Virus record (IMG/VR): IMGVR_UViG_3300031861_000001
Location: 1-64,000 of that record
Origin: a virus
Lineage: Duplodnaviria > Caudoviricetes
DNA length: 64,000 nucleotides
Strand: one strand, 5' to 3'
Below are positions 1 to 64,000 of the stretch, piece after piece. Positions within the stretch are counted from its first letter, which is position 1, and every line of letters starts with the position of its first letter. The translations under genes were made by a program, and so were the position numbers. The notes under the pieces are model-generated. The model ran no database searches and had not been told where the DNA came from. It saw nothing but the letters and a program-made list of their open reading frames with translations.

Positions 1-155
1 TATCCTACCTCATCATCATCTGATCCGAATGCTTGAAATACATCTTTGATTCCTATTGATTGTAAAAATGGGAATTTAGGATCTCTGTAGAACGAATATC
101 GAAACTGTTGCTCTAAAGACACCCTTAATTCTGCTTTTGATTGATCGTTAATCAT
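1..155 (-). CDS. hypothetical protein, runs off the window edge (partial)
   Basis: Not in ORF track. ATG at 155 overlaps TGA of the upstream gene (ATGA); the frame MINDQSKAELRVSLEQQFRYSFYRDPKFPFL... stays open to position 1. Confidence 0.55.
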   Translation of the reverse strand, partial: MINDQSKAELRVSLEQQFRYSFYRDPKFPFLQSIGIKDVFQAFGSDDDEVG

Positions 156-349
156 TTCTTCTTAGCTTTTTTAATTAAACCTTTTGCTTTCTTCTTTGCT
201 TTATGAACCTTCTTTTCTGCTTTTTGTTGAATTTCTTTTGTTTCTTTTTCTACACGATGTCGAGCAGCTGAGGCTTCTTCTTTTGCTGATTCCTTAACAC
301 TACCAAAGAGTTCTTTAACATGATGTTTTATTTTATGAATTATAGACAT
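152..349 (-). CDS. small Lys/Glu-rich hypothetical protein
   Basis: 65 aa ORF tightly packed between neighbours; charged and helical, no recognisable family. Confidence 0.6.
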   Translation of the reverse strand: MSIIHKIKHHVKELFGSVKESAKEEASAARHRVEKETKEIQQKAEKKVHKAKKKAKGLIKKAKKK

Positions 350-352
350 AAT

Positions 353-646
353 CTATACCTTTCGTTTCATTGTGTTTATTATATTTTTATCAGAATATCC
401 GGATATATGGTTTTTATCTGCTTCAAGTAATATTTCTTTTACATCCTTAAATTCAAAGAAAACTCCATGACCCGCTGATTTTAATGGTTCCAACCCGCCA
501 TATTTGTAAGTGCCCCAGAGAGAAAACTCACCTGTCTTTCCTGGAACAATTGTAGTACTATAACCGTTATTATTCATTTCGACAGCCAGAGCCTCTGCCT
601 GTGATTTATATCCTCAAGATGAACAATATTTAATTGTAAAACTCAT
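353..646 (-). CDS. SelW/Rdx-family selenoprotein (CxxU), 97 aa with in-frame UGA
   Basis: ATG at 646 overlaps the TGA of the upstream gene (ATGA) and is in frame with the 74 aa ORF at 577. It reads MSFTIKYCSS-UGA-GYKSQAEALAVEMNNNGYSTTIVPGKTGEFSL, matching the Rdx pattern I-x-Y-C-x-x-U-G-Y...A..LA.E...G..G.F. The UGA is at 616-614. Confidence 0.85.
582..602 (-). promoter_or_regulatory. candidate bacterial SECIS hairpin
   Basis: ACAGGCAGA-GGC-UCUGGCUGU gives 8 pairs with one G.G mismatch and a G-initial apical loop. It begins after exactly 11 nt (GGAUAUAAAUC) downstream of the UGA. Confidence 0.7.
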
Positions 647-897
647 TCTTTGTCCTTTATTTTTGTATCAGGATAAGGCCAAGAATGCTTTAAAGTTTCA
701 AGCTTAGCCAAATATTCTTCCTGTCTCCTATGGTCCTTTAACGAATAGCATCGCAAACTTAGTTCATCCAGATCATCGTTTGTTAAGTAAGGTAGAAAAG
801 AATTAACCGCGCCTAGTATATTTTTATGAGAATACAACATCTCTTTTCCATCAACATACACTCTAATTGTTGCCTTATTGTCTTCCTTCAGTCCCAC
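643..897 (-). CDS. hypothetical protein
   Basis: 84 aa ORF, translationally coupled (ATGA) to the Rdx gene. Confidence 0.6.
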   Translation of the reverse strand: MGLKEDNKATIRVYVDGKEMLYSHKNILGAVNSFLPYLTNDDLDELSLRCYSLKDHRRQEEYLAKLETLKHSWPYPDTKIKDKE

Positions 898-1058
898 AAG
901 TCTTTATCCCAATCCTTACGAAAGTGTTCGTGGTGCTCTTTTTTAGATTTTCCAATTCCAGCACGTTTACGTTTTTCTTCATCCGAAATTGGTACGTACC
1001 TTCTATTATTACCAAAACCTATAACATCATAATCTCTAGGATTGTAAAATTTTGACAT
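888..1058 (-). CDS. small hypothetical protein (56 aa)
   Basis: The likely start is MSKFYNPRDY at 1058, just after the stop of the 163 aa gene. The track's upstream extension overlaps that gene. Confidence 0.55.
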   Translation of the reverse strand: MSKFYNPRDYDVIGFGNNRRYVPISDEEKRKRAGIGKSKKEHHEHFRKDWDKDLWD

Positions 1059-1059
1059 A

Positions 1060-1551
1060 TTATTCCTCTGGATTTTTTTGTGGTATGTTAGATTCATAGT
1101 TCCATTCATAGAAACTGACATCTCCGCCGATTGTGTGTCCGCCCGCATGCTCTCCGTTTTCTTTTCCACCATCGCGATAGTGTTCAGTTATATCTTCACT
1201 CAAAACCATAAACTTTCCTTCTTCTGATTTTCCCTTTACGCCTTCTAATGCATTGTGAACTTCCCTTGAATACACAATCTTATAAGATATTGGTACTCGT
1301 TCTTTATCAATAACCCACACATAAATCCAATTTGGTTCATCAATATAATGCTTGAGATATAAGCCTTGTTTTGGATTCTCAAACTTTGGATATCCCAAGA
1401 TCGCTGTATATGTCTTATATGTTGATGTTACTAATACAAGGAGAAGTGGAATGAACCAAATTAAAAATTTAGGACTCTTTCTCCCCTCTATCAACAGCCA
1501 TAAGCATATGACTGACAGCAGTACCAATCCGAAAATCAACAGTTCGACCAT
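1060..1551 (-). CDS. membrane protein with two N-terminal TM segments, third gene of the Mot/Exb-like module
   Basis: Hydrophobic MVELLIFGLVLLSVICLWLLI and FLIWFIPLLLVLVTSTY followed by a soluble domain; overlaps the stop of the MotB-like gene. Confidence 0.7.
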   Translation of the reverse strand: MVELLIFGLVLLSVICLWLLIEGRKSPKFLIWFIPLLLVLVTSTYKTYTAILGYPKFENPKQGLYLKHYIDEPNWIYVWVIDKERVPISYKIVYSREVHNALEGVKGKSEEGKFMVLSEDITEHYRDGGKENGEHAGGHTIGGDVSFYEWNYESNIPQKNPEE

Positions 1552-2285
1552 TATCGTCTTTCTTCATGTGCTGGATTATTGTCTGAACTAGTTTCATATG
1601 CGGCAGCACCAGAACCTTGATAATTTCCTGTGGCCATCAAAGGAGTTACAAAATCCTTTTTTTCAAATGTAAAAGGTGTAAGAACTGTTCCGTCCTTATC
1701 TAGTCTAAACCTTACAAAAGTTTCTTCCTGTCCTTTACCAAAGAATTTCTTTTCTCCGACCCACATAATTGTATAAGGATTAACTTTATGTAATTCTATT
1801 TTTACTGTTAGTTCTTTTGATTTCTTTTTACGTACGGTGGAGCCCATTTCAATTCTGTTGTCTATGTTTGAATAGTCCCTTTCAGAATAATAATGAGCAT
1901 TGATAATATATTCTCCTGCAATGATTCCTCTAATAGTTATAACTTCCCTATTGATTCTTACAGTTGATACAGTACCATCTGCATTGACTACTGTATCATT
2001 AGCTGAACCCAAATCATCTTTATCCAGATGCATGAAGTTTGCGACAGTTCTTCTAAAACTACAGTTCGCACCTAAAGGATCTTCTATATAAAGATCAATG
2101 TCACCTTTTGCTTCTTTATCCCATTCCATTATAACAACGAATTCTGCATTTCTATCAAAATCTTTTTTCTTTGCCTCTGGTTTAATTAGAAGAAATGCTA
2201 TTATGAAAAGAAACGCAAATCCAACAAGGATGTTGAAAAGCAGATCTGTAAAACCAATGGTGGACTTATATTTTTCATTATTCAT
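1551..2285 (-). CDS. MotB/ExbD-like single-pass protein with YfaP/DUF2135-like periplasmic domain
   Basis: TM helix GFTDLLFNILVGFAFLFIIAFLL carries the MotB/ExbD-type Asp. It is followed by EW...DIDLYIEDP.G...HLDKDDLG...NREVITIRG...GEYIINAHYY, a YfaP-like pattern. Confidence 0.7.
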   Translation of the reverse strand: MNNEKYKSTIGFTDLLFNILVGFAFLFIIAFLLIKPEAKKKDFDRNAEFVVIMEWDKEAKGDIDLYIEDPLGANCSFRRTVANFMHLDKDDLGSANDTVVNADGTVSTVRINREVITIRGIIAGEYIINAHYYSERDYSNIDNRIEMGSTVRKKKSKELTVKIELHKVNPYTIMWVGEKKFFGKGQEETFVRFRLDKDGTVLTPFTFEKKDFVTPLMATGNYQGSGAAAYETSSDNNPAHEERR

Positions 2286-2736
2286 TTAGCGCCACTTCAA
2301 GATTCACTAACTGAACTTTAATGATAAGTGAACATATCAATCCAACCAGCGTTGTCCAAAGTGCTGTACTCATTCCTAGTGCCATGTCTGATAATGCTTG
2401 TTGTAATGTTACTGCATTCGATACATCCACATTTGCGAATGCAGTTCCTAACATTACTAGAAAACCGGTAACTGTTCCTACCATTCCAAGTGCAAGACAT
2501 GATTCTGATATGAACCATCCTACATCACTTTTTTGATCATAATCTTGTTGTATTCCAACCTTATAAGTTTTTGTGCCTATCCAAATCGAAGTGCAACCAA
2601 AAATAAACAGTATAAGATAACTCAGTTTAGTTATATCAGACTCATATAAACTCATATGAATATCGAAATACAGACTAACACTAATTCCTAGTATGATCAA
2701 ACAAAATATTAACCACCATTTCAATACAGACTTCAT
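2278..2736 (-). CDS. MotA/TolQ/ExbB proton-channel family protein
   Basis: About four TM segments; LGMVGTVTGF...GMSTALWTTLVGL signature; strong GGAGAGG RBS upstream. Confidence 0.85.
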   Translation of the reverse strand: MKSVLKWWLIFCLIILGISVSLYFDIHMSLYESDITKLSYLILFIFGCTSIWIGTKTYKVGIQQDYDQKSDVGWFISESCLALGMVGTVTGFLVMLGTAFANVDVSNAVTLQQALSDMALGMSTALWTTLVGLICSLIIKVQLVNLEVALNE

Positions 2737-2754
2737 CAGTTACCCTCTCCTAAT

Positions 2755-2880
2755 TTAAAATACTTCATGTGCTTTTAAAATCGCACCTATAATTCCTATA
2801 ACAAAAGGAATAGATGCAAAATAATATCCATAGGAAACTACGAATATAACAGTTTCTTCAATGTAATCAAATACAGCCAT
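2755..2880 (-). CDS. 41 aa single-pass membrane protein
   Basis: Not in track. MAVFDYIEETVIFVVSYGYYFASIPFVIGIIGAILKAHEVF fills the gap between the lipoprotein and motA-like genes. Confidence 0.55.
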   Translation of the reverse strand: MAVFDYIEETVIFVVSYGYYFASIPFVIGIIGAILKAHEVF

Positions 2881-3172
2881 GAGTCTCGTATCTTACTTGC
2901 GTCCAAAGTTTTCCCTCTTCATCATATTTCATTCGTATCATGTTCCCATGAGAATCACAATAATGAGAATAGATTGAATTGTTGATCTCAAAAAATCCTG
3001 CTGATTGAAGCCCTACTAATTTTTCTCTAGGTAAATACTGCGAAGCAACTACCCATTTAGGCGGATAAGCTTCTTCAGTTGATGGGGCGCAAGAAGTAAG
3101 TAACAAAATGGTAACAATTGTTAATATTATTTGCATTAAATTAAGAATAACTAAATTTAAAATTGTTTTCAT
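2867..3172 (-). CDS. predicted lipoprotein
   Basis: Hydrophobic N-terminus ending in the lipobox LLLTS-C. Confidence 0.65.
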   Translation of the reverse strand: MKTILNLVILNLMQIILTIVTILLLTSCAPSTEEAYPPKWVVASQYLPREKLVGLQSAGFFEINNSIYSHYCDSHGNMIRMKYDEEGKLWTQVRYETHGCI

Positions 3173-3261
3173 TCTTCTCTACATTCTAATAATTGTCTTT
3201 TATTATAATATATTTTGTCTTGGATGTCAAGTATTTTTTTGTTGAATATATCTCTATCCAT
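3169..3261 (-). CDS. possible small ORF (30 aa from ATG; frame open to 3333)
   Basis: MDRDIFNKKILDIQDKIYYNKRQLLECREE ends with an ATGA overlap onto the lipoprotein start. Confidence 0.35.
   Translation of the reverse strand: MDRDIFNKKILDIQDKIYYNKRQLLECREE
3202..3230 (-). promoter_or_regulatory. consensus sigma70 (early) promoter
   Basis: TTGACA-17 nt-TATAAT, upstream of the lipoprotein/motAB-like/selenoprotein genes. Confidence 0.85.
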
Positions 3262-3321
3262 ATTTAGGATGTCTATTATTTGAGCTATTATTGCTTGATG
3301 TCTATCTTTCCCTGCTGGGTT

Positions 3322-3350
3322 TCGGGTGATTAATCATACTAATCACCCGA
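3322..3350. other. perfect 11 bp inverted repeat (hairpin)
   Basis: TCGGGTGATTA-atcatac-TAATCACCCGA, just downstream of the B12 radical SAM stop; no U-tract. Confidence 0.7.
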
Positions 3351-3361
3351 TCCGGGTTGCA

Positions 3362-5164
3362 TCATACAAAAAATCTCTCTGCTCTCCTACCCCACCACAT
3401 ACATTCGCGAGCCCACTTTTCTAAGTTACCATTATAGACTTTGTAAGGGTCTTTCATCTTATTGTATTGATCATTAACTATTGAATATTCAAAACCATAT
3501 TCATCTTTTAAGTAGTCACCTACTTCTCCATAGAAACGGTCTTTTTCTTTAGCAATATGTATAGCGGTTGCTTCTTCATATTCCCAATATATATTAGAAG
3601 CTCCTGGAACTTTACGTCCCCATGGAATCTCTCTATCAAATACCTTCTTTAATAGTCTCATTGTTACTGTATACTCTCTATACAATAATGATCTGTCGTT
3701 GTTTGTAAACCATTCAAATAATCCATTATAAAACTCTCTCATTGATATGTTATGATTATTCTTTAATTCTAAAGCTAATATTCTAAGCCATCCTAAGAAA
3801 TGTAGAGATATCATAAACCACTTCCATCCTGTTGCTTCTAAGTAATCATCAAACGACATATTATTAGAGCCGACTACTACATCATTAACATCTTCTAATA
3901 ATTGGTCTGGTGGATGCTCATGATGGAAAAATGCGGGTGATGTTTGTTTTATTTGTACACCATATTTTTTAAGATATTCGGGATCTCCAAATGGAGTATT
4001 AGGAAGAGCAACCATTACATATATTCCAATATAATTATGATAATTTACATCGTCAATCAATCTATAGAGCCCCTCCTTAAAACTATCTAATGATTCCTCC
4101 GGTAGGCCGAGAATAGTTTCTATATAAGCGGGCATGCCCCTCCATTTTAAATTTGCTAATACCTCTCTTAGATTAGTATTTTCATTAGTTCTTTCGATCG
4201 CTTTTAATGTAAGTGAATTCATCGACTGTAGAGCGATCGTGACACTTTTATTAAGACCAACCTTCCATAAGTCTTCTGCTATATCAAATAAGTATGGTTT
4301 TTTATGTTTAGCCCACGTTATATTAAGTGCATTAGGATAACCAGCTGTTTTAAGTTTATCTATAAGTAAATCAGATATAATCTTATGTTCCTTATACATG
4401 CCGAAATTGTTATCGATAAGGTGAAGATACTCTATCTTTTTATCTGATATCCAATCAATCTCTTTTACTAACTTGCTATAATCTTGTTTAAATATTTTAG
4501 TCCAATGCCTATCACCCACTTCGCAGAATGTACATGTATATGGACAACCGCGTTCTAATTCTACTAAACTTTCCCATGCATATGTGTGATTTTTAATTGC
4601 TATAAGATCATCGAACATTCCATTAAGATATGGACTAGGCATTGAAGAGATATCTTTTATTCTACTATCTAACGGTGTTGTAAAGAAAGGAGTCGTAATT
4701 CCTTTAACAGGTTTTAAATCTTCCTTCCGATGTAATGCTTTCAATACATTCTTAAATACTATCTCGCCTTCATAATGTACTATAACATCAATAAAAGGCC
4801 TGTCTTCTAAAAATTTATCACACCGACCATATTTGGGTATACCTAGTCCGCCATATATGATTACACATTTAGGATTTATTCGTCTTACTTTAGCACACAG
4901 CTTATCACTTACATGAGTATTCCATACAAAATATGAAACACCTATAATATCACATTCTGCTAATTGTTGGGCAGTCTTATCTATATCGAATTCACCATCA
5001 AGCACATAAATCCAATCATGAACATCGAAAGAATAATTATTTGTAATCTCTGTATCAGTCTCACAATAACTCCAGATACAGCCCGTAGAATAAGGCAACT
5101 TAATCTGATTAGAAAATATATGTGATAACTCGACGAAAGCAATACGTTTCTTATTAGAAGTCAT
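3362..5164 (-). CDS. cobalamin-binding radical SAM enzyme (class B methylase-like)
   Basis: N-terminal B12-binding domain (DIIGVSYFVWN...IIYGG) and the motif ERGCPYTCTFC. Confidence 0.9.
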   Translation of the reverse strand: MTSNKKRIAFVELSHIFSNQIKLPYSTGCIWSYCETDTEITNNYSFDVHDWIYVLDGEFDIDKTAQQLAECDIIGVSYFVWNTHVSDKLCAKVRRINPKCVIIYGGLGIPKYGRCDKFLEDRPFIDVIVHYEGEIVFKNVLKALHRKEDLKPVKGITTPFFTTPLDSRIKDISSMPSPYLNGMFDDLIAIKNHTYAWESLVELERGCPYTCTFCEVGDRHWTKIFKQDYSKLVKEIDWISDKKIEYLHLIDNNFGMYKEHKIISDLLIDKLKTAGYPNALNITWAKHKKPYLFDIAEDLWKVGLNKSVTIALQSMNSLTLKAIERTNENTNLREVLANLKWRGMPAYIETILGLPEESLDSFKEGLYRLIDDVNYHNYIGIYVMVALPNTPFGDPEYLKKYGVQIKQTSPAFFHHEHPPDQLLEDVNDVVVGSNNMSFDDYLEATGWKWFMISLHFLGWLRILALELKNNHNISMREFYNGLFEWFTNNDRSLLYREYTVTMRLLKKVFDREIPWGRKVPGASNIYWEYEEATAIHIAKEKDRFYGEVGDYLKDEYGFEYSIVNDQYNKMKDPYKVYNGNLEKWARECMWWGRRAERFFV

Positions 5165-6155
5165 ATTGTTCTAATTTACCTTCTCTATGTAAGTCCAGAG
5201 TCACACAATGGAATCCGCCACCTAACGTCTTTGCGTGTCGTAGTTGTAATGGTATTGAATCTATACCCCACTTTTTTAACTCTTTCATTAGTGGCGTTTG
5301 ATTTCTATCTACAATAACTACTCTTTCATTAATACTTAAAATATTTAATCCTATCGCACTGGATGATATCGCACTGTTTTCAGAGTGTTGGTCTATTATA
5401 TCTGTAAAGAATATCTTATCCCACTTCTTAAATATTTCAGGATAGTTGTCTTTACTACATCTATGCCCGTTTAATAATACGAGGCCTGGTCTTAACGGTA
5501 TTACTGTGCTATCAAAATGTGCTCCTGAATACTGATATGCTAGATGTATAGTATATTCGGGGAATGTGCGCTTTAACCAATCATATCCTTTTTCATTACC
5601 ACTATTACTCACCTGATATAATAAATCTGTACCTAATCTAACGACATTAGGAGCATCGAACATAATTTCTATGTTTTGTAACGTGGGCTTAGATAAATCA
5701 GTAAAACTAAATGACTTATCTAAGTATTGTGGGGTGGGTGCTTGTATCCATTTTCCATAACTATCAATATTATTCAATATGTGTTTATATGCAAATGATT
5801 CATTTATTCTTTCACTCATTACACATGGTGTTTCAATGATAATATCATTTAACACTAAGAATATATCACGTGGACAATAATTCATCCAACCATATACTCT
5901 TTTTTCAGGTCTATATACACGGATATGTAAATCATTTAATGTCTTTGATAGCAGATCTAAATCTTCCTCGGTTTCTTTTATAACACGAGCTGGATATATC
6001 CACGGTTTACATATACTAACTATCTCTGAATCAGATAGATTAGCAAACATAAAGTTTTTCATAGAGGGATTTAGTGGAGGGATCCTTGCGCCTGTTACAT
6101 CTCCAACGATTACTTCTTTAAGAGGATCCCAACCATTATTCGTAGATAAAATCAT
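5154..6155 (-). CDS. amidinotransferase (AGAT/StrB1 family)
   Basis: NGWDPLKEVIVG, NYCPRD, FDAPN, AHFDST and GGGFHCVTLD; the Asp-His-Cys triad is intact. Confidence 0.9.
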   Translation of the reverse strand: MILSTNNGWDPLKEVIVGDVTGARIPPLNPSMKNFMFANLSDSEIVSICKPWIYPARVIKETEEDLDLLSKTLNDLHIRVYRPEKRVYGWMNYCPRDIFLVLNDIIIETPCVMSERINESFAYKHILNNIDSYGKWIQAPTPQYLDKSFSFTDLSKPTLQNIEIMFDAPNVVRLGTDLLYQVSNSGNEKGYDWLKRTFPEYTIHLAYQYSGAHFDSTVIPLRPGLVLLNGHRCSKDNYPEIFKKWDKIFFTDIIDQHSENSAISSSAIGLNILSINERVVIVDRNQTPLMKELKKWGIDSIPLQLRHAKTLGGGFHCVTLDLHREGKLEQYDF

Positions 6156-6894
6156 TATTACTAACTTTTGTTATATGATCTGTAAAATTATTGGATCCAT
6201 TTAGAAAAGCATTTAAGTTATTATATAATATTTCATGATTATATTGGGATAAATGATTTCTCCTATCGTCAACATCTTTAGCTTCCTTCTCTCCTTCAGC
6301 TACATCTGATAAAGAATATGGATACAGTAAAAAATTATCATTATCCGTTAAAGCCAATCGTGACCTGAATAATAACGAAATCTCTTTTAACGTAAGTCCA
6401 TATATAGACGCATGCGGATACGAAATAAAACAGGAAATTGTTTTAATGTTAAATAAGAATGAATTCATCCATAGCATTGATAAATTTTTATAGTTGCTCC
6501 ACAATAACTCATCTCTCATTGTTTTAAACATATAATCTATTTCTAATCTATGTTTATGATAATATTCTTTTTCCTTAACGAGTTTTGAGTTATCAGCAAA
6601 CCAACTTTGATCTGCTACAAAATCCCAATTTATATGAGATATGTGTTGAGGATCTGCATTAGGAAATGCTATTCTATCTTCCCCACTTAATAAGAATATA
6701 ATTATACACTCATCTTTGTAGGGTTCATTCCTTATAAAATCATAATAGTTCTTAATAGAATAGTGAGGGCCGGTTCCAGCTAAGCAATGATTCGTGACTT
6801 CATAGCCTTTAAACATCTCATACCAAGCTGTAGCCTTTTTCTTATTATAGTCAGGATCACCAAAACTATCACCAAAGATTATTATCTTATTCAT
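6136..6894 (-). CDS. SGNH/GDSL-like hydrolase or acyltransferase
   Basis: N-terminal IIIFGDSF and C-terminal RNHLS...HEIL motif. Confidence 0.55.
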   Translation of the reverse strand: MNKIIIFGDSFGDPDYNKKKATAWYEMFKGYEVTNHCLAGTGPHYSIKNYYDFIRNEPYKDECIIIFLLSGEDRIAFPNADPQHISHINWDFVADQSWFADNSKLVKEKEYYHKHRLEIDYMFKTMRDELLWSNYKNLSMLWMNSFLFNIKTISCFISYPHASIYGLTLKEISLLFRSRLALTDNDNFLLYPYSLSDVAEGEKEAKDVDDRRNHLSQYNHEILYNNLNAFLNGSNNFTDHITKVSNNDFIYE

Positions 6895-7598
6895 ATTAAT
6901 GTATAATAATTACCTATTCTATAAAATTCTTTTTGTTCAATTAATTTGCCTCTTTTTTTAATTAGCTTATCTGTTAAAATGCTAACGTCATACTTACTAT
7001 GGGGCAATGCTTTAAAATCTAAAGTCACTCTACTATTTTTTGATCTATTATATACATACCCTCCATGATGATGAATATTGTTAAAATATAACATCTCTCC
7101 ATATTTGTTTGTATACATTTCATCCTCTACAAACAATCCGTTATCTTCATCCATATCTGTAAGAGGCAATACAAAGGTTGTTTCAAATATAGGGTGATAA
7201 AAGGGTGACTCTTGATCTAAATGCCGATTAACTTTTCTTCCATCGATTTCTATAGGATTTTCTACATAGAGCCATTCATATCCAGATGGAAATATCTTAA
7301 TAGAGGGAAGCTCTTGGACTACAATCTTTTCCTCATCAAAAATAGGTTTTAATACTTTTTGTTGAAACTCTTTCCACCTCAATTTAAATTCCCAGCCATT
7401 ATGAACTACTTCTTTAAATAGTTTTTCAATTAGACCATAAAATGTATTATCATCAGGGTCTTGAATACCACCTTTTGTATTATATGGCGAGGGTTTTAAA
7501 TCATGATTTGCATGGATATCTTCTAAAGGTCCTAAACATCCTTCAAACATAAGCTTAAACTGATAATATGCTGCGTTATATTCTATTACATTAATCAT
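6891..7598 (-). CDS. StrG-like / 2OG-Fe(II) dioxygenase-fold protein
   Basis: HLD, FVLPLTD and GEMLYF...HHHGG...N...SRVTLDFK motifs. Confidence 0.55.
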   Translation of the reverse strand: MINVIEYNAAYYQFKLMFEGCLGPLEDIHANHDLKPSPYNTKGGIQDPDDNTFYGLIEKLFKEVVHNGWEFKLRWKEFQQKVLKPIFDEEKIVVQELPSIKIFPSGYEWLYVENPIEIDGRKVNRHLDQESPFYHPIFETTFVLPLTDMDEDNGLFVEDEMYTNKYGEMLYFNNIHHHGGYVYNRSKNSRVTLDFKALPHSKYDVSILTDKLIKKRGKLIEQKEFYRIGNYYTLI

Positions 7599-7956
7599 TT
7601 TTTATCCTACAGATGTGATTACAACAGCCTGGTAAAGTTTTTTCATCTTTCCAATATTCGGGTTTTATATGTTGACGCCAAATTTCTAAAATATCTTTTA
7701 ATTTATTATGCTTTAAATTATTCCAATCTTTGTCCATGCTATCTAATTTTTTATCGAAGTATGTATCATTTAGTTGATGCTCAGCGTGGAGAGAACAGCA
7801 GGGATAAACGGAGAAATCAGATGCAACTTCAACCTCTTTCCATTCTTTATTTTCATGCCATCCTATACAATAAACTAAATCTTCATGATCTTCAGACAAA
7901 TTCCGAGCTGTTTTGTTTATTTCTTTTGGCAAATTTTTATACAGCGGGGTGGACAT
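7591..7956 (-). CDS. stand-alone SPASM/Twitch-like Fe-S domain protein
   Basis: C...VASDFSVYPCC...LPGCCNHIC; start uncertain because of a 40 nt overlap with the upstream gene. Confidence 0.65.
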   Translation of the reverse strand: MSTPLYKNLPKEINKTARNLSEDHEDLVYCIGWHENKEWKEVEVASDFSVYPCCSLHAEHQLNDTYFDKKLDSMDKDWNNLKHNKLKDILEIWRQHIKPEYWKDEKTLPGCCNHICRIKND

Positions 7957-8192
7957 GTTTTATCATCTTTCCAATTTTCTTCATTTAAAACTTTACTAAA
8001 CTCATTGCGTATATTTTCTATAGTATTAGTTCTTAAGTTATTATCAATATGAGAGATACATTCATCTACTTTACCAAATTCTAAATGCTGCAAATATATA
8101 TGACAACATGGCCATATATTCATATCCATATCTATTTCATATTGATCCCATATTTTAAACTTAGTATTATAAAATCCACATTCTATTTGCAT
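7917..8192 (-). CDS. stand-alone SPASM/Twitch-like Fe-S domain protein
   Basis: IEC...IDMDMNIWPCC...CPPRCIKIC. Confidence 0.7.
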   Translation of the reverse strand: MQIECGFYNTKFKIWDQYEIDMDMNIWPCCHIYLQHLEFGKVDECISHIDNNLRTNTIENIRNEFSKVLNEENWKDDKTCPPRCIKICQKK

Positions 8193-8848
8193 ATGTAATA
8201 CTTTATATCATTAGTTTTTAAGAGATCCTCACATTGCTCATAATAAGCATCATCTAATTTGTTATATTGCCTTCCGTTGAATCTACATAGTAAATCTACT
8301 TTTAAATCTTTACCTAATTTAATAACATCGGGCACCTCATGATAATTATGACTAAAAATAGTATAATCCCATCTTGTATGTCTGTGTTTAGTCGCCTCTT
8401 CCATATTACGAAAAGCTAAATTAGTATTTACATTTACTCTATACATTTGATTAGTCTCATTCGTTAGACCATCTATTCCAAATACTAAATTAGTGGTTTC
8501 ATGCTTAACTAAGAAATTCTTTATCCATTCTGGATTGCGCAGGCCGCCGTTAGTAAATATTTCAACTGAGTCGAACACATTCTCAGCTAAAAAAGTTAAT
8601 TTGTCTAATTCCGGATTCATTAAAGGATCCCCTAATTCTCCACAAAATCTAGCCTGTATGTTACTATATGGATGATTTCTAAACCAACTTATATTCTTAT
8701 ATAATATATCTTCGAAATCATCTGCTTTTAAATGCTTATAAGGTTTAGGTACATATTCATTAAATTCAGTTCTAAAACAACTGGGGCAATCTGCATTACA
8801 ATGTGATGAGATTTCAAAATTAAATAAGCAATCTTTAGTATCTAACAT
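8183..8848 (-). CDS. radical SAM core-only protein
   Basis: EISSHCNADCPSC, FCGELGDPLMNP, IFTNG and FGIDG; no C-terminal SPASM domain. Confidence 0.85.
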   Translation of the reverse strand: MLDTKDCLFNFEISSHCNADCPSCFRTEFNEYVPKPYKHLKADDFEDILYKNISWFRNHPYSNIQARFCGELGDPLMNPELDKLTFLAENVFDSVEIFTNGGLRNPEWIKNFLVKHETTNLVFGIDGLTNETNQMYRVNVNTNLAFRNMEEATKHRHTRWDYTIFSHNYHEVPDVIKLGKDLKVDLLCRFNGRQYNKLDDAYYEQCEDLLKTNDIKYYICK

Positions 8849-9534
8849 TAATTTGCCAATATCAATCTACTACTTTCAAACTTATTTTGTTCATACATCT
8901 CTATAACGTTTGGTATGAATCTCTCTTCAATTCGGAATTTAGGTCGGCTATTAATTTTCATATCAATCATAATTTTATACTTTTTTGCAATATCTAATAC
9001 CTCTGGAATTTCAAACCAATTATGTTGAAAAATTACATACTGCCAAGATGACATTCTAGCACCATATTTACTTTGTTTATAAGCAATCATGTTCTCATAT
9101 GCTTTTGGCGTATTGACGCGTCTCCTATACTTTTGATTACTCTCATTATCTAGACCATCAATAGAGAATTGGAGCTCCAGGTTATTATATTTATTTCCTA
9201 AATTACTAAAAAATTTAGATGTTCTAAGGCCTCCATTAGTAACTATTTTGAGTCTTTTAAATACGCCGGTGCTATAATCTATAAATTTTAATATATTTGG
9301 GTGAACGAGAGCATCTCCTAATTCTCCCTCAAATGTAACGCTTTTATCTTTAAACAGTTCGATATCTCTTTCTATAATGGATTTGTAGGTATCAAAATCC
9401 ATATGTAGTTGTTTTAGTCCTGGATGTAATGGTTGATCAGGATTATATTCTATAAAATTATGATCTTCATATCTTTTACAGGAAGGGCAAGCTGCATTAC
9501 AATAGCTTGATATAGTGAAATCAAAATCTAGCAA
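8848..9534 (-). CDS. radical SAM core-only protein (paralogue)
   Basis: TISSYCNAACPSC, EGELGDALVHP, IVTNG and FSIDG. Confidence 0.85.
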   Translation of the reverse strand: MLDFDFTISSYCNAACPSCKRYEDHNFIEYNPDQPLHPGLKQLHMDFDTYKSIIERDIELFKDKSVTFEGELGDALVHPNILKFIDYSTGVFKRLKIVTNGGLRTSKFFSNLGNKYNNLELQFSIDGLDNESNQKYRRRVNTPKAYENMIAYKQSKYGARMSSWQYVIFQHNWFEIPEVLDIAKKYKIMIDMKINSRPKFRIEERFIPNVIEMYEQNKFESSRLILAN

Positions 9535-10648
9535 TGTTTTTTATAATATCAAATTTAGGTTTAGGAAGATATTCTCTTTTCTCTGAAAATGAACTTAAAA
9601 ACAAATAGTGATATAATTCGTATGGTTTAAATTCTAACTTTTGTTCTATATCTACAACGGCACTTATATATTTATTTCTATTATAGATAAGTTTCTCTTC
9701 TATGTCTCTAAGCTTATTAGTGAATACTTCTATATCACTTTCTAAATATCTTTCGATTTGTTTATGAAATTCTCTCATTCTTTCTTTGGGGTTATTTAAT
9801 AAATCAAAACTATAATCAAATATTTCATTATAAAGTTTGAACCCTAATTCTTCTAATTTGTGATTGCTTCCTTTATTACCTAATAAAATAAAAGGACGTT
9901 GAAATAATATTTCTTTCCAGGTTTTTTCTGTATAGTATGTAGGCCCTTCGACATATGTTTCAACTACTACATCACAATTTGATTGAAAACATTCTTTAGG
10001 GAGAAAAGCATTAAATACATCTTTATCAAAAAGTTTATTGTTAATAGTGGTTAGCTCTTTAGGTCCTATGTAACCTTTAGTTTCTTCTATCCACTCTTCT
10101 GATATATCTATTTCTGTAAGTGTTCTTGTATTAGATAATATATCAAATTCATCAAATAAACATGAATACACACGATCTATCCAACTATTCTCATCATCTT
10201 TTGTAAAATGAAATTGAGGCGTTAGGGAATATTCATAATTTGAATGCTTATAATAATTACTAAGCGTTGCTATTCTATAAGGAGCAGGGCTACTTGTTAA
10301 TTGTATAAAGTTTTTGTTTTTTTGAAAATTATTTAACTCATCAATGATTTCTTGCTTTACGAAATGCATGCTATCTATCCTGACAGTAAAAGGAAAATAT
10401 AAGGTATTGTATATTTCAGGCTTTTTATTATCTATACACCACTTCTTATATCGTTCTTTAATATTTAAATCAGAACAAAGATACCATACATTATTATCTT
10501 CTAATATATCATGAACTTTAGAAAATACACCATCGAATCTAGATCCTTCTGGTAAATCAAACAATAAGATATCATCATCTAAATCCTTTAATAATTCATC
10601 TATTTCTGATTCATCAAAAAAGAAATTATCTAAGTTTAACGTTATCAT
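9521..10648 (-). CDS. GT10-like (TEK motif) putative glycosyltransferase
   Basis: DVVVETY...YYTEKTWKEILFQRPFILLG resembles the GT10 EN...Y.TEK...P...G motif. Confidence 0.5.
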   Translation of the reverse strand: MITLNLDNFFFDESEIDELLKDLDDDILLFDLPEGSRFDGVFSKVHDILEDNNVWYLCSDLNIKERYKKWCIDNKKPEIYNTLYFPFTVRIDSMHFVKQEIIDELNNFQKNKNFIQLTSSPAPYRIATLSNYYKHSNYEYSLTPQFHFTKDDENSWIDRVYSCLFDEFDILSNTRTLTEIDISEEWIEETKGYIGPKELTTINNKLFDKDVFNAFLPKECFQSNCDVVVETYVEGPTYYTEKTWKEILFQRPFILLGNKGSNHKLEELGFKLYNEIFDYSFDLLNNPKERMREFHKQIERYLESDIEVFTNKLRDIEEKLIYNRNKYISAVVDIEQKLEFKPYELYHYLFLSSFSEKREYLPKPKFDIIKNIARF

Positions 10649-11738
10649 TTAACACTTTTTTAAATAGGTTATCTAATTCTAAAGATTCAACAAATATATC
10701 ATCACTTGCATGACATAAGCCTATTACACCAAACCAGTCTTCATATTCCTTATACCTTCTTACAAGTAAATCTTTATTATACTCAATTTTATCAGACAAT
10801 ACAGATAACTTTTCTGAAAATTCTTCAACCTCTTCATTAATGTAACGATCTATTTGATCACAAAATCCTTCAAATCTCCCTTGAAAAGTATTGGCTTTAT
10901 CAAATCTATAATCAAATATTTCATCATACAGTTTAAATCCTAATTCTTCCATAATATGATTTTGATTCTTTGCTCCCAGAGCAATGAAAGGCCTTTTAAA
11001 TAATATTTCTTTGAATATTTTCTCAGTAAATAATACAGAATCATACATGACGTAAGATTCAGTAACAACATCACAACAACAATTATATGCTTCTTTAGGT
11101 AGATAATCATCAAAGTATGACTTATCTAACATCCCTGGTTTCCAATTTTCAGAGAACTCGGTCAACTCTCTTACAGGAACATCTGTCAATATAAAATGAT
11201 AGGGTGAAATATTTTGAATATAATCATGATTCCATTGCAAAGGATGTTTTATAGTTACCTGTTTAAACTGTTTTCCATGAAAGAACGGATTTAATGAGTA
11301 TTCAAATTTAGGATGTTTGTAGTATTTTTCTAAAAGCGCTATTCTAAACGCTTTAGGAGCACTTGTTAAATTTATGAAGTTATGTGTATATTCAGCTTTT
11401 ATTTCATATTGTAAAGCATTACATATATTAGGACGAAAACAGTATGGATGAACTAATGGTATAAATTTGTAATTTGTCTTTGATATTCTTTCTTTGATAT
11501 TTAAATCAGCACAAAGATAATATATTTTGCCAGAGTGTTCGGATAATGCATCATTTAAATCATGTACAGTTGTGGCTTCCAAAGGATTTAAAGGCCATAA
11601 TCTTTCAACCTCAGATCTATCTATTATGCAAATATCACTATTTTTAGGAAGAGATTTAAATTGCTTTTTTAAGTCTTCTGTAATAACTCCAGGAAACCCC
11701 TGAACTTCTTCTATCTTAGGTATATCACAAAATATCAT
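10626..11738 (-). CDS. GT10-like (TEK motif) putative glycosyltransferase, paralogue 2
   Basis: DVVTESY...LFTEKIFKEILFKRPFIALG...GFKLYDEIFDY. Confidence 0.5.
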   Translation of the reverse strand: MIFCDIPKIEEVQGFPGVITEDLKKQFKSLPKNSDICIIDRSEVERLWPLNPLEATTVHDLNDALSEHSGKIYYLCADLNIKERISKTNYKFIPLVHPYCFRPNICNALQYEIKAEYTHNFINLTSAPKAFRIALLEKYYKHPKFEYSLNPFFHGKQFKQVTIKHPLQWNHDYIQNISPYHFILTDVPVRELTEFSENWKPGMLDKSYFDDYLPKEAYNCCCDVVTESYVMYDSVLFTEKIFKEILFKRPFIALGAKNQNHIMEELGFKLYDEIFDYRFDKANTFQGRFEGFCDQIDRYINEEVEEFSEKLSVLSDKIEYNKDLLVRRYKEYEDWFGVIGLCHASDDIFVESLELDNLFKKVLNDNVKLR

Positions 11739-12357
11739 TGTATATGCTTCTACTCCAATCTAATCCACTTATATCCTGATACATATTACTATCACCACAA
11801 TCCTGATTATCCATAGGCAACTCTCTAAATTTAAGTAACCCCTCCATTGCTGTCTCTGGCGGCATATACATGTTATAAGCATCAACTATAGATACATTAT
11901 CATCTTTAGACATAACATCTTTATTCCTACCCATATAGATTCGAGGCCTTAACCAATCAACAAAATCCTTATCATCAGTTAATACCATACCGCCTTTTAC
12001 TGTTGATAGTATTTTCCTATGGTGAAAGCTTATGCAATAATAGGTATTAGGTATATACATATCCTGAGTAAATCTACATGCTGAATCTACTATATTCAAC
12101 GGCTTTATTGGATAACATCCCTTCCATTTTATATCTTCAAAGTGAAGCCAATATCCTAAATGCCATAAAGCCTGTGGGACACTTACATATATCTGTTTAG
12201 GTAAATCTATCCTTACCTTTTTCCACATTTGCCTTTTTCTAAGATATCTAGCACACATGAATATAGCATTGGTACAACTATCCATTGCAACAGCATATTT
12301 AGAACCAGCATAATCTGCTATCTTATCTTCAAACTCTGTTACGTGTCTCCACATCAA
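11725..12357 (-). CDS. short DegT/DnrJ/EryC1/StrS sugar aminotransferase
   Basis: FEDKIADYAGSKYAVAMDSCT, IVDSAC and SFHHRKILSTVKGGMVLTDD (PLP Lys); only about 210 aa. Confidence 0.85.
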   Translation of the reverse strand: MMWRHVTEFEDKIADYAGSKYAVAMDSCTNAIFMCARYLRKRQMWKKVRIDLPKQIYVSVPQALWHLGYWLHFEDIKWKGCYPIKPLNIVDSACRFTQDMYIPNTYYCISFHHRKILSTVKGGMVLTDDKDFVDWLRPRIYMGRNKDVMSKDDNVSIVDAYNMYMPPETAMEGLLKFRELPMDNQDCGDSNMYQDISGLDWSRSIYNDIL

Positions 12358-13231
12358 ATATCTCGCAATAATGTTTATAATTAAATTCTATTTTATCTTT
12401 AACTGTTTTAATCTTCTTTGCAAATATATCGGGCTCCATTTGCATATAAGGTTCTATTGAATCACATAATCTACTTAGGCGTCTCCAATTTGGATCAAAC
12501 ACTCCGCCGTCGAAACTATAATCAAATAATTCATCATATAACTCAAAACCAAGATCTTTTAACTTAGCATGAATTCCTTGACCACCCCAAACTAAGAATG
12601 GTTTCTGAAACACTATAGGCTTCCATGTTTTTTCTGTAATAAAAAGAGTCTCAATAGTTGATTCTAATACTATATCACAATTAGTCTGATAATATTCAAG
12701 GGGTACTAATTCTTGAAATCCCCGATGATCAAATTCTATCTCTGTAAGTTTTACTATGTCAAGATTAGAAAACCCGTTTTTACCTTTATATTCGATTAAT
12801 GGGGTGTCCGGATGCCATTTATAATATGTTTTATTAACTTTAGAATAAGGATAATTAGAATATATAAAGTATTTATTGGTGTATAATCTATCTAATAAAT
12901 TATACCTGTGTTCTCTGGGAGCGGAGCATAGGCTAATAAAATTATATTTTACAGGCCCGTGAAGTACTGGACGATTATAATATATGTCTCTACTGCGTTG
13001 ACTAATTTCTGTTAGGAAAGAATAAGGATCATATAATATTTTAAGTTTATCATTCTTCAGATTACCATCAGCAGAGTGATACGTTACTTCATTAGGTAAG
13101 TCTTCTAAAAACTTAATAATATCTTCTCTAAACACCTCCCATACATCATAGACCTCTATGGGGCCTTCAACATTTAATAAGGGTGTTAGATCTGGATTGT
13201 TAACTGTCGGTGGGTTAATATAAAATTTCAT
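12329..13231 (-). CDS. GT10-like (TEK motif) putative glycosyltransferase, paralogue 3
   Basis: DIVLES...FITEKTWKPIVFQKPFLVWG...GFELYDELFDYSFD. Confidence 0.5.
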   Translation of the reverse strand: MKFYINPPTVNNPDLTPLLNVEGPIEVYDVWEVFREDIIKFLEDLPNEVTYHSADGNLKNDKLKILYDPYSFLTEISQRSRDIYYNRPVLHGPVKYNFISLCSAPREHRYNLLDRLYTNKYFIYSNYPYSKVNKTYYKWHPDTPLIEYKGKNGFSNLDIVKLTEIEFDHRGFQELVPLEYYQTNCDIVLESTIETLFITEKTWKPIVFQKPFLVWGGQGIHAKLKDLGFELYDELFDYSFDGGVFDPNWRRLSRLCDSIEPYMQMEPDIFAKKIKTVKDKIEFNYKHYCEIFDVETRNRV

Positions 13232-13242
13232 TCATAATATGA

Positions 13243-13842
13243 TTACGAATTTGTTGACATTTGTTTCTCTGGATTGTACCAGTAAAGTGATTGATGAGGA
13301 TTAACTACTACGGCTTCACTTTTATAATAAAACTGTCTCATTGTAAATCGTTGTCCGCTAATTACAGGATTAACTCCGTGTGCGTTTGTTTCACTGTGTT
13401 TAAACATTACAGCGGAATTATGTTCTGGCATATGCTCAAAAACAACATTTTCTTTTTTTTCATCATATTGACAGTGCTTTCCACCTTCACACTCACCAAG
13501 ATATACACATAAATTAACAGCGCGATGCAGTTTAATTCTATCATTCCAATTAAAATCTATATGAGGATCAAGTTGATCTTGTGATTCCATTAAAGAAACA
13601 CCTTCTCCAACACTGTAGGGGTCAACAACTAAACCATCTATACCTGACTCTTTTTCAATCCATTCTATACATTCTTTAGAATGAAAATGTTGTCGTATCC
13701 TATTAATAAATTTGCCCTCACCGTAATATTCTTTCATATGACTATTATTACGATTAAAGTCTTTCCATTCTTTAATAGTTTTTAATTCACTTAACAGCAG
13801 AAGGTCTAAATTTTCTTTTAAATAATTTTTATAATAATTCAT
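13243..13842 (-). CDS. 2OG-Fe(II) oxygenase
   Basis: PHIDFNW...LCVYL...AHGVNPV...RFT (HxD...H...R). Confidence 0.85.
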   Translation of the reverse strand: MNYYKNYLKENLDLLLLSELKTIKEWKDFNRNNSHMKEYYGEGKFINRIRQHFHSKECIEWIEKESGIDGLVVDPYSVGEGVSLMESQDQLDPHIDFNWNDRIKLHRAVNLCVYLGECEGGKHCQYDEKKENVVFEHMPEHNSAVMFKHSETNAHGVNPVISGQRFTMRQFYYKSEAVVVNPHQSLYWYNPEKQMSTNS

Positions 13843-14051
13843 GAGGGTACAATCTCATTTGTTTGCATTAAGTGCGTCAAAATACATGAACCAACGAATT
13901 CAGCATGATCTCGATCTATAATGATGAAATCACCATCTTCATCAATGATTAGAAAATTACCAGATGCTTTAAAGGTACGCACTTCAAATTGATTTGTAAC
14001 ACCTATAGATTCAGTATTTTCTCTTAGTTCTTCATATTTATTCATGTGCAT
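13839..14051 (-). CDS. hypothetical protein
   Basis: 70 aa ORF with an ATGA overlap to the next gene. Confidence 0.55.
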   Translation of the reverse strand: MHMNKYEELRENTESIGVTNQFEVRTFKASGNFLIIDEDGDFIIIDRDHAEFVGSCILTHLMQTNEIVPS

Positions 14052-14074
14052 GATTCATACTATAAGAATAAATT

Positions 14075-14209
14075 CTATTTTTCTGCTTCGTCTTTTTTGT
14101 CTTCAACGGCTTTTCTATGGCGTTCAATGTTTTCATCTTTTAAGGGAAAAGGAATTATTTTCGCGGGGCCTCTTAGTTCTTGAATTTTTCTACTTATCCA
14201 ATCTTTCAT
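14075..14209 (-). CDS. small hypothetical protein (44 aa)
   Basis: Not in track. MKDWISRKIQELRGPAKIIPFPLKDE...; TAATG overlap with the ATPase C-terminal frame. Confidence 0.5.
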   Translation of the reverse strand: MKDWISRKIQELRGPAKIIPFPLKDENIERHRKAVEDKKDEAEK

Positions 14210-15683
14210 TAGTTAACAGCAGCATACTTTAATAAGCTTTCCCATCGTGGCATGCCTGATTTCATAATATTAATAGCTGCCGGTAAAGTTCTCATTGTTG
14301 GTTTTGAGATTTTGCCCTCTTTGGCGAGATCTAATAATCTATTTAATACGCCACTCGCTTCTGGTTCTGTTACACCTGTATCTTTAGCAATGACTGGGAC
14401 AACTTGTTTCATTCTTGTTAACATCTCATTATCAGTTAAAGTTACATCAATTAATAATGAACGAGAAATAACTGGTTAGGGATTTTATCTGCTTTTAAAT
14501 TAGAAATAAAAATAACTCTACCTTTAAATCTAAATGTAGAAGGAAGCTTTGGCAGTTTACCTTCTTCATCGCCCCCCGCCATTAAAACTTCTTCAATCCC
14601 CATCTCGATATTAGCAATTACACTTGCATCTAAGGATTGATCAATAGGAACCGTATTTCTTGAAGCCCAAGATAATTCTCTAGGCTCATCACTATCTAAT
14701 GCGGCCTTTAAAAGATTTTGTGATGTTATATCTCTAAATACATCATCACAATCATCAAATACTAGTAACTTTCCATTCCTATTTAAAAAGAATGACATAT
14801 ACAAACCAAAAGTTGATGAAGCCCCTTTTTGAATATTATATGCTGCACCTTTTCTTAAACCAGATTTTTTAATACGTTCTAGTACAGTGAACGATTTGCC
14901 AGTTCCGCCGGCGCCAGTAACTACTAAGGACGGTCTGTCGCCATTTATTACAAGATCTGCCAAATCCGCTAAGTCTTTAAATAATACATCTACAGGTACT
15001 TTATCAACTGCCCTTTCAATTTTATCTATTACTGGTTCAATACTAGATTCTGATTCACCTTTATCAGTATCTAGTAACATAGTAACATTAACAGATCCAC
15101 GTTTACCTCTAGGCAATTTAGATAATTGATACTGATTTACCTTTCTACCTAACCTACTAGCAATAGATTTTAAATCTTTAACAGATATTTCCGCTGTGCC
15201 TAATTCATGATATGCAGCACGTGCTACTGTTGATAGATCTAATGAAGCTGCATTTTCATCTATATTTAATTTAACTTCTCTTTGTGTGGGAGATTTTAAA
15301 AAGCTCTCTAAGGCATTAACTAATTGAATAGAATTTAACCATTCAAGGCCCATTATAACTCTATCAGGCCAATTGTAGTCCTGCTCGCCTATTTTCCACT
15401 TCAACCAATAATCACAGGAAGTTATAGCCATCTGCCTTGAATTTTTCTTTTCCCAATTTAACCTAAATGCTTCGCCTGTAGTGGAAGTAAAATATAAAAT
15501 GCCGATTCCTTCACCGGTTTGAGCCTTTTTAAACTGTTGCACATAATTATCACCACCATATTGATACATCTTTTTACCAACTCTTCGTTCAAGTACAGCT
15601 TTTATTCTATCACACACAGGTTGTAAAGATGTGCCTTTAAACGTAGCTTCATGTACAGATGTCTTAAAACTTACCAATCCCAT
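14209..15683 (-). CDS. AAA-type ATPase with apparent 1-nt frameshift near 14477
   Basis: Walker A GAGGTGKS, Walker B LLVFDDCD, sensor GRVIFISN. The -1 frame continues VISRSLLIDVTLTDNEMLTRMK into the 71 aa ORF 14209-14424. Confidence 0.75.
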
Positions 15684-15718
15684 TCTATTACTCCCATAAA
15701 TTTATATTATGTATACTC

Positions 15719-15725
15719 TATTTAT
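15719..15725 (-). promoter_or_regulatory. probable T4-type late promoter
   Basis: ATAAATA about 35 nt upstream of the ATPase start, with a GGAG RBS. Confidence 0.45.
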
Positions 15726-15739
15726 TCAAGCGAATCTTT

Positions 15740-16858
15740 CTATGGTTTTGGTTGCATCGGAAATAATTTAGCCGCATCTACTGGAAAAACTTTTAATGTT
15801 ACCTCCACCTTGCGAAAAACGCGTTTTCGTATAATCGTTAATGTAACCTTATCTCCGACATTATATTTTTCTAATGCATTAGAAAATCCTAAACCATCAT
15901 TAATCATCACATCATTGACACCAATAATAGTATCATAAGCTTTCAATTCTGCTGGAACAGTGCCTGGCCTTACCCATAAACCAAGAGTATTGGGCACATG
16001 GTCAGGTTTAATATTAGGATGTTCTTTTATTATTTTATCTCTAGTTTTAGAATTAATTAATCCCATAATCATTATGCCAACCGCAGGTCTATCAACTCTG
16101 CCGGTAGCTAACATAGATTCTAAAGCCTTTTTTACAACATCTCCTCTGACTGCTATACCAACTCCAGCACTTTCTCTAATCTTAGATATAATCATAGAAT
16201 TAATTCCTACGATTTCCCCCTTCATATTCAGAAGAGGTCCGCCAGAATTTCCTTTGTTGATTGCAGCATCAGTTTGTAATGCTTTAACATAAGGATGTCT
16301 TGAATATCTTTCATTACTTGAAATAATTCCTTTAGTTAAAGTCCAAGCCATTCCCATCGGATGACCGAATGCAAAAACTTCGGTTCCTGGTGCTAAATTT
16401 TCTATGTCATCTGCAAATTTTATATAAGATTTTGGTTTCACATCTGATATAACCTGGAGTAATGCCAAATCCGCAAGCGGATCTAACCCAATTACATTTA
16501 CATCATGAAATTCATAATCATCTACGGAATAATAAATTAATTTTATCCAATTTTGTTGATATACGCAGTGAAAATTTGTAAGTATATGTCCAGCATCATC
16601 TACGACAACTCCTGCACATAACCCATTTGATTTGAGATCCGTTTCTGGATCAACATTAGGGCTTGTAGAAAGCATAACTATAGCCTCTTTAGCCCTTTGA
16701 ATAATTGTTTCGAATTTTAACGTGTCTTTAGCTTCTACTAAAGTCAGCTCTTTCGTTTGGATTTCTGATGAGTTATCTGCAGCAAATGTTGTGCTCCAGC
16801 CAAATATTAACAATAACAAAGTATAACACATCAAACCCAAAAATTTGAATTTTTTCAT
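15740..16858 (-). CDS. HtrA/DegP-family serine protease with signal peptide and PDZ domain
   Basis: TNFHC (His), DLALL (Asp) and GNSGGPL (Ser) triad; C-terminal PDZ; N-terminal signal ending TTFA. Confidence 0.92.
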   Translation of the reverse strand: MKKFKFLGLMCYTLLLLIFGWSTTFAADNSSEIQTKELTLVEAKDTLKFETIIQRAKEAIVMLSTSPNVDPETDLKSNGLCAGVVVDDAGHILTNFHCVYQQNWIKLIYYSVDDYEFHDVNVIGLDPLADLALLQVISDVKPKSYIKFADDIENLAPGTEVFAFGHPMGMAWTLTKGIISSNERYSRHPYVKALQTDAAINKGNSGGPLLNMKGEIVGINSMIISKIRESAGVGIAVRGDVVKKALESMLATGRVDRPAVGIMIMGLINSKTRDKIIKEHPNIKPDHVPNTLGLWVRPGTVPAELKAYDTIIGVNDVMINDGLGFSNALEKYNVGDKVTLTIIRKRVFRKVEVTLKVFPVDAAKLFPMQPKP

Positions 16859-16861
16859 GTA

Positions 16862-17401
16862 CTATCCTTGAAAAATTGTTCCCAGTTCCTCCGCGGATTC
16901 TATCGGTTTTTGGCTTTGTGGCTCTTCGGGTGAATCCTGAGGCACATCTGGAATTATTGTTTTATTATCTTTTGTTTCATTATCTGGTGTCACCATGGTT
17001 GCAAAAAAACTTGGTAATGTTTTATACTCTGCAACACATTCCATTGCTTTCAACATAAAAAAGTTTCCTGTCCAATTCATATCAGTAACTTTTTTAATAT
17101 ATTCCTTATATTCGATTTCTTTTCTAATTTTATCCATTACACAAAAACAATGTTCTACCATTTGTCTTTGTGCCATTGGACTCGGCACCTGACTAAGAAG
17201 AGATGGATTGCTTAATATTACCCATCTTATAGTTCCTTGGTAACACGCACCTATTGTATCATAAAGAATTTGTGATGGCCAGTTATCATTATCTAATATC
17301 TTCGGAAATCCTCCTGGAGTTCGAGGCGGATCATCTTTAGCTACAACAACCCCTCCGAAAGATAAAATCAACACAAACATTAAAATTAGATATTTTTTCA
17401 T
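16862..17401 (-). CDS. secreted hypothetical protein
   Basis: Signal peptide MKKYLILMFVLILSFGGVVVA; CFC motif. Confidence 0.6.
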   Translation of the reverse strand: MKKYLILMFVLILSFGGVVVAKDDPPRTPGGFPKILDNDNWPSQILYDTIGACYQGTIRWVILSNPSLLSQVPSPMAQRQMVEHCFCVMDKIRKEIEYKEYIKKVTDMNWTGNFFMLKAMECVAEYKTLPSFFATMVTPDNETKDNKTIIPDVPQDSPEEPQSQKPIESAEELGTIFQG

Positions 17402-17410
17402 AGTTCCGCC

Positions 17411-18100
17411 CTATTTTATATTATTTATTTCATTAGGTCCGTGAAATACAATTGCTCCATGTGATTTATCTTGAATGAACACTTCTCTCTTTTTCCACAT
17501 TCGTTCTCTTTTTTTATGATTATTTTCTTTTAAACTCATATAACTATTATGATATTCATTTAAAAACGTATCTACCTGCATATTAATACCCTTTGAATTT
17601 GGATCATTAATATTTCTTCTTTGTTTTTGGTGCTTATACACCCATTTAATTATATTTCTAGCGTACTCAGGAGATATCATATAAGCAGTAGCCATCGGTC
17701 TGCCCATAAAAGCTATTCCCTCATCTCTCTTATAATCACTTCCTTTTTGTATAAATTGAGCTAACTTTTGTTTTATGTCATATGGTTCTGTTATTTCAGG
17801 ATTTAACCGGGCATCGTGCTCGAAACAAAAAATACTTCTGTTTAATTTTACACACCTTTTCCATAATTCAAAATGAGTGCAAAAACAAGCCTTTTCCGTT
17901 CCATGTAAGGGATGTTTTAATTTTCTTTTATTTGTAGCTACTTTAAACTCTGCGAAACGCAGTTCAGGGGAAAGAGCATCAGGAGTATAAGCAGGAAAAA
18001 GAGTTAATTCAACATCAAACACATCTTTAAAGTGTTTTAGTCCTTCACTGGCATATTTCTCAGAAATTTTATTATCTTCAATTATATGGAGAAAAAACAT
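17411..18100 (-). CDS. GT25-like glycosyltransferase
   Basis: ACFCTHFELWKRCVKLNRSIFCFEHDA and AYMISPEYA motifs. Confidence 0.75.
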   Translation of the reverse strand: MFFLHIIEDNKISEKYASEGLKHFKDVFDVELTLFPAYTPDALSPELRFAEFKVATNKRKLKHPLHGTEKACFCTHFELWKRCVKLNRSIFCFEHDARLNPEITEPYDIKQKLAQFIQKGSDYKRDEGIAFMGRPMATAYMISPEYARNIIKWVYKHQKQRRNINDPNSKGINMQVDTFLNEYHNSYMSLKENNHKKRERMWKKREVFIQDKSHGAIVFHGPNEINNIK

Positions 18101-18106
18101 AGAACA

Positions 18107-18346
18107 TTATGACACTTGTTCAGTATAACAATTAGGACACTTTGACATTGTTTTATTTTCAGTAGATCTGGGAGGTAAATACATAGTAAAAGGTAATCTA
18201 CATGTATTACATACGAAATGTCTTACTTCAGTATTCCCAACACTAAATTCGTGATCTTGTTTAACAACGGCAGGATTAGCAATATTGGCAGTTCGATAAA
18301 TTCCAATATCCTGTTGCCCATATCCTTTTTTTTCTGATCCTTTCAT
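18107..18346 (-). CDS. small zinc-ribbon protein
   Basis: CNTC...CPNC. Confidence 0.6.
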   Translation of the reverse strand: MKGSEKKGYGQQDIGIYRTANIANPAVVKQDHEFSVGNTEVRHFVCNTCRLPFTMYLPPRSTENKTMSKCPNCYTEQVS

Positions 18347-18709
18347 CTACGGCATCCATGATGGTTTGTTTTGAAAATTGTCCTGTTTAACATTAAAACT
18401 AGTAGAGCAGCCACAAGTTGATGTCGCTGTGGGATTTTCAAACCGTGGTCCCGGAGATGATAAATCTGTACTCCAATCTATGGTTAAACCATTAGTCAAT
18501 AAATGACTTTTTTTATCAACTAGAATATTTATACCAAGTGATTCAAATTCTAAATCAAATTTACTAGGTTGTGTATCAAAAGTAAGTTTATATTCATATC
18601 CAGCACATCCGCCGCCTGTAACTTGAACTCTTAGCATAGCGTCATCTGTACCTTCATCTTCTAATAATCGATGAAAATTTTTGCTAGCGCGCTCTGTAAG
18701 ATTAATCAT
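18347..18709 (-). CDS. iscA: A-type Fe-S carrier (IscA/ErpA/HesB family)
   Basis: LRVQVTGGGCAGYEY...FENPTATSTCGCSTSF. Confidence 0.92.
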   Translation of the reverse strand: MINLTERASKNFHRLLEDEGTDDAMLRVQVTGGGCAGYEYKLTFDTQPSKFDLEFESLGINILVDKKSHLLTNGLTIDWSTDLSSPGPRFENPTATSTCGCSTSFNVKQDNFQNKPSWMP

Positions 18710-19880
18710 GCGTTCATCTTAGCAGCAATTGCCATTTGTCGGCGTTTTTCTTTGGATTTACCTTTAAATTGAGGAGCATCTGAATCCTGAAAATCATCAA
18801 TATACTTACCCATAGAAGACTTTTTAGAAAGCTTTTCATCTACTTTTTTTTTTCGTCTTTTTTCTTGGATATAGATTGAGTATCTTTATATGCAGGTCTT
18901 ATGCCGGCTGCAAATGATGAAGATGAGAGCTTTTCATTCGTCTCGCCTTCTCCCTTTGCCATATTACGGTACATCTTTTTCATTATAGTAGGAGTAACCT
19001 TTTCAACTTCTAGTTCTTTCATACTATCTGGTCTCAGAATCTTTCTCAAATTCATTTTAACTTGTGATGCGCTTCCTGCTTCCACAAACGTAGGTGCAAT
19101 ATCTGGAATGCTAACTTTGAAAAACGCTTCTTTAAAAGCTGAAATGAGCTCAGTATCTTCAACATAACCAGAATACTTATCTTTCTTAGGATGTTGATTT
19201 GGATAGCCATGTTTCTTTATCATTTCCTTCTTCTTTTTTGTTCCGACATATCCCTCATCCTCAACTTCTTCTATATTAAGACTTGGCCATCCACCCTTTT
19301 TGAAAGATTTTTCCCACGCTAATTGAGCTTTCTTTTTATCTTTTCTCTTGACGGTTATTCTATTTCTCTTCATTGTCCATGGTATTCCTGCATCATCTAA
19401 TGCCATTTTTGCTTGTAGATCCTGGCTTTCCTCAAGTGGTTTTCCATCTTTGTAATGGGCGGCATGTTTATGATCACCTCCCCCTTTACGAATCTTATCT
19501 AATTTTTTATCATCCTGATATTTACTTACAGAATATCTTTGGCCAGTTTTTGTATTTTTAATACTATACAAACCTTCATCAACCTTTTTTTCTTTTTTCT
19601 TGTCTAAAGCTTTCTTGGTCGCAGCATTAGCAACTCCGGCGGCAACTCCACCGGCTACTGCAGGAGCAAGAGATCCGGCAGCTTTTCCTACTACTGCTTT
19701 TGCGGCTTTTCTTGCTATAAAACCAGCCGCGGCACCTGCAATTGCGGGAAGTATCTCAACTATAGGTGAATTGTCTTCTTTAAGACTGATATGATCATCT
19801 GTTTTGTTATGTGGATTTACATATCTTTCTATAATATTATGTCGGACTTGTTTTTCTATAGAATCTTTAAATTTTTTCAT
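18706..19880 (-). CDS. low-complexity putative internal head protein; frameshifted C-terminal extension 18706-18843
   Basis: The 346 aa ORF ends at A AAA AAG TAG. The -1 frame continues VDEKLSKKSSMGKYIDDFQDSDAPQFKGKSKEKRRQMAIAAKMNA and ends in an ATGA overlap with iscA. Confidence 0.65.
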
Positions 19881-20266
19881 GTCTCAATACCCTGTTTTTG
19901 TTTATAGTCCACAATTGCTGCTTTTATTGCGTCTTCTGCAAGTACAGAACAATGAATTTTTACGGGCGGAAGCGATAACTCTTCAACAATTTCTACATTA
20001 TTTAAAGTCGCAGCCTCTTCGATGGATCTATTTTTAACCCACTCTGTAGCCAATGATGATGCTGCAATAGCCGAACCACAACCAAACGTTTTGAATTTAG
20101 CATCCACAATTTTATCATTATCATCTACCTTAATTTGTAATTTCATTACATCGCCACATTCAGGTGCGCCCACAAGGCCAGTTCCTACATGAATATCATT
20201 TTTATCCATGCTGCCAATATTTCTAGGTTTTTCAAAATGATCTATTACCTTATCTGAATATGCCAT
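19877..20266 (-). CDS. iscU: Fe-S scaffold IscU
   Basis: MAYSDKVIDHF.KPRN, GAPECGDVM, FGCGSA and LPPVKIHC. Confidence 0.95.
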   Translation of the reverse strand: MAYSDKVIDHFEKPRNIGSMDKNDIHVGTGLVGAPECGDVMKLQIKVDDNDKIVDAKFKTFGCGSAIAASSLATEWVKNRSIEEAATLNNVEIVEELSLPPVKIHCSVLAEDAIKAAIVDYKQKQGIET

Positions 20267-20272
20267 AAACCT

Positions 20273-20659
20273 CTATTCACCTTCTCTGATTAACCATTTC
20301 TCTCGTCCATCAAGACTTGTATAGAATTTTTGTCCTTCAACATCTTCCCATTTCATTCTTGTTGTACTAATACCTTTGATCTGTTGTTCCCAACCTGCGT
20401 CGTCTAAATCATCATATTTTGGATCATCCCACATTTTAATAATTGCCATTTCTAAACTAGCTTTTCCTATTTCAGCACCTTGAACCCAATCTTTCCATTT
20501 CTGTTTAGTCATTCTAGGATTCATTCTGGCTAACTGTAGAATTGGAACCCAGTTAATTTTAGACCACATTTTAGGTAGAACTTCGTGGGATCCTGGCTGT
20601 TTAGGTCCGCCGACTTCTGTTAAATGAGCCGTACCTACACTTCTATATCTTAATGTCAT
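20273..20659 (-). CDS. hypothetical protein
   Basis: 128 aa Trp-rich ORF with RBS (AAGGA) and an upstream ATAAATA at 20685-20691. Confidence 0.6.
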   Translation of the reverse strand: MTLRYRSVGTAHLTEVGGPKQPGSHEVLPKMWSKINWVPILQLARMNPRMTKQKWKDWVQGAEIGKASLEMAIIKMWDDPKYDDLDDAGWEQQIKGISTTRMKWEDVEGQKFYTSLDGREKWLIREGE

Positions 20660-20690
20660 TGGAATCCTTTTTTAATATTTAAATTATTTA

Positions 20691-21023
20691 TCAAGAATTG
20701 GCCTTAGGTTGATTTGAATTATAATTTAAAACACTAGCCACGAATCCATGATATACAGAAAGAGCTTCCGGACGAGGAGGAGCTATCACCATTACATGTT
20801 CTTTATCAATTTCATATCGGCCCAAATGTGCATTAACTGGAAAAGCCCCTGGTTGTAATCTCTCAACATTGCGTGCTAATTCAGAATCGTATTCAATTCC
20901 CCATCGAAATGAAACTGGCTCTATCATTTCATATATATCATCTTGTTCGTTAACCTTAGCAATCACTTCTTCGCCGGTTATTAATTTTAAAACTTTAATT
21001 TCTTCATCCATTTTCATTTTCAT
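20691..21023 (-). CDS. T4-like phage protein, possible Sm-like fold
   Basis: N-terminus IKVLKLITGEEVIAKV, a pattern common in T4-like phage proteins. Confidence 0.55.
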   Translation of the reverse strand: MKMKMDEEIKVLKLITGEEVIAKVNEQDDIYEMIEPVSFRWGIEYDSELARNVERLQPGAFPVNAHLGRYEIDKEHVMVIAPPRPEALSVYHGFVASVLNYNSNQPKANS

Positions 21024-21053
21024 TTATTATAGAGTTCATTATCATTATATTAA

Positions 21054-21082
21054 ATTATAATATATTTTAAAATAAAAATCAA
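21054..21082 (-). promoter_or_regulatory. sigma70 promoter
   Basis: TTGATT-17 nt-TATAAT; shares AAAATATATTATAAT with the promoters at 3202 and 53721. Confidence 0.75.
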
Positions 21083-21357
21083 CGTCTTTTTTTAATTTTT
21101 CTGATTTCAGTTTGACCTGTTTGACGTTGAAAACCATTATGTTGATCATGCCTTTTCTTAATTTCAGATTCTCCAGTTGGTCCCTTAAAACCATCTTGTT
21201 TGCCATTTTGAAAAGCCTCAAGTAGTGCCCTCTCTGCGAATAAAGCAATAGTTTTTTCATGATCCATAGGGAGCATGGACATGATGTAATTCATAAGACT
21301 ATCTCTATATCTTCTTCTACATCTAGGATTTTGTTCTAATTTTTCTGTATAGTTCAA
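21079..21357 (-). CDS. hypothetical protein
   Basis: 92 aa ORF directly downstream of bS21. Confidence 0.5.
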   Translation of the reverse strand: MNYTEKLEQNPRCRRRYRDSLMNYIMSMLPMDHEKTIALFAERALLEAFQNGKQDGFKGPTGESEIKKRHDQHNGFQRQTGQTEIRKIKKRR

Positions 21358-21361
21358 ATGG

Positions 21362-21610
21362 TTATCCCCACATTTGTTGTTCTAAGCGTTCTATTTGTTT
21401 GAGATCCTTACGGACATCTTTTATTCGCTGCCTCTCAGCCTCTTCACGTTTTAACCTTTTTTGCATTGATGGTTTTACATAATATCTTCGTTTTTTTACC
21501 TCATTAAGAATACCCTCACGAGAAACAATTTGTTTTAACTTTTGTAAAGCTTTAATTACTTTCCCTTGATTATCACGATTATCCTTATGCGAAATCTTTA
21601 CTGTAATCAT
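21362..21610 (-). CDS. rpsU: ribosomal protein bS21
   Basis: V...KALQKLKQIVSREGILNEVKKRRYYVKPSMQKRLKREEA. Confidence 0.85.
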   Translation of the reverse strand: MITVKISHKDNRDNQGKVIKALQKLKQIVSREGILNEVKKRRYYVKPSMQKRLKREEAERQRIKDVRKDLKQIERLEQQMWG

Positions 21611-22253
21611 ATTCTTCCATTTCTAACCACGGTTTATCATAAACTGATTTTGGCCACTCCTTATACCAAGGACCTCCCAAGGTAAAATGAGCGGCATTAA
21701 TATCTTCACGATCAGGGCAATGTTCCTCCCCAACCAACCAATTCCATTCTAAAGGAATGGAGCCTATATTCTCCTCTGAGCCTGTCCATTCTAATTGATG
21801 TAAATAACTCATAGGAGAATGAAAAATCTCCTTAATAGTTAAAGGAAACTTTTCTTTATTAAATATCATTAAGCTGGACCAATTCTTTCTGGGATAATTG
21901 ACGTTTCGCCAACCTTTACGTTTTTCTTTCCCTGCCATTTTCACAGTAGTTACAGATACATATTCAGGTTGCTTACAACAATATAACATTTTACTATCAT
22001 CTAATGTTTTATATAAAGATAATGGATTTTTAAAAAATAAAAAATCATCATCTACAAAAGCAACCCACTTATGATCAGGTTTATAATCTATCAATGGAAC
22101 TAAATATCTGGTCCTCGCGAAAGGATTGTTCGTTTTGGGCACCCAATAATGAGGTACATCATGTGTGGCTACTCCAAACTGTTCTAAAGATTGTCTACAT
22201 TTTCTATTCGCAATCTCTCTTCCCGGTGTATAACCAACAAAAAAATCTATCAT
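21585..22253 (-). CDS. GT-A (GT8-like) glycosyltransferase
   Basis: FARTRYLVP, FVDDDFLF (DxD), YPRKNWSSLMIFN and HFTLGGPW; likely start MIDFFVG at 22253 (ATGA overlap). Confidence 0.75.
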   Translation of the reverse strand: MIDFFVGYTPGREIANRKCRQSLEQFGVATHDVPHYWVPKTNNPFARTRYLVPLIDYKPDHKWVAFVDDDFLFFKNPLSLYKTLDDSKMLYCCKQPEYVSVTTVKMAGKEKRKGWRNVNYPRKNWSSLMIFNKEKFPLTIKEIFHSPMSYLHQLEWTGSEENIGSIPLEWNWLVGEEHCPDREDINAAHFTLGGPWYKEWPKSVYDKPWLEMEEYDYSKDFA

Positions 22254-23698
22254 ATTGTTTTCATAATTTGATAACAAACATTTTTCCAAAGACTTATATC
22301 TTTAGGGTCATTTGCTATTTCAGTATTATTGACATAATTATACAATTCATTCATATACCCTGAAAAACCTTGTTTCTTTGGTGGGTCAAAATTGAAGACA
22401 TCTTTGAATATTTTTATTAATCGTTGTTTTCCTATATCTCGTACAAAAGCATCATTATAGAATATAGAATGATCTAAAAAGGGATTCCGTGACTCTATAC
22501 AACTCATTCCTAATGCTAAATTTGCGCCAATTGCTGCACAGGGGAGAAAGGATCTTTGATCCAAATACTTATTTGCTTGTGCTACATTATTAAATTTTGG
22601 GACATGTTTTGCTACTTGCTGTTTGTATTTATGATTTAAACTATCTCCATCTTTTCTCATTGAATACTTAGAAAGTTTATTAGTATTGTATACATCATAA
22701 CCTCCAAAGATTTCATCTGCTCCTTCTCCTGTTACCATAACTTTAACAGTCGGCGCCGCTTCTTTTCCCATTATATAATATCCTACGAAGCTCCATGTAT
22801 ATGGTACCATATAAGATTTATGCATATATTCGATTGCGGCTTCACACCATTCTTTTTCATTATTTCTAACTTCTATTAAACTTGTTGAAAATCCATAATT
22901 TCTAATTTCTTGTGAAGCCAAACACTTATCTTCATTAACTGTAGTAATATGACAATCCATGCTATCTCTATAAAGTGATGATATTATAGAACTATCAACG
23001 CCGCCAGACACAATACCACAATTTATCCTATGGCTCGAATACGCAGATTGCATATTCTTTAATAAATTGTATACATTGCCATTGTTTATTCTTTTAGGTC
23101 TAATAACGCGCGATTTAAGAGCTTTACCGCGCATGTTATAAGTTATTATCAAACCTTTAGGAAATAATTTAATTTTCTTATAATGTGTATTGTCTAATGT
23201 ATAATGTCTTAGCTGATGCCAATTTTTAAGAAAATTTTTATCTAATTTAGCGCCAACAGTAATTGCAATAGACCTTATAGTATTGCTATAGATAAGACAA
23301 TTATGATTATAATAAAATAAAGGAACTTGGCCGATTGGATCTCTAATTAATGTTATTGTTTGTTTTTTCTTATCATATACTGAAATTGCATATTGGCCGT
23401 TTACATTATCAAAATCATAATCTTCTCTAGCAATCTTTTCTGCTAACCATTCTGTATCATTTGCATAACCTTTAGTCGGGGCATTATAAATTTCTCCGGA
23501 AAAAGTAAATCGAAAGCGGTCCGCATCAAATACCTGAGGACCTGGAAATTTTCCTGTTACCGAAAGAACACTTTGATGTATAAAAACATCACTATCACTG
23601 AAAGGAAATTGATATTCACCTCTTTCATTTACATCTTCTAAATCAACTTTATTCCAATTGATTAAAGACTTATCGCTTACACCAAAAAATCCGCACAT
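22250..23698 (-). CDS. asparagine synthetase B-like glutamine amidotransferase
   Basis: N-terminal MCG (Cys nucleophile), NGQYA, RDPIG, SGGVDSS and TGEGADEIFGGY. Confidence 0.88.
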   Translation of the reverse strand: MCGFFGVSDKSLINWNKVDLEDVNERGEYQFPFSDSDVFIHQSVLSVTGKFPGPQVFDADRFRFTFSGEIYNAPTKGYANDTEWLAEKIAREDYDFDNVNGQYAISVYDKKKQTITLIRDPIGQVPLFYYNHNCLIYSNTIRSIAITVGAKLDKNFLKNWHQLRHYTLDNTHYKKIKLFPKGLIITYNMRGKALKSRVIRPKRINNGNVYNLLKNMQSAYSSHRINCGIVSGGVDSSIISSLYRDSMDCHITTVNEDKCLASQEIRNYGFSTSLIEVRNNEKEWCEAAIEYMHKSYMVPYTWSFVGYYIMGKEAAPTVKVMVTGEGADEIFGGYDVYNTNKLSKYSMRKDGDSLNHKYKQQVAKHVPKFNNVAQANKYLDQRSFLPCAAIGANLALGMSCIESRNPFLDHSIFYNDAFVRDIGKQRLIKIFKDVFNFDPPKKQGFSGYMNELYNYVNNTEIANDPKDISLWKNVCYQIMKTI

Positions 23699-24607
23699 TT
23701 AATATAAGAATGTTATTAATGACGATAATATTACAACAGTACACATAACAACAAGAGCTTTATAATACATTATAATAGGTGTTTTAAAATATCTCCATCC
23801 TATGAAGCAACATTTATGAACTGGGCTCAATATATAGCCAGCATAATCTAAAGCGAAAAACCAGGCTAGATACTGAACTCCAAAGATTGAAGTTGCTATA
23901 ACTGTAAGAGCTGAAAATCTACTACTACTCCCTAAAAAGAAACTCCCAATAAAACTGATAACTGACATTTGAACGAGTGATAAACCTGATTCTGCTGCGA
24001 ACTGTTGTATCTCGATTGTATATTCTTGAGCGAAATTCCCAAACACTATAATAACAGCTAACAAAATTATCAATTGCCAATCAACCAATTTTGTAGGATC
24101 AGGGATCCCATCTTGGCGATCTGGTTTTAACTCAGCCGGCTCAATATTAACATCTTCTTCTTTAAGAACACCGAATAAGTAAAATAAAACAACAGCTAAA
24201 CACCCTACTAATAAAGGCCACATATACGTCATCATTGCCCAATACGATAAACCAAACGCGGCCATTGGTAAAATAATAGTTTTTTCTATAGGGCTCCACA
24301 AATAATAATGATGGGTAGACAGATAATCTATCATACCTAATTTTTCTCTGCTCTTACCTTCAGAAGAAATTGTATCTAAAACGCCGGCAGAAACTGAGAC
24401 TCTACCCGGAATCGGTAACACTCCTGTTAATGCACTAACCAATGCAACAACTGCCCTTTTTGATTTAACCCTATTCACCACATATTGATAGATAGGAAAA
24501 AACCAATTATAATGTTTTGCATATCCAGCAATTACCATAATACCTGCTAGATAAAATAGATACCATTGATTCTTAATCAATAAACTTAACGCTTCATTCC
24601 ATTCCAT
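23699..24607 (-). CDS. polytopic membrane protein, ion-transporter-like
   Basis: About nine hydrophobic segments; SALTGVLPIPGRVSVSAG and HHYYLWSP motifs. Confidence 0.65.
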   Translation of the reverse strand: MEWNEALSLLIKNQWYLFYLAGIMVIAGYAKHYNWFFPIYQYVVNRVKSKRAVVALVSALTGVLPIPGRVSVSAGVLDTISSEGKSREKLGMIDYLSTHHYYLWSPIEKTIILPMAAFGLSYWAMMTYMWPLLVGCLAVVLFYLFGVLKEEDVNIEPAELKPDRQDGIPDPTKLVDWQLIILLAVIIVFGNFAQEYTIEIQQFAAESGLSLVQMSVISFIGSFFLGSSSRFSALTVIATSIFGVQYLAWFFALDYAGYILSPVHKCCFIGWRYFKTPIIMYYKALVVMCTVVILSSLITFLY

Positions 24608-24609
24608 AA

Positions 24610-25281
24610 TTATCTTATAGGTTTTAATTTAACTTCATCAAGTGAAGACAGGTTAAACCAACTAGTTATTGTATACTTATTTTGAGAGTAAGGTGGATTG
24701 CCTCTATGAGTATGTGTAAATGACGCGGGCCAAATTAAAGTCATTCCTTGCTTGGGAACAATTTTTATTCCTTGTTGTAAGAACTCTGTTTCTGCTTCCC
24801 CTTCAGGAAACGTATTTAAATATGTCATTGTAGCTAATGTTCGATAAGGAAATGATAATCCATGTTCACTGTGCCATATATGATATCCGCCGCCTGGTTT
24901 AACCTCTTGCACTTTCATTTCATGAATTTCTAATCTTTTTCCATCTAAAGCAGTACCATATTCTTCGTGATACAAATCTAAACATTCTAATGCTTTATCA
25001 AAATACTCTCTAGCGACTTTTTGTACACCTGGTTCATTTTCAAAAATTACATCACCATCAGAAAACCAAGTATGTTTGTTTTTATTTCTCCATAAAGGAA
25101 TAATGGTATTTTCCTCATCAAATCCTGATCTTTCAGATTTTCCAAGTTCTAAATGAAATTTTATTATTTGTTGACAATATTCTTCTGAGAATACATCTTC
25201 AAAAGCCATAATAAAAGATTCATTGTAAACACTCGCTTCAATTTTATAATGCTTCTCCGACAACTTGAACACCTTCTTCAT
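24610..25281 (-). CDS. 2OG-Fe(II) oxygenase
   Basis: GYHIWHSE...MTYLN...HTHRGNPP...KY. Confidence 0.88.
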   Translation of the reverse strand: MKKVFKLSEKHYKIEASVYNESFIMAFEDVFSEEYCQQIIKFHLELGKSERSGFDEENTIIPLWRNKNKHTWFSDGDVIFENEPGVQKVAREYFDKALECLDLYHEEYGTALDGKRLEIHEMKVQEVKPGGGYHIWHSEHGLSFPYRTLATMTYLNTFPEGEAETEFLQQGIKIVPKQGMTLIWPASFTHTHRGNPPYSQNKYTITSWFNLSSLDEVKLKPIR

Positions 25282-25990
25282 AACGCTTATTATATGATGC
25301 TATATGAGGTTGATCATATAACGTTTCAGTTGGTAATAGATGAGTCGCATTAAATGCTACAGATCTACGTTCACCCTCACCTACAAATGGATATACAGTG
25401 TGTAATAAAGTTGATGGCCAAATATAGTGATCTCCAGGTACAGGATGTACTCTAAATGTACCTGATTCTAATGTTAATGAATTAGCGCAATTATGAACCA
25501 TTTCTAACCTGCCATCAGTCACTCCTGTTCCAACCCTAGACTTCAGACCTGTAGATTTTCGCGTATCATATCCTGGAACTTTTAAAAATAGTGTTGATGA
25601 CACAGTACATCCAGGATGCATATGTAAAGGGTTATATTCACCTTCAAACATAGAATTAACCCAAAATGCACCCATGTGAATTTTTGTATCGGGAATCACT
25701 TTTGTGTCACCATATTGTGTTCTCTCTAAACAATAAACAACATAATCTCTAACTGTGTCTAAAGTATAATTCTGTAAGTTGTATTTTTCGAGTTGTTGAT
25801 GATTAATTTTAAATTCTTGTTCTATTTCACCAACTAATGTATCATTGGCAGGGGCTTTATTAAGGATCGCTTCATCAGTACATTTAATCCATCTATCTAA
25901 TAAATCCTCACTCATTCTAATTCGTTTAATGGTAGGACCAAACGGATTATCATACTCTTCCGCATATTCATTTTTTTTCAAAGATTTCAT
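25244..25990 (-). CDS. 2OG-Fe(II) oxygenase-like (TIGR02466-type)
   Basis: YNPLHMH...PSTLLHTVYPF...ERRSVAFN. Confidence 0.8.
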   Translation of the reverse strand: MKSLKKNEYAEEYDNPFGPTIKRIRMSEDLLDRWIKCTDEAILNKAPANDTLVGEIEQEFKINHQQLEKYNLQNYTLDTVRDYVVYCLERTQYGDTKVIPDTKIHMGAFWVNSMFEGEYNPLHMHPGCTVSSTLFLKVPGYDTRKSTGLKSRVGTGVTDGRLEMVHNCANSLTLESGTFRVHPVPGDHYIWPSTLLHTVYPFVGEGERRSVAFNATHLLPTETLYDQPHIASYNKRYEEGVQVVGEAL

Positions 25991-26322
25991 TTTTTAAAGG
26001 ATGCTAAAGTCGGTCTCTTATCTTCCATTGTTCCAGATACTAGGGCAGTATTGGAATCAGGTTTTTTAAATTTACTGGCATCCTGTGTTTCATTAGGCAA
26101 TGTGCCAGCATCGTGTTGAGGTTGTATTTGTTCTTCTATTTGAGCCTGTATTTCTGCTATGCCTTCATCAGTATCAGATTTATTATTATACCTAGAATTT
26201 CGTGTATGATTTATACCTTGTTCTACATCTACAAAAGTAATATTACAGACATAATCATTCGATGTCTCGGGATCAGCACTTGCTAAATCCATTTCATTAT
26301 TAATTGTCCATGTAATTGCCAT
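25987..26322 (-). CDS. hypothetical protein
   Basis: 111 aa with AGGAG RBS and ATAAATA at 26337-26343. Confidence 0.65.
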   Translation of the reverse strand: MAITWTINNEMDLASADPETSNDYVCNITFVDVEQGINHTRNSRYNNKSDTDEGIAEIQAQIEEQIQPQHDAGTLPNETQDASKFKKPDSNTALVSGTMEDKRPTLASFKK

Positions 26323-26339
26323 ATCTTCTCCTATTATAT

Positions 26340-27992
26340 TTATCTATTAACAACTGTAATATATAATCCATTCCACCACTGACTTAAATCTTCTATATCA
26401 TTAAGAAATTTTTTCTCATATATCAACTTTAATCCTGCTTGTGATATACCTTCATCGGCTCCTTGTACAACACCATCAAAATTTGCATCATCAAAAATAC
26501 AAATACATGTGTCAGCAAATGCCTTACTAAAATATACTACTGCATCTCGTGTAATATCTCTTTCATGATCGCCATCATAAAAGAAAAAATCAATATCATT
26601 TATATTATCTATATTTGCATTAAACATATCACAATCAAATACAGTAACAGAATTATCACCTTTTACTGCTTTAATATTCTTAACAAACTCGTCCTTAGAA
26701 TTTTCAGGCAATTCTAAATCATCTCTATGAGGTTGCATTGAACTTTGCCAATTATCTATACATGTTACTTTTATATTATTATTTAACAATGCCGCCGTTG
26801 CAGTAGCTCCATGAAATGAACCAACCTCTAAATAATGATTTGATTCTTTTGATAATACATTTATAAGGTTAACCACGCGTTGTGATGTTAAACCCGGAAT
26901 ATCTATCTCCACATTATTCTTAACAGAATTCACAAGCTCCCTTGTTATTAACGTTATTTTAGGATCATATTTCATTCCTGCTTTTGCATGATAAACCTTA
27001 TCACAATAATGACAATCCCAACATTCAAATCTGCATGTTTTTATTTTATCGCGCCAAATATTAATAGGCGCATCCTTTAGATTTGTATCTTCAATATATT
27101 CATTAAATGTATCAAATAATATTTCTTTATCTTCCGCATAATTTTTAATTATATGCATGGTTTCATTTAATCTAACTGGCGCTTCTCTACCATGCATTTT
27201 AACAACATCAACGTATTCTAACAGCTCATCCCAATCTTCTCTCCATGGTGGAAAACTTGCAGTCTTTAAAGGAGTAGATGGGTCTTCGTAATCCCATTTA
27301 TCACACGAAACCCTAGATATTGGATCAGCAAAATATTGTGGATTAGGTGTTGCTCTGGAATTGTTAAATTCATAATGTTCATCCATCATAGGACAATTAC
27401 CTAAGCATCCCTCATTTGCAAGTAAAGATAATTTAACTCCAGCATGTTCTTTGGCTCGTTTTATTGCCTTTAATCTATCATGATCTCGCATTAAGTCGCG
27501 ATCTAAATTAACATAATGAAATCCTGCTTCTCCTAAAGCAACAACTTCTCGTGGCTCTGTTACGTTTCTTAATATAGTATTCTTAATTTCTAAATCAGGA
27601 AACTCTTGTTGGATTAATCCTGTTGCTACCCAATGCGTGTGAGGTATCGTTATGCTCTGAATTACTCCAGAACTATAAACCTGCTTGAAATTTTTAATGA
27701 ACAAATCTAAATTTTGTTGTGTAGGTCTCACTAAGGTATTATTAAATGTAGCAGATAAAGGAACACCTGTTGATTTCGATAATCCTATAGCATTATCTAA
27801 TGCTCCAAAATGATCTTTTTCAGTCAGAAAAACATCACCCATTGCATCTTGCATGAATGGTGGCATGCGACATGTAAAATATATGTCGTAAATGTATTCT
27901 TTATGTTCCCTTACAAATTCTAGGAAATCATTAAACTGAAATTCCGTCAGTTTTGGATTCAGGGGTATGCTGAATATTTTTTTGCTCATCAT
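26340..27992 (-). CDS. U32-peptidase-like (Fe-S) domain fused to class I SAM methyltransferase
   Basis: N-terminal part has NLDRDLMRD, LANEGCLGNC, SCDKW and KMHGRE; C-terminal part has YLEVGSFHGAT, FFYDGDH and IFDDAN. Confidence 0.7.
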   Translation of the reverse strand: MMSKKIFSIPLNPKLTEFQFNDFLEFVREHKEYIYDIYFTCRMPPFMQDAMGDVFLTEKDHFGALDNAIGLSKSTGVPLSATFNNTLVRPTQQNLDLFIKNFKQVYSSGVIQSITIPHTHWVATGLIQQEFPDLEIKNTILRNVTEPREVVALGEAGFHYVNLDRDLMRDHDRLKAIKRAKEHAGVKLSLLANEGCLGNCPMMDEHYEFNNSRATPNPQYFADPISRVSCDKWDYEDPSTPLKTASFPPWREDWDELLEYVDVVKMHGREAPVRLNETMHIIKNYAEDKEILFDTFNEYIEDTNLKDAPINIWRDKIKTCRFECWDCHYCDKVYHAKAGMKYDPKITLITRELVNSVKNNVEIDIPGLTSQRVVNLINVLSKESNHYLEVGSFHGATATAALLNNNIKVTCIDNWQSSMQPHRDDLELPENSKDEFVKNIKAVKGDNSVTVFDCDMFNANIDNINDIDFFFYDGDHERDITRDAVVYFSKAFADTCICIFDDANFDGVVQGADEGISQAGLKLIYEKKFLNDIEDLSQWWNGLYITVVNR

Positions 27993-28809
27993 CTTTTATT
28001 TGTTCAAGTAATGCAGGCATTCTTAAATTATCAAGAACCGCGTCTGTACCATCATATTTTGTTGTTAATTGCTTATTGGCCTGATCTATTGTACCATTGA
28101 GTTTCCCAGCGAATTCTAATGCTCCTTTAAGACAATCTAATTGATCTCTTTCATCCATCAATAGGATAGAATCTAAATTACCAGAACCTATTCGGCCGTA
28201 TGAAATAATATCCATTGCAGCTTGTTTAGCCATGCGTGCTAACCAATATTTTCGGTCTTCATTTGGATCATGTTTAATGAACCTTTTAACGTCTCCAGGA
28301 TTAGGACAATAGTGCTTTACAATACCAATAAAATCAGTGATTTCTCTTTTACACTGTATTAATTTACGTTTTACATATATCATATCATACATTAAATCTT
28401 CATAATCTTGTTTGAGCATAGCCTTTTCTAACTTATCCTCAGTTCTTTTCATATCTTCAACAGTCATTTGTGCTTTAATTGCCCAACGTTTCAACTTACG
28501 ATAAGACTCTTTAAAATTACCATATCGTACATCAATTTCCATAAAGCATTGTTGTACTTTTTTATAGGGAGTCAAACCTGTACCAGCAACAAAATTCATA
28601 TTTGAATATGTTGACTGTCCGTTATCGAAATTTAATGCATAATTAACAATATCATGTGTATATTCATCATCAACTATTTCATTTTTAAATTGTTGATCTA
28701 GTTCTACATCTTCTATGCCGACAGACACAACTTTATCTAATTCTTTTTGAAGGCCGTCTATATCTCCAACATCAAAATGTTCAAAATCTTTAATTGCTTC
28801 AACACTCAT
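27931..28809 (-). CDS. coiled-coil hypothetical protein of the tail-fibre region
   Basis: Long amphipathic helices; YWLARMAKQAAMDIISYGRIGSGNLDSI motif. Confidence 0.6.
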   Translation of the reverse strand: MSVEAIKDFEHFDVGDIDGLQKELDKVVSVGIEDVELDQQFKNEIVDDEYTHDIVNYALNFDNGQSTYSNMNFVAGTGLTPYKKVQQCFMEIDVRYGNFKESYRKLKRWAIKAQMTVEDMKRTEDKLEKAMLKQDYEDLMYDMIYVKRKLIQCKREITDFIGIVKHYCPNPGDVKRFIKHDPNEDRKYWLARMAKQAAMDIISYGRIGSGNLDSILLMDERDQLDCLKGALEFAGKLNGTIDQANKQLTTKYDGTDAVLDNLRMPALLEQIKDDEQKNIQHTPESKTDGISV

Positions 28810-30317
28810 TCAGTTCCTTTATAAAATTTGTGTAAATAATCATATTGATTAGGAAAAAACCGTAAAGCGTGTTTTGTCCTATCTACATACATTGTATTGA
28901 CCCATTCACCATAATCTACGACATGCTTGTCTATATTATATGTATGTTGATCATATAAGCCGTATCCATATAGTAATGAAAACCATTGCCCTACATGAAA
29001 CATTCCAAAATAACCTTTGTCACGGATCATTTCAGGTGGGTTTGGTACAAATTTATCTAGTACAATTTTCGTACTATCTGGATATGGTATTTGTTTAGTT
29101 GCTTTCCAATACGGAGTATCTTGTTTTGGAGACAGTGCGTAATGTAGAAATATAAAATTTTTAATCTCATTTAAAGCTATATCATATTCAACATTCAAAT
29201 AGTCTCTATCAAGTTCACCGTTATTATCAATCAAACATTTTGTTAAGTTATGTATTGCAAACGTTGCAAATGAGATTCCTGTAGCTTCTAATGGTTCTAC
29301 AAACCCTGCTGATAATCCTACTGCATATACATTCTTAACTGCTATTCTATCATGAGTTCCCGTTTTCATCTTTATATGATAAGCAGGAGCATCAAACTCA
29401 TCTATTGCTTTCCGTAATTCTTCTTCTGCCTCATCCTTATCAATAAATTTATCTGAATAAACATATCCATTTCCTATACGAGAATAAGTAGGGATACTCC
29501 ACCTCCAACCAGAATCCATAGCATATGCTTTTGTATAAGGATGCATTTCTATATGCTTATTGGTATATTCTGTATGAATAACGACTGCATTATTATTTAG
29601 CAACGTATCTTCTAATGAATTAAAGGGTTCATGTAATGCGCCTTCTAATAATATAGATTTAAATCCAGAACAATCAACAAATAAATCTGCGGTTATTTCT
29701 TGCTGAGATTGTGTTACTAAACTGTCTACACCTTGCTCATTAATTTTAACTTCTACAATAACATCATTAATATGATTTACTTTACCCTTACAATGGTCTT
29801 TTAAAACACCAGCTAATTTTTCAGCATTGAAATGAAATGCGTCGTGTGGTGGATCTAAAAAACCAGGTGTATAATCTAATGCTTGATGCCCTGCTTTAGG
29901 TGCTTTATTGTTTTTTGCTAGTGTATACGAAGGCATACATTCAAAATAGTGTTTAACTGAAGGTTTTGTGCCAAGCCAATAATTATGAAACATTACTCCT
30001 GGTCCTAAAACGCCCATTTCTTGAGTATCATTATCTACAAAGATACGATCATCAGCCCAATCAATAAATTCAACACCGTACTTATGAATGCAATCTGCTT
30101 TAAGCATCCAATCTTCAAATTTCAACCCACAATTAAATAAAAAAGGTGTAGTAAAAGGTTGAGTTCCTTCTCCAATACCTTGTTTGCTTAATGTTGAAAT
30201 ACGAGTAGATTCTATTAAAGTTATTTCTACATGTTCTGGTAAGTTATGAGATAAATGAGCGGCTGCTAACCAACCAGATGAACCACCGCCTACTATTGCT
30301 ATTCTATCAATTGCCAT
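28806..30317 (-). CDS. flavin-dependent halogenase (tryptophan halogenase/PrnA family)
   Basis: IVGGGSSGW, GEGT, FVDCSGF, WRWSIP and GLSAGFVEPLEATGI. Confidence 0.9.
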   Translation of the reverse strand: MAIDRIAIVGGGSSGWLAAAHLSHNLPEHVEITLIESTRISTLSKQGIGEGTQPFTTPFLFNCGLKFEDWMLKADCIHKYGVEFIDWADDRIFVDNDTQEMGVLGPGVMFHNYWLGTKPSVKHYFECMPSYTLAKNNKAPKAGHQALDYTPGFLDPPHDAFHFNAEKLAGVLKDHCKGKVNHINDVIVEVKINEQGVDSLVTQSQQEITADLFVDCSGFKSILLEGALHEPFNSLEDTLLNNNAVVIHTEYTNKHIEMHPYTKAYAMDSGWRWSIPTYSRIGNGYVYSDKFIDKDEAEEELRKAIDEFDAPAYHIKMKTGTHDRIAVKNVYAVGLSAGFVEPLEATGISFATFAIHNLTKCLIDNNGELDRDYLNVEYDIALNEIKNFIFLHYALSPKQDTPYWKATKQIPYPDSTKIVLDKFVPNPPEMIRDKGYFGMFHVGQWFSLLYGYGLYDQHTYNIDKHVVDYGEWVNTMYVDRTKHALRFFPNQYDYLHKFYKGTE

Positions 30318-31037
30318 TTAATAATAATTTAAAAAAACTATTGCTGTTAATCTAGGATGGTCACTTAACATTTCTCCAAAATACTCTGAATGTAGAAGGG
30401 GCTTATCAAAAATGAGTGCTTTATTAAATTCATTTTTTATCTTTTCTCTTATATCAAAAAATTCATTCCATTTATGTATCTCACCTGATGTAACAATATT
30501 TCTCATTACTTCAAAAAATTCATGAGATGATTGATCGAAACTTATAGGATTATTTGCACCTGTAAAATTCCTAAGTTTATATTTCCAAAATACAGTACCA
30601 TTATCTGTATTATCATAAAACGGATTTAAATAAATTAAACATGTTTTTCCCTTTAATTCTGTATCTGTTTCATAACTAAACACATCAGGGTGCGGCCTAC
30701 CATGCGGCAAATTACCATTCCAATCTTTTAAATGTTCTTTTGTAATCATTTGAAGATTAAATGTATACCTTCGTAACTTCTTTATACTTAATATTTTGTA
30801 TAATGTTTTTAACGTCACATCTGCATATTCACTAATAAAAGATTGCATATGGCCTTCAAGCATAAATTCGCCATAATCATTTGGTAAACCTGCTGATATA
30901 GACCTAAGCCCAGGATATTGTTGTCCTGGTAAAACCGCATCAGGTTCTGAATCTTGAAATATAGAAAGGTCTCTGTTTATACAATTGTATAACGTATAAG
31001 GAGCCTCATAAAAATCATGTACTATCTGGATTCCCAT
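30318..31037 (-). CDS. 2OG-Fe(II) oxygenase-like (DUF6445-type)
   Basis: PHPD...LIYLNP...GTVFWK...FNKALIFD...LLHS...RLT. Confidence 0.7.
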   Translation of the reverse strand: MGIQIVHDFYEAPYTLYNCINRDLSIFQDSEPDAVLPGQQYPGLRSISAGLPNDYGEFMLEGHMQSFISEYADVTLKTLYKILSIKKLRRYTFNLQMITKEHLKDWNGNLPHGRPHPDVFSYETDTELKGKTCLIYLNPFYDNTDNGTVFWKYKLRNFTGANNPISFDQSSHEFFEVMRNIVTSGEIHKWNEFFDIREKIKNEFNKALIFDKPLLHSEYFGEMLSDHPRLTAIVFLNYY

Positions 31038-31605
31038 AATTAAACCATGTCACTATTGAATATCGTATACCTCTTGTTATAGGTCGAATGCCGTGTGGAA
31101 ACAAAAAATTGGATGGAAAAACCATTACAGATCCTGTCCTTAATTTAGTTATACTAGCACCTTGCCACATATCAATTTCTCCACCTAGATAATCTTCATT
31201 TAAAGCAATAATACAAGATAAAACCCTATGATCTTTTGTTCCTGCATCTATATGAGGTTTATAATAATCCCCTTTTTTATATCGCAATAAGTCATATCCT
31301 GTATCATCCTGAATAGAATGTAATGTAGGCTGTATTTGTTTCAATTCTTCTAATAATTTTTGTAAACTTTGAAATATATTCTTATCTATTTTATTTCTTT
31401 TATCATCCGCATTGTTCAGAATTTTAGCGCCCATACACTTTCTGTAGTCCGCTCCATGATCTACTGCTTCCACATAATCCACTTCTTTATATTCGTTGAT
31501 TATAGTGTCACAAAAATCTTTCGTAAATATATCATCGAATATATGAAGAAAAGCAGCTAATCGTGTATAGCCATCATAATTCAGTTTTGTTAAATTTATC
31601 ATCAC
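31015..31605 (-). CDS. prolyl-4-hydroxylase-like 2OG-Fe(II) oxygenase
   Basis: LLRYKKGDYYKPHID...RVLSCIIALN...FPHGIRPITRGIRYSIVTW. Confidence 0.9.
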   Translation of the reverse strand: MMINLTKLNYDGYTRLAAFLHIFDDIFTKDFCDTIINEYKEVDYVEAVDHGADYRKCMGAKILNNADDKRNKIDKNIFQSLQKLLEELKQIQPTLHSIQDDTGYDLLRYKKGDYYKPHIDAGTKDHRVLSCIIALNEDYLGGEIDMWQGASITKLRTGSVMVFPSNFLFPHGIRPITRGIRYSIVTWFNYGNPDST

Positions 31606-32095
31606 TGTTTGGGTAATAATGATGTACTAAAGTTTCTCTTGTTTCAGCAAATTCTTTTGAACATCCATTGTTTATACATCCTATAGGAAACGACGTTATT
31701 TTATCGAATCTTTCTTCCGACCAAATCATACAATTTTTATAAACATCGTTGGGATCATCTTTAATTTTTCGCTTACAAAATATACAACCATAATTCTTAT
31801 TATTATTTTTGATAACTTTAGGATGAAAGCGAAAAAATGAATTATCAAGTGGGTGAGGATTAATAACAAAATACGTTGTCATAAACTCTTTATAGGATAA
31901 ATCCTTTTTAAAGACAACATCATCTTCACGTTGTAACTTATTCATTTTATATAATTTGTATATCTCTAGTGTATTTTCATAGGTTGCATAACCAGGTGAT
32001 CTACAACATGGATTCTTAATGCATTTTTCACAGGGCTGCGTACAAAATGTATTGGGATCTGATTTTAATAATTCTTTAAGTTTATGAGGTATCAC
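31574..32095 (-). CDS. Cys-cluster protein (YkgJ/CxxCxxCC-like)
   Basis: CTQPCEKCIKNPCC, GCIFC, CMIW and FPIGC. Confidence 0.5.
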   Translation of the reverse strand: MIPHKLKELLKSDPNTFCTQPCEKCIKNPCCRSPGYATYENTLEIYKLYKMNKLQREDDVVFKKDLSYKEFMTTYFVINPHPLDNSFFRFHPKVIKNNNKNYGCIFCKRKIKDDPNDVYKNCMIWSEERFDKITSFPIGCINNGCSKEFAETRETLVHHYYPNSDDKFNKTEL

Positions 32096-33072
32096 TAAAA
32101 ATTTAGTTTATTTCCTAAGAAAGGATTAATCACGTCAGGAGCCCACTCAGCACCTTCTTCGCCTTCTGCTGAAGGTACACCAACCCCTTTAAACCAACCC
32201 ATACGTAATCCGGATTTATTTTGATTAAATGTTCCATCTGCTTCATAACCATCATGGGCTCTACCTAATTCTATTGCCTGTTCAGTAGGCATCATAATAC
32301 CAAAATAATCTTCATACAAAACATTCAACTCTTTAACAGTAGTACACGCTTCAAATTTCTTTAATATTTTTTGAGATGTAACTAACATAGTAGAAAGTCT
32401 ATCTTGATACTCTTCTGCTTTTTCTAATATTTTATTCGCTAAAGTAGTCTTATCAAAACTTCTTTCTGTTGCAATATAATCTAAAAATGGAGTGACATGA
32501 GATGGATCTGAATCACCATATGTCAACCATTCTCTTGCTTCGTGTTTTTGTATTTCCCAAGTAGCTGCTTCTAATTCAGAAACCTTTCTAATATATTTTA
32601 ACCGATTACTATACTCGTTTTCTATAATTTCTTTAGCGAATTTATACATAAAAGAAACTGTATTAGAAATTTCTTCAGCTGTCATTGATCTTTTAACTTT
32701 GTTACCAGACGGAGGGGGTGAATCGGAAGATCTTAATGGAAAAGTTGATTCATCATCCATTGCCCATGTATAATGAACTTCAGGTGAGCTTTCAAAAATG
32801 CTTATTTCATCTCTAATTTCACTAAAAAATTGTATTCCTTGAATTGCTTCAGTTGCTGATACTTCTTCAAAAGACCTACCTAAACTAGGTCGTATAGTTT
32901 CTAATAAAGCTGACGATATTTTTACACATACTAATCCCATTAACGTATATTCTGCTCTACAAAACATATTCCAATCACCTGAAAGGCCGTCTTCATAAAA
33001 AGGTCTTATAGCGTCTTCATCAATGATAATATATTTAAAAGCAAAATCTGCTTCAGCAGTACGAATAGTCAT
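32095..33072 (-). CDS. tail-fibre assembly-like protein
   Basis: ELEAATWEIQKHEAREW...TPFLDYIATER...TLANKILEKA resembles a phage fibre-assembly helical domain. Confidence 0.5.
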   Translation of the reverse strand: MTIRTAEADFAFKYIIIDEDAIRPFYEDGLSGDWNMFCRAEYTLMGLVCVKISSALLETIRPSLGRSFEEVSATEAIQGIQFFSEIRDEISIFESSPEVHYTWAMDDESTFPLRSSDSPPPSGNKVKRSMTAEEISNTVSFMYKFAKEIIENEYSNRLKYIRKVSELEAATWEIQKHEAREWLTYGDSDPSHVTPFLDYIATERSFDKTTLANKILEKAEEYQDRLSTMLVTSQKILKKFEACTTVKELNVLYEDYFGIMMPTEQAIELGRAHDGYEADGTFNQNKSGLRMGWFKGVGVPSAEGEEGAEWAPDVINPFLGNKLNF

Positions 33073-34226
33073 TAACTAACTCCAACATTAGTTATAGTTG
33101 CAGCGCCCGCAGCACAACAACCCGAAGATTGACCGTAATGTCCTTTTGGCATACATGTCGCTCCCATTGTTGTCTGAGCATCATTACTATGGACATACTT
33201 TACAGTATGATTGTTTTGTTGTCCATCATAATGTCCCATTTGATAGCCCCAATCTTGACCCATTTCAGGATTCTCTTCTCCACATGATCTTACTTTAGCA
33301 AATGTAGAAATAGTTGATCCATTAGAATCTGAAAATTTATGTTGGTGCGTTGTAACATTATTACCACTACCCAAATAATGATGTCCATATTTTGTACTTA
33401 AACATTTACAATGTCCGTCTCCAAAACTTCCACCCCATCCGGATGAATGCCATGAATGACTTGAAAATGTTACTGCATGTTTTACGTTAGATGAAAACAT
33501 CGCCCAACCGCTATTTTCTCCATGGGCTCCTGTTGCGGGTTTTCCACTTGATGGACATGATGTTACTGTATACATTATTTCTGTTGGATAATGCATATTA
33601 TTAACCTCTGTGGTGCCGCCGCCAGCATATACACCACGTTGTGATATAATTCCTGCCATGCCAGCAGAATCTCCTATGGATGAATTAAAGTTCCAGCCAC
33701 CTACGTCACCAGCATATCCGCCAGTCCCATAATCAAGTCCTTGATTTTTTGGGTCATTACCAACATATCCATAACTAACACCTGAAGATGCAAAACCGCC
33801 AGTAGTTGTTATTTTTCTTGTTTGTCCATTTGCAAGGCTATAACTAGATAAATTAGTACCAGATGTAGTGTGTCCATTATTTTGTAAGTATCCGTTATGG
33901 TCGCTAAAGTTACCGTCTAAATATGATCCTTCTCGATCTAACTGTTCCCCACAATATAATGTTGTATCTGTTTGGTGCCATGTTTTATTTGTACATCTCC
34001 ATGCATTACTTCCTTTATACCCTGCGGCCAAATAACCGTGAGTATATAAAGACCTATATCTCCATCCTGAAGCTACAGTCGCAGCTGGTCCACCTGGATA
34101 AGACCAATACGCATCACCTGATCCCGATGGAGATCCACTAGATCCTGTACCTGAATGTAAAGGAGAACCAAATGTATTCGCATCTTGATTTGGAACTACT
34201 GTATACGATCCAATTTTAAAAGCCAT
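33072..34226 (-). CDS. Gly/Ser/His-rich virion or fibre-associated protein, paralogue 2
   Basis: Closely similar along its length to 34226-35371. Confidence 0.6.
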   Translation of the reverse strand: MAFKIGSYTVVPNQDANTFGSPLHSGTGSSGSPSGSGDAYWSYPGGPAATVASGWRYRSLYTHGYLAAGYKGSNAWRCTNKTWHQTDTTLYCGEQLDREGSYLDGNFSDHNGYLQNNGHTTSGTNLSSYSLANGQTRKITTTGGFASSGVSYGYVGNDPKNQGLDYGTGGYAGDVGGWNFNSSIGDSAGMAGIISQRGVYAGGGTTEVNNMHYPTEIMYTVTSCPSSGKPATGAHGENSGWAMFSSNVKHAVTFSSHSWHSSGWGGSFGDGHCKCLSTKYGHHYLGSGNNVTTHQHKFSDSNGSTISTFAKVRSCGEENPEMGQDWGYQMGHYDGQQNNHTVKYVHSNDAQTTMGATCMPKGHYGQSSGCCAAGAATITNVGVS

Positions 34227-35371
34227 TAGCTAACTCCCACGTTTGTTATACTCGCCGCCCCAGGAGCTCCACACCCCGATGATGTACCGAAATGTCCTTT
34301 TGGCATACAGGCTGCTCCCATAGTCGTTCGCGAATCATTGCTGTATATATATTTAACTGTGTGATTATTCTGTTGGCCATCATAATGGCCCATTTGATAT
34401 CCATGATCCTGACCCATTTCTGGATTTTCTTCTCCACATGACCTTACTTTTCCTGGGTTAGAAATTTTACTACCGTTAGAATCTGAAAATTTTTGTTCGC
34501 TACTTGTCACATTATTTCCGGTACCTACATAATGATGACCATATTTTGTACTTAATGCTTTTGGTTGGCAATCACCACAACCATCTCCCCATCCACTTGA
34601 ATGCCAAGAATCATTAGATAATGTTAATCCATAACGAACATTATTTGCATATTCACACCAACCATTATTCTCACCGTGAGCACCCGTTGCTGGTTTTCCA
34701 CTAGATGGGCAAGCAGTTGTAGTATACATTATTTCTGTTGGGTAATGTAATTTGCAAGTTTCTGTAGTTCCTCCACCTGACCAATAACCATCTTGATTTT
34801 TTATAGCGGCAACTCCTGATGAATCACCACATGATGTTTGAAAATTCCATCCACCTACATCGCCACTATATCCTGCACCGCCGTAATCAAGTCCTTGATT
34901 TTTTGGGTCATTACCAACATATCCATATGATACTCCTGTAGAAGAAAATCCTCCTGTGGTCGTTATTTTTCGTGTTTGACCGTTTGAGAGACTATAACTT
35001 GATAAATTAGTTCCTGTGGTTGCGTGACCGTTATTTTGTAAATAGCCATTATGATCACTAAAATTGCCATCCAAATATGAGCCTTCTCTATCCAGTTGCT
35101 CTCCGCAATATAACGTTGTATCAGTTTGGTGCCACGTTTTATTTGTAGTTCTCCATGCATTACTGCCCTTATATCCAGCAGCCATATATCCGTGTGTGTA
35201 TATTGATCTATAACGCCAACCAGATGCTGCAGCAGTATAGGGTCCACCTGGATATGCCCAATAACCGTCTCTGGTAGCACCATCTCCTGCATGTAATTCA
35301 GACCCATATGTATTTGCCGACATATTCGGAATAACTAAATTATTTGCGTGGGAACCAATTTTATAAGCCAT
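34226..35371 (-). CDS. Gly/Ser/His-rich virion or fibre-associated protein, paralogue 1
   Basis: WRYRSIYTHGYMAAGYKGSNAWR...GHYDGQQNNHT...CMPKGH. Confidence 0.6.
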   Translation of the reverse strand: MAYKIGSHANNLVIPNMSANTYGSELHAGDGATRDGYWAYPGGPYTAAASGWRYRSIYTHGYMAAGYKGSNAWRTTNKTWHQTDTTLYCGEQLDREGSYLDGNFSDHNGYLQNNGHATTGTNLSSYSLSNGQTRKITTTGGFSSTGVSYGYVGNDPKNQGLDYGGAGYSGDVGGWNFQTSCGDSSGVAAIKNQDGYWSGGGTTETCKLHYPTEIMYTTTACPSSGKPATGAHGENNGWCEYANNVRYGLTLSNDSWHSSGWGDGCGDCQPKALSTKYGHHYVGTGNNVTSSEQKFSDSNGSKISNPGKVRSCGEENPEMGQDHGYQMGHYDGQQNNHTVKYIYSNDSRTTMGAACMPKGHFGTSSGCGAPGAASITNVGVS

Positions 35372-37190
35372 GATCGTGACTCTTTAATTCTGATTTTAAT
35401 TTATCAATTTGTTTTTGTTGTTCTTTAATTGCTTCTATTAATAATGGAACCATTGATGCATAATCTACAGTTAAATAATCCTTACCTGACCGTGATTTTC
35501 CTTCCATATCTCTATCAAATGGTGCTAATGAAACAACTTCAGGTAAGACTTTTTGAACATCTTGTGCAATAAGACCTACTCGCTTTTTATCAGGATTCCA
35601 TTCACTCCCAACTACTTCGCTAATATTATCCACCCAATCATATGTTATACCTTTAAGTTGTGTAATTTTTTTAATAGCACTTGTTATAGGTACTTTATTC
35701 TCTTTTAATCTTTCATCTGATGCACTAGATGTAACATCTCCTGTAGCAGATATACCACCAGAAACATACAATTTATCGCTTGGACTAGTAGATCCGATGC
35801 CTACGTTTCCAGAGGGGAGAAAGGTCATTTTAATTGTACCACTCGCACCATCACCTTGAAGAATGTCTAATCTATTAGCACTATAATTAGTATTCAGTGA
35901 CCACGTGTCTCCACCACCCCTAAGTGAAATTTCTGCCGGTCCACTAGTGTTGTAAGCATATATCTGTGGTTCCGCCGGTCCAGCTCCAAAAGCGCCTTGA
36001 ACACGAACACCTGTCGATTCAACTACCATTCGCTCTGTACCACCTGTATCGAACCTGATTTTATCTTCGTCTGCTGATTCTTCCATTTGAATCTTTGTAT
36101 CATTGTCAGCATCTGAGATAGCATCAGTGGAAAGACCGGATTGCATATATGTTCTGACAGTATCAACATTGGTCATCGCCATTGTACCACCATCATTAAT
36201 CAAAATACCATCACCTGAAGCGAGAGCAGTAGTACCTCTTGCAGTGCCGCCATCAATCAGATTTATTTCTGTAGTTGTTACGGTCGCTCCATCCAGTATA
36301 TTAAGTTCTGCTGCAGTAGAAGTTGCTCCATCCAGTATATTAAGTTCTGTAGCATCTGAAGTTATTGCTGCCAACTTTGTAAAATCTGCTTGTATAAGTC
36401 CAGAAACACCATCTAAAAGATTGAGTTCAGTTGCATCTGAAGTTATTGCTGCCAACTTTGTAAAATCTGCTTGTACAAGTCCTGAAACCGCATTTAATAA
36501 ATTAAGTTCTGCAGCTGTTGATGTAACACCATCTAATATATTTAACTCTGCAGCTGTTGATGTAACACCATCTAATATATTTAACTCTGCGGCTGTTGAT
36601 GTAACACCATCTAATATATTTAACTCTGCTGTGGTAGATGTAACACCATCTAAAAGATTGAGTTCTGCTGTGGTAGATGTAACACCATCTAAAAGATTGA
36701 GTTCTGCTGCAGATGAAGTTATTGCCGCACCATTCAACTGAAAGGTTTTGCCAGAAGCAAGATTAATGTGTTCAGACGAAGTCCAAGCATCAGTTGAATT
36801 GACCCAGTTAAAAGTCTTGTCAGTTGCACCTTTGAGTGTAATACCTCCACCATCAGCGGTTATATCAGTTGGTGTTGCAACATTACCCAATTCAATATTT
36901 TTATCATCAACTGTAAGAGTAGTAGTGTCCACTGTGGTTGTGGTGCCACTAACAACTAAATTTCCTGCAACAGCAACTGTTCCATCTGCTATTATTTTAA
37001 ATCTTGACACGCCGGCGGTTGAAAATTCTAAAACATCATCGGCACTTTGAAACAAACCAGTATCTGCATCACCAAAAGCTAAAACAGGTAAGGTGGCAGA
37101 CTGCGAAGCAATAGGTCTTCGAAGTAGCAGTTGTCGTACTTGACCCTTACCTACCCTTTCACTAGTTGTCTGTAAATTTACAAATCTCAT
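35361..37190 (-). CDS. tail fibre with 13-aa repeats and C-terminal S74 intramolecular chaperone
   Basis: SDERLKEN...GLIAQDVQKVLPEVV...VDYASMVPLLIEAIKE; TSTAAELNILDGV repeats. Confidence 0.88.
   Translation of the reverse strand: MRFVNLQTTSERVGKGQVRQLLLRRPIASQSATLPVLAFGDADTGLFQSADDVLEFSTAGVSRFKIIADGTVAVAGNLVVSGTTTTVDTTTLTVDDKNIELGNVATPTDITADGGGITLKGATDKTFNWVNSTDAWTSSEHINLASGKTFQLNGAAITSSAAELNLLDGVTSTTAELNLLDGVTSTTAELNILDGVTSTAAELNILDGVTSTAAELNILDGVTSTAAELNLLNAVSGLVQADFTKLAAITSDATELNLLDGVSGLIQADFTKLAAITSDATELNILDGATSTAAELNILDGATVTTTEINLIDGGTARGTTALASGDGILINDGGTMAMTNVDTVRTYMQSGLSTDAISDADNDTKIQMEESADEDKIRFDTGGTERMVVESTGVRVQGAFGAGPAEPQIYAYNTSGPAEISLRGGGDTWSLNTNYSANRLDILQGDGASGTIKMTFLPSGNVGIGSTSPSDKLYVSGGISATGDVTSSASDERLKENKVPITSAIKKITQLKGITYDWVDNISEVVGSEWNPDKKRVGLIAQDVQKVLPEVVSLAPFDRDMEGKSRSGKDYLTVDYASMVPLLIEAIKEQQKQIDKLKSELKSHDHGL
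36246..36722 (-). repeat. 39 bp / 81 bp in-frame tandem repeats
   Basis: Ten E(L/I)N(I/L)LDG units; two 27 aa units contain SGL(V/I)QADFTKLAAI. Confidence 0.9.
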
Positions 37191-37456
37191 GTGCTATCTT
37201 CTATTAAACTTGCTACTCCTAATTCACTTACTTGATGTGTATTATTTATTGTATCCATAACATCCTCATAAGTTTTTATCATGGTCATATCTTCAAATGA
37301 TTGAAGGTTATAATAAACTACTGTTTTTTCTTCTAACCATTCAATCTTGTTAGTTGAAATATTGTGTGTAGCTGTTTCTTCATAATGTGTATTATCTTCA
37401 AACACAAATCCAGTAATGGACATATCTGATTTTTTGTATTCCATATAAATTTCCAT
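37187..37456 (-). CDS. hypothetical protein
   Basis: 89 aa acidic ORF in the fibre module. Confidence 0.55.
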   Translation of the reverse strand: MEIYMEYKKSDMSITGFVFEDNTHYEETATHNISTNKIEWLEEKTVVYYNLQSFEDMTMIKTYEDVMDTINNTHQVSELGVASLIEDST

Positions 37457-37466
37457 TAGAATGCCC

Positions 37467-38054
37467 TTATTGTGTAACGGTAATTGGAATTTCCGTTTTA
37501 TGCTCCGGTTGATGATTATTATTGGATTGTGTTCCTAAGAACGATAAAGACTGTTCATAGTTCCCAATTCCTGCTCCAGTACCACCAATATATTTTGCAT
37601 AAAAAGTAAAATGAGGTTCCCTGGCGGCATGAGCACATTTAAAGAAAAATGTGGCACCATTGTTGCCAGCATCGGTGCTAAGATAATAGCAATTTACAGT
37701 TAATGAAACACCATATGCCCCGCCACCTGGATCTATATTACAAAATCTATAGCAGAGTGAGTGGTTTGCACCCCCATGATCGGCAATGTGTGCGTGATTA
37801 TTCGATTGCACAAGAGTAAACTTTTGAAGTATGGCAGATGAGGCATGACCTCCAGCTATATGACAATGAATATCCCAAACTCCGGGGGTTCCTGCACTAG
37901 AATATCCTCCGGGTGAAACAAGTTTATACCATGAATACATCGTGGTGTGAGAGGGACTAACAGTTGATCTACTGCTATGAACCCATTCTTGAACAGTAGA
38001 CCCATTATCGCCTCTGAGTACTTTTTTATGTGTGATTTTCATTGTTTTCGTCAA
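37467..38054 (-). CDS. His-rich fibre-module protein
   Basis: DIHCHIAGGH, NNHAHIADHGGANH. Confidence 0.55.
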   Translation of the reverse strand: MTKTMKITHKKVLRGDNGSTVQEWVHSSRSTVSPSHTTMYSWYKLVSPGGYSSAGTPGVWDIHCHIAGGHASSAILQKFTLVQSNNHAHIADHGGANHSLCYRFCNIDPGGGAYGVSLTVNCYYLSTDAGNNGATFFFKCAHAAREPHFTFYAKYIGGTGAGIGNYEQSLSFLGTQSNNNHQPEHKTEIPITVTQ

Positions 38055-38329
38055 TCGGGTTTTGGAATATCGGCCTTTATTTTCTTTATGGCATCATCCC
38101 ATCTAGTACCACCATCCAAACTATCATCGTATTGTAATTCAAATTGGTTTAGGTGGAAGTATGCTTCTTTTCTGTCCCTCTGATATTGAGTTGCTGCCCA
38201 TACAATATCATCTGCTTTTGCCTGAGCAACCATTTCATCATAACGCTCTATTGCTTCCTCTCTTGAACCAAACATCTCTGTTAAAGCCTTTAATGACTCC
38301 TCTTCCATTTCATCAACAGGTGTTGCCAT
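38051..38329 (-). CDS. small tail-fibre chaperone-like protein
   Basis: YQRDRKEAY...QFELQYDD...W.DAIKKIKADIPKP pattern seen next to marine phage fibres. Confidence 0.55.
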   Translation of the reverse strand: MATPVDEMEEESLKALTEMFGSREEAIERYDEMVAQAKADDIVWAATQYQRDRKEAYFHLNQFELQYDDSLDGGTRWDDAIKKIKADIPKPD

Positions 38330-38826
38330 TAGATAATTTCCGTTGAATTATACATGTGCCACGAATTTGCACCGCCACTTGGACCGTTATGACCAACAGC
38401 ACTATCAGAGGTAACATAAGCGGATTCAAAATTCTCCACTATAACATGAAACCTGCGGTAGGAGCTATGATCGAACTTAATTTGACACCTTTCATAAGTA
38501 CTATTATAATTAGCAGGATATGGAGTTCCTATACCCGTATTGTATATGGTCCCAATAGAAGGGTTACCACTTCTTGTATGACCATGTATCAGAAAATGAC
38601 CATAACTTGAGTTAGGTCCATACCAAGTCTCATGGATATGAATATGACAAGCCCCTACACCCCACCAGTGTCTGCCGTACATCAAAAAGGTACATGTACC
38701 ACCACTCGCTCCGGTATATGTTGATGTCATAAATCTTTTATGGTAGCTGTTATGAGTAGTTAATGCTGCGGACTGACTGGCTGTTCTCCCACTAATCGAT
38801 CCCGAATGGGTTCCAATAAAAGCCAT
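38329..38826 (-). CDS. His-rich fibre-module protein
   Basis: CHIHIHE and GHFLIHGH. Confidence 0.55.
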   Translation of the reverse strand: MAFIGTHSGSISGRTASQSAALTTHNSYHKRFMTSTYTGASGGTCTFLMYGRHWWGVGACHIHIHETWYGPNSSYGHFLIHGHTRSGNPSIGTIYNTGIGTPYPANYNSTYERCQIKFDHSSYRRFHVIVENFESAYVTSDSAVGHNGPSGGANSWHMYNSTEII

Positions 38827-38837
38827 TTATTCTCCTT

Positions 38838-40070
38838 CTAAACCTCTGTTAAATCTATTTTAAACTTCTTGCCCGTTTTCTTATTAATTACAAATATATT
38901 TTCATCACCCTCTTGGATAGTCCATTCTCCAGTTGTTCCGTCAATTTCGTTACCACCTTCCTTACCTTCATTTGAAAGATGCATATCTGCAGTATATATA
39001 TTTGCCCATCTTAATGAAGCAGAACCTAAATTTTGTGTATTGTCGGCGCCCGGAGTAATATGACCAGTGGAACCATGAATTGTCATTCTTGTAACTAAGT
39101 TTGCTTCGCCAGCAGAACCATTAGGACAGTTTCTAAAGTTAATATTACTATAGACTCCGTTATTACCTTGATAAAAATTATCAACATACAGTTGGGCATC
39201 TCCAGTTGAATATCTGAATAATCCTGCTAAATTATCATTATCCTGATACCCTGCACGGAATCCCGGTTTTTGAGAATCGGCAGCAGATTGAGCATCAATT
39301 ATGACATTAGTTGCTCTAGCTGAAATCAGGGTTGTTGCTGATACAGTTGCACCTGTTCCAACTGCTAATGCAGTACCGATTCCTACGTTGCCTGTAAACG
39401 TAGGACTAGCTAGGGGTGCATAAGTTGAGGCTGCTGTAGTTGAGGCTAACTTTGTGTTCATCTGTGTTTGAATAGCAGAAGTTACACCATCAGTATAATT
39501 AAGCTCTGCAGTTGTTGCAGTTACACCGTCCAGTATATTAATTTCGGATGCAGTAGAAGTTACACCGTCCAGTATATTAAGTTCTGCAGCAGATGCAGAT
39601 ATAGCTGCACCATTCAACTGAAAGGTTTTACCAGAAGCAAGATTAATATGTTCAGACGAAGTCCAAGCATCAGTTGAATTGATCCAGTTAAAAGTCTTAT
39701 CGGTCGCACCCTTAAGAGTAATACCACCACCATCGGCAGTTGTATCTGATGGGGTTACAACACTACCCAATTCAATATTTTTATCATCTACTGTAAGAGT
39801 TGTACTACCGATCGTAGTTGTGGTACCACTAACAACTAAATTTCCGGAAATGGTTGTTATACCGGATGCGTCCCACTTCATTCTTGAAACGCCAGCAGTT
39901 GTTAATTCTAAAACATCATCGGAACTTTGAAAAAAACCAGTATCTGCATCACCAAAAGCTAAAACAGGTAAGGTGGCAGACTGACCATCAGCAGCTTTTC
40001 TAAGTATCATCCGTTTCTTGCTGCCTTTACCTACCCTTTCACTGGTTGCGGATAAATTTACAAATCTCAT
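38838..40070 (-). CDS. tail fibre (shares N-terminal ~160 aa with 35361-37190)
   Basis: Same MRFVNL...SEHINLASGKTFQLNG start; three repeat units; C-terminal NEIDGTTGEWTIQEG...NKKTGKKFK. Confidence 0.85.
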   Translation of the reverse strand: MRFVNLSATSERVGKGSKKRMILRKAADGQSATLPVLAFGDADTGFFQSSDDVLELTTAGVSRMKWDASGITTISGNLVVSGTTTTIGSTTLTVDDKNIELGSVVTPSDTTADGGGITLKGATDKTFNWINSTDAWTSSEHINLASGKTFQLNGAAISASAAELNILDGVTSTASEINILDGVTATTAELNYTDGVTSAIQTQMNTKLASTTAASTYAPLASPTFTGNVGIGTALAVGTGATVSATTLISARATNVIIDAQSAADSQKPGFRAGYQDNDNLAGLFRYSTGDAQLYVDNFYQGNNGVYSNINFRNCPNGSAGEANLVTRMTIHGSTGHITPGADNTQNLGSASLRWANIYTADMHLSNEGKEGGNEIDGTTGEWTIQEGDENIFVINKKTGKKFKIDLTEV

Positions 40071-40423
40071 GTACTGTCTACTAATAGATATGAAAGAAAA
40101 ACATTAACTGATGTGGCAGTATCTGACCATACCTTTAATATATCTGATTCTTCTAAAATGAGCTTGCTGCTATCTAGGATATCTAATGTGGAATTAACGG
40201 AAACGCCAACGTCATTTATAAAAATTATTGCATTTGTGGAAGCACTACTATCTGTTAGTTCTACAGATATTTTGATGTCGGCTGAAGCATGCTTATTAGT
40301 TACATGTATACCAATTAAAACACACCTTGAACTATTTCCACTTGGACATGTTAAAACTGTTGTGGGGCTGCCGGAACTATTACTTATATCCTCTACCCAA
40401 GCATTTTTAAATGTATTTGCCAT
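40067..40423 (-). CDS. virion structural protein
   Basis: MANTFKNA...beta-rich...VNVFLSYL; lies in the structural block. Confidence 0.6.
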   Translation of the reverse strand: MANTFKNAWVEDISNSSGSPTTVLTCPSGNSSRCVLIGIHVTNKHASADIKISVELTDSSASTNAIIFINDVGVSVNSTLDILDSSKLILEESDILKVWSDTATSVNVFLSYLLVDST

Positions 40424-40433
40424 TTAATCTCCA

Positions 40434-40643
40434 TCATCCAAGTGCAATAGCTAAAGCAAGCGCATCTGACTCCGCTTTGTTTAAAACCTCAGTTCTTAAC
40501 GTAGTTCCTAACTGAGATGAATTTGCTATGAGTGTATTATTTATTTTATATGATTTGGAGGATGCGAGATCCACATCACCGGTGCATTCTGTATCACCTG
40601 TTATTTTTATTCCGTTGGCTACTTCAAATACTCTTACTGCCAT
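40434..40643 (-). CDS. small structural protein
   Basis: Ends ALALAIALG; lies in the structural block. Confidence 0.55.
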   Translation of the reverse strand: MAVRVFEVANGIKITGDTECTGDVDLASSKSYKINNTLIANSSQLGTTLRTEVLNKAESDALALAIALG

Positions 40644-40648
40644 ATCGT

Positions 40649-41977
40649 TTATACGCTAAAGAAGGTTGCTTCTACCTTGGCTACTATAGAAACGCCGTCC
40701 GCGTTGGCAATATTCATTCCTATGTGAGTTGAGCCTGCAGTATCACCTGAACCATCGGTTGTATTAAAAGTTATGGTCGTGCTAATTGCATGACCTAACG
40801 TACCATATTCGTTATTTTCTACTGCACCGCTTCCACTTTCACAAAATAAATACTTATGAACCGCTGTTTCATTAGTACCCGCCTTCATTTTCAAAATTAC
40901 CTCTCCAGCGGAATAACTAGCTATAGGAATTTCAAATAGCCATGCGTTCGCATTGTGGGCGATAGTGGACGAAGCCACTAAAGTTCGGGTAATATCTTTT
41001 TGATACCAATCAGTATGAACTGTTAAATCACCACCAATTACAGTAGCTTTTGCGACCCCCAGTCCACCAGATGATAGTAATTGTCCTGTTGTATTAGATG
41101 TGGCATTTGCGGTTCCGTCTGCATGTACAACATTAGCAAAAAGAGATAATGCTACTCCTATACCACCATCAGTTTGAATTGAACCAGATGTTCCACTTGT
41201 TGAATCTGTTGTGCCTTCAACTACTATAGCATCTTGGGCTGTTACTGTACCTTGATTCGTATCAACATAATCTGAAACAGTTATACTGCCTGTTGATAAT
41301 CCGCCAGAAGTAGTTTGAACAAATGCAAATTCATCTTCCGATTCATCCCATACAAAAGCGACGTTCGCAGAAGTCCCCCTGTTGACCATAAGTCCTTGGT
41401 CATGCGTAGGAGCAACGGAATCACCATTTGCAGATAAGGTAATTAAAGGATCACTAACACTTAAATTCGTTGCATTAACATAAGTAAGGGCACCATCAAC
41501 AAATAAACTTCCATCAATAGCTACATTAGCTGAAAATGTAGCGTCTCCGGATGCAGCAAATTCTTTAACTTTAAGACCACCAGTTGTATTCGCAGCTAAT
41601 ATTACAGCTGCACTTGCACCACTAGTATCATTAGAAGAGGTAATTGCGTGTGTATGCGAAGAAGTAGTAGCAGCATCTGTAGTAACAGCAGTTAATGTAT
41701 CTGGAGTTCCTAATGTAATTGTTTGGGTATCAGTTCCAACTCCACCGCCTGCTTTGGCGGAAACAGTAATACCATCACCAGCTACTACTGATTCTAATTC
41801 TCCTGCATCTATTTCTGCTTTTACTTGGGCATATGTACGAGAATGGACATTAGAATTATTGTCCATTTCCAGAATTTTACCGTTAGTTGCTACGGCGCCA
41901 TCGGTAGGAGTATTAAGAAGAGTTAAATTCGCATCTGATTTTAAACCACCTCTTACCCTAAACTGTTGTTGTGCCAT
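40649..41977 (-). CDS. fibre-like virion structural protein
   Basis: Gly/Thr/Ser-rich; VSDPLITL...DQGLMVNRG...AFVWDESEDEF. Confidence 0.7.
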   Translation of the reverse strand: MAQQQFRVRGGLKSDANLTLLNTPTDGAVATNGKILEMDNNSNVHSRTYAQVKAEIDAGELESVVAGDGITVSAKAGGGVGTDTQTITLGTPDTLTAVTTDAATTSSHTHAITSSNDTSGASAAVILAANTTGGLKVKEFAASGDATFSANVAIDGSLFVDGALTYVNATNLSVSDPLITLSANGDSVAPTHDQGLMVNRGTSANVAFVWDESEDEFAFVQTTSGGLSTGSITVSDYVDTNQGTVTAQDAIVVEGTTDSTSGTSGSIQTDGGIGVALSLFANVVHADGTANATSNTTGQLLSSGGLGVAKATVIGGDLTVHTDWYQKDITRTLVASSTIAHNANAWLFEIPIASYSAGEVILKMKAGTNETAVHKYLFCESGSGAVENNEYGTLGHAISTTITFNTTDGSGDTAGSTHIGMNIANADGVSIVAKVEATFFSV

Positions 41978-41998
41978 TGACTAAATTCCTCAGATGTT

Positions 41999-43024
41999 CT
42001 ATGAATCTGGTGCGTTCGTGCACACTGTTCGATGAACAGTGACTACTTGTTGATCGGAAGAAGTAGTAACTTTTAACCGAACATTATTTGCTGTTATATC
42101 TGACGCAATGCCAGGACTCATTGTAATTGCGCCTAATTCCACTTCTCCATAAACTGTCAATGCTGTATCTGTTCCATCATGTACTAATGCCACTTCCCCT
42201 GTCCAATATGCTTTATTACCCACAGTATAATCTTCGCAGGAGACGATATACTTAGCGGTTCGATAAGTATTTATATTAAAGGTATCCGCAACTACTTGAC
42301 CAGCAACAGCTTGAATAGTTCTTGTTGTAGAATATACTATTTCAGTATTAACTGTGAAAGTTCCTATGGTCTGAAAATCAGTAAATGATAAAACATTTAC
42401 ATCAACAGATCTCCAAGCCTCCAATCCCTCATTATATTGCCATATCTCATTATTTGCATACGATGATGCTGCAACGTCTGATAAATCCCCCATTACACTA
42501 GTAGAAAGATCCACTGATGATGTAGTTGATGGATCACCAGGTTGCCATTTACCTGTGTTAGTATTCCATTTTAAAATATATCCATTTTGAACTCCTGCCA
42601 GCGTGACATCAGTTAATTGAGATATTTTTAATTGATCTGCAAAAGCTAGTAATCTATTACCAGTAATTTGTGTAGCGCCGATAATAGTATTAGAACCAAA
42701 ATCTAAATATTCGGCTCCGCCAACTTCTGTTATTCCAAGAGATCTAGTAGATAATGTTAAGGTATTTCCTTGAAGAAATAAATCACCAAAAGGTTGAGTA
42801 TTAGAACCTAAGCCGGCAGGTTTTTGTCCAGGTTCCGGAGCCTTAGGTTTTAAGTTGACTGTTAGATTTTCTAAATCAACTATGCCTAAATGAACTATAG
42901 TATCATCTGCAGCAACGCGTGTAAGTGTTGCCGAAGGTGCTTTTGCACCATCAACTAATGAAACTCCTCCACCAGAACTAACTACTGCTTCAACAGATCC
43001 GATATTTAAATTCGCTTCTGCCAC
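41999..43024 (-). CDS. virion structural protein (baseplate/fibre-associated)
   Basis: LTDV/LSDV...ILKWN...W repeats; YRTAKYIVS C-terminal beta domain. Confidence 0.65.
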   Translation of the reverse strand: MAEANLNIGSVEAVVSSGGGVSLVDGAKAPSATLTRVAADDTIVHLGIVDLENLTVNLKPKAPEPGQKPAGLGSNTQPFGDLFLQGNTLTLSTRSLGITEVGGAEYLDFGSNTIIGATQITGNRLLAFADQLKISQLTDVTLAGVQNGYILKWNTNTGKWQPGDPSTTSSVDLSTSVMGDLSDVAASSYANNEIWQYNEGLEAWRSVDVNVLSFTDFQTIGTFTVNTEIVYSTTRTIQAVAGQVVADTFNINTYRTAKYIVSCEDYTVGNKAYWTGEVALVHDGTDTALTVYGEVELGAITMSPGIASDITANNVRLKVTTSSDQQVVTVHRTVCTNAPDS

Positions 43025-43034
43025 TCACACTCTC

Positions 43035-43418
43035 CTAACTTTCAAGTAATAATTTATTGCCGGTTTCTAAAAGAGTTGCGCCCTTGGGACTAGCTGTTGG
43101 ACTTAATGTTAGCTGTCCCTGAATAACTCGTCTAGTTATATCATATGTTGAATTATTAATAACAACATCGTAATTATAGCGGCCTGGTGAAATATCATCA
43201 GATACAGACCCCAGTAATTTTATTTGTAACTTTCCGGCTGCTGCGTCTGTTACGGTTGGGGTAAATTTGTATACCTTATTAGCTCCGACCCATTTTTGAA
43301 AATAAGCCTCAACTGTATAACCTGTTAAATCAGTTGCGTTGCCACTATCATCTTCAACTGTTAATGTTAAAGTATAATCAGAACCTTGGTCTACAAATAC
43401 ATTTACAATAGATGCCAT
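43035..43418 (-). CDS. baseplate-associated Ig-like structural protein (BppU-N-like)
   Basis: VDQGSDY...DLTGYT...GRYNYDVV...TRRVIQG; late promoter and AGGAG RBS upstream. Confidence 0.7.
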   Translation of the reverse strand: MASIVNVFVDQGSDYTLTLTVEDDSGNATDLTGYTVEAYFQKWVGANKVYKFTPTVTDAAAGKLQIKLLGSVSDDISPGRYNYDVVINNSTYDITRRVIQGQLTLSPTASPKGATLLETGNKLLLES

Positions 43419-43436
43419 ATAATTCTCCTTATATAA

Positions 43437-43444
43437 TATTTATA
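43437..43444 (-). promoter_or_regulatory. gp55-dependent late promoter
   Basis: Exact TATAAATA upstream of the structural operon. Confidence 0.85.
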
Positions 43445-43457
43445 AGAATTATGGACC

Positions 43458-44180
43458 TCATCTATTAGTGAATAAAGTCTCATATAAAAACTCTCTTTCG
43501 CCTTCATATTGATATTGTTTGGGCTCTAACTCATATATAATTTCTGGTTCTTGATTGCCAACTAACCATTGATGCTGCAAAGGCAACCAGCCTTGTCTAA
43601 GATGACGGCAAAAAGCATCGCGATGTGTCCATACAGTATACTTAGCCCCTCTTTGAATTCTAAAAGATATATGATGATCGGAAGCATTACCATTTGGCCA
43701 TGTCTTCAATGGATAATCTAATAATACCTGTTTTTTAAAACTACTAATCGCAAAAGAGGCAACACTTGTCTGTCTTATAAAACCTTTAGATAAAACATCA
43801 TCGACATTTTCCCATTCTGGATAATCTTGTCTTTCTGGCCAAGGTAAAGGAAAATTTTTAAATATCCCATAACAAACATTAGATTCTTTGCTCATACGAC
43901 CTCCCTCAAAATGCATATTTAACCAACCTGTATAAACATCATAATTTGGAGCATTCATTAATACATCATCAATAGCTCTTTTATAAACAATTAAATCATC
44001 TGAACTAATTAAATAATGGGTATAGTCTGAGTTACGAACAAAATGATTCATTTGATCGCATACTTGCGGTTCATTAAAAGCTCTAAACCAGACACGCGGA
44101 ATGTTAACATTTTGTTTAACAGACTTAATTGGATCAACCATCATACGTGGCTGCATTTGCATTAAAACAGGTTTGAACAT
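43458..44180 (-). CDS. putative GT-A glycosyltransferase
   Basis: YTHYLISSDDLIV (DxD-like) and ASDHHISFRI. Confidence 0.5.
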   Translation of the reverse strand: MFKPVLMQMQPRMMVDPIKSVKQNVNIPRVWFRAFNEPQVCDQMNHFVRNSDYTHYLISSDDLIVYKRAIDDVLMNAPNYDVYTGWLNMHFEGGRMSKESNVCYGIFKNFPLPWPERQDYPEWENVDDVLSKGFIRQTSVASFAISSFKKQVLLDYPLKTWPNGNASDHHISFRIQRGAKYTVWTHRDAFCRHLRQGWLPLQHQWLVGNQEPEIIYELEPKQYQYEGEREFLYETLFTNR

Positions 44181-44839
44181 TTTGTAATTAAATCTGTTTC
44201 TTCTTGGTCAGTCATTTGCGTAAATAATGTGCCTTTTTCAACGGCAGGATAACCCCGCGCATATATATCTGTTTGCTCAAACTTCTCAAGAGCTTCCCTT
44301 AAAATTTTTGGTTGTTGACTAACTAATCGCTGATGTATATGATATATCTTATCATCCTCAAATACTGGAATTTCTTCTTGTAAAATTATTCGACCTCGAT
44401 CAACATATTCATCAATAAAATGTACAGTTAATCCTTGTGGCATATCATGATACAATGCCCATTTAATATTATCTAAACCTCTATTTTCCGGAAGCAGACC
44501 AGGATGAATATTAATAATACCGATTGAATACTTATCAATTACTTCTTTTGATAATATTCTTGCGCCACCAATAATTCCTAACTCACCTGCATCAACATCT
44601 TTATGTGGTATAACAATATAAGGTATATTAAATTTATCACAAATATCTTTTGTATGAATAGTATAACAATTATTAGCACTTAATTTAATAATATCTTCTC
44701 TAAGATCAAGCTCAATTAAAGGAGCAGCATAAACTTTACCAATCTTAAATCCATTAATAATTAATTCTAATAAAATATCAACAGTTTTACGGTGTCGACA
44801 ATCATATGTAAATAAATTTATCAACATAACTATTCCCAA
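44162..44839 (-). CDS. N10-formyl-THF-dependent formyltransferase
   Basis: INIHPGLLP.NRG...GLTVHFIDEYVDRGRII. Confidence 0.88.
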   Translation of the reverse strand: MGIVMLINLFTYDCRHRKTVDILLELIINGFKIGKVYAAPLIELDLREDIIKLSANNCYTIHTKDICDKFNIPYIVIPHKDVDAGELGIIGGARILSKEVIDKYSIGIINIHPGLLPENRGLDNIKWALYHDMPQGLTVHFIDEYVDRGRIILQEEIPVFEDDKIYHIHQRLVSQQPKILREALEKFEQTDIYARGYPAVEKGTLFTQMTDQEETDLITKCSNLF

Positions 44840-45549
44840 AAATATTTATCATGAATTTTAAAATTAGAACAATCTCTCTTATGATTGCCTGTAAACATAT
44901 CATAGTCTAAACGTAAATTGGTTGCTTTCATCCAGTCTTCTAAGAATATACGATTTCTAACAGGAAGTCTATTTACACATATTTCTTCGGATGGAGCATG
45001 ACTATATTCTTGGGTTGTTTCCAAACCTACGATCCAATTTCTGCTTGAGACTTCCATTGTTTGTAATCTAAACTTTTCAAGAGGTATTGAGCCGTTATAT
45101 TGTTTATGTTGCCAATTACCTATTTCAGATGAAAAAGCTGTATAAAAATAATACCTGTGAGTGTGATGATTGAGTGGGGGTGCGGCGGCTTGCTGTCCGG
45201 GTAGATCCCATCCTTTCGGGCGTAATTGGGGCTTAAATTTTACTAATACATGTTTTACGTGAGAAATATCATGTGGTCGATATTTATTAATCACTCCATC
45301 ATCTTCTACCCATATGTCAGCTAATTCATAATCACATGCATTTATAACCCAATTTCCCGAATCATTGAAAGCTTTATCTTCTAAAAAATCAGCATCATCT
45401 GGAACATTCATTCTGTTGCGACCGGGTATATTCCAGGAATAATCAAACAAATCTTTCTCGGAACGTCTGGACCAATATGTATATCGTTCTAGACCTATTC
45501 CTCTGGCCGCTATAGAAACACCAGGACCACTAACATAAATTTCCATCAA
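44830..45549 (-). CDS. hypothetical protein, tandem paralogue A
   Basis: Near-identical to 45546-46298 over long stretches. Confidence 0.7.
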   Translation of the reverse strand: MMEIYVSGPGVSIAARGIGLERYTYWSRRSEKDLFDYSWNIPGRNRMNVPDDADFLEDKAFNDSGNWVINACDYELADIWVEDDGVINKYRPHDISHVKHVLVKFKPQLRPKGWDLPGQQAAAPPLNHHTHRYYFYTAFSSEIGNWQHKQYNGSIPLEKFRLQTMEVSSRNWIVGLETTQEYSHAPSEEICVNRLPVRNRIFLEDWMKATNLRLDYDMFTGNHKRDCSNFKIHDKYFWE

Positions 45550-46298
45550 AAATACTTATCATGAATTTTAAAATTAGAACAATCTCTCTTATGGTTACCT
45601 GTAAACATATCATAATCTAAACGTAAGTTGGTTGCCTTCATCCAGTCTTCTAAGAATATACGATTTCTGACGGGAAGTCTATTTGCCGTTGTTTCGCACA
45701 TATCATAGCTATGTTCTTGTGTTGTTTCCAGACCTACGATCCACAATCTCTTCTGTATCTCTATTATTTGTAATTTAAACTCCGTAATAGGTATTGAACT
45801 ATTATATTGTTTATGTTGCCAATTACCTATTTCAGATGAAAAAGCTGTATAAAAATAATACCTGTGAGTGTGATGATTAATCGGAGGCGACAATTTGTTT
45901 ATATTCTCTATACTGTAGAAAGCGTACTCGGCTTGCCTATCATTTCCTCGTTCTTTGCCCTTTAATGTGCGTAATTCAGGTTTAAATTTTACTAATACAT
46001 GTTTTACGTGAGAAATATCATGTGGTCGATATTTATTAATCACTCCATCATCTTCTACCCATATGTCAGCTAATTCATAATCACATGCGTTTATAATCCA
46101 ATTTTTATACGGCTCATTCCATGCTTTATCTATTAAAAAATCTGCATTATCTGGAACATTCATTCTGTTGCGATCTGATATATTCCAAGAATAATCAAAC
46201 AAATCTTTCTCGGAACGGTCGGTCCAATACATATAGCGTTCCACACCTATTCCTTTGGCCGCTATAGTAACACCGGGACCACTAACATAAATTTCCAT
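45546..46298 (-). CDS. hypothetical protein, tandem paralogue B
   Basis: Likely start MEIYVSGPG at 46298, matching paralogue A. Confidence 0.7.
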   Translation of the reverse strand: MEIYVSGPGVTIAAKGIGVERYMYWTDRSEKDLFDYSWNISDRNRMNVPDNADFLIDKAWNEPYKNWIINACDYELADIWVEDDGVINKYRPHDISHVKHVLVKFKPELRTLKGKERGNDRQAEYAFYSIENINKLSPPINHHTHRYYFYTAFSSEIGNWQHKQYNSSIPITEFKLQIIEIQKRLWIVGLETTQEHSYDMCETTANRLPVRNRIFLEDWMKATNLRLDYDMFTGNHKRDCSNFKIHDKYF

Positions 46299-46302
46299 AA
46301 AA

Positions 46303-47172
46303 TCATGTGCCCCATCTATTACCAAATAAATCTACATGTAATCTGGGCGAATATTTGAAGCCATGTTTCATTGCCATTTCAGCAACATTGAATTTTGTAT
46401 CTTCTAACATCTCAGCTGTGCCGCCGCATGGCATTAAATAAATATCTATATAAGATTCCCACCGACTGTAGGTAAGTTCTATTTGCTTAATTTCTTCAAT
46501 ATCCTGTTCATCTTGAACGACAAATTTTAAATACAAATGTGAATTTTGTACTTCTTTATATTGGTGCCAATTTTCAGGTTTAATTGCTTTAAAACCCAAT
46601 TCACCACTTATACTTAATTTTGGACTACATGACCATGTAATATGATGATCCATTAAACTATACTCATGTAACCATTTAAGAAATTTATCCGTTAAAGCAA
46701 ATGTACTATTTGTTTCAAATGTAATATTTTTAATATGTCTGAATGAAGGATGGTCTAATAAATCTGGTAATTGTTTTTGCCACATCATTGGCTCACCACC
46801 TGTAATTACCAAATGAATATCCTGTTTATTATCTTCATAATACCATTTTTTATCTGGACAAAGATCTATTAGTTTTTCTGCTAATATATCATGTTCTTCA
46901 AATGTTGATAGATGCATATATTCTTTTGCCCAACTTGCAGAACTATCACATCCTATTTTCATTACAGGTAATTCTTCAATACTCTTGTATTGACTGACAT
47001 CAAGATTTTTCCAAGGCATTTCATCTCGTGGAATTAATTGTCCTCTGGGTTGTCCAAATCCAGGACACTCAAAATTACATCCAAATAATCTTAAAAATAC
47101 ACTCGGTGTACCTACAAATCTTCCTTCGCCCTGAATGCTATAAAACATTTCAGAATATCTAAGTTTTGACAT
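46303..47172 (-). CDS. queE: 7-carboxy-7-deazaguanine synthase (radical SAM)
   Basis: SEMFYSIQGEG..VG.PSVFLRLFGCN..C...CDS, VITGGEP, FETN, CSPK and RLHV.LFG. Confidence 0.9.
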   Translation of the reverse strand: MSKLRYSEMFYSIQGEGRFVGTPSVFLRLFGCNFECPGFGQPRGQLIPRDEMPWKNLDVSQYKSIEELPVMKIGCDSSASWAKEYMHLSTFEEHDILAEKLIDLCPDKKWYYEDNKQDIHLVITGGEPMMWQKQLPDLLDHPSFRHIKNITFETNSTFALTDKFLKWLHEYSLMDHHITWSCSPKLSISGELGFKAIKPENWHQYKEVQNSHLYLKFVVQDEQDIEEIKQIELTYSRWESYIDIYLMPCGGTAEMLEDTKFNVAEMAMKHGFKYSPRLHVDLFGNRWGT

Positions 47173-47318
47173 TATCCTTTTTCTAACTCCTTAACTCGAT
47201 GTTTTAAAGTAGAAATAGTAGTATGAATATGTCCCATTTCCTGTGGTTCAAGTTTTGATTTCAAATGTTCTATTTCTGCTTTGAGTACTGCGATATACGT
47301 TTGTATTGCTTTATCCAT
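47172..47318 (-). CDS. small coiled-coil hypothetical protein (48 aa)
   Basis: Not in track. MDKAIQTYIAVLKAEIEHLKSKLEPQEMGHIHTTISTLKHRVKELEKG, TAATG-coupled to queE. Confidence 0.65.
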   Translation of the reverse strand: MDKAIQTYIAVLKAEIEHLKSKLEPQEMGHIHTTISTLKHRVKELEKG

Positions 47319-47329
47319 AAATTCCTGTT

Positions 47330-47860
47330 CTATTCATCTACTTCGAATAAGTCCTCACCCCATTCTCTGTGTCCTTCGCGCCAAGCCATGTTACTTTCTG
47401 TTTCACGTACTTCTATTCTATAACACCAAAGTCTTTCGGCTTCTCCAGGACCCCACATATCAGGAATGAATACTCCGTTTATATATTTGTATAACATAGA
47501 AGACATTCCTTCACATCCAAGTTTTGGCAATACAGTAAGTTTTGCAATACCTCGTTCTTGTAACTGTTTATAAAGATCCATTTCTGGTTCATCTTCTGCT
47601 ACTAATAATGTATGATCAAATTGCTCGTCTAAGAAACTTTTAAGCTCTCCTAAACCACCGTAATCTACAACCCAGTTTCTAACATCTAAATGATCTGTGC
47701 CGAAAAAGAATCTCATACTAAAACTATAACCATGAATAACATTACAATGACTATCAGCTAGGTATTGTCTATATGCGCAAGGAAACTTATCAACATATTC
47801 CTTTGTGCTATTATATTTGTATATTCTTGGTTCTCTATTCCCTAAAGTTACTGTACTCAT
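47330..47860 (-). CDS. queD: 6-carboxy-5,6,7,8-tetrahydropterin synthase
   Basis: AYRQ..ADSHC..IHGY...WVVDYG.L...FDHTLLV; start MSTVTLG at 47860 after a GAGGAGG RBS. Confidence 0.88.
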   Translation of the reverse strand: MSTVTLGNREPRIYKYNSTKEYVDKFPCAYRQYLADSHCNVIHGYSFSMRFFFGTDHLDVRNWVVDYGGLGELKSFLDEQFDHTLLVAEDEPEMDLYKQLQERGIAKLTVLPKLGCEGMSSMLYKYINGVFIPDMWGPGEAERLWCYRIEVRETESNMAWREGHREWGEDLFEVDE

Positions 47861-48008
47861 ATACTTCCTCCTCTTCATTCTCCTCATCAAAATTAATGTA
47901 ATTATTGGCTAATTCTTTACTAAATTGCCGTCGTTTTTTAGATTGTTTATCTAAAATATCTTTGCTAAGCTTTTCCTTAGTTTTTTGTTGCTTATATGAC
48001 TTTGCCAT
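47835..48008 (-). CDS. small charged hypothetical protein (57 aa)
   Basis: Not in track. MAKSYKQQKTKEKLSKDILDKQSKKRRQFSKELANNYINFDEENEEEEVYEYSNFRE; overlaps the def 3' end. Confidence 0.5.
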   Translation of the reverse strand: MAKSYKQQKTKEKLSKDILDKQSKKRRQFSKELANNYINFDEENEEEEVYEYSNFRE

Positions 48009-48520
48009 AATTCGGGGCTCTTAATTTTTAGTTGTTTAAGATTAGTCCTGCGTTTTTTTCTAGCACTTTGCAAATGCATAATTTTAGCTCTCTCATAAAA
48101 AATTCTTCCTTTCATATGATCCATCTCGTGTAAAAAAATACGCGCGGACAGATCTGAAAAATAACCTGTAAAATTCTCACCAGAAGCATTTTCCCATGAT
48201 GCTGATAAACTTTTCGGCCTTAATATTTTAACATATAATCCTGGATAACTCAAACATCCTTCTGTTTCATAAACTAATTCATCGGATACTTCTATTATTT
48301 CTGGATTAAATATCGCCATTGATTGGCCTTCATGATTCATTGAAAATACTTTATATTTGTATCCTATTTGATTTGCTGATAATCCCACACCATTATAGTG
48401 ATACATACCTTCAATCAATTCATCTTGAAGTTGACGAGCATCCATTGGAGGAGCCAGACGGCTAAATGGAATGGTTTCTTGAATAAGTAAATTATGTTCT
48501 TCTGGTACTAATTCTCTCAT
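47951..48520 (-). CDS. def: peptide deformylase
   Basis: GVGLSANQ, EGCLS and HEMDH motifs. Confidence 0.95.
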   Translation of the reverse strand: MRELVPEEHNLLIQETIPFSRLAPPMDARQLQDELIEGMYHYNGVGLSANQIGYKYKVFSMNHEGQSMAIFNPEIIEVSDELVYETEGCLSYPGLYVKILRPKSLSASWENASGENFTGYFSDLSARIFLHEMDHMKGRIFYERAKIMHLQSARKKRRTNLKQLKIKSPELWQSHISNKKLRKSLAKIF

Positions 48521-50229
48521 ACTATTATACTGAAATTTTTACGTTTTTCGAATTTCATATGAACTCTAAATTTATCATATAAAGTATCACCCTTATGAGA
48601 AATTACAAAAACATTTGTAGAGGTTCCCTGTTCATTCACAATTTTCATAAACTCATCTGTACCTTCACCATCTAAAGAACTATCAAATACTTCATCTAAA
48701 ATTAATAAATTTGTATTAACAGAATTTTTTAATTTAGCAACTGCTCTCCATGTAAATAATAATGCTAAATCAATACGCATCTTCTCTCCTTCACTGAAAG
48801 AATCATACGTAAAATCATCTCTATATCTTGACTTTATTTCTTCATTGAAGTTCTCGTCTAAATTAAAAGATACAAAGAAATTCATTTGAGTTAAATATTT
48901 GTTGATTAATTTATTCATAATCGGCAAATATTGTTTAACTATCCTTGCTTTAATACCCTCATCCTTCAAAATATTTTTAGCCGTAAGATGTAATTCATTT
49001 TCTTCTAAAAGCTCTTCTCTTTTTAAATCAATTTCTTTTAATTCTTTTTCAATTTCTTTTAATTGTTTCTTTTCTTCTTTTATATCACCTGTATCATTTT
49101 CCGTTGCTTTAATTTCTTTTTCAATCTTTTCAATATATTGATCAATTGCACTTACGCTATTATTGATTGATTGTGTTTTAGTCTGGTGAGATTGTATGTC
49201 TTCTTGAATTGATTGTATTGCAGAAAGTCTTGCTCTAACTGTCTCCAATTGTTTATCAATTTCTGAGACAGCATTCTCAAATTCTTCAATCTTTTTTTGT
49301 TTTTCTTTAATTTCTTTGTGTTTGAAAGCGTGGTCGATATTTTGCTTACACGTCGGACAGTCATCGTTTGACTCAAAGAAGGAGATACTCTTTTGTTCGG
49401 AATCAACATTTCGGAGGATTGAACGTTGGTATTCTGAAAGCTTATCATGTTTATCACTTACTTGGTTCGCGTCGTTTAATTGTTCTAATAATTCAGATAC
49501 TGTATCATTAATATCAGCCATCTCTTTCGATAAAGTTGTTTTTTGATCTAAATTATTTTTAATATCCTTTTCAAATCTTTTAACTAAGTTTTTTGTTTTG
49601 TTTTTTAATTGTATTATATAGTCTTCTTTTAAGTCTATTTTATTTTGGGCCAAATCTTTAGAATTCTTATTTGTGTCTAATTGTAATTTATTTTCAACCG
49701 TGTATGTTCTTAATATATTAGACATAGATGAAAAAACTTGAATATCTAAGAGATCCTCTATAATAGCTCTTCTATCTTGTGCTCTCAATTGCATGAAAGG
49801 AACAAATGAAGAATTGCCTAATATTATAATCTGTGTAAAAGATTTATAATTTAATTTTAAAATACTCTTTTCTAAATATTCTTGAAAATCCCTTATATTC
49901 GCATCTTGTTGTAATGGAACGTTATCAACCTTTATTTCAAATAAATTAGGTTTAATGCCTCTACGAACAAATATATGTTTTTTCCCAATCAAAAATTCTA
50001 TTTCAACAATACACGCCTTTTCGTTGATTGAATTTACTAATTGAGGTTTATTAATTTTACGAAATGGTTTCCCAAATAAACTGAATGTTACCGCATCCAG
50101 CATGGTACTTTTACCGGCACCGTTTTCACCTGTAATTAAGGTCGTTTGAGACCTGTCCAGTTGTATATCTGTAAACACATTGCCGCTACTTAAAAAGTTT
50201 TTGTAGCGAACGGTTTTAAATAAGATCAT
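48517..50229 (-). CDS. gp46: recombination endonuclease subunit gp46 (Rad50/SbcC-like)
   Basis: GENGAGKS, CPTC hook, FSEGEK and LILDEVFD. Confidence 0.97.
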   Translation of the reverse strand: MILFKTVRYKNFLSSGNVFTDIQLDRSQTTLITGENGAGKSTMLDAVTFSLFGKPFRKINKPQLVNSINEKACIVEIEFLIGKKHIFVRRGIKPNLFEIKVDNVPLQQDANIRDFQEYLEKSILKLNYKSFTQIIILGNSSFVPFMQLRAQDRRAIIEDLLDIQVFSSMSNILRTYTVENKLQLDTNKNSKDLAQNKIDLKEDYIIQLKNKTKNLVKRFEKDIKNNLDQKTTLSKEMADINDTVSELLEQLNDANQVSDKHDKLSEYQRSILRNVDSEQKSISFFESNDDCPTCKQNIDHAFKHKEIKEKQKKIEEFENAVSEIDKQLETVRARLSAIQSIQEDIQSHQTKTQSINNSVSAIDQYIEKIEKEIKATENDTGDIKEEKKQLKEIEKELKEIDLKREELLEENELHLTAKNILKDEGIKARIVKQYLPIMNKLINKYLTQMNFFVSFNLDENFNEEIKSRYRDDFTYDSFSEGEKMRIDLALLFTWRAVAKLKNSVNTNLLILDEVFDSSLDGEGTDEFMKIVNEQGTSTNVFVISHKGDTLYDKFRVHMKFEKRKNFSIIV

Positions 50230-50546
50230 TCAGTCTCAGCTAAAAATTGTGGTTTTAACTTATCACCATTTTCAAATTGATATTCGGCTTGTTTTAGCTG
50301 ATATTTAAGAGCTTTATTTACTAATTGATTAAATGTTATATCCTCTTCATGAGCCATTAACATTAAATCAAATAATTCTTTTTCAGGTAAATCTATTTCT
50401 ACAGATTCTTGTTTATCTTCTTTATTTTTGAGATCGGACTGGTCTTGTTGCATAAAAATTCTCTCGGCTTCTTTCAACGAACAATTATGTTCTCTAGCTA
50501 TTTCTGGTAAACGCTCACCATAAAACCAGGATGCGTTATCACTCAT
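50226..50546 (-). CDS. hypothetical protein
   Basis: 106 aa between gp47 and gp46; C-terminal ribbon-helix-like segment. Confidence 0.6.
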   Translation of the reverse strand: MSDNASWFYGERLPEIAREHNCSLKEAERIFMQQDQSDLKNKEDKQESVEIDLPEKELFDLMLMAHEEDITFNQLVNKALKYQLKQAEYQFENGDKLKPQFLAETE

Positions 50547-50547
50547 A

Positions 50548-51591
50548 TTATTCTAGGGTTAAGGATTCATTATACAGGTTTCTCATCAAAATGTCAAGTC
50601 TTTTTTTATTAACAGTTGTATCTAAACCTTCAATATATGTGGATAAAATTGTCATGGTATCTTGTGCTTCATCAACGATATCATCAGTGTCATCAAGTTC
50701 AGCAAATGCCTCAACCACACTAATATCACCAACTCCAGATTTATACATTTTATCCAAAACAAGATCAAAAAGAAACGGATTCGTTTTATTTTCAACAATA
50801 ATTTTTATATAACATTGTTGCCAATCATCAAAATCCATTTGATTGACTTCTTCAGGGGTCCATTCTAAATCATTATAATAAAATTTATGAAACATTTCAT
50901 AAGGATTTTGAATGAAAGTCAATTCTCTTGAATCATGATTAAAAATATGGAATCCACGAGGATCCTTATAATCCATCCAATTTGTCTGATAGGGATTACC
51001 TGTATAATAAATGGTTCCATTATCACTTTTATGATGAAAGTGTCCACTAAACACCATATCAAATTTTTCAAATAATTTACGATCTAATCCTTCTGTGCAG
51101 AATTGGCCTCTAATCATTTCGAAACCGCTGATTTCAAAATGACCAAATAATACTTGATGTTCTGTATTTTTTATTAAATTGATACTTTCTTCATAATTAT
51201 CATTACATACCCATGGCATCAAAACACAATTTTCCATTTCAATTGCATTTGTAAATACCTTAATATTATCATATTCCTTTAAAAGTAATTCAACTGAATT
51301 CACTTCATTTGTTGTCTTATAAAAGGTATCGTGATTACCTGCTAACATCCAACATTCAAGATTATTCTCTTTTAAGGGATCAAAGAAATATTTTTTAGCA
51401 TCATATAATGTTTTATAGTTGACAAACTTTCGTCTATCAAATACATCACCCATATGAATAACATGTGATATGTTATGTTCTTTTAAATAAGGGAAAAAAA
51501 TATCTTTATAAAACTTAGCAAAAAAATTACTAAAGGCTAAGCTATCGTTTCTGGCACCGAAATGAGTATCGGTAATAATAGCTGATATCAT
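50548..51591 (-). CDS. gp47: recombination endonuclease subunit gp47 (Mre11/SbcD-like)
   Basis: TDTHFG, GDVFD, GNHD and SGHFH. Confidence 0.97.
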   Translation of the reverse strand: MISAIITDTHFGARNDSLAFSNFFAKFYKDIFFPYLKEHNISHVIHMGDVFDRRKFVNYKTLYDAKKYFFDPLKENNLECWMLAGNHDTFYKTTNEVNSVELLLKEYDNIKVFTNAIEMENCVLMPWVCNDNYEESINLIKNTEHQVLFGHFEISGFEMIRGQFCTEGLDRKLFEKFDMVFSGHFHHKSDNGTIYYTGNPYQTNWMDYKDPRGFHIFNHDSRELTFIQNPYEMFHKFYYNDLEWTPEEVNQMDFDDWQQCYIKIIVENKTNPFLFDLVLDKMYKSGVGDISVVEAFAELDDTDDIVDEAQDTMTILSTYIEGLDTTVNKKRLDILMRNLYNESLTLE

Positions 51592-52172
51592 GTGGTTGGT
51601 TCAGCCTCTACCATATAGGGCATTAATGTATTAGCACCTTTACTAGGTTTTTTTGCCTTTTTTGCTTTTGCTTCTTCAAAGTCACCTACAAATTTATACA
51701 TATTTGCCTTTTGCTCTTCAGATAAAACTTCGTAATTAAACGCGCCATCTGAATCGTGTTCTGAAAGTACAACACTGTCCGATAACATACCATTGTTATG
51801 TATGGACTTGTATTTTATATATAATTGTTTCTTTTCTTTTTGAATACGTCTTATAAAGGCAAAATAAATGATTTGTGTAAAATATGAAAAGGGATTGGAT
51901 GATTTTTCCGGGTTAAAGTTATGGGCAGCTTGAACACAATTTTCAATGCCATCAGATATCATTTCATCTCTAAATGCATAATTAACAAAGTTTGGTCTTA
52001 AACTTAATCTTTCTGCTATCTTCATAAAACACTCTCCAATATAATCTGGTATAATTGGTACCAATTCTTCAGAATCCTTTTCCTTCACTTCCGCACAATA
52101 ATTTTTATAAGCAACCATTTCTAGATGGAACTTCTTATTATCTACATAATGTATTGATTTCTTTTTGGCCAT
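51588..52172 (-). CDS. gp55: late sigma factor gp55
   Basis: HYVDNK...NFVNY..RDEMISDGIENC...NPFSYFTQIIYFAFIRRIQKEKKQ. Confidence 0.97.
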   Translation of the reverse strand: MAKKKSIHYVDNKKFHLEMVAYKNYCAEVKEKDSEELVPIIPDYIGECFMKIAERLSLRPNFVNYAFRDEMISDGIENCVQAAHNFNPEKSSNPFSYFTQIIYFAFIRRIQKEKKQLYIKYKSIHNNGMLSDSVVLSEHDSDGAFNYEVLSEEQKANMYKFVGDFEEAKAKKAKKPSKGANTLMPYMVEAEPTT

Positions 52173-52175
52173 AAT

Positions 52176-52319
52176 TTATTTCCCTTGCCCCCTGTATCTT
52201 TTCCAGTTAGCTCTTTGAGATTTATTTTTAGGTGTACTCCGTCGAGATTTACCGATACTGGTTCTCTTTTTTCCACCTATTTTTTTACTAAAGGTTATAC
52301 CTTGTCTACTTCTTGCCAC
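52176..52319 (-). CDS. small basic protein (47 aa, GTG start)
   Basis: Not in track. MARSRQGITFSKKIGGKKRTSIGKSRRSTPKNKSQRANWKRYRGQGK; the KRYRGQG ending is typical of a small marine T4-like gene. Confidence 0.65.
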   Translation of the reverse strand: MARSRQGITFSKKIGGKKRTSIGKSRRSTPKNKSQRANWKRYRGQGK

Positions 52320-53676
52320 GTGCCTTTTTGCTTACTTTCTTTTTAGGTTTAATTTTAGGTTTAGCTTTTGTTAATGCTTCCTTGATAACTTTTTTCACTG
52401 GGGCCTTTTTAATAGGTGCTTCCTGTGAAAAGCTTCCGGATATTTCATCTTCCGCATTTTCTGCTTGTAATTCAACTTCTATCTTCTTTTTGATAGGTAA
52501 AATATTACTCAAATCTGCTTTTGTAGCTTTATTTGCATCTTTGATTAGTGCTTCTTTGTAAACAACAGCAGTATGTGAATTAAAAGAATCTACATCAGAT
52601 TCTAACTTTTGCATTTTTTCAAGATTATTATAATTAGTTACTTTCCAGTAAGCAATAGATTTTTGCATTGTACTTCTAGTAGATAAATCATCAATATCAA
52701 CATCTGCAATATGAGTTGGTTCAAACAATCTAATTGCTTTATTGTGAAATTGACAATGTTGTGCTGAATAATCTCTATGAAGAACCATGCTTCTTGGAGG
52801 AAAAATTGTAACTGTAGGAGTTCCAATATGTTGTGCTAAGTACGAAAAACCACCCCTTGATGATACTAACATTGTAGCTTTAGATATTTTTGTAAACAAT
52901 TGATTTGGTGTCATGGAATAAGTAAGATATTCTAAACTATAACCAGCTTTCTTTAAAGCTTTTTCTAAACTACTCCAATATGCGTTAACTTCCTTTTCAT
53001 CTTGTGATATCATTTTATCACCAATATTTGCAAAAGAATAATTGTCTATTAAATTCCAATCCCTAGGAGGTGAATATCTGTAAATAACAACATTCTTTTC
53101 TTTAGGAAGTGTCCACTGTAATTTTGTAGGAAACCACTCCATTTGCATTGAAAGAGGAACAAACCAATATTGTTCTAAATTAACAGGAACATATTTGCTC
53201 CACATTCTTCGATAATTTCTATCAGTATGTTTCATCAATGCCTTACCACGAAAAGCACTTTTATATGTTCTCAAAATATTCCCAAATGACCGACGAATTT
53301 TAACATACTGATATTCAATATTTGATTGCCACTGTTTATGAATCAAATATTCAATCTTATCAATTGTTGTTTCTTTATTATTAAAACCTTTTTTATAATG
53401 AGTATCGTCAACTAAAATTTTTATTTTAATAGGTCTTAATTCATTTAACCATAACCAATAATTTAAATTACAAGAAATATCACCGTATCCAAAATCAGTA
53501 ACACAATTAATCCATCTGGACAAATCTAAACCAATAGTATTTTTAAAAACAGAATCAATACTAGTTGTATGGATATATTCATGTTCTAGTTGATGATAAG
53601 GTGTCCACCTATTACTGGGTAATAAGATCTTATCATCATCGAACAATACTTCAATAGCTTTCTTTTTAATAGACAT
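52306..53676 (-). CDS. GT9-like protein with Lys/Ala/Pro-rich C-terminal tail
   Basis: ISKATMLVSSRGGFSYLAQHIGTPTVTIF resembles the GT9 C-terminal motif; the tail is APIKKAPVKK...KKARGKK. Confidence 0.5.
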   Translation of the reverse strand: MSIKKKAIEVLFDDDKILLPSNRWTPYHQLEHEYIHTTSIDSVFKNTIGLDLSRWINCVTDFGYGDISCNLNYWLWLNELRPIKIKILVDDTHYKKGFNNKETTIDKIEYLIHKQWQSNIEYQYVKIRRSFGNILRTYKSAFRGKALMKHTDRNYRRMWSKYVPVNLEQYWFVPLSMQMEWFPTKLQWTLPKEKNVVIYRYSPPRDWNLIDNYSFANIGDKMISQDEKEVNAYWSSLEKALKKAGYSLEYLTYSMTPNQLFTKISKATMLVSSRGGFSYLAQHIGTPTVTIFPPRSMVLHRDYSAQHCQFHNKAIRLFEPTHIADVDIDDLSTRSTMQKSIAYWKVTNYNNLEKMQKLESDVDSFNSHTAVVYKEALIKDANKATKADLSNILPIKKKIEVELQAENAEDEISGSFSQEAPIKKAPVKKVIKEALTKAKPKIKPKKKVSKKARGKK

Positions 53677-53705
53677 ATTATACCCTATTTCTGGAATAAA
53701 ATCAA
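53677..53705 (-). promoter_or_regulatory. sigma70 promoter (towards gp55/47/46)
   Basis: TTGATT-17 nt-TATAAT; the -10 box abuts the ATG at 53676. Confidence 0.7.
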
Positions 53706-53720
53706 GGGTTTATTTTTTCC

Positions 53721-53749
53721 TTGACATTTTATTAAAAATATATTATAAT
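53721..53749 (+). promoter_or_regulatory. consensus sigma70 promoter facing antisense into uvsW
   Basis: TTGACA-17 nt-TATAAT on the plus strand. Confidence 0.75.
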
Positions 53750-53781
53750 TAATATGTTGTCGCCACAGGGAATATATTATT

Positions 53782-55230
53782 CTAAAATCCAATGTGAAAC
53801 ATACGATATTTAAATTGTTGTTCATTATATTGTGAAATTCTTTCTTTAAAATGTTTAAGTGTATAATTGGTATACGACTTATAACATAAATCATCAGCAA
53901 TATCATATAATGTAGCTTCTTCCTTTTTACTTCCTTTTCTTAATCCTCTACCTATTGACTGTAAATTTCTTATTTTAGATTTACTAGGGCTAGCAAAAAT
54001 GATATTATGAAGATTCCTAATATTAATACCAGTGCTAAAGGTACCAAAGCTTGCGATAATGATAGCATCTTTTTCTGATTCAGTAATTCTTCTGACTTCT
54101 TCTCTTTCAGATCCATCTACTCCTCCATGAATGAAAAACACTCTTCTATTACTATTTACCTTTTCTAGTATTATATTATATAATATTTCTCCATGTTTTT
54201 CAACGAATTGATATAATAATAATGTATTTCCTTTTTGATCACATGCAAGGTTTCGAATAAAATTATTTCGTTTTGTATGATTAATGAGGAAGGCAATTTC
54301 ATCTTGATAACTAAATTTTTTAGCTTCTAACTTTTCCGCTTCACTATATCTTAATACTATACATTGTATTGAAAATTGAGCTAAGTATCCTGCATCAATT
54401 AAATCTTTAGTTTGTGTTACTTGATGAACAGGACCAAATAATCCTTCAAGAATTAATTTATGTGTTTGTGAATCGTCCAGGGTTCCTGTAGTTCCAAATT
54501 TCCAACGACAGTTTTTTAGCTTGCTCATTACTGAGGTCAAAGACTTTGCTTTAAATAAATGTGCTTCATCCCCAATCATAAAGCTAAACTCATTAAAATA
54601 ATTTTTTGGCAAATCATAGATAGATTGCCAAGTAGAAATTACGACTTGTTTATTAGTTTCTTTTTCTGCGCCGGCTGTGATTACATGGCAATGTTCGGAA
54701 ACATTCCAGTCGTCACTATATTCTTGAAAATCTGTATACATTTGTTGTGTTAGCGATACAGTTGGCACCACTATTAAACTCCTCGTATTAAAATACCGTA
54801 ATAACAAATATATAATAAAAGACTTACCAGACGCTGTAGGAGATAAAAGTAAACATCTATCCATATTAATACAGTGTCTAACAGCCTGTAATTGATAATC
54901 TCTCGGAGTTAAGTTTAAATTAAGACGTTCACAAAATCTAGTGCAATCAATATCACTAAAATTATTATTCCCGAGCGTAATGCTTTCATCAATTTGTAAC
55001 TCATAGTTCCCTGCTTCACAGAACTTTTTAACGTATTCATATAATCCATAGTACAGTTGTCTTTTTCTAACATCGAATAATCTTATTTTTCCATCCCAAA
55101 AACCATTTCTATAAGATGGAGTAAATTTTGCATTTGGAATTTCAAACGTAAAATAATCATTTAACTCTGCTGCTTGTGAAGCATCACAGTCAATGAATAT
55201 ATGAACATCATCTACTTTACGTACCCTCAT
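53782..55230 (-). CDS. uvsW: UvsW DNA helicase
   Basis: SPTASGKS, DEAH, GTTGT and QSIGRGLR. Confidence 0.96.
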   Translation of the reverse strand: MRVRKVDDVHIFIDCDASQAAELNDYFTFEIPNAKFTPSYRNGFWDGKIRLFDVRKRQLYYGLYEYVKKFCEAGNYELQIDESITLGNNNFSDIDCTRFCERLNLNLTPRDYQLQAVRHCINMDRCLLLSPTASGKSFIIYLLLRYFNTRSLIVVPTVSLTQQMYTDFQEYSDDWNVSEHCHVITAGAEKETNKQVVISTWQSIYDLPKNYFNEFSFMIGDEAHLFKAKSLTSVMSKLKNCRWKFGTTGTLDDSQTHKLILEGLFGPVHQVTQTKDLIDAGYLAQFSIQCIVLRYSEAEKLEAKKFSYQDEIAFLINHTKRNNFIRNLACDQKGNTLLLYQFVEKHGEILYNIILEKVNSNRRVFFIHGGVDGSEREEVRRITESEKDAIIIASFGTFSTGINIRNLHNIIFASPSKSKIRNLQSIGRGLRKGSKKEEATLYDIADDLCYKSYTNYTLKHFKERISQYNEQQFKYRMFHIGF

Positions 55231-55670
55231 GATCCCATTGTAAATTTTAAAAAGTCAATTGCAGATCTTATATTATATCCTCTAGTATTTAGGGACTTGA
55301 TAATTGATTCTAAAAATTCCACTTTAAGTTTTGTATATTCTAATTTTTCATCTGCTTTAATCAAATCTTCATCCCCTGCAAGATATGTTTCTATTTTAGG
55401 TTCATATCCTTTAATTATTTTGAACATAAATGGTTCCCAACCAAGTTTTTCTAATTCTTCCTGACTCATTTTACCTGCGTAATAAATGGTCTTTATTTTT
55501 AGAAGTTTCTTTTTTTCATAGAATAATTTTTTTTGTTGGAGGGCTTCATCATTATATATTCCCAAATATTTACTGTGGAGGTTAGGAATCTTTAACAGTT
55601 CTACATCTAATTTTGTATCATCGAGTTGACAATCTTTTTGCCAAATCTCTTGAATTTCACTTAATTTCAT
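55227..55670 (-). CDS. uvsY: recombination mediator UvsY
   Basis: IPNLHSKYL...YYAGK...YLAGDEDL...RGYNIRSAIDF. Confidence 0.92.
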   Translation of the reverse strand: MKLSEIQEIWQKDCQLDDTKLDVELLKIPNLHSKYLGIYNDEALQQKKLFYEKKKLLKIKTIYYAGKMSQEELEKLGWEPFMFKIIKGYEPKIETYLAGDEDLIKADEKLEYTKLKVEFLESIIKSLNTRGYNIRSAIDFLKFTMGS

Positions 55671-55674
55671 ATTA

Positions 55675-56199
55675 TTATTTGTCTGATGGATTTAACCTTG
55701 TCATTTCGTAGTAGTTATATTGAAAAGAGATATCTGCAGTTAAATATGTGATTTCTGATGCTGTTATATCCATACTAATGGATGATATAGTTTTGGGCCA
55801 TACATCAAAAAAATCAAATCTTAATGCTGGATTTTTGGAACCGGTAAGAATAAACAAAGATGCATTTGTTTTAATTTTTTCTGCTATTTTAGCTCTTGCA
55901 TATTGTCGAAAACTTTCAGGCTTACCTAATCCAATTATCCATTGTTGAATTTCCTGCCAATTGTGCATATATTCATCAACAATCATTGTTATAGAAAATT
56001 CATCATATGTAAGATTATCGCCGGCTACCCAATGTTGCCTGTGAGGAGTTGCTACTGGAACTTCTGAAATAGAAACTCCAGGTATATTTGCAGTTTGACA
56101 GTAAAATTGTGTTTCAGGTAGATTTGTACATACAAACCTAAAACCGGTAGGTGAAAGGTAATTAATATTATCTGGTTGTTTTACAGCAGTGGTAACCAT
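55675..56199 (-). CDS. gp3: tail completion / sheath stabiliser gp3
   Basis: NYLSPTGFRF...QTANIPG...IVDEYM.NW.EI..WI. Confidence 0.9.
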   Translation of the reverse strand: MVTTAVKQPDNINYLSPTGFRFVCTNLPETQFYCQTANIPGVSISEVPVATPHRQHWVAGDNLTYDEFSITMIVDEYMHNWQEIQQWIIGLGKPESFRQYARAKIAEKIKTNASLFILTGSKNPALRFDFFDVWPKTISSISMDITASEITYLTADISFQYNYYEMTRLNPSDK

Positions 56200-56216
56200 T
56201 TAAACTTTCTGGACAC

Positions 56217-56252
56217 AAAAAAAGGGTAAGGAATTCTAGACCCCTTACCCTT
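56217..56252 (-). terminator. rho-independent terminator after gp23
   Basis: AAGGGTAAGG/CCTTACCCTT 10 bp stem followed by a U-run. Confidence 0.88.
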
Positions 56253-56259
56253 ATTTATA
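56252..56259 (-). promoter_or_regulatory. late promoter
   Basis: Exact TATAAATA between gp23 and gp3. Confidence 0.7.
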
Positions 56260-56279
56260 CCACTTAATTTAATACAAGA

Positions 56280-57608
56280 TTACATCAAGTTTGTAACTAG
56301 ACATCGTCTGTAATAAACGTTTGTGTTATATGTGAGTGATCCATCACTGGATGCAGCGGTTCCTGTTGAGAAAGGATTCGATACCATTCCGTATCGTGTT
56401 TTGAATCCAATCTTTGGCTGGAAGGAATTCTCACCAACCGCACGTACCATTTGTAGTGGAACGTATGGGCAATAGAAAAGTCCTGCGTCATAAGCTGACG
56501 AACCTTTATATCCAATCACAAACCAATTTGTATCTTGGATTGTAGCATATGGATCAACATATACTTTGTAACGACCATTAAGAGTACCAGCAAAAGTTGA
56601 TTGTGTATCATCAACATTCAACGATCCACCTGGAACGGCAGATTGATAATCAAGTACACCAGCCATTTGCAATGCGGAAGCAACATCCGAAGAAGTCATA
56701 AGGATATTACCTTTTCCTCTACGTGTGTCGTGCCCGATAGCATTAGCTTCGCGCTCAATCTGGAACATTAGTCCCTTAAATTTTTCAACCATCCAACGAC
56801 CGTTTGAATCAACATCCATATCGAATGTCCCGGCTGTGGCTACGTTGTTCTGGGCACCAGTTTTGGCGTTACCATAAATTGTTCGGATAACTTCGCGGTT
56901 AATTTCCGATAGAATCTCTGAACTTAAAATATTAGAAAGTTCAGTTTCAGCATCAAGACCATGAATTGCTTTTAAGTCTTGAGCCAATTCCATTGTATAT
57001 TCGCCTTTAAGTGCGCGTGTTTTCGCTGTAACAGTTACCTTATCGATTGAAAAGGCCATTTCAGCAAAAGCATTTGCAGCACTATCGCCCATTGCTTCAC
57101 CTAAAGTCGTAGTCATTCCACGACCTGGGAGATATGCAAGTGAACTAGTTGAGGCAGCCGCAGGGTTACCATTGGAAGTGTGTGCTGATGTTGCAGCAGC
57201 GTTTCCACCAGTAATACCGGAATCAGCTTCACTGAAAAGTGCTTCTGAACCAGTTTGACTAGCATAACGGGACTTCATGGCGAAAATTAAGCCAGTAGGA
57301 CCTGTCATAGGTTGAACACCGCAAACATCGTATGCGATTAAGAGAGGCATACTTCTGCGAACCAAGGAAATAAGTACTGGGTCATAACCTTTGATATTTC
57401 CAGCAGTAGTACCCATACCGGCACCAACTGCGTTCGTAGGAGAACTCTCAAATAAAAGCGAAGACCCGCCTTCTTCCTGAATTGACTTCTCTTCATTCTC
57501 TAACAGAACTGCTGTAACAGCTTTCCTGTAAGAATCTTGAATTGCGGGAAGATCAGGATGGTCGAGTACAGGACCCCACTTCTCTTGTAAATTTTCTGAC
57601 AAAAACAT
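56280..57608 (-). CDS. gp23: major capsid protein gp23
   Basis: LQEKWGPVL...DPVLISLVRR...QPMTGPTGLIFA...FQPKIGFKTRYG. Confidence 0.99.
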   Translation of the reverse strand: MFLSENLQEKWGPVLDHPDLPAIQDSYRKAVTAVLLENEEKSIQEEGGSSLLFESSPTNAVGAGMGTTAGNIKGYDPVLISLVRRSMPLLIAYDVCGVQPMTGPTGLIFAMKSRYASQTGSEALFSEADSGITGGNAAATSAHTSNGNPAAASTSSLAYLPGRGMTTTLGEAMGDSAANAFAEMAFSIDKVTVTAKTRALKGEYTMELAQDLKAIHGLDAETELSNILSSEILSEINREVIRTIYGNAKTGAQNNVATAGTFDMDVDSNGRWMVEKFKGLMFQIEREANAIGHDTRRGKGNILMTSSDVASALQMAGVLDYQSAVPGGSLNVDDTQSTFAGTLNGRYKVYVDPYATIQDTNWFVIGYKGSSAYDAGLFYCPYVPLQMVRAVGENSFQPKIGFKTRYGMVSNPFSTGTAASSDGSLTYNTNVYYRRCLVTNLM

Positions 57609-57654
57609 CGTTATCTCCTGAATGTTTTATTATAAACTATTAAAGTTGTTATTA

Positions 57655-58944
57655 TTATCTAACTTGTCGTGAAATAGCCGACATGTATCTATCCATTCCC
57701 TCTTGTAAATGAGTGGGAGTGGTTTCATCATCACTTGATGTTTCTACATCTTCGATACTCGCTGACTTGTCTTCTGTTGGAAAATAATTTTCCTTCAGTA
57801 CTTCAACCTTCTGTTCAAAGTCATCTGCATCTTCAGCATCTACATTTTCAGCCAATTCCGCTACTTTTTCTTTTTGGGTTTCAGTTAAGTCTTTTGTAAT
57901 AGCACCTAAGACTTTATCTTTTTTAAACTTTGTAAGTTCTGTTTGAACTTCTATGTTCTTTTGGATCTGATTGTTAAGTTGCTCTTCCAATCCTTCTACT
58001 TTTGTGAACAGATCGTCAACAACATCAACTTTCTCTTCTGGGATTGTAATATAGTGCTCTGTAAACAGATCTTTAAGACCAACTAAGAATCCTTCAGTCA
58101 ATTCTGTGCGAATTCCTTTTTCAATGGCAAGTTTATTTTCCTTGACCCATTCTTCAGAAACGTAGTTAAGATAGCTGTCTACCTTATTAACAATTTCTTC
58201 TTTGTATTCGTCGATCTCTTCTGCAAGTTGAGTTTGAATTTTTTCTTCGAGCTCTTGCTCTTTCTCAACTACTATTTGATTAACTTTAGCTTGGACGGCT
58301 GCTTCAAAGATAGTACTAGCCTTTTCTTTGAAAGCATCTGAAAGTTCTTCACCTTCAGTTAACGCATCGATATCATCTTGAACATCAAGAGGTTTGGTGT
58401 CAGTTTCTTCCTCCGTATTCTCTTGTATGCTTAGGGAACCAAGAATAGATTCGAAATTTGCGGCAATCTGATCTTTTTTCAATTTGCCTAATTTTTCATA
58501 AACAGCAGCCATCATTCCGGCTTTTGTTTTAGGCTGTAGATCTTCTTTTACCTTATCCATTGGTTCGCCCTTATCAGAGTTTTTAGCTTTACCCTTAACT
58601 GGGTTACCCATGGCTGTTCCGGAGCCTTTTACTTGGTTTGGATCAGCAGGTTCAGAACCGTGGTCACCTTCTACTTTTTCAGCAGAATCGCCTTTTCCGG
58701 GTTTGGGTTTATTGTCCGCCTCTTGTACCTTTTTGCGTGCTTCCTGAACAAGACCTATCTCTTCCAATAACTCATCTGTCTCTTGGGAAGATAGACCTTC
58801 TTCTACGCATCGTGTTTTAATTTGTTCAACGAGCTCTTCCCTTGCCTCGCCGTCTAATTCCAATGCTTGTTGAGCTAAAGTTTCTAGTTCATTCACACTA
58901 TTGGCAAGAGACTGCTGTTTTTGGACAGTTTCTTGTTCAGACAT
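57655..58944 (-). CDS. gp22: prohead scaffolding protein gp22
   Basis: ELSDAFKEKASTIFEAAV...YLNYVSEEWVKEN..AIEKGIRTEL. Confidence 0.95.
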   Translation of the reverse strand: MSEQETVQKQQSLANSVNELETLAQQALELDGEAREELVEQIKTRCVEEGLSSQETDELLEEIGLVQEARKKVQEADNKPKPGKGDSAEKVEGDHGSEPADPNQVKGSGTAMGNPVKGKAKNSDKGEPMDKVKEDLQPKTKAGMMAAVYEKLGKLKKDQIAANFESILGSLSIQENTEEETDTKPLDVQDDIDALTEGEELSDAFKEKASTIFEAAVQAKVNQIVVEKEQELEEKIQTQLAEEIDEYKEEIVNKVDSYLNYVSEEWVKENKLAIEKGIRTELTEGFLVGLKDLFTEHYITIPEEKVDVVDDLFTKVEGLEEQLNNQIQKNIEVQTELTKFKKDKVLGAITKDLTETQKEKVAELAENVDAEDADDFEQKVEVLKENYFPTEDKSASIEDVETSSDDETTPTHLQEGMDRYMSAISRQVR

Positions 58945-58977
58945 TTACAATCTCCTATGAATATTAATTACTGTATA

Positions 58978-58985
58978 TATTTATA
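58978..58985 (-). promoter_or_regulatory. late promoter
   Basis: Exact TATAAATA upstream of gp22, with AGGAG RBS. Confidence 0.85.
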
Positions 58986-58988
58986 AAA

Positions 58989-59642
58989 TTAAAGTCTTGA
59001 TAAAAACTTTTCAAAGGAGTCAACGTAAATAGAATCGTCCCTGTTCTTTTTAGCAAATTCTTTAACTATATCGTTTTTGATTTCTTGAACTTCAGCTTCT
59101 TTTAAAATGCCGTTTTCCCAAATCCATTCTTTGCCTTCCATTATGCCTTCTACGAAAGCCATGGGGGCTGATGGATCTGCGACAATATCTCCAGCTGTTG
59201 CAAGATGAAAATCATTTTGTACTATTTGAGCACCACCTGCAGTTTTCAGAGAACCCATTCCTCTGGAACTTACACCTAATTTCGCACCTTCGTCAATTAG
59301 GTTTTTAACAATTTTTCCGTATGGAGTTTCCATAATTTTCGCCTTACCCATAAAATTGGGGCCATCTTGTTTTAACTCTTTAATCATGTGTGAAACTCTT
59401 TCCAGATTAATTGTAGGGCCATCTGGATGACCTAGTTCGCCGAATGCCCTATTTGTTTTAATGTATTGGTTACTATAGCGATCTACTTCTTTTGCCATAG
59501 TTTCCATAGGGTAAATGCGACCATTTCGGTTTTTTTGTTCTGCTTGAAGAAAAACGCCTTTAATGAAATAATTCTTTTCTTTTCCCTCTGGTGATTCAAC
59601 CAAAGTTTCGACATTTTCGTTAATTTCGCATATTAGCTTCAT
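58989..59642 (-). CDS. gp21: prohead protease gp21
   Basis: NRNGRIYP...GELGHP...GVSSRGMGS...DIVADPSAP. Confidence 0.98.
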   Translation of the reverse strand: MKLICEINENVETLVESPEGKEKNYFIKGVFLQAEQKNRNGRIYPMETMAKEVDRYSNQYIKTNRAFGELGHPDGPTINLERVSHMIKELKQDGPNFMGKAKIMETPYGKIVKNLIDEGAKLGVSSRGMGSLKTAGGAQIVQNDFHLATAGDIVADPSAPMAFVEGIMEGKEWIWENGILKEAEVQEIKNDIVKEFAKKNRDDSIYVDSFEKFLSRL

Positions 59643-59651
59643 CGTTTTTCC

Positions 59652-59918
59652 TTAATAACTTGATCGTGCTACTGGTGTATATTGAGCATTCGTAACACTA
59701 CACTTAATGAATTGGTCTGCGTCTTTTTGTATAATTTGAGTTACACTTGCCGGTAATGAAATAGACCCAACTACTGTTCCGTTAGTATTACCTTCAGTTC
59801 CATCACTATCTATGATAGTAATTAATGTAACAGCGGTAGTAGTTACTGCCACAGCAGTAGCGTTTCCTAAACTTAAATTTGTTGCTGTACTAACAGTATT
59901 TGCAGCTTTTAATTTCAT
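59652..59918 (-). CDS. hypothetical head-region protein
   Basis: 88 aa, downstream of an exact TATAAATA. Confidence 0.6.
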   Translation of the reverse strand: MKLKAANTVSTATNLSLGNATAVAVTTTAVTLITIIDSDGTEGNTNGTVVGSISLPASVTQIIQKDADQFIKCSVTNAQYTPVARSSY

Positions 59919-59945
59919 ATCTATATTTCCTAAAGTGTATAGTTT

Positions 59946-59953
59946 TATTTATA
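59946..59953 (-). promoter_or_regulatory. late promoter
   Basis: Exact TATAAATA overlapping the upstream stop. Confidence 0.75.
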
Positions 59954-60248
59954 CGAATCTTTTCCTTTGCATTGCTTTGTTTGCAGCCACACGTTTCTTG
60001 GCAGTTTGGGCAGTTTGTGATGGATCCTCATCCCATCCAACCCATTTACCGTTTTTATCATAACCACGATTAGCCAACTCTTCTAATGCTGCTTTTTTAG
60101 CGTTAATTTTTCCATTTGCTATAGCAATCACAAGCTTCATATGCATTGTTTGGAACATAAATTCAGGATTTTCTTCATCACTGATTTCATTTAACTCTTG
60201 ACGTTGATCTGTTGGTAAAAAAGATTCCCTATTATACTTAAACATCAT
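59949..60248 (-). CDS. head-region protein (gp68-like position)
   Basis: 99 aa between portal and protease; contains ELNE, a gp21-type site. Confidence 0.55.
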   Translation of the reverse strand: MMFKYNRESFLPTDQRQELNEISDEENPEFMFQTMHMKLVIAIANGKINAKKAALEELANRGYDKNGKWVGWDEDPSQTAQTAKKRVAANKAMQRKRFV

Positions 60249-60411
60249 CTTCCTTAAACATTGTTTCTACGTGATCTTTTTTAAGTTCCGTTACTCTATT
60301 AGTAGAATTAGTTGATAGAACATCTTGTACAGTTGTACGTGCTTTATAATCTCTACCTGCAATAATATCGTCTATTATTGTTGCTACTATTTCTCTACCT
60401 TTATTTTCCAA
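60238..60411 (-). CDS. small prohead core protein (gp67-like position, TTG start)
   Basis: Not in track. LENKGREIVATIIDDIIAGRDYKARTTVQDVL...KKDHVETMFKEDDV directly follows the portal gene. Confidence 0.55.
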   Translation of the reverse strand: MENKGREIVATIIDDIIAGRDYKARTTVQDVLSTNSTNRVTELKKDHVETMFKEDDV

Positions 60412-62113
60412 ACCTGCGCTCTTTCTTATTTAGGTTATAAAGACTTTTCAATGATTTTTCCCCTGTGAGTAATTCAGGTTTAACATCTTCACCTTTGGCT
60501 TGCATTCCTTGTGATGTTGCTAACCCTTGATCCTGTCCTGCTGCTGTAAATGGTTGTCCTCCTGTATTTGGATCGGCACCAGGCACAACATTAATTTTAT
60601 TTACAGCTGGAACTGCTGGTGGCATTCCTGATTGAGGTGGGTATTGATCGCCTTCACCTTCTGCTTCTTTTTCTTCTTTTTTAATTTGTTTTTCAATATT
60701 CTTTTGTTCTTCAGGTGTAAGTCTAAGAATCCTATCTTTAACAAATTGTTTAGAATAATAATTTCCAACTAATTCTTCTACATCTCTCATCATATTTAAT
60801 CTATCAGCCATTAACTCTTGTTGTTTCAATTCAGCAAAATGATTATCGGCTGCATAATTGAATCTAAGAGTTTCTTTTAACTTAGGCCATTCAGATGTAT
60901 GAATAACATTTTTAAGAATCAGTTGTTTTTCCAATATTTGATAAAACAAATGGGAAAACCTTATTCTAATTCTGTCAATGAATCTTGAAAATTTTAATTC
61001 ATCTCTACTAATTTCAGATGCTCTACCTAAAACAAAAGGTGTATCAGCTTCTAATCGCGATAAAGGAACATTTAATGATTGATATAACTTCCTTCTAAAG
61101 TAATCAACATCTTCCATTTCACCTAGATTCTGTCCGCCAGGCAAAGTAGAAATTTCTGTTCCTCTTCCACCTTCTCTTCGTGGAAGCCAATAATCTTCTA
61201 ACATTGACTGGTGCCTTCTATCATCTTTTACTTCACCAGTTGAAGCATTATATACTAATTTATTTTTATACCGAGTCATTATATCTTTAAGATATTGCTC
61301 AGCTTTTTGTTTAGGTAAGTTTCCTACATCAATATAAAATATACGTCTTTCAGGTGCTCTTGCTATTCTATAAATTACAACAGCATCTTCCAACATCCTT
61401 AGTTGATTTAACGACTTAATGGCTTTATGTAAATGGGAAATAACAAACTTCTTATCTTTTGTCATTATACCCGAATGGGCCATAATGATAGAATCAACAG
61501 CTACCTTAACACCCATTTGACTTGGGGTTAATAATCCTTTTTCATTAAACAAATAATATTCTTCAAATCTGGGCAATTTGAATTCTGACGGTGTTTGCCT
61601 TGGGTCTGGAATTATTTGTCTAACTTTTTTAATTTTAAAAGAATCAATTAATCTTAATTCCTGAATTCCTTTATCAGTATTTTTTGGATCTATCATTACA
61701 TGATAAAAAATCCTACCTTCAATATACCATCTCTTAAAAATATCATATGCTTGATTATTAAAATCAAGTAATTTTAAGATAAGTTCAAATTCATCTGCAA
61801 TTTTATCTTGGAGATTTTTTGATAAACCGGTGTGTGTTAGATCTAGGTCAACAGGATTTCGTGCTTGATTAGTAATTATGGCTTCTTGAATAATATTTTC
61901 AACTGCCATATCACATTCGGGATGTTCGCCCATATCCCTATATTTCATAATTAAGTCAGCATCAGTTTTTGCAACTGCTTCTAAATCAAGATAAGAAGCG
62001 AAAGCACCACCTGCCGAAGTGGCTTCAATAGCGCCTTCTTGATTTTCGGGGAAACTAAGAGCAGGTAAGTCTTGTTTCTTTTCTCTCTCTATATTAAATC
62101 CAAAAAGTTTCAT
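60401..62113 (-). CDS. gp20: portal protein gp20
   Basis: RWYIEGR, IYRIARAPERRIFYIDVGNLP and EDYWLPRREGGRGTEI. Confidence 0.99.
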   Translation of the reverse strand: MKLFGFNIEREKKQDLPALSFPENQEGAIEATSAGGAFASYLDLEAVAKTDADLIMKYRDMGEHPECDMAVENIIQEAIITNQARNPVDLDLTHTGLSKNLQDKIADEFELILKLLDFNNQAYDIFKRWYIEGRIFYHVMIDPKNTDKGIQELRLIDSFKIKKVRQIIPDPRQTPSEFKLPRFEEYYLFNEKGLLTPSQMGVKVAVDSIIMAHSGIMTKDKKFVISHLHKAIKSLNQLRMLEDAVVIYRIARAPERRIFYIDVGNLPKQKAEQYLKDIMTRYKNKLVYNASTGEVKDDRRHQSMLEDYWLPRREGGRGTEISTLPGGQNLGEMEDVDYFRRKLYQSLNVPLSRLEADTPFVLGRASEISRDELKFSRFIDRIRIRFSHLFYQILEKQLILKNVIHTSEWPKLKETLRFNYAADNHFAELKQQELMADRLNMMRDVEELVGNYYSKQFVKDRILRLTPEEQKNIEKQIKKEEKEAEGEGDQYPPQSGMPPAVPAVNKINVVPGADPNTGGQPFTAAGQDQGLATSQGMQAKGEDVKPELLTGEKSLKSLYNLNKKERRFGK

Positions 62114-62146
62114 AATATATTTCTATTTAAATGTTCTGAATGCAAA

Positions 62147-62692
62147 TTACTTGATATTTGCTTGTTCATGGGTATAGTAATCATACTGCCAATCTACCGT
62201 GAATTCTTGAATTGTATTCCCTGAATCCCAACTAAGATCAATAGCTGATATATTTGATGGCCACGCTCCTATGATTTTCCACTCTTGATCTTTTTCGCCA
62301 TCTTTTTTAAACATTTTTAATGTCATTTGAGTCGTATATTTGGTTCTCGAACTAAAAATGTCCTTTTTGGCCACATTAGATTTATGACCATTAAGTAGTA
62401 CCATCCATTTTTCAAGTGCGGCCTTCAGAGTATGCCCTTCATCATTGACAACTGTGGTAGACAAAGCAGGAAATTCTCTGCTTTCTCCGGCAACTTTTAT
62501 ATTGCGGCCAAAATAAGGCACTTCAATTGGGGTTAGCATAGAAGGAGGAATCTGAGCTCCCTTACACAAATATTTCCAATCTGAAGTTGCACCACCACCG
62601 GGAACTGTTCCCAAGGTCATTTCCATGAGATTAGTTCTGGCTCCACCACCAATTAATTTGCTTGTGAATGTACTTATTCTAAAATCTGCCAT
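62147..62692 (-). CDS. gp19: tail tube protein gp19, paralogue 2
   Basis: GGARTNL...CKGAQIP...YFGRNIKVAG...FTVDWQYDY. Confidence 0.9.
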   Translation of the reverse strand: MADFRISTFTSKLIGGGARTNLMEMTLGTVPGGGATSDWKYLCKGAQIPPSMLTPIEVPYFGRNIKVAGESREFPALSTTVVNDEGHTLKAALEKWMVLLNGHKSNVAKKDIFSSRTKYTTQMTLKMFKKDGEKDQEWKIIGAWPSNISAIDLSWDSGNTIQEFTVDWQYDYYTHEQANIK

Positions 62693-62704
62693 GTTTAAAA
62701 ATCC

Positions 62705-63265
62705 TTATGCGCCGGTAGTTACTCCGGTATGTTCCCAATAATCATAAGCCCAAGTAACTGTGTATTCCATTATTGCATCATTTGGGTCCCAATTGACATC
62801 AACTTGATCCAAGGAAGTAGGAAAACAATTTTCAAACTTATATATTTGATCGTCCCCACCAGTTTTACTATATGTTTTCACACTCATATCCGCAATATAA
62901 CCTGTAAGTTTATTTAACATTGTAGAATCACGAACGTTGCCCTGATGAGAATTTAATTTATTCATCCAGCTTTCTATTTGGTTTCTGATTGGATAACCTT
63001 CATCATTTATAATGGTTGTGGTTAAGTCCTCAAAAGTTCTATTTCCTGGAATTTTTACTGCTCGACCAAAATAATTTACGGTTGTAATGCCTAAAGCATT
63101 TGCCGGAATTTGCACACCCTTACACATAAAGGTCATGCCTGGACTTACTCCAGTTGTTGATGTATCTCCTTTAAGAGTAATTGCTACATCGAAAAGGGTA
63201 GCTCTGGCGCCCCCTTTAGTTAGTTTTGATATAAAACTATTTTGTCCATCTACTACAAATGCCAT
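62705..63265 (-). CDS. gp19: tail tube protein gp19, paralogue 1
   Basis: GGARATLF...CKGVQIP...YFGRAVKIPGNRTF...YTVTWAYDYW. Confidence 0.93.
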   Translation of the reverse strand: MAFVVDGQNSFISKLTKGGARATLFDVAITLKGDTSTTGVSPGMTFMCKGVQIPANALGITTVNYFGRAVKIPGNRTFEDLTTTIINDEGYPIRNQIESWMNKLNSHQGNVRDSTMLNKLTGYIADMSVKTYSKTGGDDQIYKFENCFPTSLDQVDVNWDPNDAIMEYTVTWAYDYWEHTGVTTGA

Positions 63266-63297
63266 TTAAACCCCTAATATTATTGTATAATTATCTT

Positions 63298-63305
63298 TAT
63301 TTATA
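63298..63305 (-). promoter_or_regulatory. late promoter
   Basis: Exact TATAAATA overlapping the gp18 stop, upstream of gp19. Confidence 0.8.
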
Positions 63306-64000
63306 CAGCATTCACAACTTCTTCAAAATCTACACCACTTCGTACTGCAACAAAATTGAGCAAGATGAAGTTAATGGATTTCGTAGGTTTAATGAATATG
63401 CTACCAATAAACTCGTTTCGATCTATAACTTCTTGTGTATTATTTGATTCGTCACAAATTACAGAAAAGTCTGTGATACCACCTCTTCCTTGAATATCTC
63501 TGAGAAATGGTTCTACTGACGAAACAAAAGATGCTCGTGTGAAATCATCGTTGAACTCAAACATTGAGAACTGTGCGAAATTAGCAATGGATTTTTCCAA
63601 AGTAATGAACAATCTACGTACATTAATTCTATCAAACGCTGAAGGTTTGGCCAATAATGTTTTATCACCAAATAGTAACGTTCCTTGTCCTGAAAAAGAA
63701 ACAACTGGATTTACACCATTTTTATAAAGATTGTCTCTTTCTGTTTTATTAGGATTCCATGCAAGCCGTGCTACACTTTTTACTTGACCTCTATTGAAGC
63801 CAGCTGGCGAAAAGAAGAAATCTCTTTCTAATGTTGTTCTTACAACAAGGCCAGCTACATCTGGATTTAATGGAATATATCTAAACGTATCATTATACTT
63901 GTCATATTGATATTTCCATCCAGAATCTATAACTGCATATGAAGTACTGGGCAAATTATTTCTAAAATCATTAATTGCTGTAACTTCTCCGCCGTCATTA
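63301..64000 (-). CDS. gp18: tail sheath protein gp18 (C-terminal part; gene starts beyond the window)
   Basis: WKYQYDKYND...SPAGFNRG...FDRINVRRLF...IFIKPTKSINFI; the frame is open to 64000. Confidence 0.97.
   Translation of the reverse strand, partial: NDGGEVTAINDFRNNLPSTSYAVIDSGWKYQYDKYNDTFRYIPLNPDVAGLVVRTTLERDFFFSPAGFNRGQVKSVARLAWNPNKTERDNLYKNGVNPVVSFSGQGTLLFGDKTLLAKPSAFDRINVRRLFITLEKSIANFAQFSMFEFNDDFTRASFVSSVEPFLRDIQGRGGITDFSVICDESNNTQEVIDRNEFIGSIFIKPTKSINFILLNFVAVRSGVDFEEVVNAV

Follow-up and report, generated by a model that had tools for sequence, protein, structure and literature searches.

Selenocysteine (Sec) decoding has been described for cells and for a few animal viruses, and the locus considered here raises the question of whether a virus of bacteria may encode a selenoprotein as well. 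It lies near the beginning of a 64-kb stretch of DNA (hereafter the window), the first part of a 75,970-bp IMG/VR virus record, where a small gene resembling the SelW/Rdx redox proteins carries an in-frame TGA. The initial annotation of this DNA, made from its letters alone, had proposed that the phage uses its host's machinery to place Sec at this codon, and had named eukaryotic viruses as the main source of known viral selenoproteins; no published report of a bacterial virus with a selenoprotein gene was found in the searchable literature. A 2026 review of prokaryotic selenoproteomes nowhere mentions phages or viruses (PMC13188914), and for most families that have been examined, selenoprotein families among them, viral sequences were lacking or very few (PMC9402790). 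Selenoproteins of the SelW type and bacterial SECIS elements inside reading frames are themselves familiar; SelW-like proteins constitute the most abundant marine selenoprotein family, in which the Sec forms of the GOS data outnumber the Cys forms by 427 to 56 (PMC2398784).

Origin of the DNA and its Genetic Code

The record, with a CheckV completeness of ~42%, has PHROG matches to the major head protein (gp23), portal (gp20), gp46-type SbcC, helicase and long tail fibres, and for the major capsid protein the identity to its counterparts in T4-like cyanophages and in the OM43 phage Melnitz is ~65%. Judged by these PHROG and capsid matches, the record is a T4-like myovirus, and the host should therefore be bacterial. 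Its G+C content is ~33%, and open reading frames called with translation table 11 cover 97% of it, the 101 ORFs ending in TAA (50), TGA (32) or TAG (19). Because TGA closes 32 of the 101 ORFs, it is an ordinary terminator in this genome and a TGA=Trp code is excluded; genome-wide recoding of TGA was rejected on the same count, which includes the gene directly upstream of the locus. Other read-through genes were sought across the record, and a plausible architecture was found in the selenoprotein gene only, two further candidates being discarded as trivial upstream stretches of 6 and 10 codons that overlap real genes. A check proposed at the outset, for selD, selC or other UGA-containing genes elsewhere in the genome, came back empty: the 76-kb record (~42% of the genome) holds no other convincing UGA gene and no Sec machinery, and no tRNA, tRNA-Sec or selB was detected within it, a negative result of little weight in a record so far from complete.

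Structure of the Gene

All genes of the window are on the minus strand. The proposed SelW/Rdx-like selenoprotein CDS occupies 356..646 (minus strand) and comprises 97 codons including the Sec codon, as judged from its translation, the Pfam Rdx match, an AF2 model and Foldseek. From ATG 646 the frame reads MSFTIKYCSS, meets TGA at 616-614, passes into GYKSQAEALAVEM... and ends at the stop codon TAG (355-353, minus strand), and the part of this 97-codon gene that lies beyond TGA 616-614 continues as GYKSQAEALAVEMNNNGY.... The in-frame TGA (614..616, minus strand), the proposed Sec codon on the evidence of the homologue alignment and of other assemblies, corresponds to residue 11 of a C8-S-S-U11 motif. 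A Shine-Dalgarno-like (SD-like) AAGGA can be read from the sequence at 653..657 (minus strand), 6 nt upstream of ATG 646, and in all family members the upstream ATG is likewise preceded, at an equal distance, by a purine-rich or SD-like motif (alignment column up12). The gene before it (643..897, minus strand), which encodes 84 aa and has no assigned function, ends in an ordinary TGA stop (645-643) that overlaps the ATG at 646-644 as ATGA. The same junction is present in the relatives L013 and L017, and the overlap of the two reading frames suggests translational coupling.

Standard gene callers cut the 97-codon gene to 74 aa, and the corresponding table-11 ORF (353..577, minus strand) amounts to its C-terminal three quarters. 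That this ORF is the tail of a 97-aa gene starting at 646 behind an ATGA overlap had been read from the letters at once, and the translation agrees: the 74-aa ORF is no gene in itself. The accompanying remark that the gene is invisible to standard callers is also borne out, the 74-aa tail being all that appears in the table-11 list. Inspection of the sequence finds no SD-like motif ahead of ATG 577, which stands directly 3′ of the hairpin described below. Public databases show the same effect, since the proteins P0001, P0003 and P0008 begin at an internal Met, while P0002 and P0004, in the calling of which TGA was taken as Trp, display W in place of Sec. Callers thus either truncate the members of the family or apply the wrong code, which leaves it invisible or mis-recorded in protein databases.

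The gene is part of an uninterrupted gene run behind a candidate early promoter at 3202..3230 (minus strand), a sigma-70 consensus TTGACA-17-TATAAT identified by consensus match only, in which 12/12 positions agree. No terminator-like site was found in a scan of positions 1-3500. The position of the gene in this run, behind a perfect consensus (3230-3202) and with no terminator-like site, suggests that it is expressed early.

The TGA Codon in Independent Data

Other assemblies and contigs were examined for TGT or TGC in place of the TGA. Across the gene, no difference separates the record from nine other assemblies, obtained from different samples, all of which carry the same TGA, and the gene stretch is present in marine runs of 13 studies. 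Contigs from two RNA (metatranscriptomic) libraries span 472-808 and 608-1047 with zero differences, and a virome contig also covers the codon without a difference. No other base was seen at 614-616 in any run examined, and the initial worry over TGT or TGC in the raw data is thereby settled: sequencing or assembly error is ruled out. The RNA-library contigs are compatible with transcription of the gene, but they may stem from contaminating DNA, and contigs of this kind cannot prove transcription, strand or level.

Phage Homologues and Their Critical Codon

Homologues were collected from DNA-level scans of IMG/VR and JGI metagenomes, which gave 23 further loci, and from public proteins. The resulting set consists of 20 distinct coding sequences on T4-like phage fragments, with 32-85% identity to the window protein. 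The critical codon is TGA in 18 of the 20 and CGA (Arg) in the other two, and the Cys and Trp codons TGT, TGC and TGG are found there in none (0/20), so the column that the initial annotation had singled out for inspection is occupied overwhelmingly by TGA and never by Trp or Cys. The codons preceding it vary synonymously, with ATA, ATT or ATC for Ile, TAT or TAC for Tyr and TGT or TGC for Cys. Across the whole gene dN/dS ranges from 0.14 to 0.70 without frameshifts, and by this comparison both halves of the gene, on either side of the TGA, are under purifying selection. The internal ATG 577 is replaced by an Ile or Leu codon in most relatives, in keeping with the early suspicion that 577 is not the true start; downstream of the hairpin there is an ATG in the window, L003, L013 and L017. 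The conserved TGA, the dN/dS values, the non-conserved ATG 577 and the SD-like motifs at the upstream start together make both a pseudogene and an independent 74-aa gene unlikely.

The CGA alleles occur on two backgrounds (L015/L016 and L037-L039) in five assemblies, and all of them retain the hairpin; the L015 protein equals that of the TGA-bearing L040 except at the critical codon. Either recurrent TGA-to-CGA transitions or recombination produced them, and their sequences suggest that a Sec-free full-length product is tolerated. In another relative, L002, the C-terminal half only is present, fused to a different start. As regards replacements at this codon in general, Cys rather than Arg would be expected if redox function alone mattered.

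The homologues are flanked by T4-like phage genes that differ from one fragment to another. In L022 and L023 the gene stands directly after the capsid gene, and in L018 and L024 it lies among other islands. Because its neighbours change in this way between T4-like fragments, the gene acts like a mobile cassette in this group of phages.

Protein databases contain few members. A word-based protein search returned 2 proteins only, and an exhaustive HMMER search of 1.84 billion representatives gave 4 true relatives and 2 spurious ones; the latter (P0005 and P0006) were rejected as Big_2-like repeats matching 'GKT.QFS..GTY'. Neither megablast with positions 1-3000 nor tblastn with the protein found a match among 50,697 GenBank phage records, and the family is so far represented in uncultured sequence only.

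A SECIS-like Hairpin Downstream of the UGA

A SECIS-like hairpin occupies 579..604 (minus strand) and was assessed by minimum free energy (MFE) folding, bSECIS constraints, compensatory changes and a synonymous-recoding test. Its core stem (602-582), ACAGGCAGA-GGC-UCUGGCUGU, begins exactly 11 nt after the TGA, and its apical loop GGC (593-591) has G in first position; RNAfold adds a lower helix that includes the UGA. The hairpin is present as it had first been described, in spacing and in loop, except that the description left out a central G.G mismatch in the window stem, where the relatives L013, L014 and L017 have G.U. Several relatives carry in addition a one-base bulge on the 3′ side of the stem.

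In the bSECIS model the loop has 3-9 nt, the stem 4-16 bp, a G stands in the first two loop positions, the UGA is 16-37 nt from the loop and the MFE is <= -7.5 kcal/mol (PMC13188914). The window hairpin agrees with this model: its 3-nt loop GGC is separated from the UGA by 20 nt, its stem counts 10 bp and its MFE is -10.4 kcal/mol. All four constraints hold in 20 of the 21 family sequences. One such hairpin is weak evidence, since 6-7% of random 51-nt windows of the genome also pass; its presence in 20/21 diverged relatives is, on comparative grounds, not attributable to chance. In every homologue the hairpin starts 11-14 nt after the UGA, and the loops are GGC, GUC, GUU, AGUU and AGUUG, containing the G[G/U] of the model, apart from L025, whose MFE fold gives GACAA instead.

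Conservation of the fold was followed in several ways. The MFE lies below that of synonymous recodings in 21/21 sequences (mean z -2.1); taken alone, the window hairpin reaches z -1.9 (p 0.04) against synonymous recodings and -1.65 against dinucleotide shuffles. A 5-bp helix shared by the whole family (599-595 with 585-581) is paired in 93% of cases, against 18-68% in slid controls, and AU/GC double changes occur at two of its pairs, a level reached in 1 of 500 shuffles. The register of the upper stem differs between subclades, in which different sequences form equivalent stems; a single column-wise consensus for the entire hairpin was therefore rejected, and covariation was scored column by column in the lower 5-bp helix only. 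Between the window and L003, 22 nt over the hairpin are identical despite a dS of 0.78 between the genes. The SECIS and covariation check foreseen from the start thus finds a conserved and co-varying element that fits the bacterial model in 20 of 21 sequences. No Rfam family reached its gathering score anywhere in the window.

Protein Family and Predicted Fold

Scoring U as C gives the product of 97 aa a match to Pfam Rdx (PF10262) at 24.6 bits against a gathering threshold of 22.6. The match extends over residues 4-44, takes in the N-terminal 23 residues that gene callers discard and needs residues 4-23; the 74-aa ORF by itself gave no match in the HMM search. On the side of the model, the window match ends at position 47 of 74. 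All 20 of 20 family members match the Rdx HMM, with a best E-value of 2.1e-11. The expectation that the gene encodes an Rdx protein with CxxU is upheld in that PF10262 exceeds its threshold across the region before the called start, and of the two profiles suggested for checking it, PF10262 lies above its cut-off while TIGR02174 (CXXU_selWTH) falls below, at 19.2 bits against 34.2. NF041051 (SelTWH_Campy) likewise scores 29.5 against 88. By the NCBI thresholds, the window protein is related to these two subfamilies and not a member of them.

Over its full length, the family profile matches MIEN1 and six PDB entries of bacterial SelW-related proteins, and in the profile alignment C8-S-S-U11 falls on CxxC both in MIEN1 and in the SelW-related protein of V. 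cholerae; in solved Rdx proteins, the position equivalent to the TGA holds Cys. In an AF2 model computed from the alignment of the family (pLDDT 84, pTM 0.72), the elements follow one another as b1-(CxxU)-a1-b2-b3-b4-a2, with C8-S-S-U11 between strand E2-7 and helix H14-26. The top Foldseek matches of this model are the bacterial SelW-related structures 2ojl, 2fa8, 3dex, 2oka, 2obk and 2p0g, at probability 1.00 and target-normalised TM 0.66-0.74, with E-values of only ~1e-3. The product is accordingly predicted to be a small thiol/selenol oxidoreductase with an Rdx fold, a role assigned from its family.

The C-terminal half has diverged. The canonical SelW-like segment FSK...G.FP is missing in the window, which has LKSAGHGVFFEF there instead, and in the window subclade KSAGHGVFF stands for SK..GRFP, together with an insertion and a disordered C-terminal tail. 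Basal phage members (L027-L034) retain FLSKEDMGRFP, and the PDB profile alignment still covers the C-terminal FSK..GRFP region.

Cellular Relatives

Cellular counterparts were sought in species-representative bacterial genomes with the DNA pattern [IV]KYCxxUxY...A..L, with TGA at U. The pattern matches at least 120 sites, of which at least 119 encode SelW-like proteins that match the phage-family HMM, and among the matches listed most belong to Planctomycetota, Myxococcota, Pseudomonadota, Chloroflexota and Desulfobacterota. A scan of bacterial genomes with the back-translated protein alignment, in which Cys was demanded at the Sec position, gave no match. A quick maximum-likelihood tree, with a pattern-selected bacterial sample taken from among the matches listed, unites all 21 phage-type sequences on a single long branch (SH-aLRT 99.8), and the window falls within the most derived phage subclade, the one without the canonical FSK..GRFP segment. 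As far as this tree goes, there is a phage-specific SelW-like clade, located at differing sites in marine T4-like phage genomes. Among the matches listed, the two cellular sequences nearest to the phage genes come from genomes with SelB above its cut-off. Naming a donor or a host from the tree was rejected on account of the pattern-selected sample and the weak support (82) for a Pseudomonadota MAG as sister.

Decoding of the UGA and Competing Readings

We consider it likely, at a probability of roughly 0.8, that this is a selenoprotein gene in which Sec is inserted at UGA 616-614 by host SelB acting on the downstream hairpin. Translation would begin at ATG 646, coupled through the ATGA overlap to that of the upstream gene. 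The hairpin with its GGC loop, 11 nt past UGA 616-614, would then recruit the SelB-GTP-Sec-tRNASec complex of the infected cell, and after the insertion of Sec the ribosome would proceed to TAG 355-353. The phage would rely on SelA, SelB, SelC and SelD of a host that we assume to possess them, and on its selenium supply, and the product would probably serve, in the early phase of infection, as a small redox protein.

It could also be that the UGA is decoded, but not as Sec, through near-cognate read-through (as Trp, Cys or Arg), or through an opal suppressor tRNA encoded by the phage or a change of code late in infection, as in stop-codon-recoded phages. Such a reading can draw on the public calling of P0002 and P0004 under a TGA=Trp code, on the existence of Arg alleles, and on the ~42% coverage of the genome, the remainder of which may hold a suppressor tRNA. 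It is nevertheless improbable, given that TGA ends nearly a third of the genes, the one overlapping the selenoprotein start among them, that the 76 kb hold no tRNA, and that TGG occurs in no homologue; moreover, the UGA coincides exactly with the Sec/Cys position of CxxU in a family whose marine members mostly contain Sec (PMC2398784), and a SECIS-type hairpin is kept at the canonical distance from it.

More improbable still are two readings in which the UGA is not decoded at all. If it terminated translation, the locus would consist of a 10-residue leader and a separate 74-aa protein from ATG 577, with the hairpin as a regulatory or re-initiation element between them, which is exactly the ORF that table 11 annotates and would suit the ATG found after the hairpin in the window and three relatives. 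Against this, which we rate as very unlikely, speak the Ile or Leu codons in place of Met 577 in most family members, the absence of an SD before 577, the conservation of the first 10 codons as protein with synonymous variation, and the Rdx HMM match, which depends on the discarded N-terminus and disappears with the 74-aa ORF alone; that product would have neither b1, the first strand of the Rdx fold, nor its active site. Alternatively, the gene may be a decaying pseudogene, either a bacterial SelW-like gene struck by a nonsense mutation or one that is unusable in a Sec-less host. The truncated and fused L002 and the Arg alleles, which suggest relaxed constraint at the codon, point in this direction. 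Yet the same "nonsense" codon recurs in 18 distinct sequences at 32-85% identity, dN/dS stays at 0.14-0.70 on both sides of it without frameshifts, compensatory changes maintain the hairpin, and the long, well-supported phage branch (SH-aLRT 99.8) implies long persistence in phages, which leaves decay the least probable reading of all.

If host-decoded Sec insertion is true, certain abundant phages of the sea need both a host trait (SelA/B/C/D) and a trace element for part of their programme, the trait could act as a new marker of host range, and part of the metagenomic count behind the "most abundant marine selenoprotein family" may be viral. In its widest form the proposal is that a mobile, auxiliary SelW-like clade of marine T4-like phages is decoded by host SelB, that infection depends in part on selenium and on the Sec trait of the host, and that the CGA alleles with their intact hairpins are escape variants, which yield a full-length product free of Sec where, for instance, the host has no Sec trait or the water is poor in selenium; for this picture as a whole we see about even chances. 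Such variants would point to a role of the protein without strict need of the selenol.

Comparison with Known Systems

The closest known counterparts are the bacterial SelW-like selenoproteins (PF10262, TIGR02174, NF041051), which have the same fold, the same CxxU position and an in-ORF SECIS after the UGA. The N-terminal [IV]KYCxxUxY...A..L of the phage gene is that of bacterial SelW-like genes in at least 119 genomes, and the bacterial C-terminal FSK..GRFP is common to basal phage members and replaced in the window subclade. Unlike the bacterial genes, the phage gene resides on T4-like genomes, forms its own clade, includes some Arg alleles and does not reach the NCBIfam cut-offs.

As to the hairpin, the minimal 17-nt upper stem-loop of E. 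coli fdhF is said, in work of Liu and colleagues from 1998, to sit 11 nt after the UGA. The window hairpin resembles this fdhF-type SECIS in its stem 11 nt after the UGA and its small apical loop of G followed by G or U, and the family as a whole resembles bacterial bSECIS elements, with 17-22 nt between UGA and loop and an MFE <= -7.5 kcal/mol in 20/21 sequences. Unlike the fdhF SECIS, it has no sequence similarity to that element and no bulged U identified in it, and SelB binding is putative.

Among eukaryotic viruses, molluscum contagiosum virus and fowlpox virus encode selenoproteins that are homologues of glutathione peroxidase (GPx) (see also the review PMC8310308). Like these, the phage gene is virus-encoded and, as we infer here, would rely fully on the Sec machinery of its host. 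The poxviral genes combine a eukaryotic 3′-UTR SECIS with GPx, whereas the phage gene combines a bacterial in-ORF SECIS with an Rdx protein in a virus of bacteria.

Stop-codon-recoded phages, reportedly described by Borges and colleagues in 2022, are said to read TAG as Gln or TGA as Trp in late genes. In those phages as in the present one, a stop codon stands within the frame of a gene and has to be decoded. In contrast to them, a single codon of a single gene is concerned here and TGA is a normal stop elsewhere, as would be expected of site-specific recoding. What is known, then, is the Sec machinery and the SelW-like family, and what is new is the phage setting, the distinct clade and the derived C-terminal half.

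Position of the gene and its operon

The selenoprotein gene shifts among the hypervariable islands of T4-like phages. In the related phage loci L022 and L023, the major capsid gene and a gp24-like gene are found just 5′ of it, and in the window it is located approximately 55 kb from the major capsid gene, inside an early-looking operon (regions compared: L022:955-2286, L023:963-2294, and window 56280-57608). A perfect sequence match to TTGACA-17-TATAAT at 3202-3230 (minus strand) precedes some 10 small genes that follow one another without gaps. Among them are the selenoprotein gene, a lipoprotein gene, genes resembling MotA/ExbB and MotB/ExbD, and small ORFs, and no terminator-like site was found between this match and position 1 of the window.

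Codon identity at the proposed selenocysteine position

At the codon aligned with window 616-614, TGA is replaced by CGA (Arg) in five assemblies belonging to two lineages (L015:226-228, L016, and L037-L039), all of which keep the downstream hairpin intact with its GGC loop. The proteins of L015 (CGA) and L040 (TGA) differ at the Sec codon only, and none of the relatives carries Cys at this position. Two public protein records of homologues, P0002 (L003:536-781) and P0004 (L014:236-463), have been called with a code in which TGA is Trp, and both consequently read W where Sec would stand; the P0002 record moreover extends beyond the real TGA stop. These calls are a database artefact that masks the selenoprotein.

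Bacterial genes and a misplaced contig

A 47-nt degenerate DNA pattern located at least 120 matches in bacterial genome contigs. Of the 120 listed (L041-L160), 119 are genuine SelW-like genes in which TGA occurs in frame, and Planctomycetota and Myxococcota MAGs account for many of these. Most of these listed TGA-containing genes are probably shortened or overlooked by standard callers. The phage selenoprotein clade is also represented on L133 (JAKUSK010000076.1), a short contig of 2,240 bp assigned to the MAG of a Nitrososphaerales archaeon sampled at Station ALOHA. The gene adjoining it is 72% identical to phage gene 69328..68702 of the record from which the window is taken, and L133 is most likely a phage fragment wrongly binned with an archaeal MAG whose G+C content is similar.

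Gene remnant and structural variation

An apparent vestige of the selenoprotein gene is found in a related phage contig (L002:2995-3120), where only the C-terminal half is left (GAAYNIKSAGHGVFFNFKDIE...), joined to a new start immediately after an unrelated 125-aa gene. In its b3-b4 turn, the window's protein carries WGTYK as a 5-residue insertion, and its residues 82-97 (window 356-400, minus strand) form a 16-residue C-terminal tail with pLDDT below 50, whereas the protein of the close relative L013 is without this tail.

What the first reader, a model, noticed from the sequence alone, without database searches (positions are those of the whole stretch)
1060..2736. Phage-borne MotA/ExbB + MotB/ExbD-like ion motor with a YfaP-type domain and a third membrane partner
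Seen: three overlapping genes encode a 4-TM MotA/ExbB protein (GMVGTVTG...STALWTT, conserved Thr ring), a single-pass partner with the channel Asp (FTDLLFNI), and a 2-TM protein. The partner's periplasmic part looks like YfaP/DUF2135, not the OmpA-type peptidoglycan-binding domain of MotB/ZorB. Established: MotAB, ExbBD, TolQR and ZorAB are 5:2 ion-driven motors, and ZorAB is an anti-phage sensor. Inference: a distinct phage motor that could exclude superinfecting TonB/Tol-dependent phages, alter PMF, or energise envelope remodelling.
Basis: partly seen in the sequence, partly recalled or inferred. Interest (0 to 1): 0.8.

Follow-up and report, generated by a model that had tools for sequence, protein, structure and literature searches.

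The report
Phage mini MotA-type motor trio
A marine T4-like phage carries three overlapping membrane genes that look like a stripped-down proton-driven motor of the flagellar-stator/Ton/Tol kind with two unusual periplasmic partners. The same trio travels as a unit through hundreds of phages, where one partner is sometimes fused to a wall-cutting lysozyme, and no paper found describes it.

Summary
Three overlapping minus-strand genes sit at 2278-2736 (A), 1551-2285 (B) and 1060-1551 (C).

- **A** is a 152-aa, four-helix MotA/ExbB/TolQ protein that scores above Pfam's cut-off.
- **B** is a single-pass protein whose membrane Asp14 is kept in 234 of 238 relatives.
- **C** is a two-helix protein of no known family.

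B's periplasmic part folds as a TerD-like beta-sandwich with a nearly invariant acidic cluster.

The trio is kept in the order A-B-C in 182 of 193 loci; in the rest a member was missing or cut by a contig end. At least 333 IMG/VR contigs encode a B relative, and cultured Rhizobium phages carry the trio. Chromosomal copies form one clade (7 of 301 Burkholderiales genomes) with a longer A and often a fourth gene. So this is not a recent host capture.

In 13 phage loci, C is fused to an intact GH24 lysozyme. That places C's end in the periplasm and ties the trio to peptidoglycan.

Best reading: an ion-driven Ton/Tol-like motor that acts on the envelope. Its role in infection is unproven.

This scan has found the same trio before on other DNA. 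I found no paper on it.

The parts
3202..3230 (-). Sigma-70 consensus promoter-like site (TTGACA, 17 nt, TATAAT; 12 of 12) heading the operon. Probable early promoter.
   Evidence: It is the only 12/12 match in 1-5400, although the total number of promoter-like sites is not above shuffles. The seven TATAAATA late-type boxes in the window all lie from 18526 upwards, several just upstream of structural ORFs and none near the trio. Function is inferred, not shown.
2867..3172 (-). 101-aa lipoprotein-like ORF (signal helix 7-25, lipobox LTSC), first gene after the promoter.
   Evidence: Homologues lie near the trio in only 5 of 112 viral loci, so it is an operon neighbour and not a core part.
2755..2880 (-). 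41-aa ORF with one hydrophobic helix.
   Evidence: No family and no conservation shown, so coding status is uncertain.
2278..2736 (-). A: minimal 4-TM MotA/ExbB/TolQ-type channel subunit (152 aa), lacking the cytoplasmic domain.
   Evidence: PF01618 at 29.4 bits, above the 22.9 cut-off. Conserved Gly/Thr motifs in TM3 and TM4. Weak, equal matches to solved TolQ, MotA and ExbB over TM3-TM4 only. A Shine-Dalgarno-like AGGAGAGGG lies upstream.
1551..2285 (-). B: single-pass partner (244 aa) with membrane Asp14, a short linker and a periplasmic TerD/YfaP-like beta-sandwich (about residues 47-206) carrying a nearly invariant acidic cluster.
   Evidence: conservation. (model pLDDT 82). (TerD Z 9.8 and 9.4, next match 6.2). 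(YfaP, probability 89-92%).
1060..1551 (-). C: 2-TM hairpin protein (163 aa) with an acidic periplasmic part and a conserved C-terminal motif. No known family.
   Evidence: no family. (always follows B). (conserved LGYP, IYxW, PRxY and C-terminal FY...P.K motifs). (lysozyme fusions in relatives).

Best explanation
A, B and C are the subunits of a small ion-driven (most likely proton-driven) inner-membrane motor of the MotA/ExbB/TolQ kind.

By analogy with solved MotAB, ExbBD and TolQR complexes, several copies of A surround the membrane helices of a B dimer. Ion passage through B's Asp14 and the Thr/Gly faces of A's last two helices drives a conformational or rotary cycle.

The phage A has no cytoplasmic domain, so the work can only be delivered in the membrane or periplasm. 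It would be delivered through B's metal-binding beta-sandwich, which sits on a linker of about 13 residues just above the membrane. It would also go through C, a two-helix anchored subunit that plays the part TonB or TolA plays for Ton and Tol.

The target is the cell wall layer. In some phages C carries an active-site-intact lysozyme at its periplasmic end.

In the infected cell the trio, probably made early from a host-type promoter, remodels or helps breach the envelope, or controls when that happens.

Shown: family membership of A, residue conservation, the B fold, strict three-gene linkage, phage-wide spread and the lysozyme fusions. Inferred: stoichiometry, ion coupling, C as transducer, the target and the timing.
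For: - **A's family:** A passes Pfam's PF01618 cut-off and keeps the channel-lining Gly/Thr positions in 176-178 of 178 relatives.
- **B's Asp:** the membrane Asp is kept in 234 of 238 relatives, at the cytoplasmic end of the helix as in ExbD/TolR/MotB.
- **Linkage:** the order A-B-C with overlapping stops and starts is kept in 106 of 113 loci and in 76 of 80 further loci; in the 4 other loci of the second set A is cut by a contig end. A, B and C are the only genes shared by 112 viral loci; the next commonest neighbour occurs in 28.
- **B's domain:** model pLDDT 82. TerD fold at Z 9.8 and 9.4, well above the next match at 6.2. Homologous to YfaP with a shared acidic cluster. D62, D64, D90, D91, N112 and E114 are kept in at least 97% of relatives and D97 in 95%.
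- **Short A:** phage A lacks the roughly 65-residue cytoplasmic insert of the chromosomal A.
- **Lysozyme fusion:** in 13 of 80 viral loci, C is fused in frame to PF00959 lysozyme (E 1e-45 to 1e-50) with the E-x8-D-x5-T triad. Unfused sister proteins end at the junction.
- **Promoter:** a consensus sigma-70 promoter lies upstream and no late box is near.
- **RNA libraries (weak):** fragments 99-100% identical to A, B and C occur in marine RNA-library contigs of three studies. This is presence only, not proof of transcription.
Against: - No complex, stoichiometry or ion flux was tested.
- A matches solved TolQ, MotA and ExbB only weakly (E 0.06-0.9) and only over TM3-TM4.
- The window's own C has no lysozyme, and no such lysozyme lies in the 64 kb. 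The peptidoglycan link therefore rests on a minority clade.
- An early promoter fits poorly with a role in final lysis.
- Chromosomal copies sit among housekeeping genes, so the cellular role is not obviously lytic.
- TerD similarity is by fold only; the sequence profile found no TerD.
- B's short linker gives little reach towards the wall.
Confidence: 0.5

Rival explanations
1. Superinfection-exclusion or defence sensor. Like ZorAB, the motor monitors the envelope. When a second phage perturbs the envelope, the motor blocks its entry or DNA injection, protecting the resident phage. On chromosomes it would protect the cell.
For: - Weak matches of A to ZorA models (PADLOC E 2.6e-4; NCBIfam E 1.4e-3).
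- Probable early expression, as for T4 exclusion genes (my knowledge).
- Patchy chromosomal distribution: 7 of 301 Burkholderiales genomes.
- B's domain has the TerD fold, and the ter operon is linked in the literature to phage inhibition and colicin resistance (PMC8123226 abstract).
Against: - The ZorA matches cover only the generic channel core and lie far below family cut-offs.
- A is 152 aa with no ZorA tail.
- No effector gene is linked in 112 viral loci.
- Chromosomal neighbours are housekeeping genes, not defence islands.
- A lysozyme fused to C is not explained.
Confidence: 0.15
2. Regulated proton leak. The A-B channel is a gated pore that collapses the membrane potential at a set time. 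It would act like a pinholin, releasing or activating membrane-tethered wall-cutting enzymes, with C-lysozyme behaving like a signal-anchor-release endolysin.
For: - Minimal channel with no cytoplasmic output.
- Membrane-anchored C-lysozyme fusions.
- An earlier scan note places a trio behind prophage lysis genes (e1-5346643; not checked here).
- Unplugged MotAB leaks protons and arrests growth (my knowledge).
Against: - Elaborate, highly conserved periplasmic domains in B and C are unnecessary for a simple leak.
- A probable early promoter rather than a late one.
- Stable chromosomal copies among housekeeping genes argue against a purely lethal function.
Confidence: 0.12
3. Auxiliary energiser for host uptake or envelope maintenance. 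The phage motor replaces host ExbBD or TolQR when host gene expression stops. This keeps TonB-dependent import or Tol-Pal outer-membrane integrity running until progeny are made.
For: - Same superfamily and the same three-gene logic as ExbB-ExbD-TonB and TolQ-TolR-TolA.
- SbmA/BacA importer genes lie near the trio in 19 of 112 viral loci.
Against: - The window's B has no Pfam match to the ExbD/TolR family, and only 2 of 45 relatives hit PF02472 weakly. Its periplasmic fold is a TerD-like sandwich instead.
- C has no TonB/TolA features: no Pfam match and two helices rather than one.
- A matches TolQ and ExbB only at E 0.06-0.35, so cross-talk with host TonB or TolA is unlikely.
- No SbmA is present in this virus record, which is 42% complete.
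Confidence: 0.06

Closest known systems
ExbB-ExbD-TonB (Ton) and TolQ-TolR-TolA (Tol-Pal) inner-membrane motors
   Same: - A three-gene module: a MotA/ExbB/TolQ-family channel protein, a single-pass partner with an essential-type membrane Asp near the cytoplasmic face, and a third membrane-anchored periplasmic protein.
- The output is periplasmic.
- A's TM3/TM4 Gly/Thr motifs align with TolQ and ExbB.
   Different: - A has four helices with MotA-like topology, and in phages no cytoplasmic domain.
- B carries a TerD/YfaP-like beta-sandwich on a very short linker instead of the ExbD/TolR domain.
- C has two helices, no Pro-rich spacer and no TonB_C/TolA_C domain.
- Sequence similarity is marginal (E 0.06-0.35).
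MotAB/PomAB flagellar stators
   Same: Four-helix A topology, Asp in the B helix, and the same Pfam family.
   Different: - No torque-generating cytoplasmic domain in A.
- No plug or OmpA-type peptidoglycan-binding domain in B.
- No flagellar genes nearby.
- An obligate third subunit.
ZorAB (Zorya anti-phage system)
   Same: A MotA/MotB-type pair used in phage-host conflict. Weak model matches of A to ZorA.
   Different: - No long ZorA tail.
- No ZorB peptidoglycan-binding domain.
- No ZorC/D-type effectors linked.
- Here the module is carried mainly by phages.
YfaP (DUF2135) and TerD calcium-binding beta-sandwiches
   Same: B's periplasmic domain shares with YfaP the W-D...D-x-D, L-D-x-D, E and G-x-Y...N-Y-Y positions. 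It shares the overall fold with TerD (Z 9.4-9.8).
   Different: - YfaP is an exported protein of the alpha-2-macroglobulin operon, without an Asp-bearing anchor helix.
- TerD is cytoplasmic.
- Neither is known as a motor subunit.
- B has an extra insert carrying D-D-x-G...N-D.
Signal-anchor-release (SAR) endolysins with pinholins
   Same: In 13 related loci a GH24 lysozyme is tethered to the inner membrane through C's helices, next to a small ion channel.
   Different: - The anchor is a conserved two-helix protein with its own domain, not a weakly hydrophobic SAR helix.
- The channel belongs to the MotA family, not a holin.
- The window's C has no lysozyme.

Membership tests
MotA/ExbB/TolQ (PF01618) | Scores above the curated family threshold | tested here: met
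   29.4 bits against a cut-off of 22.9 for the window's A. Most close relatives carry PF01618 in precomputed tables.
MotA/ExbB/TolQ (PF01618) | Conserved channel-lining Gly/Thr positions in the last two helices | tested here: met
   G84, G87 and T129 in 178 of 178 relatives, G91 in 177, T128 in 176. These positions align with TolQ and MotA motifs.
MotA/ExbB/TolQ (PF01618) | Pentameric ring around a dimeric partner (5:2) | not testable with these tools
No structure exists.
ExbD/TolR (PF02472) | Single N-terminal helix with a conserved Asp near the cytoplasmic side | tested here: met
   Asp14 within helix 9-33, kept in 234 of 238 relatives.
ExbD/TolR (PF02472) | ExbD/TolR periplasmic domain, or a match to the family model | tested here: not met
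   No PF02472 hit for the window's B. Only 2 of 45 relatives hit weakly, at E 0.005. The fold is a TerD-like sandwich.
MotB/ZorB | OmpA-type peptidoglycan-binding domain | tested here: not met
   No OmpA-family hit in Pfam, NCBIfam or PADLOC. The model is an all-beta sandwich.
Zorya ZorA | Long C-terminal coiled-coil tail and linked ZorC/D effectors | tested here: not met
   A is 152 aa and ends 13 residues after TM4. ZorA model scores of 17.6 bits are far below the 500-bit cut-off. No conserved fourth gene in 112 viral loci.
DUF2135 / YfaP (PF09906) | Match to the Pfam model | tested here: not met
   No hit for the window's B. 2 of 45 relatives hit at E 0.014. The model covers only 48 positions.
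DUF2135 / YfaP (PF09906) | Homology of the beta-sandwich by profile-profile comparison | tested here: met
   hhalign probability 89.3% against E. coli YfaP and 92.4%, E 5.2e-7, against a YfaP alignment, with shared acidic positions. This shows a remote relative, not a family member: the architecture differs.
TerD (PF02342) | TerD fold with calcium-binding acidic motifs | tested here: inconclusive
   Fold match at Z 9.8 (rmsd 3.8, 129 residues) and Z 9.4 (rmsd 3.0, 123 residues), with the next match at 6.2. No sequence-profile hit to TerD chains. Metal binding was not tested.
TonB / TolA | Single anchor helix, extended Pro/Ala-rich spacer, TonB_C/TolA_C domain | tested here: not met
   C has two helices and no Pfam match. 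The atlas search found no named family.
SAR endolysin | Membrane-tethered muralytic domain | tested here: not met
   The window's C has no lysozyme domain. The domain is present only in 13 related loci.

The most novel reading that the evidence does not exclude
The trio is a new kind of phage envelope-breaching or lysis-control machine. A proton-driven mini-motor would mechanically couple the host's membrane potential to peptidoglycan cleavage. It would do so by positioning, moving or releasing wall-cutting enzymes carried or recruited by subunit C. It would be used across marine T4-like and jumbo phages and rhizobiophages, in place of or alongside holin-type timing.
Probability: 0.2. Interest if true: 0.85.

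Novelty: new variant of a known kind. Interest (0 to 1): 0.6.

Why it matters
Ion-driven 5:2-type motors are known to power flagella, Ton uptake, Tol-Pal, gliding and Zorya defence. This would be a further branch with new partner domains. It would also be the smallest A subunit of the kind, and it is carried mainly by viruses.

The trio is abundant. There are about 1,300 clusters of B at 50% identity, hundreds of IMG/VR contigs, and very many near-identical marine metagenome copies.

It occurs in cultured Rhizobium phages, so its role can be tested genetically now. If it couples membrane energy to cell-wall cutting, it bears on how marine T4-like phages, whose lysis genes are poorly known, open their hosts. 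The minimal A subunit would also be a compact model for the motor mechanism.

Tried and rejected
- **Complex prediction:** a job with A, B and C, scoring C as partner, returned 'no answer' (score 0.01). This is not evidence either way.
- **Single-sequence fold of B:** useless (pLDDT 37).
- **PHROGs, NCBIfam, PADLOC:** no family for B or C, and only generic weak ZorA/TolQ/MotA hits for A.
- **DNA search of the phage collection:** no match. A's protein search there also found nothing.
- **Genome-contig scans:** the 45-sequence alignment was too diverse to search with, and a single distant B found nothing. A tighter alignment worked.
- **Protein atlas for C:** only unnamed clusters and no structure.
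- **TerD:** a TerD family search in five carrier genomes found none, so no TerD profile comparison could be made.
- **The look-up of encoding contigs:** Their phage or cellular origin is inferred from the tree only.
- **BFVD fold search:** only weak matches.
- **Literature:** the term 'DUF2135' occurs in no held paper, and no paper on this trio turned up. The 2025 MotAB evolution paper (PMC12505986) mentions DUF appendages on generic ion transporters but not this family or phages.
- **RNA-library contigs:** they show presence only. Uncovered parts mean nothing.
- **SbmA:** not found in this virus record, which is 42% complete.
Full report
**What is there**

The window is the first 64 kb of a 75,970-bp IMG/VR virus record that CheckV rates 42% complete. 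It encodes T4-type major head, scaffold and portal proteins, a gp46-like nuclease subunit and tail fibres. Every ORF of 150 aa or more but one, which lies inside a longer minus-strand ORF, is on the minus strand. The capsid protein is about 65% identical to those of cyanophages and of OM43 phage Melnitz, so the host cannot be named.

- A, 2278-2736, 152 aa.
- B, 1551-2285, 244 aa.
- C, 1060-1551, 163 aa.

A and B overlap by 8 nt, and B and C by 1 nt.

A perfect sigma-70 consensus (TTGACA, 17 nt, TATAAT) lies at 3230-3202 on the same strand. It is followed by a 101-aa lipoprotein-like ORF, a 41-aa hydrophobic ORF, a Shine-Dalgarno-like sequence and A. The T4-type late box TATAAATA occurs seven times in the window, all from 18526 upwards, several just upstream of structural ORFs and never near the trio. 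I infer early transcription. This is not shown.

**The three proteins**

*Protein A.*
- It has four hydrophobic segments. The loop charges give MotA-like topology, with both ends in the cytoplasm.
- It passes Pfam's PF01618 threshold, 29.4 against 22.9 bits.
- Only the last two helices align with solved TolQ, MotA and ExbB, all about equally weakly at E 0.06-0.9.
- Across 178 relatives, G84, G87 and T129 are invariant and G91, T128, G132 and Q142 are nearly so. T88 is Thr in 123 and Lys in 54, the latter being the Burkholderiales chromosomal clade.

*Protein B.*
- It has one helix (residues 9-33 in the model). Asp14 is invariant in 45 sequences of 30-63% identity and present in 234 of 238.
- With a 45-sequence alignment the AlphaFold model reaches pLDDT 82. 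Most ten-residue blocks of the domain (residues 47-206) average above 90, with a poorly modelled dip at about 131-160.
- The exhaustive structure comparison puts two TerD structures first: 2qz7 at Z 9.8 and 2kxt at Z 9.4. They stand well clear of the next hit at 6.2. Foldseek agrees.
Pfam's short DUF2135 model does not hit the window protein. Profile-profile comparison gives 89% probability against E. coli YfaP and 92.4%, E 5e-7, against a 24-member YfaP alignment.
- The aligned columns include the positions that are nearly invariant in both families: W55, D62, D64, L87-D-x-D90, E114, G124-x-Y126 and N-x-H-Y-Y. JGI already labels some members 'YfaP (DUF2135 family)'.
- I read this acidic cluster as a probable metal (calcium) site, by analogy with TerD. 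This is an inference.

*Protein C.*
- It has two helices separated by a four-residue positive loop, then an acidic soluble part with pI 5.2.
- No library or atlas names it.
- It keeps the LGYP, IYxW and PRxY motifs and a C-terminal FY...P.K motif from phages to bacteria.

**Linkage and spread**

- *Size of the B family.* It is large: 1,321 clusters at 50% identity with E of 0.001 or better. Very many near-identical marine metagenome copies also exist.
- *Cultured phages.* Rhizobium phages RL2RES/P10VF and RHph_N3_19 carry the same three-gene layout, annotated as hypothetical. B matches directly, RL2RES C shows the same two-helix layout, and all three products were recovered by iterated profile search.
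- *Gene order.* Profile searches over all fetched loci found the order A-B-C in 106 of 113 loci. They found it in 76 of 80 further IMG/VR loci, where the other four have A cut by a contig end.
- *Viral contigs.* At least 333 IMG/VR contigs encode a B relative, some over 300 kb. Among 112 viral loci only A, B and C are shared. The next commonest neighbour occurs in 28.
- *Neighbours.* They are ordinary T4-type replication genes, peptide deformylase, ClpP and, in 19 loci, an SbmA/BacA importer.

**Bacterial copies**

A genome-contig scan gave 189 hits, many on long chromosomal contigs of Burkholderiales and Alphaproteobacteria. These are flanked by housekeeping genes: a short-chain dehydrogenase, a PQQ dehydrogenase, cytochrome c and trehalose enzymes.

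- *Longer A.* There A is 225-260 aa, with an insert of about 65 residues between helices 2 and 3 and a C-terminal extension.
- *Fourth gene.* A fourth gene with a DUF3108-like match often follows C.
- *Frequency.* The system is rare: 7 of 301 sampled Burkholderiales genomes.
- *Phylogeny.* In trees of B, the chromosomal long-A copies form one side of a single branch, with support 92-93. IMG/VR sequences are scattered through the rest of the tree, and the window sits in a well-supported viral clade.
- *Misbinned contigs.* Four MAG contigs with a short A fall among the viral sequences and are probably misbinned phages.

The trees are unrooted, so the direction of transfer is open. A recent capture of a host operon is excluded for this window.

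**The functional clue**

In 13 of the 80 second-batch viral loci, C is about 300 aa. It is a complete C, including its C-terminal motif, followed in the same frame by a Phage_lysozyme (GH24) domain. The domain scores E 1e-45 to 1e-50 and has the canonical E-x8-D-x5-T triad. Unfused sister proteins stop at the junction.

This fixes C's C-terminus in the periplasm, as the positive-inside rule also suggests, and ties the trio to peptidoglycan.

In the same clade a ClpP-like gene lies 11-49 nt upstream of A. Overall it is immediately adjacent in 17 loci, and one gene away in 8 more. Most of these ClpP proteins show no signal peptide; one, in L058, has a lipoprotein signal. The window has neither the lysozyme nor an adjacent ClpP.

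**How it most likely works**

A-B is an ion-conducting MotA-type core. The phage A has no cytoplasmic domain, so the output must be periplasmic. It would pass through B's sandwich and the C subunit, as in Ton and Tol, where a third protein carries the force outwards. The lysozyme fusions point to the wall as the target.

I put about 0.75 on the motor core and about 0.35 on a wall-directed role, giving 0.5 for the combined statement.

The rivals are a Zorya-like exclusion sensor, a gated proton leak working with tethered lysozymes, and a stand-in for host ExbBD or TolQR. Each explains fewer of the observations; see the Rival explanations section.

Fragments identical to A, B and C occur in marine RNA libraries of three studies. 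DNA carry-over cannot be excluded.

**Novelty**

I found no paper on the trio. The recent survey of MotAB relatives does not cover it. It is a new variant of a known kind of machine.

This scan has reported the same trio several times on other DNA, including the lysozyme fusion and the ClpP linkage. I reached the fusion independently before reading those notes.

New here, as far as those notes show:
- the TerD-like fold;
- the tested YfaP homology with shared acidic positions;
- the DUF3108-like fourth gene;
- the Thr-to-Lys change in the chromosomal clade.

Noticed in passing
window 3362-8192 (minus strand): Directly upstream of the operon lies a run of enzyme-like genes. It includes a 600-aa B12-binding radical SAM protein (3362-5164; PF04055 E 2e-12, PF02310 weak), four unassigned ORFs, and two small paralogous Cys-rich proteins (7591-7956 and 7917-8192, with shared CC/HxxC-type motifs). 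This may be a peptide- or metabolite-modifying cluster carried by the phage.
   Followed up: no
window 3320-3355: An inverted repeat (ATCACCCGA / TCGGGTGAT type) lies between the end of the radical SAM gene and the consensus promoter. It may be a terminator that separates the two units.
   Followed up: no
window 152-349 (minus strand): A 65-aa ORF that is extremely Lys-rich at both ends (KKKAKGLIKKAKKK). It could be a DNA- or membrane-binding peptide, or not a gene at all.
   Followed up: no
loci L005-L013, L019-L022 (about 30-80 nt downstream of C): In the window's own clade, one to three tandem 70-78-aa lipoprotein genes with paired Cys residues follow C directly. An SbmA/BacA importer gene lies about 1.8 kb downstream of B in 19 of 112 viral loci. 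The window instead has a different lipoprotein-like ORF upstream of A.
   Followed up: partly
loci L122, L125-L140 and others: A ClpP-like protease gene sits immediately next to the trio in 17 viral loci, 11-49 nt upstream of A in most, and one gene away in 8 more. It is commonest in the clade whose C is fused to lysozyme. Only one copy (L058) has an export signal.
   Followed up: partly
loci L045-L113 (Burkholderiales chromosomes): In the chromosomal clade the TM3 Thr of A (T88 in the window protein) is replaced by Lys in 54 of 178 sequences. This is a charged residue at a channel-lining position and might change ion selectivity or gating.
   Followed up: no
G002 (Geminicoccaceae genome), contig 5 at 118977-119495 and 2745581-2746174: This bacterial genome holds two copies of B: one strong (E 1.5e-72) and one divergent (E 1.7e-31).
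   Followed up: no
BFVD hit A0A7S5UXE7 (Rhizobium phage RHph_Y65): Rhizobium phages also encode stand-alone proteins annotated as TerD-like, which appear among the weak fold matches of B.
   Followed up: no
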